A stretch of 29,301 nucleotides of DNA from an uncultured archaeon (GTDB lineage: Archaea > Asgardarchaeota > Lokiarchaeia > Sigyniarchaeales > SOKP01): contig CAZGJX010000047.1 in assembly GCA_964525635.1 (NCBI GenBank), forward strand, positions 1-29,301, read 5' to 3'. This document shows positions 1 through 29,301 of this stretch, piece after piece (the stretch's first letter is position 1; each line of letters begins with the position of its first letter). Under the pieces are notes generated by a model, which was not told where the DNA came from, searched no databases, and was given only the letters and a program-made list of their open reading frames with translations. A program made the translations under genes and the position numbers.

Positions 1-260
1 TGATAAAGAATTCTCTCTCCTCCACATCCTAGGCTTAAAAAATAATCATTATCTAGTTGAACTAGGATTATATTTCCATTTGACCTGCTTTCCGTAATAG
101 TCTTTCCTTTAATGATCTGTGAGAATTCTTCATCTGAATATTTTCCAATAAAAGCAAATTTATGAGGATTTTGACCTCTAACGGCTGATTTTATAGATTT
201 TCCTACCAGTGTTTCATTAATCTGTTTGGATAATACAATTGCTTCAGGTAATTCTATCAT
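1..260 (-). CDS. Fpg/Nei (formamidopyrimidine-DNA glycosylase / endonuclease VIII family) protein, N-terminal part; runs off the left edge
   Basis: Not in the ORF track. Manual translation from ATG at 260: MIELPEAIVLSKQINETLVGKSIKSAVRGQNPHKFAF...ITESRSNGNIILVQLDNDYFLSLGCGGERILY, open to the edge. Matches the M-x-ELPE...L-x-GK-x-I N-terminus of Fpg/Nei. GAGGT lies just upstream. Confidence 0.85.
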   Translation of the reverse strand, partial: MIELPEAIVLSKQINETLVGKSIKSAVRGQNPHKFAFIGKYSDEEFSQIIKGKTITESRSNGNIILVQLDNDYFLSLGCGGERILY

Positions 261-715
261 GATAAATAACCTCTTATTTTTTTAATAAAACCAGTTATCA
301 TTTTTAAATTAAATGGAGAAAATTAAGCTTCAAAAAAAAGATTATATTTCCTAAATGATAAAATAAACAATTTTTTTTAGATTGAGGGGGGTAAATTCAA
401 CTTTTACAATGGATCAACCTCATAGTATTTAAATTTTTCATGGAAATTTTAATAAAATAAATATAGAAAGGAAATTTTAAGGAATAATTATCATGATCAT
501 TTTCATTTTGTAAATATAGAAAATGATAATTGATAACAATAAAAAGCATAAATTTATGCACCAAGATTGTTAATTTCCATAATTTGCTTTTTCCTCTTTA
601 AATTATTCTATATAATTTATGAATGTTAGAAATCGGTGTAATCTTTGGAATTTTTATAATAGTTTTAAGTTTAACTTAATTAGGAACTAAAAGAAAAAAT
701 ATTTTTAGTTTTTAG

Positions 716-1096
716 TTATAAAATTTCATCAAAGTTTTTCCAAGCCAAAGCAGAGAAATAAATAATTAAAATTGCTTGTATCCATGGAAATATTGGATAC
801 CACCAAATATCATTTATATCTGGCTGGGTAAGAATTATATGAACTAAAATAGGTTGAAAAATCATGAATAGCCCATCTATGAGTGCTAATATTAATCCCC
901 ATTTTATGTTAAAAAAAAGCAATATTATTCCAATAACTAGTAATACTGTAAATATAGGAACTAGGATGGCTCCTGGGCCTCCCATACTCAGTGAATGGGG
1001 AATTTCCCGAACGATTTTGTGCACAAGTTGAATTAAAGCCATAGCAATTGCCGCTTGAATATAAATTGAAAGTTTTTTCCTTTTTTTTTGTTCCAT
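716..1096 (-). CDS. Hypothetical membrane protein (~4 TM)
   Basis: 126-aa ORF with four hydrophobic segments and a basic N-terminus; BRE/TATA-like GAAAACTTATAA on the minus strand at ~1143-1132. Confidence 0.75.
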   Translation of the reverse strand: MEQKKRKKLSIYIQAAIAMALIQLVHKIVREIPHSLSMGGPGAILVPIFTVLLVIGIILLFFNIKWGLILALIDGLFMIFQPILVHIILTQPDINDIWWYPIFPWIQAILIIYFSALAWKNFDEIL

Positions 1097-1419
1097 TTAT
1101 TCTTCATCTGAATTTATTTTTTTTTTTTATATTATAAGTTTTCACTTATATAAGTATTAACTTATATTTAAATATTTTTAGTTCTAAAACGTTGAGTATA
1201 AATCTTTTTGGGTGATCATAAAATTTAATATGGAAAACTGTCAAAGATTAGAAATAAGCCCTATAGTAAATTAACAAAAATTTTTATATTATAATTAATT
1301 AGATATACCTAAATTAATATTTTATTTTTTAATTATTATTGTTTAAAAAATAATTTAAATTTAAATTATAAGATTATTTTTGGTGAATAAATATTAAAGA
1401 AATAGATTTTGGAAGTTGG

Positions 1420-2154
1420 ATGTCAAAAACAATAGTTATTCTCTCAGGAATCATTAGTTGCTTTTTTTGGATTATGTTAATAATAATTAATAATCTAGTT
1501 TTAGACATCATATTTTGCATACTTGGTTCTATTTTTAGTCTTCTTTTTTTATTCATGCTTATAATATATGTTTTTCTTAATTACAATGATAAAAATATAC
1601 AACACAAATTTTGGAATCTTCTTATTGAGCGAACAAATTGGCAGGGATCAGGAAAGGCGATAGATATCGGAACGGGTGCAGGAGCTCTTGCAATAAAACT
1701 TGCTATGAAATTTCCTGAAATTGAAGTAATTGGTATAGACAATTGGGGTATAGGGTGGAATTATTCACAAAAACAGTGTGAATCAAATGCGAAATTAGCA
1801 GGTGTACATGATCGGGTTAAATTTATAAAAGCATCTGCAGAAAGTATTCCATTTGAAAATGAAGAATTTGATTTAGTCGTAAGTAATTTTGTTTTACATG
1901 AAGTAAGAAATGTAAAAAACAAGGTTTTACTAATTCAGGAAATCATTCGAATACTTAAACCAGGTGGAAAATTCTTAATCCAAGATGAATTTTATAAAAA
2001 AAAACATTATGGTGATATAGAACAATTTATATCAAAAGTCCAAAAGCTTGGATTAAAGAAAATTACTCTCGAGCATACACCTAAAGAATTAAATTTTTCA
2101 ATTATAATCTCAAAAATGTTTTATGCCGCAGGTATACTTATTGGAATAAAATAA
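1420..2154 (+). CDS. Class I SAM-dependent methyltransferase with two N-terminal TM helices (start may be 1393)
   Basis: Motif I IDIGTGAG, post-I VIGID, motif II PFENEEFDLVVSNFVLH, motif III LKPGG. Confidence 0.92.
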   Translation: MSKTIVILSGIISCFFWIMLIIINNLVLDIIFCILGSIFSLLFLFMLIIYVFLNYNDKNIQHKFWNLLIERTNWQGSGKAIDIGTGAGALAIKLAMKFPEIEVIGIDNWGIGWNYSQKQCESNAKLAGVHDRVKFIKASAESIPFENEEFDLVVSNFVLHEVRNVKNKVLLIQEIIRILKPGGKFLIQDEFYKKKHYGDIEQFISKVQKLGLKKITLEHTPKELNFSIIISKMFYAAGILIGIK

Positions 2155-2506
2155 GGTTTTATAAAACGAGTTCAATAGATTCTAAGCGTTATAAAGAGAT
2201 TTGATTAAAGGATTGTTTTTTTTTATTTTTATTATTTTTAAATTATTGTTATATTTTGTTATTATGATATTTCTGTAAATTTATTTGATTTGAATAATCC
2301 TATTAAATAAAAAAACACCATTCAAAAGTTTCAATTTCATTCCAAATGGGTTTATATTGAAGATTAGTTTAACTAGCATAATATTGATTAAATTTAAAAA
2401 AAAACTCAGAAATCTTTTGTTAATATTATAAATACGTTGATTGATCAGAATTGAATTAATCTAAAAATCAAAATTTAATCATATATAGCCAAAACAAATC
2501 AAATTA

Positions 2507-5500
2507 ATGTTAAAAATGTCAAAAATAAAACAATTTGGAATATTGTTATTTATTATAATTATTGGGTTTACTCCAAATATTTTCAATCAATTTAAATATT
2601 ATAAAAATGAAAAAACCTCCCTAATTTCTAAAAGTTCAGTAGAATTTAATAATTGGACTATTATGGTTTATCTTGCTGCTGATAATAATTTAGAATCTGC
2701 GGGATTAGATGATTTAAATGAAATGGAATCAGTGCAACTAGAAGAAGGTATTGAAATAGTTGTATTATTTGATCGAGCAGTAGGATATACTAATGCAGAT
2801 GGTGATTGGACAACAACAAGACGATATAATATAACATACGACGAAGATGAAGACCATATTAATTCTGATTATGAAGATCTCGGAGAATTAAATATGGGAG
2901 ATCCTGATACTCTCGAAAATTTTATTAATTGGTCACAATCAACCCATGCTGCTAATAAATATGCTTTAATATTATGGGACCACGGTCTTGGAGTAGGATC
3001 TGGTTCTAATTTAGGAGGTGCATGTATTGATAGATATAGTGAAAATGATTACTTAGATATTTTTGAAATTGATCAAGTAATAGCAGGAAAAGGTATTGAT
3101 CTCTTAGGATTTGATTGTTGTATTATGGGAATGATGGAAATTGCTTCACAATATCAAACAGACGCAGGTGTTTTTGTTGGAAGTGAATGTTCAGAACCCT
3201 TAGATGGATGGGCATACGATTTAATCATTTTAGAATTAAATAAAAATCCAAATTGTACTTCTGCAGAATTTGGAGAAATTATATGTGCAACATATGAAGA
3301 ATCTTATAGATATGACACTTATTGGCAAGATCTTCCGATGGTTTCCTTGGATTTAACTAAATTCGCAGAATTAGAACTAATTTTAAACAATTTTCTATCC
3401 TATTTAAACCAGGATTATAATAGATCTATAGCAAATATAATTCAGAAAGCAATTGATGATTCCCAAATAGTTGATTCTGATGAGGATTATATTGATTTCG
3501 GAGATTTATTTTACAATTTAAAATCATTTTTCCATTTTGCATACCCAAATTTATATCAATTTAGTTCGGATATCTTGGAATTATATGAAGAAATGGCGTT
3601 GTCATTTTATATTGCAAGACATAGAACAAAAACATTAACTGGTGCATCTATTCAAATATTACCAGATGAAGAAAACCTTGGGTATCAAAATTTAGATTTT
3701 TGTATCAACACAACATGGTATAATTTCATTACAAAACAAAAGAGCATAGCTGATACACTTATAGATGATATATATGAACCTAATGATAGTTTCGAAGAAA
3801 AGCAAGGATTGTTATTCTCAGAATCACTTAATTTAACTTGGTCTGATCAAGATTGGTTTGAAATTTATGTAATTCAAAATGTATCATTTTCTCTAATTTT
3901 AAATGAAACTGTATTTCAATCTAATCAGGTTGAGATTATTCTGTATGATAGATATTTAAATTTAGTTGATAAAGATCCTTTCAATATTACCCTTGAATTA
4001 GAACAATCGGGGTATTATGCAATTTGTATTAATGCATCTCTCAGATTTGTTGAGATCCCTTATACTCTGACGTATATATCTGATATTGTTGATGATAATT
4101 ATGAATATAATAATGATTTTAATGCAGCGCCATTAATTACTTCTGGAAGTTATTTAGATCTAGTGTGTTTAGATGATGATTTTTATCAAATTCATGTTCC
4201 TGAAAGTAGTGTATTAAATATTTCTATTTGTGTCCCTGATGATCATCTTAATTTATATTTTTTCTTATATGATTCTTCTCAAGATTTGATTGATGATTGG
4301 GAAATATATTATTACTCTGGATGGTATAAGATGCGTTATTTCATGAATAATGAGGAGGATCTTTATATAAGAATTAGACCTTACAATGAATTTGGTTTTT
4401 ATTCATTCAATATATCAATTGAGTTAGTGGAAGATGATATTTTTGAAGAAAATGATGTTATTGAAAATGCCTGTCCAATTGAAACAGGTTTTTATTCTGA
4501 TCTAGTAATATATGATATAGATTATTATAGTATAACTATTAATGAAGGGAAAACTCTAGAGCTTGATTTATATTATTCCTTTCACACTATGTATCTTTAT
4601 ATTTATGATAATGAAATGAACAAAATTAAATCAGAAACAACAAGGATATATTATAATTCCAAGTTTGTGTATCTCAATACTCTTTCATTTTATTCCTCTA
4701 TATCACAAAATATTATTATTGTTGTTTATTCTAGTGGATCTGGAAGTTTTGGGCAGTATTCTTTGAAAATAAGCACACCTTTCCAAAAAGATGATATATA
4801 TGAAGAGAATGATTTTGCTGAAGTTGCAGCATTTATTAAACCAGGATTTTATTCTAATTTAAAACTATTAGATGATGATTTCTATAAGTTTAGTATACAT
4901 CAAGAGGAATCTTTTGAGATTGTCATTTCTTCAGATAATATAAAGTATTTTAACTTAAAAATTTATGATTCAAATATGGATAAAATCATAGAGTCTTCTT
5001 ATTATAATGAGGGTGATCCATGTTATTATTATTCTAACATAAATCAGGATATAATTATTCAAATCTCACCATGTTATGAAAATATAGCTGTGATTTATTC
5101 TCTGAATATAACTTTAGTGCAAATAAATGATGATGGTTATGAACAAAATGATTTTTTTGAAAATGCTTTATTAATAACCACTGGATTTTATCCTGATTTA
5201 ATATGTAATGATTATGATTATTACAATGTAAGTCTATTAGAAGGGGAATCAATTGAAATTTCACTTGAATCCGAATTATATTTGTATCTGTATTTATATG
5301 ATTCTGATCGAGATTCTATTACTTATGAACATGGTAGAGATATCTTTTTAAAATATTTTTCACATTCTAATCAATCACTAATAATTTATGTCAGAAATAT
5401 CTATAAAGGACTATATGGTAATTATTCCTTAGAGATCTCTAAAGAATTAATTACTGAGGATGATTCTTTTGAACAAAATGATTCTCCAGAAACTGGTAGA

Positions 5501-7999
5501 GAATTAACTTCTGGATATTATTCTGATTTGATAGCTTTGGATGATGATTATTATAATTTTTCTATAAATGCAAATGAATATCTTGAGGTTACTTTATATT
5601 TTATATATGATGGAATAATAGATATTGATCTCTATCTTTACAATTCTAATATGGATCTGCTTTTATCTTCATATTCTAATAAGGGTAATAAGAGTTTGAC
5701 TTACTATAGTGAGATTGAGCAAACTTTAATAATTTATGTTGAATATGGAATATGTGTTGGAAATTATTGTTTAAGTATCAATTTATTAGAGGATGATCCA
5801 TTTGAAGATAATGACTTTCTTGAAAATCCAGCAAGTCTTTCACCTGGTAATCATACTAATTTGATGCATTTGGACGATGATTACTATAATATTTCTGTTC
5901 AAGCAGGAATGAATTATTTAATTGTTGTTTCACCAAATGATAATTACGTCTATAAACCCTATTCGATTACAATATATGATTCTGAACTAAAATATATCTC
6001 TTCGGGTGTAAGCAATGGTATAATTCGTTATTATGGATTTTCCTCTGATAATAATGACTCTATCATTATAAGAATCTATTATTATAATTCTGACATTAGA
6101 ATAGGAAATTATAGCTTAAATATCTCTGTTTCTTTAGCTGTTGATGATATTTATGAGATAAATGAATTTAATGAAGAGAATGATTCTCCTGAAACTCCAA
6201 CATATATTGATTCTGGAGATTATGAGGACCTTATCTGTAATGATTATGATTGTTATAATATTTCAATTGAAGCAGATTTTATTATTAGAGTAAGAGTGAA
6301 ATTTTTCCACAGTTATTTTCACTCAGGATATATACAATTAGGTGATGCTAATTTGCATTTTTTAAATGATTCTGAATATGAAGATGGGTTTTATTATGTT
6401 AGTTATCTTTTTAAAGAGGCTCAAGATATAATAATTGCAATATCCACTTATAGAGGATTTTCAGCCTATTCTATGAGTGTTTCACTTCATCCATTAGACG
6501 ACGATTTATATGAGGAAAATGATTCTCCAGAAAACGCAACAGTCCTGATACCAGGATATTATGGTAATTTAAAATATTATGATGATGATTTTTATAATCT
6601 TACTTTACATGAATATGAGATCCTTGATATCCAGATTGAGAGTAAGTATTCAAGCTACTTTAGTTTTACTCTTTTTGATTCTAATATGGATATATTAGAC
6701 GAAATTAATTTTCATTATTACTATTATTATAATAATAGATTTTCTTTAAGATATTTTTCACAAATTAATCAATCAGTTATATTACAAGTTTTTTGTACAT
6801 TTAGATCAGGATCTTATACTTTAAATATATCAACAACCTTTATTGGTTCAGATGATAGCTTTGAAGAAAATGATAATCCTGAAAATGCTACATATATTGA
6901 TTCTATTAAATATAATTTAATTTCCTTAGATGATGATTATTATAAATTAATCGTAGAAAAAGGGGATTTTGTAGAAATTAATTTACAATTTAATACCAAC
7001 TATCTCAATTTTGATCTATTTATATTCAATTCTTCTATGTCCTTACTTTATAGTTCAAATTCAAATTATGAATGTGAATTAATACAATTTTATTCTGAAA
7101 AACATGAAACTCTTATTATATTGATCCATTCTATTTTAGGAAGTGGTATTTATACATTGGATATTTCAATAGTTCATTATCAGGAAGATATGTACGAAGA
7201 AAATGACACTCCCGAATCTGCTATTAATATTGGTGAGGGTGATTATATTGATCTAATGTGTGGAGATAATGATTTTTATAAAATTACAAATTATGCAGGT
7301 TGCATCCTTTCTATTCGGTTATCATCTTATGAAAACAATATTGATCTTGACTTAAAAATCTATAATTCTGATATGATTTTATTAAATTCTTCCATATCCT
7401 GCAGCTCAGATGAATATATTACTTTTTCCTCTTGGATGGATACTGAAATTTTCATATTAATCTACTCTTTCTCTGGTTTTGGAGTTTATAATTTAAGTAT
7501 AGATATCACATGGATTGCAGATGATTCTTATGAAGATAATGATACCCCTGAAACTGCAACATTAATTTCGAGTGATACCTATACTGGATTAGTATGCTTA
7601 GATATGGATTATTATACCCTTTATCTTGAGGAAGATGAACAATTTGAAATCTATATTGAATATGATCTTACCTATTTTGAACTATATTGTATTATATATG
7701 ATTCTGAAATGAATATTTTAAATTCGTCCGAATATTTCTACCATTGCAATCATTTGAGTATTGTATTAACTCAGAATCAATCAATTTTTATTGATATTGG
7801 TTCTAAAAATGGAATAGGTCTATATAATTTTACCATTACTATTAAAGATCCTATTCAAGATCTACCCATAATTACTAAAGAAGAATTTAATACGTTAATT
7901 CTAATAATTACTTTTGGATTTATTAGCTCATCCATTTTAATTCTAACAATAGCTTTAAAATTGTATTTAAGAAGAAGGGAATCAAAATTTTTATCATAA
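2507..7999 (+). CDS. Membrane-anchored clostripain-family (C11) cysteine peptidase with 12 PPC-like repeats
   Basis: N-terminal hydrophobic signal; WTIMVYLAADNNLE, ELNMGDPDTL, catalytic His in LILWDHGLG and Cys in LLGFDCCIMG; twelve [DE]DxxExND repeats; C-terminal TM followed by RRRESK. Confidence 0.92.
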   Translation: MLKMSKIKQFGILLFIIIIGFTPNIFNQFKYYKNEKTSLISKSSVEFNNWTIMVYLAADNNLESAGLDDLNEMESVQLEEGIEIVVLFDRAVGYTNADGDWTTTRRYNITYDEDEDHINSDYEDLGELNMGDPDTLENFINWSQSTHAANKYALILWDHGLGVGSGSNLGGACIDRYSENDYLDIFEIDQVIAGKGIDLLGFDCCIMGMMEIASQYQTDAGVFVGSECSEPLDGWAYDLIILELNKNPNCTSAEFGEIICATYEESYRYDTYWQDLPMVSLDLTKFAELELILNNFLSYLNQDYNRSIANIIQKAIDDSQIVDSDEDYIDFGDLFYNLKSFFHFAYPNLYQFSSDILELYEEMALSFYIARHRTKTLTGASIQILPDEENLGYQNLDFCINTTWYNFITKQKSIADTLIDDIYEPNDSFEEKQGLLFSESLNLTWSDQDWFEIYVIQNVSFSLILNETVFQSNQVEIILYDRYLNLVDKDPFNITLELEQSGYYAICINASLRFVEIPYTLTYISDIVDDNYEYNNDFNAAPLITSGSYLDLVCLDDDFYQIHVPESSVLNISICVPDDHLNLYFFLYDSSQDLIDDWEIYYYSGWYKMRYFMNNEEDLYIRIRPYNEFGFYSFNISIELVEDDIFEENDVIENACPIETGFYSDLVIYDIDYYSITINEGKTLELDLYYSFHTMYLYIYDNEMNKIKSETTRIYYNSKFVYLNTLSFYSSISQNIIIVVYSSGSGSFGQYSLKISTPFQKDDIYEENDFAEVAAFIKPGFYSNLKLLDDDFYKFSIHQEESFEIVISSDNIKYFNLKIYDSNMDKIIESSYYNEGDPCYYYSNINQDIIIQISPCYENIAVIYSLNITLVQINDDGYEQNDFFENALLITTGFYPDLICNDYDYYNVSLLEGESIEISLESELYLYLYLYDSDRDSITYEHGRDIFLKYFSHSNQSLIIYVRNIYKGLYGNYSLEISKELITEDDSFEQNDSPETGRELTSGYYSDLIALDDDYYNFSINANEYLEVTLYFIYDGIIDIDLYLYNSNMDLLLSSYSNKGNKSLTYYSEIEQTLIIYVEYGICVGNYCLSINLLEDDPFEDNDFLENPASLSPGNHTNLMHLDDDYYNISVQAGMNYLIVVSPNDNYVYKPYSITIYDSELKYISSGVSNGIIRYYGFSSDNNDSIIIRIYYYNSDIRIGNYSLNISVSLAVDDIYEINEFNEENDSPETPTYIDSGDYEDLICNDYDCYNISIEADFIIRVRVKFFHSYFHSGYIQLGDANLHFLNDSEYEDGFYYVSYLFKEAQDIIIAISTYRGFSAYSMSVSLHPLDDDLYEENDSPENATVLIPGYYGNLKYYDDDFYNLTLHEYEILDIQIESKYSSYFSFTLFDSNMDILDEINFHYYYYYNNRFSLRYFSQINQSVILQVFCTFRSGSYTLNISTTFIGSDDSFEENDNPENATYIDSIKYNLISLDDDYYKLIVEKGDFVEINLQFNTNYLNFDLFIFNSSMSLLYSSNSNYECELIQFYSEKHETLIILIHSILGSGIYTLDISIVHYQEDMYEENDTPESAINIGEGDYIDLMCGDNDFYKITNYAGCILSIRLSSYENNIDLDLKIYNSDMILLNSSISCSSDEYITFSSWMDTEIFILIYSFSGFGVYNLSIDITWIADDSYEDNDTPETATLISSDTYTGLVCLDMDYYTLYLEEDEQFEIYIEYDLTYFELYCIIYDSEMNILNSSEYFYHCNHLSIVLTQNQSIFIDIGSKNGIGLYNFTITIKDPIQDLPIITKEEFNTLILIITFGFISSSILILTIALKLYLRRRESKFLS
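3766..7845 (+). repeat. Intragenic array of 12 ~105-120-aa PPC-like beta-sandwich repeats
   Basis: Units start DDIYEPND, DDNYEYNND, DDIFEEND, DDIYEEND, DDGYEQND, DDSFEQND, DDPFEDND, DDIYEINEFNEEND, DDLYEEND, DDSFEEND, EDMYEEND, DDSYEDND. Most continue with GxYxxL..DxDYY and end in GxYxLxI. Confidence 0.88.
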
Positions 8000-8022
8000 T
8001 AACAATTTAACATAGTAAAAAA

Positions 8023-8162
8023 TTGCACTTATAATGAGCTTTTTTCGAACCCGTGTCATTCCTACATATTCTTTCAATTCTTGAAAGCTACGATGATGAA
8101 GACCAATAAATTTTTAGAAATGAGCGATCCATTCAAAGCAAAAGAATTTATTATTTTGTTTT
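8023..8162 (+). repeat. Dispersed ~140-bp direct repeat B, copy 1
   Basis: Aligns by eye to 13529-13667 with 16 mismatches and 1 gap (~88%), including identical 33-bp (CCCGTGTCATTCCTACATATTCTTTCAATTCTT) and 32-bp blocks. Confidence 0.95.
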
Positions 8163-8503
8163 ATGTTGTTTTTTTCTATATAAAATCTAACTATGTTTAT
8201 TTCCTAAATATTTTAATATATTATATATGAGTTTTAAGCATATAATTATCTTTAATTCGTACTATGTTTATTTATTTAATACATAAGATAAGCAAAATTG
8301 ATGAATATTAAAATTAAATGATAGAATATGTAAAATTACCATTTATGAAAGGTATTGAAATTGAATTATATTTATAAAAAAGGTGATGCAAAATAACAGT
8401 TAAAATTGCGTTGAGTTATATAGGTCTAATTATCAAGATGTAATACTTAAGCAGACTTGTTATATTCATTAAGCTTAAGCATATCATCAATTAAATAAAT
8501 ATT

Positions 8504-8653
8504 ACAACCACATACATGAGGAGGATTAGGCTCCCAACCTGTTTTAACAATCTTGATCTTAAAATTTTATATTTTTCCCGCCATTGGATGATTTAATTCG
8601 ATTTTACAAATATCGTCCTTAACTTTCTTAATAATAGTAGGAATAAGATCTTC
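8504..8653 (-). pseudogene. slyD: Remnant of an FKBP-type peptidyl-prolyl isomerase (SlyD-like), C-terminal part
   Basis: Manual translation: EDLIPTIIKKVKDDICKIELNHPMAGKI*NFKIKIVKTGWEPNPPHVCGC. Contains the SlyD NHP[LM]AGK-x-L-x-F motif, with the Leu codon mutated to TAA (8567-8569), and the start of a His/Cys tail. No start codon or N-terminal half. Confidence 0.85.
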
Positions 8654-9005
8654 TTAAATTTAACAAAAATCTATAATATCTATATCTAAAAGAATGTATA
8701 TAGTGATAAAACATAATAATTCTACAAAATCCGATAAATATCATATTTAAAATCATATTATAAAATATAAAAATACGATCCTGATAATACTATCATACAA
8801 TGTTAATAATATTATATAATTGCTTTATTCGGATAATTATTAATTTTCTTCAACTATAATCATGTTAGGAATACATATTATGCTAGATCTAGCTAAGAGT
8901 CATCTGGGAAAAGGAAGATATCATAAATAAAATACTTAAATTAACTCATAATTATTATAAAATCTTCAAAAAAAAACCATAACATTCAAAGATTTTCCAT
9001 ATGAC

Positions 9006-9013
9006 TTTATATA
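9006..9013 (+). promoter_or_regulatory. Candidate archaeal TATA box for the cellulase gene
   Basis: TTTATATA ~60 bp upstream of ATG 9071; TGAT motif 6 nt before the ATG. Confidence 0.45.
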
Positions 9014-9070
9014 GCACTTTTGATCACACTTAATTAACTCTAATTTTTAAAAAAAAACAATGATTTAAAA

Positions 9071-11920
9071 ATGTTAAAATATGAAAACAGGAGAGTATTG
9101 AGTATTATTTCTATTATTATCTTGGTTTCTAGTGTTTCTATAGGTGTAATTAATTTAACTATAGGACCAACATCTAGTTCAAATATACAGATTGCAGATA
9201 CTGCAAATGATGATTGGTTATATGTACAAGGAAATCGTATAGTTGATGCACAGGGTAATGTAGCACTTCTCTCGGGTATAAATTGGTTTGGATTTGAAAC
9301 ATCTACGCAAGGATTTGACGGTTTATGGCAGGTAAGACTGGATGACTCTTTAGATATGATGGCAGATCTTGGATTTAATTTACTACGTCTTCCTTTATGT
9401 GTTCAATTAGTAACAGAGTGGATTAATGGGAACATTCCCTTAGCAGGAAGTATAAATACTTGGGTAAATGCAGATATTGTTGGTATCACTAGTCTTGAAC
9501 TTCTAGATATGGCAATAGAATATTGTGATTCAATTGGAATGAAAGTTATGCTTGATATGCATAGAGTTGTTAATAGCCATATGACGAATCTTTGGTATTA
9601 TGATGACTATACTTATCAAGATTGGTTGAATGCATGGGATTTTCTTACCGAGAGATATGCTGGAAATGATGCTGTTGTAGCAATGGATGTATTCAATGAA
9701 CCTCATGGTAACCCTACTCAATATCCTGAAGATGAGGTAGCTAAATGGGATGGTTCCAGTGATACAAATAATTGGAAAAAAGCTGTAGAAGATGTATCCG
9801 CAATTATTCATGCTCGAAATCCAAATGTTCTTATTGTAGTTGAAGGTATAGAATGTTATCCAAAATCAGGATATGATTATTCTTCAAATGATCCAGATGC
9901 CTATTATTATAATTGGTGGGGTGGAAATTTAAGAGCAGTAGCAGATTATCATATTAATATAGGAAGACAAGATAAACTTCTATATTCTCCTCATGACTAC
10001 GGTGCAAGTGTATTTGCACAACCTTGGTTTTACCCTGGATTCAATAAGGACACACTTTACAATGACGTTTGGCGAGATAATTGGTATTATATTGTAGAGA
10101 ATGGAGTTACTCCATTATTAATAGGAGAATGGGGTGGACCTCTAAGTGGTGATACACAGATATGGATGGAAGCCATTGCAGAATTTATGGATGAGATGAA
10201 TATACACCAAACTTTTTGGTGTTTTAATCCTAATTCTGGTGATACTGGAGGTATTGTAGGTAATGATTGGGCAACTATAGATCAGGCAAAATATAATACA
10301 ATTGAAAGAGTATTATGGAAAGATAATTCTGGAAGATATGTATCTCTTGATCATGCAAGAGGACTTGGTAGTAGTGGTACTAATATCGTTGAATATTATG
10401 CTAATGGTAATCCACCTCCTTTACCTGGAGGAGGAGATGATCCTGTTGATATAACTCCTCCTGCTACTCCTACAGGACTCAGTGCTGCAACAATAAGTTC
10501 CTCACAGATTAACTTGGATTGGAATGATAATACAGAATCAGACTTAGTAAATTATCGCATCTATCGTAGTACAAGTGCCAGCGGTACTTATACATATATA
10601 GATCAAACCACTTCCAGCTCATATTCTAGTACAGGATTAAGTGCAAGTACAACTCACTATTATAGAGTTAGTGCTGTTGATACAAGCGGTAATGAAAGTC
10701 CACAAACCAATTATGCAAGTGCAACTACTCAATCAGGTGGAACTACAGGAGTTTCAACAAGCGATAAATGGGGAACAATCGAAATTATGGGCGGAGAATA
10801 TATTGTACAAAACAATGTTTGGGGAACAGATACTTTACAGGAAATAACAGTACCAGATACAAATATAGCTAGCTTTGAAGTTACTATCTCTGAACACAAT
10901 CAAGGCAGTGTAGCTTCCTATCCTTCCATATTCAAAGGAGCCCATTGGGGTACAATTACAAACGGCTGGACCTCATATAGAGTAAATGAACTGCAATCCG
11001 CTTCCTATAGTTGGAGTGTAAGTGGTGTAGGTGTTTCAGGCACATATAATGTTGCTGCTGAAGCCTGGTTAGGTCCAAATCTCAACACAACTGATGGATA
11101 TAATGGCGGTGCCGAATTGATGATTTGGCTAGATAGTCAAGGTATGGTCCCAGCAGGGTCTCAAATTGGTACATTTGGTCAATATCAGGTTTGGTATTCT
11201 GACATGGGCTGGAATTATGTATGTTACTATCAAACTGGTCAGAATTCTGCAAGTATTAATCTTATGGACTTTATTAATCATGCTATCTCACTTGGTTATG
11301 TTGATCCAACATGGTATCTACATGATATAGAAGCTGGTTTTGAATTAATGAGCAGTGGTGCCGGGCTTACTCTTGAATCATTCTCTGCCTCAGTTGAGGG
11401 CAACAGTGTACCTAATCCGCCAATTCTTAATTCTCCATCAAATATTAATTATCAAGTAGGAGATACGGGTAATTCAATTACTTGGACCGCAACAGATGAT
11501 AATCCATCAACCTATACAGTTATTCGAGGTACTGCTCAAGTAGCTTCTGGTTCATGGAGTTCTGGTAGCCCAATAACCGTAAGTGTTGATGGTCTATCAG
11601 AAGGTACCTATACCTATACTTGTACCGTCAATGATGCAGATGGATTATCTGATTTTGACTCTGTTACTGTAACTGTCAGTGATATAGGTCCTACCGAAGG
11701 AGGTGATGTGTGGTTTAATACAGTACCTTCACAATCTGTAGGAGGTGTTTTCTCTACAGAAATATATGTTGATACTGGAACTCAAAATCTGGCCGCATAT
11801 GGTTTTGAAATTACTTGGGATCCAAGTATCATTACAGTCCCACTTGGTATTGATGGTGTTGAAGCAGGCGCTGACGGGTTCCTAGCTGCTGCTAATGTTG
11901 ACAATAATGCTGTACTATGA
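9071..11920 (+). CDS. Secreted modular endoglucanase: signal/TM - GH5 - Pro/Gly linker - FN3 - GH12 - Ig-like - cohesin (first half); frameshifts into 11917-12303
   Basis: GH5: GINWFGFET, MLDMH, acid/base FNEPH (Glu codon 9698), YSPHDYG, nucleophile IGEWGG (10127). FN3: DITPPATPTGL...YYRVSAVDTSGNES. GH12: YIVQNNVWG, SYPSIFKG, GAELMIWL (Glu 11114), IEAGFE (Glu 11342). Cohesin start: FSTEIYVDTGTQNLAAYGFEITWDPSII. Confidence 0.92.
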   Translation: MLKYENRRVLSIISIIILVSSVSIGVINLTIGPTSSSNIQIADTANDDWLYVQGNRIVDAQGNVALLSGINWFGFETSTQGFDGLWQVRLDDSLDMMADLGFNLLRLPLCVQLVTEWINGNIPLAGSINTWVNADIVGITSLELLDMAIEYCDSIGMKVMLDMHRVVNSHMTNLWYYDDYTYQDWLNAWDFLTERYAGNDAVVAMDVFNEPHGNPTQYPEDEVAKWDGSSDTNNWKKAVEDVSAIIHARNPNVLIVVEGIECYPKSGYDYSSNDPDAYYYNWWGGNLRAVADYHINIGRQDKLLYSPHDYGASVFAQPWFYPGFNKDTLYNDVWRDNWYYIVENGVTPLLIGEWGGPLSGDTQIWMEAIAEFMDEMNIHQTFWCFNPNSGDTGGIVGNDWATIDQAKYNTIERVLWKDNSGRYVSLDHARGLGSSGTNIVEYYANGNPPPLPGGGDDPVDITPPATPTGLSAATISSSQINLDWNDNTESDLVNYRIYRSTSASGTYTYIDQTTSSSYSSTGLSASTTHYYRVSAVDTSGNESPQTNYASATTQSGGTTGVSTSDKWGTIEIMGGEYIVQNNVWGTDTLQEITVPDTNIASFEVTISEHNQGSVASYPSIFKGAHWGTITNGWTSYRVNELQSASYSWSVSGVGVSGTYNVAAEAWLGPNLNTTDGYNGGAELMIWLDSQGMVPAGSQIGTFGQYQVWYSDMGWNYVCYYQTGQNSASINLMDFINHAISLGYVDPTWYLHDIEAGFELMSSGAGLTLESFSASVEGNSVPNPPILNSPSNINYQVGDTGNSITWTATDDNPSTYTVIRGTAQVASGSWSSGSPITVSVDGLSEGTYTYTCTVNDADGLSDFDSVTVTVSDIGPTEGGDVWFNTVPSQSVGGVFSTEIYVDTGTQNLAAYGFEITWDPSIITVPLGIDGVEAGADGFLAAANVDNNAVL

Positions 11921-12303
11921 TGGTTTCTGGATTTGAAGCAAGTGGAGTTGGTCCTAATGATCAATTACACTTATTAACCATTACATGGGAAGCTGTTGCT
12001 GAAGGTGAAACTGTCTTAGATTTATCTATTGACCAATTAATAGATTCAGATTTAAGCACAGTTGGTATTCCTACTGCAATTGATGGTAATGTAGTTGTTT
12101 CTGCACACTTAAATGGTGATGTGAACCATGATGATACTGTTAATATTATTGATGCATTATTAATTTCTCAATATTATGTAGGACAGGATCCTCAACCATT
12201 TTATACTGATGTTGCTGATGTGAATCATGATGGATCTATTAATATCATAGATGCGTTGCTTGTTGCTCAATATTATGTAGGAGAAATTCCTGAACTTCCA
12301 TAA
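11917..12303 (+). CDS. C-terminal continuation of the cellulase: second half of cohesin plus type-I-like dockerin
   Basis: LHLLTITWEAVAEGETVLDLSIDQL completes the cohesin strands. Duplicated Ca-binding loop-helix: GDVNHDDTVNIIDALLISQYYVG / ADVNHDGSINIIDALLVAQYYVG. Adding one G at ~11912 (GCT GGT ACT ATG) fuses the two ORFs. Confidence 0.88.
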   Translation: MMVSGFEASGVGPNDQLHLLTITWEAVAEGETVLDLSIDQLIDSDLSTVGIPTAIDGNVVVSAHLNGDVNHDDTVNIIDALLISQYYVGQDPQPFYTDVADVNHDGSINIIDALLVAQYYVGEIPELP

Positions 12304-12351
12304 TGATACTGGAACGTAAAAAGACACTCAAAAAATAGTAAAATTAATTTC

Positions 12352-12363
12352 CTTTTTTTTTTT
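12352..12363 (+). terminator. Oligo-T terminator candidate after the dockerin ORF
   Basis: Run of 11 T about 50 bp after stop 12303; oligo-T tracts are the usual archaeal intrinsic terminators. Confidence 0.45.
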
Positions 12364-12542
12364 ATTATTAATTCTTCTAAAACTTAGAATAATAATTCCA
12401 GAAATTCTCTCTAAATTCCCACGTATATATATTTATTTTTAAAGAAAAAGGAATTTATTTCTTTTTTTAATACATATTAGGATTTCATTGACCTTAATTA
12501 GTTCTCAAGTAACATAGTTGTTTTTATATACTCTGATATAGA

Positions 12543-13427
12543 ATGGGGATTATGTCTTTAAGTACTCAATCAATGGACCATCTAAATAATAATCAAATGG
12601 AAAATAAAAAATCTAAATATAAAATATATCTTTCTTTGGCAAGTCACACATTAGTTATATCATATATCTTATTATTTATTTTAATTTGGGATAGAATTAA
12701 TGCTGTTTTTAATCAAGACGAGACTTATATTACTTTCCTTATAATTTTAGTTAGGATATCGATAACAATTTCCTTTGCTTTAATCTTGTTATCTAAATGG
12801 TTTAAACAAGAAGCTATCTATCTCTCGGATGCCTACTTCCTATTTTCAGTATTTCTTATAATCTTAATTATGGGAAAAGCAATGGATTTCTATATATCTC
12901 TAATATCTTTCAAAGAGACTTATAATCCAGATTATTTATTATGGCTATTTAAAGTAAGGTATAGTTTGATAATTTTAAATGGATTACCTTTGTTATATCT
13001 TGGGCTAGAGATCCTGATGAATCTTTTTAAGGTGTATATTAAGGAATTTTCAAGAAAACAATTCATTATATTAAGAATATCTATATTAGCTATCTATTCT
13101 ATCACTCTATTGCTATATACTCTTCTATCACCCTCCCTTGAACTTATTCTTAGTGTTTTACCTATCGTAACTACAATTACGATGATTGGAATTATTGTTT
13201 TGTTCATACTAATGTATAGAATCAAACGCTTATCGCAAGCTCATGGATTAATTATAGGACTGGGTTTTATATTAATCATCATTTCATCACTGCTAAGACC
13301 GTCTCTCACTAAAGGACTTGAATTGAGATCCCTGATCACTGCTGAACTAATTGATCAGATACTTTGCATCATTATATTTATAGGTTTTATTAAAAAACCT
13401 CCATATATTAAATCCATTATAAAATAA
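12543..13427 (+). CDS. Polytopic membrane protein (~8 TM), function unknown; may start leaderless at ATG 12552
   Basis: Eight hydrophobic segments, some with embedded charges (MGKAMD, FKVRY, AELID). TTTATATA at 12523-12530 is spaced for a transcript start near 12552. Confidence 0.8.
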   Translation: MGIMSLSTQSMDHLNNNQMENKKSKYKIYLSLASHTLVISYILLFILIWDRINAVFNQDETYITFLIILVRISITISFALILLSKWFKQEAIYLSDAYFLFSVFLIILIMGKAMDFYISLISFKETYNPDYLLWLFKVRYSLIILNGLPLLYLGLEILMNLFKVYIKEFSRKQFIILRISILAIYSITLLLYTLLSPSLELILSVLPIVTTITMIGIIVLFILMYRIKRLSQAHGLIIGLGFILIIISSLLRPSLTKGLELRSLITAELIDQILCIIIFIGFIKKPPYIKSIIK

Positions 13428-13439
13428 TTATTAAGGGGA

Positions 13440-13488
13440 TTTTGAATAACATTTAAGTGATTATTGGGATTAAGTTTAAAATTAATTA
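13440..13488 (+). repeat. 49-bp repeat A, copy 1 (gene 3' end)
   Basis: TTTTGAATAACATTTAAGTGATTATTGGGATTAAGTTTAAAATTAATTA matches 16774-16822 at 43/49 with no gaps. Confidence 0.8.
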
Positions 13489-13528
13489 AAAGATTTAATT
13501 AAGGATTTAATTAATTTAGTGGATTTAC

Positions 13529-13667
13529 TTGTACTTAAAATGAGTTTTTTTCAAGCCCGTGTCATTCCTACATATTCTTTCAATTCTTAAAAGTTGGGAT
13601 GACGAGACCAGTAGCTTTTTAGATATGAGCGATTTATTCAAAGCAAAAGAATTTATTATTTTGTTTT
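13529..13667 (+). repeat. Dispersed ~140-bp direct repeat B, copy 2
   Basis: ~88% identical to 8023-8162, same orientation. Confidence 0.95.
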
Positions 13668-13778
13668 TTCCCCCCAATTTTTTCTTATTATATTTTAAGA
13701 TTTAAATATTACCAAATTAATTATTATAATATAAAATTTATTTCCATAAAAATTAGAATGATAAAAAGTGATGAAAAA

Positions 13779-14289
13779 ATGCAAAAAAAACAATATATTT
13801 ATTTACTTTTAAGTGTGTAATAGGATTTTTCATTCTCCTAATCATTCCATACGGTAAATGTGCAAAAGTTTCAGATACTGTAGTTCTCAACTATAATCAA
13901 GAAGAGGCTGTTAAAATATACCCAAATTCAAAAGTTAAATGGTCATTTACAGGAACAAATCCAAACGTGAATATTACATTACATAGTTATTCGGAGAGTT
14001 GTTATCTTGCTTCTAGTTGGCATAGAATGGTCTCTGAAGGTCATGTCAGTGCCTCTGGTTCTTGGTCAGTCAGTATGCATCCAGTTTGTGATCAATCAGA
14101 AGAAGATGATGTTCCACCATTTTATTTCGTATTTGTAAATGAGGATCCCGATCAGGAAAGTACCAATGTTACTTATTCACTCAATGTTGATCCTCTTTTA
14201 TCTTCTATTTCCGGTATAATGGAATCATCATTATTTCAAGTATAGTTATGGTAGGAATGGTAGTACTTAAAAAGAAATATAAAAAATAA
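13779..14289 (+). pseudogene. Small secreted beta-rich protein with Loki-CTERM-like tail, broken by two frameshifts (contains track ORF 13967-14245)
   Basis: GTGAT then ATG 13779 MQKKQYIYLLLSV; an extra GT at ~13813-13818; then IGFFILLIIPYGKCAKVSDTVVL...VKWSFTGTNPNVNITL...FYFVFVNED...SSISG; one T missing at ~14216; then (Y)NGIIIISSIVMVGMVVLKKKYKK* (stop 14287-14289) and a long T tract. Confidence 0.8.
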
Positions 14290-14577
14290 GTAAATTTTAA
14301 CCTTTAATTTTTTTTTTTTTCAATATCTCTTTTTATTCTCATTTTAAGGGAACATTATATTATATAAGATGAATGCTTGAAGGAAAAAAAATCTATAATT
14401 ATGCAAATAAATAAATGTAACAATATTCTTTTTTAATCCATTGAAATAAAGATTAATTATACAAAACTAAGTTGATTATAATAATGTTTTAATGTTGTAA
14501 TTTTTCAAGAGATGAGTATATTCATCTACATCTAATATTTATATTGTTTTTTTAGATCAATTAAAATCGAAATAATA

Positions 14578-16779
14578 ATGTCTAATATTAATAAAAACCA
14601 AATAGAGAATCTAGTTTTACATGGAAGATATCAAGAAGCATTGAATATCCTTAATTCAATTGAAAAGCAGAGAACTTTACTAAATGACGAGAGTTTAATA
14701 AAAAAATATATATATATTTTTATATGTCTTGATAAAGGAGAGTTTGAGAGAGGAAGAATCCTTGCAGATGAAATGATTGCGGAATCTCAAAAAAATAAAA
14801 ATATTTTGCGAGAGATTGATGCACTTATTGCGAAGACCGAAAATACTATATGTTTAACTTTATTTAATGAATCATTTCAAATAATTGAAAAAGCAGAATC
14901 GATATTAAATAAAAATCAAGATTTACCTATTATAGAACGTAAGCGAAGAAAAGCTTATTTAATATATCTTAAAGGAAGAATATGTCAAGATACATATAAA
15001 ATACATAAGGGTATAAATTATTTTAAGAAGAGTTATAAAATTAGAAAAGAAATCAATGAAAAAACAGGAATGATTTGGTCTTTATTAAATATGGGTATAT
15101 TAACTATTATTATTGGAGATTTTCAAGAAAGTGAACAATATATTACTAAAAGTTTGAATTTAGCAGAAGAATTAGATATTGAGGTTGGTATTATATGGTG
15201 TCTAATTCATTTAGGATGGATTAAATATCATTTAAGAGACTTTAATGCTTTGAAGTCTTACGCAGATAGATGTCTATCAATATGTAAATTAAGAAATTAT
15301 AAATACGCACTAACATTTAGTTATGATCTTCTTGGACATTATTATCTTATCAAAGGAGATTTAAGTAATACCTTTTCCAATTTTAAGACTAGTTTGAATA
15401 TAAGAGAAGAAGAAGGATATAATCATTTACTTCCAAATTCATACTACAGTATTGGTGAAATTTATAGTCAAAAGGGTGAATTAAGAGAGAGTCTCATATA
15501 TTATAAAAAAGCTATAGATATACACATCGCTGATATTAAGGAGGTCTTTAGGCCAATATGCTTGAGTACGATAGGAAGAGTATATGCTGAACTTGGTGAT
15601 TTTCTTATTGCTGAGAAGTATTTATTAAAAGCTTTGGAGCTATTAAATGAAAAAAAGATAGTTAATTATCATTTTCAAAATTTTAGCATTTCAACTGCTA
15701 AAACGTATCATTGTTTGATTGTCCTCTCATTAAATAATAAAGAAACAAAAAATGCTAATTATTATATAAGTGAATTGCAAAAATATGCAATAAATCTTCC
15801 AAATAATACACAAATTCAACAAATATATCGTTTAGATGAAGCTTTAATATTAAAATCAAGTGATAAAATGAGAGATAATTTCATAGCAGGAATTATATTA
15901 AAAGAAATGATTGAAGAGGATATTATAGATCATGAAGTTGTTATTGAAGCTATGACAAATTTATGTGAAGTATTAATATACGAATTAGAGTTAACGGGCA
16001 ATAAAGATATACTTCAAGAAATAGAAGGATTTACTAATAAATTGCTTAATATTTCACTAAATCAATATTTATATAATTTACAGAGTGAAACATACCTTTT
16101 TAAAGCGAAAATATCTTTATTATACCTAAATTTTGATAATGCACGTCTATATTTAACAAAAGCTCAGAAAATTGCTGCAAAATATGACTTAAATCAATTA
16201 GCAAAAAGAATTTCTGAGGAACATGATTCTTTACTAAGAAATTTAGATGAATTGGAAAAAAAAGCGAATCAAGAGATATCATTACAAGAAAGAATTAAAA
16301 ATATTAGGTATGAATTTTTATTCTCCAAAATTCTTCGATCTAAAACTGAAGAATTAATGACCAAACCAGAAACAGCTATATATCTTGTGATACTAGGTGT
16401 TATTGACGGTCATTGTCTATATGAAAGATCATTTCAAGAAACTAATATCATGGATGGAAATCTTATAGCAGGCTTTATTTCAGCCATTAATTCTTTTGGA
16501 CAAGAAACATTTTCAACACTAGACACCATTGATCGTATAAAGCATGGAGATTTTTTTATTATTATTCAATCAAAAGATGATTTTTTATTTGGTTATGTAT
16601 TTAAAGGAGATTCATATCCTGCTATATCGAAATTAAATAATTTTGTAAAAAAGATATCAGAATTTAAAGATATTTATGAAAAATTATCTTTTTCTATTCA
16701 AAGTCATCTTGAAATTGCAGAAGACACTAAATTAAAAATAAATCAAGTAGCTGATAATATTTTTTTCAAGGAGTTTTGA
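14578..16779 (+). CDS. TPR-repeat protein with C-terminal longin/roadblock-like domain
   Basis: Repeated TPR helices (SLLNMGILT..GDFQESEQYITKSLNLAEE; SYYSIGEIYSQKGELRESLIYYKKAIDI). C-terminal YLVIL..DGHCLYERSF...LIAGFISAINSFGQETF...IDRIKHGDFFIII fits the Asgard longin-like pattern. Confidence 0.85.
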   Translation: MSNINKNQIENLVLHGRYQEALNILNSIEKQRTLLNDESLIKKYIYIFICLDKGEFERGRILADEMIAESQKNKNILREIDALIAKTENTICLTLFNESFQIIEKAESILNKNQDLPIIERKRRKAYLIYLKGRICQDTYKIHKGINYFKKSYKIRKEINEKTGMIWSLLNMGILTIIIGDFQESEQYITKSLNLAEELDIEVGIIWCLIHLGWIKYHLRDFNALKSYADRCLSICKLRNYKYALTFSYDLLGHYYLIKGDLSNTFSNFKTSLNIREEEGYNHLLPNSYYSIGEIYSQKGELRESLIYYKKAIDIHIADIKEVFRPICLSTIGRVYAELGDFLIAEKYLLKALELLNEKKIVNYHFQNFSISTAKTYHCLIVLSLNNKETKNANYYISELQKYAINLPNNTQIQQIYRLDEALILKSSDKMRDNFIAGIILKEMIEEDIIDHEVVIEAMTNLCEVLIYELELTGNKDILQEIEGFTNKLLNISLNQYLYNLQSETYLFKAKISLLYLNFDNARLYLTKAQKIAAKYDLNQLAKRISEEHDSLLRNLDELEKKANQEISLQERIKNIRYEFLFSKILRSKTEELMTKPETAIYLVILGVIDGHCLYERSFQETNIMDGNLIAGFISAINSFGQETFSTLDTIDRIKHGDFFIIIQSKDDFLFGYVFKGDSYPAISKLNNFVKKISEFKDIYEKLSFSIQSHLEIAEDTKLKINQVADNIFFKEF

Positions 16780-16822
16780 ATAAGATTTAAGTGGTTATTG
16801 CAATTAAGATTAAGATTAATTA
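16774..16822 (+). repeat. 49-bp repeat A, copy 2 (contains the TGA stop of the TPR gene)
   Basis: 43/49 identical to 13440-13488. Confidence 0.8.
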
Positions 16823-17174
16823 TATTTATTATTGTTATTTTTTTTTCCAAAATAATCATTATATTGCTTCTAGTGTTTGTTAAATTTTTATAAAAAATGG
16901 AAAAATGTGAAAAAAGAATCTAAAGATTATTTAAAGATTGAATTTGTTGATGTATTAAGGATAATATTTCTTCTCTATTTCCTTTAATTACTTTAATTTT
17001 AAATTGATACGATTTTTTTTCAAATTTAATTTTTACCTTAATAGATTTTTTTTTAATTTTAACTTTATCTATAGTTAAAGTATCCAATTTTATGGAGAAA
17101 TTAGATAATATTGAAAAAATAAAAGAATATTTAAATGCACGTCTTAAAGTATTTCTTTTAAAAAAAAAAAAGTT

Positions 17175-20100
17175 TTATTGTAGGGTTATCGATTTTTTCT
17201 TACGAATTAGTAATAAAATCATTGTAAATCCAAGAATAGCAATGATTAAAACAATATTATAACTTGGAATATCATTAGTTGGAGGTGTTGTTGTAGGTGG
17301 ATTATCTAACACTTCAAAAGAACCATTCTCTTCTTGCATTAAACTATCATCATCTCGGTCATCATCCGCATCCCATACTTCTATTGTAACTGTATGGTCC
17401 CCAATTTCTTCCTTCCATAGATTTTCTATTATAAATTCAAAATTACTTTGATCTAAATTAGAAGACTGATTAAGTACAACTTCGCCATCAACATATATCA
17501 AAATTAGACTTAGTCCGCTATCATCTCCAGAATCATCATCATCAGCATCAAATCTTATAAGGATATTATCATTTTGATTGATGATCTCCAAATTTGATAT
17601 TTGAGGCTCTAAAATATCATCATCTACAATAGTTATCATAATTGTTTCTGTTGTGGTTAAACTATCTTGAGGAATATCATTATCATCATCAGTAGCTATG
17701 AAAGTAAATTCATAGGTTCCAAGTTCATTAGACACTGTATAAATACCACTTGGATCAAAAGAAAGACCTGATAAATCATTAGCATTCACAATAATGTTTC
17801 CTGGATTACCATCTGTATAATCTCCTGTATATTGATATTCTATTTCTGGAGCTATTATGTCATCATCTTGTATATTTAAATTCAAAGCAAGTTCGGAATA
17901 TTTATTTAGAATTCCTTCACTTGTAGCCTTTAATAGCAAATCAAGAGAACTTAACTCGAGATTACTATTCTGAGGAATAATTAACTCGAGTGTCAATTTC
18001 TTAATTTCATTTTTAGCAATATTGCAATAATATTCTTCATTCATTTTTTCAAGTTCAATTCCGTTTTCATAGATTTTATATTCGATATATAAAGGTAAAT
18101 TTTGTTGATCAAATACTACTATAAGATTATCCTCTGTATTGACAAATGCATCTGAAGCAAGATTTTGTAATATAAAATCAAAATTAACACTTTGTCCACT
18201 AACTACTGATTTAGTGGGTAGATCTATTAATTTCATCTCTATTTGATTAGCTCTTTCAGCATCTCTTTGCATATTATAGGATCGTTTATATATTTCCATA
18301 AATTCTCTTCGAAAATTTTCATGATATAATTGTATTGCTTCTAATTGTATACTTTCTGCTAAAATATTTGCATTGAAATAATTCCCATCTAAAATTAATT
18401 GAGCTTGGGTATCTAAATCATTTCGTAACCTCTCTATTATATCATTAACATCTTCATTATCTTCTATAGGTTTGTGTAGCTTCTCTGTCGAGATATGAAC
18501 TTTAGTATGGGTGTTTGACTCTATAATGCCATTAGACATTTCATTCATTAAATCAAAAGCGCTTAAAGATTGTTTTGTAGCATTATTTAATAAATCTATA
18601 TCGGCAACTGCAAGGTTATTTATCATAACCTCTTTTTTTTCATAGTTATCAACGATTGAATCATCAATATTACGTCTATATTGATAATCTCCTATAAAAT
18701 CCATAAATCTTGAATCCATACGAAAATTATTATTTTCAATTACTTCTAATTTTTCTTCATCAAAGTGAGTAATATCAGTTCCTAATTCATCATTAGTTAG
18801 CTCTATTATAGATATGAAGTCCTCTTCAATTTTTTGGGTTATTTCTGTATTTTTTATTGAAAATTCATTTATAAAATCAGATTGTAATTCAGAAGCACTG
18901 AATTCTTCATCTATATAAGAAGTATTAAACTTATTTATTGAACTAAGAAGATCTGCGTTATATTTTTCATACTCTAACATATTATCAATCATTTTCTTTC
19001 CTTGAAGAGCAATTGGATTATTTTCCTGAATTGCTGAATCTACTTCTGCAAAATTTTCATAAGGAAATGATATCAATTCCTCATTAGGTTTTTCATAGTA
19101 GTTAAAATCGGGGGGATCTCGACCATTGGCGATTTGGAGTAGGTCTATATTTTTTATTATATCTAAAACTCCTCCTAATATAAAGTAAATAGTTGAAAGG
19201 AGTAAGGCTACACTAAAACTTATGAAATCATACAAATAAGATATAACTAGCCCTCCAATAATATAACATAAATCGCTTAGTACTTCGGCAAGAATATATG
19301 CTTGGAAAGCATATAACTGATCTCTTCCCGGAATAAATCCTATACCACAATACTTAGCACCGGGTACATTTGGATGATCTACAAAATATGGAGAATCATA
19401 TTTAATTAAATTATCGAGTTTTATTTTCTCATCTTCATATTCTCTTGTATAATGATAATCATCATCAATATCATTATCATTAACTCTCCAAACCAATTGA
19501 CCTTCTTCATGATAAGGCCATTCTTCATGTGCAATATAAGCTTCCCTAGCTATAGTTCCGAAGATAAAACATCCTCCAACATCAGAATTTAAAACATTTT
19601 GATATTGGGTCCAAATATCTAACCAATTCATCATATCTGATTGTAGATCCCCATCTGAAACTTTTTGATCAATCAATCCAAGATTATAGGAAAATTCTTC
19701 TAACTTCTCAAATTTTGATTTTATTCCTTTAATATCAGGTATAATCCCATATAAACCAAACCCAAGGTCTTTTAAATCCTCAGTAAGTATATTTTCATCA
19801 TCAATCAGTTCAAGATTATTTACTTCTACTTCTAGCAGGTCGATATTTTTAAAACTTGAAGGACCAAGTTCTATCCAAAAATGCAATGTCTCATCGTTAT
19901 TTTGAAGATCAATTGTTGTGTCGTAATTAAAATAATTTGTAAGGTTATTCACCTGATTGCCTTCATATTCAAAATCTTCCCCACCATTATATGTATAAAA
20001 ATTATCTGTATTGATCTTGTAATTTACATTTTGAATTCCATAGACTCTAAGATTGAATCTTACTCTTATATAATAAGGACTTGTGTTTTGAAGGTTAAAT

Positions 20101-21170
20101 GATACAGTTACTTTATTTTTCTGACCATTTGTTTTGTACCGTGTAATCATGGTTGTTGATAAACCTCCAGAAGTTAGAAATAATCCTTTTTCCGGTTCAA
20201 AAGGTACTACTTCTACTCTTGTTGTATGATATAAACTTGGACCACTTCCATAAGAACCGTCCAAATCGATAAAAAACCAGAAATTTTCACAATACAATAA
20301 ATCATCGGGGCGATCAGAATCTTTATCTCTAAGAGTATAATAAACTGCAATAAAACTATAACCTTCATTATCATCTACAATATCTTGAAGTATAATTTCT
20401 TGATATCCATTAAATGTATCCCATACAGATATCTTTGTACCATCAGGTAATGTTAAAACTTTTAGAATTTCCATTCCAGAAGAATCACTTGTGCTTAATG
20501 TAAATTTCCAGTTTCCATAATCAGTTTCTGGAATTGCAGAAAGATCATATATAACATTATGTTCTATTTGAATATCGTTCATACCAGAACGTTTAAGAAG
20601 AGTTGAAGTTATAACTGGTGCTTGGGTATCATCATCTACTAAATCAAAATCCGAATACTCCCAATATTCAAACCAATTTTCAAGAACACCATGATCATAT
20701 ACTACCCCGATTCTTAAATACATATCTTGTTCAAGTGCTTGTGTAACTGCTTGTATATTTATAAGACTGTAATCAGTAGCTACACCATCAAAAATATTAT
20801 CATCAGCACAAATACCTGTTGGAGAATCTGTAATAGTTGTCCAATCAGGCCATTTTCCTGTACTCGATAATGATTTAAAATCGATACGTACTGCATATAC
20901 TTGATAAAGATCAAAATAATAGGATCTGACCTGGAAATCAATATTTACCTCTACTTTTGCATCAGATCTTTCGTGAAACACTATGCTGTTAATCACAATA
21001 CCCATTTCATCATCGCTAGTCTTAATTGATTCTGGATTAACAGGTGTTGAGTCTATTATATTCCATGAAACACTTTCTTTACCCATAATCGGAAAAAAAA
21101 ATATAGGAATGCTAGAAAATGTTATAGAAAATAGAATAATACAAATTTTTAAGTTTTTACGTAAGTTCAT
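17175..21170 (-). CDS. Large acidic cell-surface protein with Ig-like repeats and Loki-CTERM-like anchor
   Basis: N-terminal signal; recurrent DDDxxxPxI (x3) and D-x-D-x-D-x-x-x-D motifs; internal hydrophobic segment; PPTTTPPT linker, IPSYN, TM and RKKK at the C-terminus; T tract downstream on the minus strand. Confidence 0.85.
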   Translation of the reverse strand: MNLRKNLKICIILFSITFSSIPIFFFPIMGKESVSWNIIDSTPVNPESIKTSDDEMGIVINSIVFHERSDAKVEVNIDFQVRSYYFDLYQVYAVRIDFKSLSSTGKWPDWTTITDSPTGICADDNIFDGVATDYSLINIQAVTQALEQDMYLRIGVVYDHGVLENWFEYWEYSDFDLVDDDTQAPVITSTLLKRSGMNDIQIEHNVIYDLSAIPETDYGNWKFTLSTSDSSGMEILKVLTLPDGTKISVWDTFNGYQEIILQDIVDDNEGYSFIAVYYTLRDKDSDRPDDLLYCENFWFFIDLDGSYGSGPSLYHTTRVEVVPFEPEKGLFLTSGGLSTTMITRYKTNGQKNKVTVSFNLQNTSPYYIRVRFNLRVYGIQNVNYKINTDNFYTYNGGEDFEYEGNQVNNLTNYFNYDTTIDLQNNDETLHFWIELGPSSFKNIDLLEVEVNNLELIDDENILTEDLKDLGFGLYGIIPDIKGIKSKFEKLEEFSYNLGLIDQKVSDGDLQSDMMNWLDIWTQYQNVLNSDVGGCFIFGTIAREAYIAHEEWPYHEEGQLVWRVNDNDIDDDYHYTREYEDEKIKLDNLIKYDSPYFVDHPNVPGAKYCGIGFIPGRDQLYAFQAYILAEVLSDLCYIIGGLVISYLYDFISFSVALLLSTIYFILGGVLDIIKNIDLLQIANGRDPPDFNYYEKPNEELISFPYENFAEVDSAIQENNPIALQGKKMIDNMLEYEKYNADLLSSINKFNTSYIDEEFSASELQSDFINEFSIKNTEITQKIEEDFISIIELTNDELGTDITHFDEEKLEVIENNNFRMDSRFMDFIGDYQYRRNIDDSIVDNYEKKEVMINNLAVADIDLLNNATKQSLSAFDLMNEMSNGIIESNTHTKVHISTEKLHKPIEDNEDVNDIIERLRNDLDTQAQLILDGNYFNANILAESIQLEAIQLYHENFRREFMEIYKRSYNMQRDAERANQIEMKLIDLPTKSVVSGQSVNFDFILQNLASDAFVNTEDNLIVVFDQQNLPLYIEYKIYENGIELEKMNEEYYCNIAKNEIKKLTLELIIPQNSNLELSSLDLLLKATSEGILNKYSELALNLNIQDDDIIAPEIEYQYTGDYTDGNPGNIIVNANDLSGLSFDPSGIYTVSNELGTYEFTFIATDDDNDIPQDSLTTTETIMITIVDDDILEPQISNLEIINQNDNILIRFDADDDDSGDDSGLSLILIYVDGEVVLNQSSNLDQSNFEFIIENLWKEEIGDHTVTIEVWDADDDRDDDSLMQEENGSFEVLDNPPTTTPPTNDIPSYNIVLIIAILGFTMILLLIRKKKSITLQ

Positions 21171-21529
21171 TTCTAAACATCAATTTATTTTTTGGATTCA
21201 TTTTTAATAAAAATATACTAAATCTAGAGATATATTATATTTAAGTTGGATCAGGACTAAATTTAAACAAATTATTTTTATTTACTAATAAAAATAATAT
21301 CAGTCACATTTTTTAATTCCATAGAAAGAGGATTTGAATAATTTATTTTAATAAAGTTAAAATGAGAAAATAAAGTAAAAATAGAGATTCCCAAGATTTG
21401 TTAAAATAAATAAATTAAAAATTAGACCGTTATATTATCAAATAAAAAGAGTGATTTATCAATGGTTAAAAAGGAAAAAAAAAAAAATATAAAAAAAGTA
21501 AAAAAGAAAGCACATCAAATAATTTTGAA

Positions 21530-22651
21530 TTGAGAGTGCAATCTTTTTATCAATCTCAAGCGTCTTCAATAAATCAATCAATGCCAATACTTCCATCAAG
21601 TCCAAGAGAAGATATCGCTATTCAAGCAGCACCACATATACCCCCTCCAAGTCCAAGAGAAGATATAGCTGTTCAAGCAGCACCACACATGCCACCACCA
21701 AGTTCTAGTTTTGATGTTCCTTCATGTGGAGAAGATCCTTGGGAAAAATCAAAAGTTGAACTTAATGATATCAAAAAAATTGTATCAGATATCGCCAAAT
21801 CAAATACATTATTGGTGTTTTCAGGTGCAGGATTATCGATTCCCTCAATTTCTTTCGATTCACTTCCAGCAATGGAACTTGAAGTAAAATATGCGATTCG
21901 CGATCGTAATTATTATGAGATTCTAAAAACTAAATTCCGAGAAAATATGCAAGAGTCTTACCTTTTTGGAACGGTTTTAAAGATTCTCAATTCAGACCCT
22001 AACCGCGGTCATAATGCGATTGTGAATTTGGGAAAGATTTTAGATACAACTGGAAAGAAACTCAAAGTAGTTACACAAAACCTTGATTATTTACACGAAG
22101 AAGCAGAGATTAATATTAATGGTGATAAATCTGATAAAATTAAAGATATACATCACATTCATGGATGGCTAAAAATTGCTACATGTCCAAAATGTAAAAA
22201 ATCCTTTGATTATGCAAAGGTTCTCGAGAAGCTTCATGATAATCTAGAAAATATTGACATCATGTTATGCGGAAGACATTCTGGAACTAATTGTAAAGGA
22301 GTATTAACACCTGATATGATTGAATATGGTGAAGATGTAGTTGATTATAAGAAATGTGAAGATATTGCTAAAATAACTGATATCATCCTTATTGTTGGAA
22401 CATCCTTAAGAGTGACTCCCGCAAATCATCTAGTTAATGTGGTACACAATAAGGGCGGAAAAGTCTTTCTCTTCAATCGATCAGACACAACAAAAGATCC
22501 ATTAGCAGATATTCATATTCGCTCAGATCTCGATTGCACATTACCATTATTAGTTCATGAACTAAAAAGATATATGATTGAAAATAATAAAGAATATCCA
22601 GAGATAATAGATAAAATAGAATCAATTAAAATATACATGGATGATAGTTAA
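21530..22651 (+). CDS. Sir2-family NAD-dependent deacylase-like protein (divergent), with Pro-rich N-terminal extension; true start probably ATG 21462 across an A-run frameshift
   Basis: FSGAGLS, PNRGH, VTQNLDYLHEEA, HIHG, CPKC...CGRHSGTNC zinc site, PDMIEYGE, VGTSLRVTPA, LFN. Confidence 0.9.
   Translation: MRVQSFYQSQASSINQSMPILPSSPREDIAIQAAPHIPPPSPREDIAVQAAPHMPPPSSSFDVPSCGEDPWEKSKVELNDIKKIVSDIAKSNTLLVFSGAGLSIPSISFDSLPAMELEVKYAIRDRNYYEILKTKFRENMQESYLFGTVLKILNSDPNRGHNAIVNLGKILDTTGKKLKVVTQNLDYLHEEAEININGDKSDKIKDIHHIHGWLKIATCPKCKKSFDYAKVLEKLHDNLENIDIMLCGRHSGTNCKGVLTPDMIEYGEDVVDYKKCEDIAKITDIILIVGTSLRVTPANHLVNVVHNKGGKVFLFNRSDTTKDPLADIHIRSDLDCTLPLLVHELKRYMIENNKEYPEIIDKIESIKIYMDDS
21597..21703 (+). 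repeat. 51-bp in-frame tandem repeat (2 copies plus a partial third)
   Basis: CAAGTCCAAGAGAAGATAT(C/A)GCT(A/G)TTCAAGCAGCACCACA... at 21597 and 21648, encoding SPREDIA[IV]QAAPH[IM]PPP twice. Confidence 0.93.
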
Positions 22652-22900
22652 TATACCATGAGAAAAAGAACATGGAAAAGCACAATTTATTAAAGCTTAT
22701 CAAATTAGAGGAGACAGATTCGTTCAATGGAATGAAGGATATTAAAGAAGATGATTTCAAGAATAAGAAAAAAAAATAAGTTATTGATGAATCTTAAGGA
22801 TTGTTTCTTATATATTTTTTTATACACATAAAATAAATTAATTTATAAATTATTAGATATAAAATCTTAAAATCTCTTTGATTTTAACTATTGATTCAAA

Positions 22901-23887
22901 ATGATTAGGAATCAATGGTATGTTGTCTTGGAATCGAAAGAGGTTCCTAAAGGTAAATTAGTTGGAGTAACCCGACTTGGAGAAAAATTAGTATTTTGGC
23001 GAAGTAGAAATGGAGAAGTAATATGTTTGAGAGATAAATGTGTTCATCGAGGTGCAGCGCTTAGTATAGGAAAAATATGTGCGAAAGGAGATGAAGTAGA
23101 ATGTCCATTTCATGGTTTAAGATATGATAAGTCAGGACAGTGTACATTAATACCTGCAAATGGTAAAACCACTCCGGTTCCAGAACGCTTTAAGGTTATA
23201 TCTTATCCTACTAGAGAAGAACACAATTTTATATGGATGTGGTGGGGAGAGATTCAACTGAAATATCCCTCAATACCATTTTTCGAAGATATTGATAGAA
23301 AATTTTCATATAAAACACATGCTGAAGTATGGCCAGTTCATTATTCTCGGGCCATAGAGAATCAACTTGATGTTATTCATTTACCTTTCGTTCATCATAA
23401 TACAATTGGTCGAGGATATCAAACACTTATTCATGGACCCTTGGTTGAACCCTCTAAAGATGGAAATGAATTTACTTTTTGGGTTTATAACCAAAAAGAT
23501 GATGGAAAGACCAAACCTTTAAAACCTGAAGAATTTACTGATGATATGAAAGTATTTCACCTTCAATTCAAATTTCCACATATATGGCAGAATTATCTTG
23601 AGAATAAAGTTCGGATATTTATAGCCTTTGTTCCTATAGATGATACACATACGAAATTTTATATGAGATTTTATCAAAAAATTCTGAGAATCCCAATTCT
23701 AAAATCATTATTTAATTGGTTGGCTAATAAATTTAATATCATTATCCTACATCAGGATAGAAAAGTTGTCCTAACCCAAGAACCAATTAAAACTCATTTA
23801 AAAATGGGTGAAAAACTTATTCAAGGTGATAATCCCATTGTGTATTACCGTCGAAGAAGAGAAGAGCTAAAGTCAAATAACAACTAA
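22901..23887 (+). CDS. Rieske non-heme iron oxygenase alpha subunit (VanA/KshA/CAO-PAO-like)
   Basis: Rieske ligands CVHRGA...ECPFHG; mononuclear iron motif ENQLDVIHLPFVH; C-terminal HQD carboxylate; N-terminal NQWY. Confidence 0.92.
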   Translation: MIRNQWYVVLESKEVPKGKLVGVTRLGEKLVFWRSRNGEVICLRDKCVHRGAALSIGKICAKGDEVECPFHGLRYDKSGQCTLIPANGKTTPVPERFKVISYPTREEHNFIWMWWGEIQLKYPSIPFFEDIDRKFSYKTHAEVWPVHYSRAIENQLDVIHLPFVHHNTIGRGYQTLIHGPLVEPSKDGNEFTFWVYNQKDDGKTKPLKPEEFTDDMKVFHLQFKFPHIWQNYLENKVRIFIAFVPIDDTHTKFYMRFYQKILRIPILKSLFNWLANKFNIIILHQDRKVVLTQEPIKTHLKMGEKLIQGDNPIVYYRRRREELKSNNN

Positions 23888-24033
23888 TTATAATATTAAT
23901 ACCTATAAGTATTTAGAAATGTCCTTTCTGTTACACACTCATATAAAAATCTATATAAGTAAAGAATGAATGTTTGTATCCAAGGTATATATCATAGAAC
24001 AGTTATTGATTGCGATAACTAATTCTTTAGCCT

Positions 24034-24438
24034 CTATTTCCAGCTTTTTAGATTCAATTTAAAGATTTCTTTAAATTTTATATCTGTAGAATATATTATT
24101 TTAGTTCCATATTTTTTACAAGTCATAGCTATAATTTCATCATGAAGTTCGTGACTTTGATTATTCTCCAACATAAGTTTAAGGATTTCCAAATCAAAAT
24201 TATCAATTATTATATTTTCAGATACTTCCCATCTTTTAATAGCTTCCTTAACAGCATCAATTTTATCTATCTTCCTCATTTTCCATAATAATTCTGAAAT
24301 AGCAATAGTTGGAATAATGATTGTAATTTTTCCTTCTATAACATTCTGCTTTAGAGTTTGAAGTAATTTTGGAACTTTTGAATAGGTATAGTGGAAGTAA
24401 AATAAGACTTGAGCATCAATAATAGCTTTTTCACTCAT
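24034..24438 (-). CDS. vapC: PIN-domain ribonuclease toxin (VapC-like)
   Basis: 134 aa with four PIN acidic positions (IIDAQ, ISEL, LHDEII, YSTD); 16 bp downstream of an AbrB-type gene. Confidence 0.88.
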   Translation of the reverse strand: MSEKAIIDAQVLFYFHYTYSKVPKLLQTLKQNVIEGKITIIIPTIAISELLWKMRKIDKIDAVKEAIKRWEVSENIIIDNFDLEILKLMLENNQSHELHDEIIAMTCKKYGTKIIYSTDIKFKEIFKLNLKSWK

Positions 24439-24454
24439 ATCAAATCATACAAGA

Positions 24455-24703
24455 TTATTTATTATTTGGAAATAACGCTTTTTTTGCTTCTTCTAGTTCT
24501 TCATCCGTAAATGGAGTTGCATCTTCAAAAAGCACATCTTTAATTTCTAAAGGATGTTTCTTTTTCTTTATGATAATATGCTTCTCATCATTTAATTCTA
24601 ATTCTACCAAACTAGTATCATCAATATCAAGTTTATCTCTCCATTCCTTTGGAATAACAATCCTTCCATTTGAAGAGACTTTCTGAATCACTTTTTCTGT
24701 CAT
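24455..24703 (-). CDS. vapB: AbrB/MazE/SpoVT-family antitoxin (VapB-like)
   Basis: KVSSNGRIVIPKEWRDKLDI swapped-hairpin motif, acidic C-terminal tail, directly upstream of the PIN gene. Confidence 0.9.
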   Translation of the reverse strand: MTEKVIQKVSSNGRIVIPKEWRDKLDIDDTSLVELELNDEKHIIIKKKKHPLEIKDVLFEDATPFTDEELEEAKKALFPNNK

Positions 24704-24723
24704 ATAAAAATCATTTTTATTTT

Positions 24724-24756
24724 TGTCATTAATAATATAGAAATGACATTTAAAAA
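24724..24756 (-). promoter_or_regulatory. vapBC promoter: TATA-like box plus inverted-repeat operator
   Basis: TGTCATT-N11-AATGACA (24724-24748) directly downstream, on the minus strand, of TTTTTAAA (24756-24749). Confidence 0.6.
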
Positions 24757-24868
24757 ATCTATCATTTTTTATAAAAAATTTTATTTTAAAATCCCTAGAA
24801 GATTTAATCTACTTTTATTAAAATCGCAGCAAAATAAATAAATTAATATCAATGAAATATCATTATTA

Positions 24869-27061
24869 TTGAAAATTCAACAAAAAAGGAGTAGAATAAA
24901 ATTGTCAAAGCTGATTCCTTATGATATTAAAGGTTCTACAGAAGATGAATTAATTAAATCCCTAGAGAATCCTATTATTGTATTTGTAGGCGCAGGCTTA
25001 TCAATACCTGCTCCTACGTGTGCTCCTTCATGGTGGACATTAACTCAGGAATTACTAGGTTCATTCTTTGCAAAAGTTTCAAAATTAAAAGAGATAAAGG
25101 ATATGGGAGATCTTGATTTTAAAATTAATCGTCAACCTGAGGAAATATTCGAGAATTATTCGGCAATATTAGGCGATAGATTTTATGAAGTATTTAGTGT
25201 TTTACAAGAGGGGCATGCCAATATGGCTCATATAGCCCTTGCTCGTCTTATGAAAAATAAAATGATTCACTCAATAATAACAACCAATTTTGATCGTTAT
25301 CTCGAAGAGGCTCTTGAAAGTGAGGGAGTGATCTATAATTTAGTTGTTACGAATAGAGAATTCAGTGATTATAAGGATTCAAATTTTCCAGAAAATACTC
25401 TTCTTAAAATACATGGCACTGTTGAACGTCCTGATACGATAGTATCTATTGCTAGTCAATATAAAACATCAAAGGGATTTTCGATACCTAAAGCGGAGGT
25501 TTTTAGACATTTAATGAGTAAATATGAATGCCTTTTCCTTGGTTATTCTGGTTGGGATTATCTCCATAATAATTATAGAAATTTTTGGAAAAAAACTTCT
25601 CCTGTTATTACAGGAATTATTTGGAATATTCGACCTGGAGAAAATGAAGGCCCCCCATTAAATGAAATTATTCCAATAGAATCTTTTAGATTCACTAAGG
25701 GAGAACTACCAAGAACATTAATTGAGACAATTAATAAAATGAGTATTGATAATACAAACCTCACGACTTTAAATAAAGAAGAGTCAGATTATGAATTTGA
25801 TAAATCAACAGAGAGACGTAGAATATGGTTAAATACATGGATTGAAAGAATGCCTTTACCATATATTTTAGGTCTCACACTAACAGATATACAAAATTAT
25901 AGTAAAGAATGGCAGAATTATTTGAATGATGGATGGAAAGAAACAAAGCAAAATGTAGATCTTCAAATGGATTATAATCAACAAATAATGGACCTAATGC
26001 AAAAATTAAATAGTGGAGAACTTCAATATGCTGATTATCAAGAGAAGGTAAAAGAAATTATGGTGAAAAAAGAAGAAAAAGTCACACCAGAAGAAAAACG
26101 ACAAAAGGGAGTTTTTGATATACGTCCAATATTGAAACTTCTCATTGATTCTGTTCTTAATATAGAAAAAGAAAATTTTGAAGAGGGTATAGATGCTTTA
26201 ATTCTTTCAATACTTTATTTATCTGGGAGAGAAATACTTAAAGAGACAAGTAAGCTACTTCCTGATGGAGATATTGAAAAGATCCATATACTCATTGATA
26301 CTAAGATAGATGATTTTTCTACTATGGAGGAAATTGATAAAATTATTAGAGAGCAATTTGAAGATATATTTAAACGCTGTTCTTCCCTTAAATGTGAAAA
26401 AAATGTTATAGCAAAACTAGAATTGGGAATAGCTGCTATTTGGATGCAGTTAATGAAACGAGAATTTGTTGAGGAAAATAAAGCTTTTACTTCACAAGAA
26501 GCAGATTATCTTACATATAAATTTCCTTCAAATGTTTATAAAAAAATCCGTGATATATATAATCCAATTATTGATGAAATAGAAGCTTTTAAGCTATCTT
26601 ATCGTCAATTAATATATTCAAATTTAGCTCAACTCGCAGAAGCTGGAGATAATTTAGAACTTGCTGAATTTGCTGTAAAATCTTCATTAAAAGAAACAGA
26701 AGGAAAGGTCACTGAAGCAACACTACCACCCATTCCTGAAGCTCTTGCAGGTTTCTATGATCGCCATCAGGACTGGAAGAACGCTTTATATTGGTATGAT
26801 ATCGCACTTGAAGGATTATTATTTGTAAATATAAGAGCATATACCGATAAGGTAACCTATCGAGCAATGTTTTGCAATGAGAAACTTGGAAATAAAAAAC
26901 GAGCTCTTGAAATAGGATTACGATATTTATCAGATTATTCAGGAATAGAACTAGCTTTTGCTCCTATTCATAAAAAACATGCAAGAACTATGATTTCTAG
27001 ATTGACCAATGAACTAGGATATTCTTCAATTGAGGATGCTATTGTAAATTTAGTTAAATAA
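24869..27061 (+). CDS. SIR2_2 (SIR2-like, NADase-type) domain protein with helical/TPR-like C-terminus; start may be TTG 24902
   Basis: VFVGAGLS, PSW, IITTNFD, LLKIHG, LFLGYSGWD; no zinc cysteines; C-terminal helical repeats (IYSNLAQLAEAGDNLELA, LAGFYDRHQDWKNALYWYDIAL). GGAG at 24888-24891 precedes TTG 24902. Confidence 0.88.
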   Translation: MKIQQKRSRIKLSKLIPYDIKGSTEDELIKSLENPIIVFVGAGLSIPAPTCAPSWWTLTQELLGSFFAKVSKLKEIKDMGDLDFKINRQPEEIFENYSAILGDRFYEVFSVLQEGHANMAHIALARLMKNKMIHSIITTNFDRYLEEALESEGVIYNLVVTNREFSDYKDSNFPENTLLKIHGTVERPDTIVSIASQYKTSKGFSIPKAEVFRHLMSKYECLFLGYSGWDYLHNNYRNFWKKTSPVITGIIWNIRPGENEGPPLNEIIPIESFRFTKGELPRTLIETINKMSIDNTNLTTLNKEESDYEFDKSTERRRIWLNTWIERMPLPYILGLTLTDIQNYSKEWQNYLNDGWKETKQNVDLQMDYNQQIMDLMQKLNSGELQYADYQEKVKEIMVKKEEKVTPEEKRQKGVFDIRPILKLLIDSVLNIEKENFEEGIDALILSILYLSGREILKETSKLLPDGDIEKIHILIDTKIDDFSTMEEIDKIIREQFEDIFKRCSSLKCEKNVIAKLELGIAAIWMQLMKREFVEENKAFTSQEADYLTYKFPSNVYKKIRDIYNPIIDEIEAFKLSYRQLIYSNLAQLAEAGDNLELAEFAVKSSLKETEGKVTEATLPPIPEALAGFYDRHQDWKNALYWYDIALEGLLFVNIRAYTDKVTYRAMFCNEKLGNKKRALEIGLRYLSDYSGIELAFAPIHKKHARTMISRLTNELGYSSIEDAIVNLVK

Positions 27062-27290
27062 AGAAATTTAATCTTATTTTTCCTATTTTTTTATAAAATT
27101 TTTTGATTTTCTTTCATTTTTTTTCTTTTTTGTATTTGGAATGGTATTTACTAATCGTTCCTCTAATTCTTTTATACGTTCTTCAACTTTTTGAAAAAAT
27201 ACTCTAACCTAAAAAAAAAGGGAATTTTGATAGAAAGTCTTAATAATTCTCCCAATAAATATATAAATATTAGCTTAAAAATTTGGAAAA

Positions 27291-28316
27291 ATGACAGAGT
27301 CAAAAATCAAATCTAAATTGAATAAGTATGATAGAAGGCTTCTCGTGACAAGAATTATACCAGTTCTCTTTCTAAGTTGTGCTGTTTGGACATTTTCATG
27401 CTATTTGTTTGGTTTTTTGGTAGAATTTGAATTAATGTTTACTTTTATAAAACCTCCAATGTTTTACCTCATTGGAATCTTCTCTACGATATTATTATTC
27501 TTTCTCGCTCTATATTTATCCATTAAGGAGTATAATACTTCGGCATTTATCTTATATTTAGTACTTTCATTTGCTGCAGGTATTGTACCAACAGCATTAC
27601 TTTATTTCATGAGATTCTCGGGATTTCTTTATATTATTTTTTGCGTAGGTATCATCCCCTTTACAGTCATTTTATTCATGACGGGCATTTTAGGTAGGTT
27701 TTATTATTCAAAAGATGCTCGTGTATTTCAGGTTATTTTATCTTTTATCTTTACAGCTGTACCAGTGATTCTGTTTAATGTATTCTTTAAATTAGATGAT
27801 AATCTTTATTATTTTATTATTTCTCCTCTATTATCTTTTTATGTTTTGGTTTTAATTACCACCTATAGTGCAAGGATCTGTAAAGATTATAAAGCTAAGA
27901 CGTGGATGTTATTTTCGATTCGAGTATCAATAGTATTCCTATTATCTTTGTTACTTGTAGGAATCATTATTGGAATCATTGCTATAATAGTGTTAGCTAT
28001 TTTTGGAGATGGTGATCTAAGTGGTCTTAGTTTTGGGAGTAGTAGATCAAGCAGAAATAGACCAAATTTTTTATATAGACTCTTTTTTTATGCGCCTGGT
28101 CCTTACATAATTCCTTATAGAATAGATTCTTCTGGCTCAAGAGTCCCCATTAATCAGGAAAGTGTGCAACCAGAGGATTCCACAAAGGAAATACCCCCTA
28201 AACCTCCTCAGAGTACTGAAAAAACCACAGATATTAAAAAGATTAAGATTTGTTCTAAATGTGGTTATGAAAATAAAGATTGGACCTATTGTATTTATTG
28301 TGGATTTAAACTTTAA
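27291..28316 (+). CDS. 7-TM membrane protein with low-complexity tail and C-terminal zinc ribbon
   Basis: Seven hydrophobic segments; GDGDLSGLSFGSSRSSR and PPKPP linkers; CSKC-x9-CIYC at the C-terminus. Confidence 0.8.
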   Translation: MTESKIKSKLNKYDRRLLVTRIIPVLFLSCAVWTFSCYLFGFLVEFELMFTFIKPPMFYLIGIFSTILLFFLALYLSIKEYNTSAFILYLVLSFAAGIVPTALLYFMRFSGFLYIIFCVGIIPFTVILFMTGILGRFYYSKDARVFQVILSFIFTAVPVILFNVFFKLDDNLYYFIISPLLSFYVLVLITTYSARICKDYKAKTWMLFSIRVSIVFLLSLLLVGIIIGIIAIIVLAIFGDGDLSGLSFGSSRSSRNRPNFLYRLFFYAPGPYIIPYRIDSSGSRVPINQESVQPEDSTKEIPPKPPQSTEKTTDIKKIKICSKCGYENKDWTYCIYCGFKL

Positions 28317-28510
28317 TTTCTTTTTTTAATGTAATATTATAATACAGAATTCTTTATTTTAGATTGGTTGATAAATTATAATATTTACAATATCAAACAA
28401 AATTATTCTAAAACCTTATTTTGAACTTATAAATTTATCATAATGAAACAACTGCATATAAAATAACGTGAAAAAGTTAGATTATTAAAAGAGAACATTA
28501 ATTTTTTATT

Positions 28511-29254
28511 TTAGATTTTAGTGGTTTTCATTTTTAAAGATAAAGTGATCAAGGAAATTCCCACTATACTTAGAATTATCAATATATTATATCCTAAAAT
28601 AGTACCATTTTCATGAGGTTTTTCATTAGGAAAATCATTTGGATCATTAGGATCTGTCCCGGAATTTATTTCAATTCCATCAGAAAATCCATCATTATCC
28701 GAATCATAATTATTTGGATCTGTTTGATGTATATATTCCACTAAATTAGTAAGATGATCATTATCCGTATCATTATTAGCATCATTTATAAGAGGATTTA
28801 ATTTATTTATTATTTCCCATCCATCTGGCATTAGATCATCATCAGAATCAAAATCGTATGAATTTGTATAGTATATATTTTTCTCATTCCAATCTGAAAT
28901 ACCATCACCATCATTATCTGGACCAAATCTAAGCAAAAGTAGAATATCATCAATATAGGTCTCATCACCTTTAGTAAATCCAATGATATAAATATTTCCT
29001 GAATTATCTAATGCAATATCTCTACCTTCGGATGTAGCATTATCCCATTTTTTATTCCATATTAAATTTAATGAATTATCTAATTTAAGTAAATATAGAT
29101 AACCATCTTGATCAATACCAGTACCATAACTCTGAGTATATCCTGTAATATAAATATTGTTAAAATCATCTATAGTAATACCATATCCTCTATCGTTGTT
29201 GGAACTCCCCCAAGTCTTATTTAATAATAATGTACCATTTGAATCATACTTAGT
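28511..29254 (-). pseudogene. 5'-truncated surface protein: SBBP-type beta-propeller repeats, four bacterial TSP3-like Ca-binding repeats, Loki-CTERM-like tail (extends track ORF 28511-28936)
   Basis: The frame stays open upstream of 28936: TKYDSNGTLLLNKTWGSSNNDRGYGITIDDFNNIYITGYT...LLKLDNSLNLIWNKKW...EGRDIALDNSGNIYIIGFT. It is bounded by an in-frame TAG at 29258-29260, with no start or signal peptide. DxDxDG-like repeats and ILGYN+TM+KMK follow. Confidence 0.82.
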
Positions 29255-29301
29255 GTCCTATAATTATTAAGCTTCACCTCCTCTCTTCGAATAAATCTTA
29301 T

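Follow-up and report, generated by a model that had tools for sequence, protein, structure and literature searches.

A mosaic Asgard archaeal cellulase whose probable ancestral cohesin-dockerin tail appears broken by a recent one-base deletion

The window, the whole 29,301-nucleotide stretch of archaeal DNA analysed here, carries a multimodular cellulase gene divided between two overlapping open reading frames on the forward strand, which also carries the modules and the membrane-protein gene given with positions below. ORF1 (9071–11920, 949 aa) encodes a leader followed by GH5, FN3, GH12 and PKD modules and by a cohesin cut off after its N-terminal half, and its TGA stop is the product of a frameshift. 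ORF2 (11917–12303, 128 aa) encodes the remaining cohesin half and a dockerin without a signal peptide, and its ATG overlaps the stop of ORF1 in the sequence ATGA. Bridging the break at one base with X yields a protein of 1077 aa, the length that the initial annotation had reached by restoring one base. All of the modules it had named (leader, GH5, FN3, GH12, Ig-like domain, cohesin and dockerin) were recovered, the leader in the translation and the others by Pfam, a genus-specific HMM and PDB alignments. Its further statement that they occur in one chain holds for the modules and not for a single polypeptide, as the frames of ORF1 and ORF2 are split by the frameshift in the DNA.

A hydrophobic N-terminal segment read from the translation (~aa 9–30; 9095–9160) is a putative signal peptide or signal anchor. 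The GH5 module (9263–10237; aa 65–389 of ORF1) matches PF00150 with an E value of 1.5e-47 in the Pfam scan and the Pyrococcus horikoshii endoglucanase EGPh (3axx) with 1e-62, and both catalytic glutamate motifs, NEP (acid/base) and GEWGG (nucleophile), are aligned. An FN3 linker domain follows (10466–10708; aa 466–546), with 26.9 bits for PF00041 against a cut-off of 25 in the scan of ORF1. The GH12 module (10796–11398) aligns with PDB 3wx5 (E 8.7e-49), including the ELMIW and GFE motifs, and reaches 65.9 bits for PF01670 against a cut-off of 27 (E 7e-18 with the region scanned alone, 8.8e-18 in the genome search); in that search it was the sole GH12 of the genome. The Pfam scan of whole ORF1 omitted GH12, a technical quirk rather than an absence given the score of the region alone. 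Family matches and the presence of both catalytic glutamates in each make the GH5 module a predicted cellulase and the GH12 module a predicted endoglucanase. The last domain before the cohesin is PKD/Ig-like (matched core 11546–11677, with 29.4 bits for PF22352, above its cut-off of 27, and an E value of 8e-07; match at aa 827–869 in the scan of ORF1) and is homologous to Ig spacers in the scaffoldins of the same genome.

The cohesin extends over both frames (11699–12108). Positions 1–71 of the genus-specific cohesin HMM match the end of ORF1 (11699–11914, E 9e-30) and positions 72–136 the start of ORF2 (11914–12108, E 5e-29), so that the two halves are exactly complementary and divided at the break; a contiguous translatable domain is thereby interrupted at 11908–11919. 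Scanned alone against Pfam Cohesin (PF00963), the N-terminal half remained below threshold (E 0.059, 14 bits) and the C-terminal half gave no match. Intact orthologous tails come just below the cut-off of 24.1 bits (20.8–22.3 bits, model positions 7–139 of 139, E 1.6e-4 to 4.6e-4), one tail from the sister lineage lies above it (24.6 bits), and scaffoldin-borne paralogs in the same genome reach or exceed it (24.1–32 bits). The intact tails of three congeneric genomes align collinearly with that of the window, and its cohesin halves are 79% (N-terminal) and 74% (C-terminal) identical to the tail of one of them, G003. An AF2 model of this intact G003 Coh-Doc tail, the ortholog rather than the broken window copy, has a pLDDT of 93.1, and its fold matches the nine-stranded beta-sandwich of solved cohesins. 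The top 50 Foldseek matches of the model were all cohesins (probability 1.00, TM 0.73–0.78 on the target, rmsd 2.2–3.5 Å) and included 1ohz, 1aoh, 1g1k, 2vn6, Archaeoglobus fulgidus 2xdh (TM 0.78) and ScaC. Judged from these profile matches, alignments and the modelled ortholog, the region 11705–12100 is a cohesin, as had been proposed from the DNA alone. It clusters with other enzyme-borne cohesins, beside the scaffoldin cohesins.

The type I dockerin (12115–12273) is recognised in ORF2 by PF00404 (E 2.7e-14, 53.6–54.6 bits against a cut-off of 22.9) and aligns with the 24 other dockerins of the genome. It consists of two Ca-loop/helix repeats, each with DVNHD..NIIDALL, in which the duplicated DxNxDxxxxxxD calcium loop is followed by a helix; the Ile-Ile noted earlier at loop positions 10/11 is present in both (N-I-I-D-A-L). 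The underlying DNA is itself repeated (12114–12196 and 12213–12295, 77% identical), and the G003 model places two dockerin helices at the expected positions. In intact relatives the dockerin is part of an exported protein; here it is leaderless and out of frame with ORF1.

The cellulase gene lies in a cassette bracketed by a direct repeat of ~140 nt, whose left copy (8023–8162) is 87–90% identical to the right copy found by repeat search (13529–13667); the genome contains no further copy. Within the cassette, a multi-pass membrane protein of 294 aa (12543–13427) has no Pfam match and is not homologous to the gene that follows the GH48 relatives discussed below. Replacement of the catalytic part at a locus orthologous to the GH48-Coh-Doc loci of the congeneric genomes G002 and G003 was considered and finds no support: downstream genes are unrelated and upstream genes differ.

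On sequence grounds, the genome holds a cellulosome-like parts list. The genome-wide census suggested by the initial annotation gave 25 dockerins of a single sequence type and 17 cohesins, of which 16 lie in 8 further ORFs and one is the split cohesin of the window. Four scaffoldins carry two to three cohesins each, a signal peptide and a C-terminal tail of IPGY, a hydrophobic stretch and RKRRQ that resembles archaeal C-terminal sorting signals, and an NCBIfam scan of one scaffoldin gave no match to a named sorting domain. Precomputed Pfam annotation of the 760–765-aa scaffoldins (P0040, P0126) lists PKD-like domains alone and no CBM3, which in relatives occurs on enzymes. Positions 10/11 of the dockerins are Ile-Ile/Val across the genome. 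Dockerins of relatives sit on GH5, GH9, GH10 and GH48 enzymes; GH48 was not found in this genome by protein query, Pfam family search (in which controls were also silent) or tblastn of the assembly. Multi-cohesin scaffoldins together with many dockerin-bearing glycoside hydrolases, the hallmark of a cellulosome at system level, are thus in evidence, with catalytic family in this genome checked for the window gene alone.

Enzymes bearing both modules are a real and recurrent design in the genus and its sister lineage, as had been proposed for the window gene. The GH48 proteins of G002 and G003 are single chains that run from a leader through the catalytic module and the cohesin to a C-terminal dockerin, the Amy4-type arrangement that the frameshift interrupts in the window as encoded. 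Enzyme-Coh-Doc proteins are also present in a second archaeal MAG (GH9, GH10, GH5) and among further database proteins; across Asgard MAGs, tails of PKD, cohesin and dockerin recur on GH48, GH9, GH10 and GH5 enzymes, with only about 3–4 residues between cohesin and dockerin in the intact tails. The combination of GH5 with GH12 was found nowhere else in the database searches made here.

The break itself lies in the sole stretch open in both frames (11908–11919), where a Gly codon lacks one base (gct g-t act, about 11912/11913): intact relatives read N-N/S-A/V-G-T-M at this point and the window NNAVL-stop, hence the missing base. If the frameshift were a sequencing or assembly error, an intact 1077-aa GH5-FN3-GH12-PKD-Coh-Doc enzyme would be made; occasional indel errors do occur in MAGs, and the downstream frame is open and conserved, with a dN/dS (0.19–0.27) like that upstream (0.16–0.33), a similarity that equally marks a true break as recent. 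However, Logan contigs assembled independently of the MAG from four runs and four samples, which are salt-marsh metagenomes of a single year and may be one campaign, span ~11912 without a single gap or mismatch, with one contig per run over the break and no indel variant listed. In addition, the break sequence GCT GTA CTA TGA is not a homopolymer, an identical 949-aa product is on record from a second contig (protein P0001), and an intact near-identical allele was not found among 5.8 billion proteins. We therefore regard an error as improbable; the gapless contigs from four samples and the 949-aa record place the frameshift in the DNA itself, which encodes the protein in two pieces. Because depth over the break is low (2.4–8.7x) and Logan contigs drop rare variants, a minority intact allele may nonetheless persist. 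With the frameshift in 4/4 samples, the dockerin is detached and the cohesin cut short in the organism, and the full-length protein is not what it encodes today. The initial annotation had itself named a fixed frameshift as fatal to its intact, dockerin-bearing enzyme, and as far as the DNA data go this enzyme has to be given up. A real frameshift might still serve the cell. ORF1 could act as an undocked cellulase with two activities, next to a small dockerin protein translated on its own from ORF2 by termination-reinitiation at ATGA, a possibility that gains from the overlap of start and stop and from two other short dockerin-bearing open frames in the genome (154 and 196 aa). We hold it to be very improbable, as the Met-Met at the start of ORF2 is ancestral, being internal in intact tails such as that of G002, and as ORF2, which has no signal peptide and starts mid beta-sandwich, would lack both a means of export and a cohesin part able to fold. 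Slightly less credible again is programmed recoding, by -1 ribosomal frameshifting or transcriptional slippage, that restores part of the molecules and gives free and docked enzyme side by side. The tail downstream is perfectly preserved and the shift required is -1, as is known for a fucosidase gene of an archaeon, but the 12 nt open to the shift contain neither an X XXY YYZ heptamer nor a homopolymer, and intact relatives have no need of recoding.

The remaining alternative, a mis-binned bacterial contig (e.g., of Spirochaetales or Bacillota) that would make the cellulosome-like genes not archaeal, draws on the composition and affinities of the gene: its GC content is 33–40% vs. about 25% in the flanks, its GH5 shares 46–55% identity with GH5s that carry dockerins in Spirochaetales, Bacillota and Acetivibrio, and Spirochaetales MAGs carry Coh-Doc tails, on other proteins, that are 42–45% identical. 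Yet the flanks have the GC value of the genome, and the contig also carries a Rieske-oxygenase gene that is 81–84% identical in genomes of the same family and 52–56% in those of the same order, single-contig ones included. Homologous cassettes also occur in four congeneric MAGs, obtained in different studies, where they are spread over many contigs. Together, these observations point to horizontal acquisition of the cellulosome-like genes by the archaeon rather than mis-binning, which we consider the least probable of the explanations weighed here. By sequence the lineage is Asgard: the records of congeners bear the title Promethearchaeota or Lokiarchaeota archaeon and the flanking gene tracks family and order, in agreement with the archaeal origin first proposed for the contig.

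We thus favor, as the probable history, a mosaic Asgard (Lokiarchaeia-type) cellulase that was ancestrally a secreted GH5-FN3-GH12-PKD-Coh-Doc protein and whose tail was broken by a recent one-base deletion. Its dockerin would have plugged the enzyme into the membrane-tailed scaffoldins of two to three cohesins, and its own cohesin may have offered an extra socket for dockerins of the same type, including that of another copy. The ancestral complex could in this way have been extended or branched, by analogy with Amy4 of Ruminococcus bromii. A single base was then lost inside the cohesin, probably recently, in this population. What the gene now yields is in all likelihood an endoglucanase with two catalytic modules, either free or held by its leader, presumably active and secreted, that ends in a half cohesin expected not to fold, and the dockerin-coding remainder would be a fresh relic without function. 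The 128 downstream codons are still open and conserved, which would also fit continued translation via recoding.

Cellulosomes have been described from bacteria and anaerobic fungi, and Asgard archaea are the prokaryotes closest to eukaryotes. In the literature searched, no cellulosome is described for Asgard archaea, and Asgard or Lokiarchaeota appear with cellulosome, cohesin or dockerin in incidental mentions only; for Spirochaetes and scaffoldins, the matches were surveys of rumen metagenomes. The archaeal system described here includes enzymes that carry socket and plug together, and modules appear to be exchanged and lost rapidly, as indicated by the GH5-GH12 mosaic seen nowhere else in the searches, the repeat-bracketed cassette and the fresh frameshift. 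As a tentative and rather speculative generalization, short membrane-tailed scaffoldins might be extended by the enzymes themselves in Asgard archaea of this order, and likewise in some Spirochaetales, with branched or daisy-chained polymers growing from the anchors and the GH5/GH12 locus having gained and just lost its tail; in this plan the enzymes could extend the scaffoldins because many would carry a cohesin beside a dockerin of the same specificity. If binding is confirmed, the small Coh-Doc didomains would offer a ready-made tag for self-polymerisation, and the system would be evidence that salt-marsh Asgard archaea break down plant cell walls by means of bacterial-type machinery that they have acquired.

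To our knowledge, an enzyme with both socket and plug has been shown by experiment in the R. bromii amylosome alone. Amy4 of that system, the nearest known counterpart of the design, has the architecture SP-GH13-CBM26-CBM26-Coh-Doc (PMC9112005), and its cohesin binds its own dockerin and those of other enzymes, giving multimers and mini-complexes (PMC4611034). Given this published bacterial precedent, the idea of self-assembly is not conceptually new; by analogy, head-to-tail self-assembly of the intact relatives is plausible. Complex prediction for the cohesin and dockerin of the G003 tail scored 0.15 and 0.10 against a mark of 0.32, which is evidence neither way. Like Amy4, the intact Asgard tails follow a glycoside hydrolase with a cohesin and then directly a C-terminal dockerin. 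Amy4, however, belongs to Bacillota, acts on starch and has binding shown by experiment, whereas here the host is archaeal, binding is predicted, GH5 and GH12 are combined with a PKD spacer and the tail of the window copy is broken.

Adaptor and enzyme-bearing scaffoldins likewise carry cohesin and dockerin and plug into another scaffoldin, which widens the number and kinds of enzymes (PMC11557425). Acetivibrio cellulolyticus ScaA (GH9, cohesins, dockerin) and Ruminococcus flavefaciens ScaC resemble the ancestral or intact form in having both modules in one protein, and ScaC and type I cohesins are among the top structural matches of the G003 tail. Adaptors are mainly non-catalytic and usually combine two cohesin-dockerin specificities, in contrast to the one dockerin type and single cohesin at the enzyme tail seen here. 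The type I cohesin fold, the duplicated symmetric dockerin and dockerin-bearing GH5, GH9, GH48 and GH10 enzymes are shared with the systems of Acetivibrio thermocellus CipA and Ruminiclostridium cellulolyticum CipC. Unlike CipA and CipC, the scaffoldins are short (two to three cohesins), with cohesins alternating with PKD/Ig domains and without CBM3 according to precomputed Pfam annotation; unlike clostridial cellulosomes, they have an IPGY-TM-basic C-terminus in place of SLH or LPXTG, and dockerin positions 10/11 are Ile-Ile/Val rather than Ser-Thr. Archaeal cohesin and dockerin modules as such are shared with A. fulgidus and with ANME, whose genomes encode many such proteins (PMC9012536). 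There the modules are not on plant-cell-wall hydrolases, whereas in the Asgard genomes they are found on GH5, GH12, GH48, GH9 and GH10 enzymes, together with multi-cohesin scaffoldins.

The modules that the initial annotation assigned to the cellulase gene (GH5, FN3, GH12, PKD/Ig-like, cohesin and dockerin) are all real, as judged from Pfam searches, structure alignments and a purpose-built profile. The gene lies on contig C47, one of 245 contigs in the 4.45-Mb genome G000, and is read on the forward strand in two pieces that differ in frame, ORF1 (9071–11920, 949 aa) and ORF2 (11917–12303, 128 aa). Pfam places a GH5 domain at residues 65–389 of ORF1 (E = 1.5e-47), an fn3 domain at residues 466–546 and a PKD-like domain at residues 827–869, and a type I dockerin in ORF2 (E = 2.7e-14). 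The GH12 domain (10796–11398) emerged from a genome search that found no second copy in G000; it scored 65.9 bits when 10730–11500 was scanned alone and was unlisted in the Pfam scan of the entire ORF1. Among solved structures, the GH5 part aligned with an endoglucanase of Pyrococcus horikoshii (E = 1e-62), including the NEP and GEWGG motifs, and the GH12 part with 3wx5 and Rhodothermus Cel12A (E of about 1e-48), including ELMIW and GFE. In translation, the N-terminus of ORF1 shows two arginines followed by a hydrophobic stretch of approximately 21 residues.

The cohesin (11699–12108) straddles the two pieces. Using a profile built from the four unbroken orthologous tails (PKD-cohesin-dockerin) of congeneric genomes, we found profile positions 1–71 at the end of ORF1 (E = 9e-30) and positions 72–136 at the start of ORF2 (E = 5e-29), i.e., as exactly complementary halves. 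The intact tails cover the full length of the Pfam Cohesin model with 20.8–22.3 bits, slightly below its cut-off of 24.1. The G003 cohesin-dockerin, modelled with AlphaFold2 from a 24-row alignment that included the window halves (79% and 74% identical to G003), reached a pLDDT of 93.1, and the Foldseek matches of this model were all cohesins (probability 1.00, TM 0.73–0.78), from C. thermocellum, C. cellulolyticum, A. cellulolyticus, R. flavefaciens, A. fulgidus and C. perfringens. Together, the complementary profile halves, the Pfam coverage and the predicted structure confirm the cohesin fold for the module family. The cohesin proposed at 11705–12100 thus stands as a member of this family, but a broken one, interrupted by a genuine and recent one-base deletion.

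The position of this deletion is tightly constrained. The ORF1 frame stops at a TGA (11918–11920), and that of ORF2 opens no earlier than 11908; since both are open only over 11908–11919, a single indel must fall within these 12 nt. At the break the intact tails read N-(N/S)-(A/V)-G-T-M-(M/S), whereas translation of the window gives N-N-A-V-L-stop in the ORF1 frame and T-M-M-V-S in that of ORF2, so that one base of the Gly codon is missing (gct g-t act). Placing an X at this codon yields 1077 aa collinear with the four intact tails, in agreement with the length previously proposed for the repaired protein. Logan contigs from four salt-marsh metagenomes, assembled per run and possibly from one campaign, with one possibly the source of the window DNA, span the break with 0 mismatches and 0 gaps (11549–12196 in two runs, 11814–12196 and 11850–12044 in one each). 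No indel variant at the break was listed among these contigs, at depths of 2.4–8.7x and bearing in mind that contigs hide rare variants. An identical 949-aa product is recorded from a second contig, database protein searches returned no near-identical intact protein, and the site contains neither a homopolymer nor a slippery heptamer. On these grounds, we conclude that this population carries the frameshift in its DNA. Relative to the intact tails, dN/dS is 0.16–0.33 upstream and 0.19–0.27 downstream of the break, and this equality indicates that the deletion is recent compared with the divergence of these tails. Consequently, the single chain of GH5, GH12, cohesin and dockerin that had been proposed represents an inferred ancestral state and not the present product.

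The combination of GH5, GH12 and tail appears to be unique to the window; no other protein carrying both GH5 and GH12 was found in the GH12 database search. The orthologous GH5 of sister species (75–77% identical) occurs in a plain GH5-PKD-dockerin protein without FN3 or GH12, and their GH12 homologues are separate genes. The closest relative of the window's tail is the tail of a GH48 protein in G003. GH48-PKD-Coh-Doc proteins are present in G002 and G003, and no GH48 was found in the G000 assembly, which is estimated to be 100% complete. Direct repeats of about 140 nt (8023–8162 and 13529–13667, 87–90% identical), the only copies in the genome, bracket a 5.5-kb segment with the cellulase gene and a downstream gene for a 294-aa membrane protein. 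The separate GH5 and GH12 genes, the missing GH48, the affinity of the tail and the bracketing repeats suggest recombination between modular genes. The flanks share no synteny with the GH48-Coh-Doc loci of relatives. The repeats themselves could have been left by an insertion or a recombination event.

A mis-binned contig was considered and rejected: a Rieske-oxygenase gene on C47 tracks the family and order, being 81–84% identical in genomes of the same family and 52–56% in those of the same order (including single-contig genomes), and the contig flanks share the genome's GC content of 25%. The cellulase gene itself has 33–40% GC. The congeners JAGXOA01 and JAFGOA01 are labelled 'Promethearchaeota archaeon', and their proteins 'Candidatus Lokiarchaeota archaeon'. 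Labels, Rieske gene and GC content bear out the suggested archaeal origin and fit the acquisition of bacterial-type genes by an Asgard host. The module census below gives this archaeon a cellulosome-like parts list.

With the same profile, 16 further cohesins were found in eight ORFs of G000 (17 with the one split in the window), and several of them exceed Pfam's own cut-off. Four ORFs (C10, 4303–6618; C110, 2913–5243, 5565–7235 and 10721–12373) carry two to three cohesins each, alternating with PKD/Ig domains; each has a signal peptide and, at its C-terminus, an IPGY-hydrophobic-RKRRQ tail, and the leaders and tails of these scaffoldin paralogues are nearly identical. The one scaffoldin scanned (C10) did not match any NCBIfam sorting-domain model. 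Two single-cohesin ORFs on C29 end in a similar tail (PGYD, hydrophobic stretch, basic end), and one on C57 is without it. One other G000 protein combines both module types, a 2099-aa ORF on C90 that carries a dockerin in addition to three cohesins. Enzyme-borne cohesins of the genus cluster together in a quick tree, with the second cohesin of the C110 scaffoldin at 10721 as their neighbour, and the whole cluster adjoins the remaining C10/C110 scaffoldin cohesins; this placement fits, rather than shows, a shared dockerin specificity.

The 25 dockerins of G000 are of a single sequence type (GDVNxDGxVDI[IV]DALL...) and mostly C-terminal. In the tail, approximately 3–4 residues separate the last cohesin strand from the first dockerin calcium loop. 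The two dockerin repeats are near-symmetrical (17/22 core residues identical), with the Ile-Ile reported earlier at positions 10/11 present in their alignment, and by analogy with clostridial dockerins this symmetry would allow dual-mode binding. Position 9 of the loop is Asn in both repeats of the cohesin-tail dockerins, including the window's (12115–12273; ..N-I-I-D-A-L), and Asp in most of the other G000 dockerins (24 compared; ..D-I-[IV]-D-A-L); this difference could reflect common ancestry or set apart a specificity subtype.

Intact tails in the congeners terminate a 973-aa (G002, C209) and a 987-aa (G003, C15) GH48 protein; two more (G001, C195; G003, C164) lie at contig ends. Four database GH48 proteins have such tails (76–100% tail identity), as do a 1436-aa GH9-CBM3-FN3 enzyme (P0131) and a 1649-aa protein with GH48, GH5 and CBM3 (P0132), whose tails are 70–72% identical; multi-catalytic enzymes of this kind therefore exist intact elsewhere. 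The archaeal MAG CAYPTZ01 encodes them on GH9-CBM3, GH10, FN3-CBM3 and GH5-F5/8C proteins, and one further protein is labelled Hodarchaeota. Among described proteins, R. bromii Amy4 (SP-GH13-CBM26-CBM26-Coh-Doc; PMC9112005) comes closest; its cohesin binds the dockerins of Amy9 and Amy10 in addition to that of Amy4 itself (PMC4611034). The second known class in which both modules are combined is that of the adaptor scaffoldins (PMC11557425). Given these precedents, the head-to-tail self-assembly envisaged in the initial annotation would be reasonable for the intact relatives, by analogy, but not new in principle. An Asgard cellulosome-like system of this kind was not found in the literature searched.

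In Spirochaetales MAGs, tails with 42–45% identity occur on GH43 and DUF3160 proteins, and enzyme-borne cohesin-dockerin tails merit follow-up as a wider pattern in Asgard and Spirochaetales genomes. One locus (MAG JAFGWI01, 2291–5233) encodes a 981-aa dockerin-DUF3160-cohesin-dockerin protein whose tail shares 42% identity with the Asgard tails, which GH43 and scaffoldin-like proteins of Spirochaetales likewise match. Spirochaetales may have been the source of the archaeal system, or may represent a lineage sister to it.

Elsewhere on the window, a gene at 2507–7999 (+) encodes a secreted protein of 1830 aa that combines a clostripain (C11) peptidase domain at the N-terminus with long degenerate repeats and a C-terminal TM segment with a basic tail; it has no dockerin. 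A SIR2 gene (21530–22651), a PIN-domain gene (24034–24438, −) and a gene for a 730-aa SIR2_2-domain protein (24869–27061) may form a defence-type neighbourhood (21530–27061).
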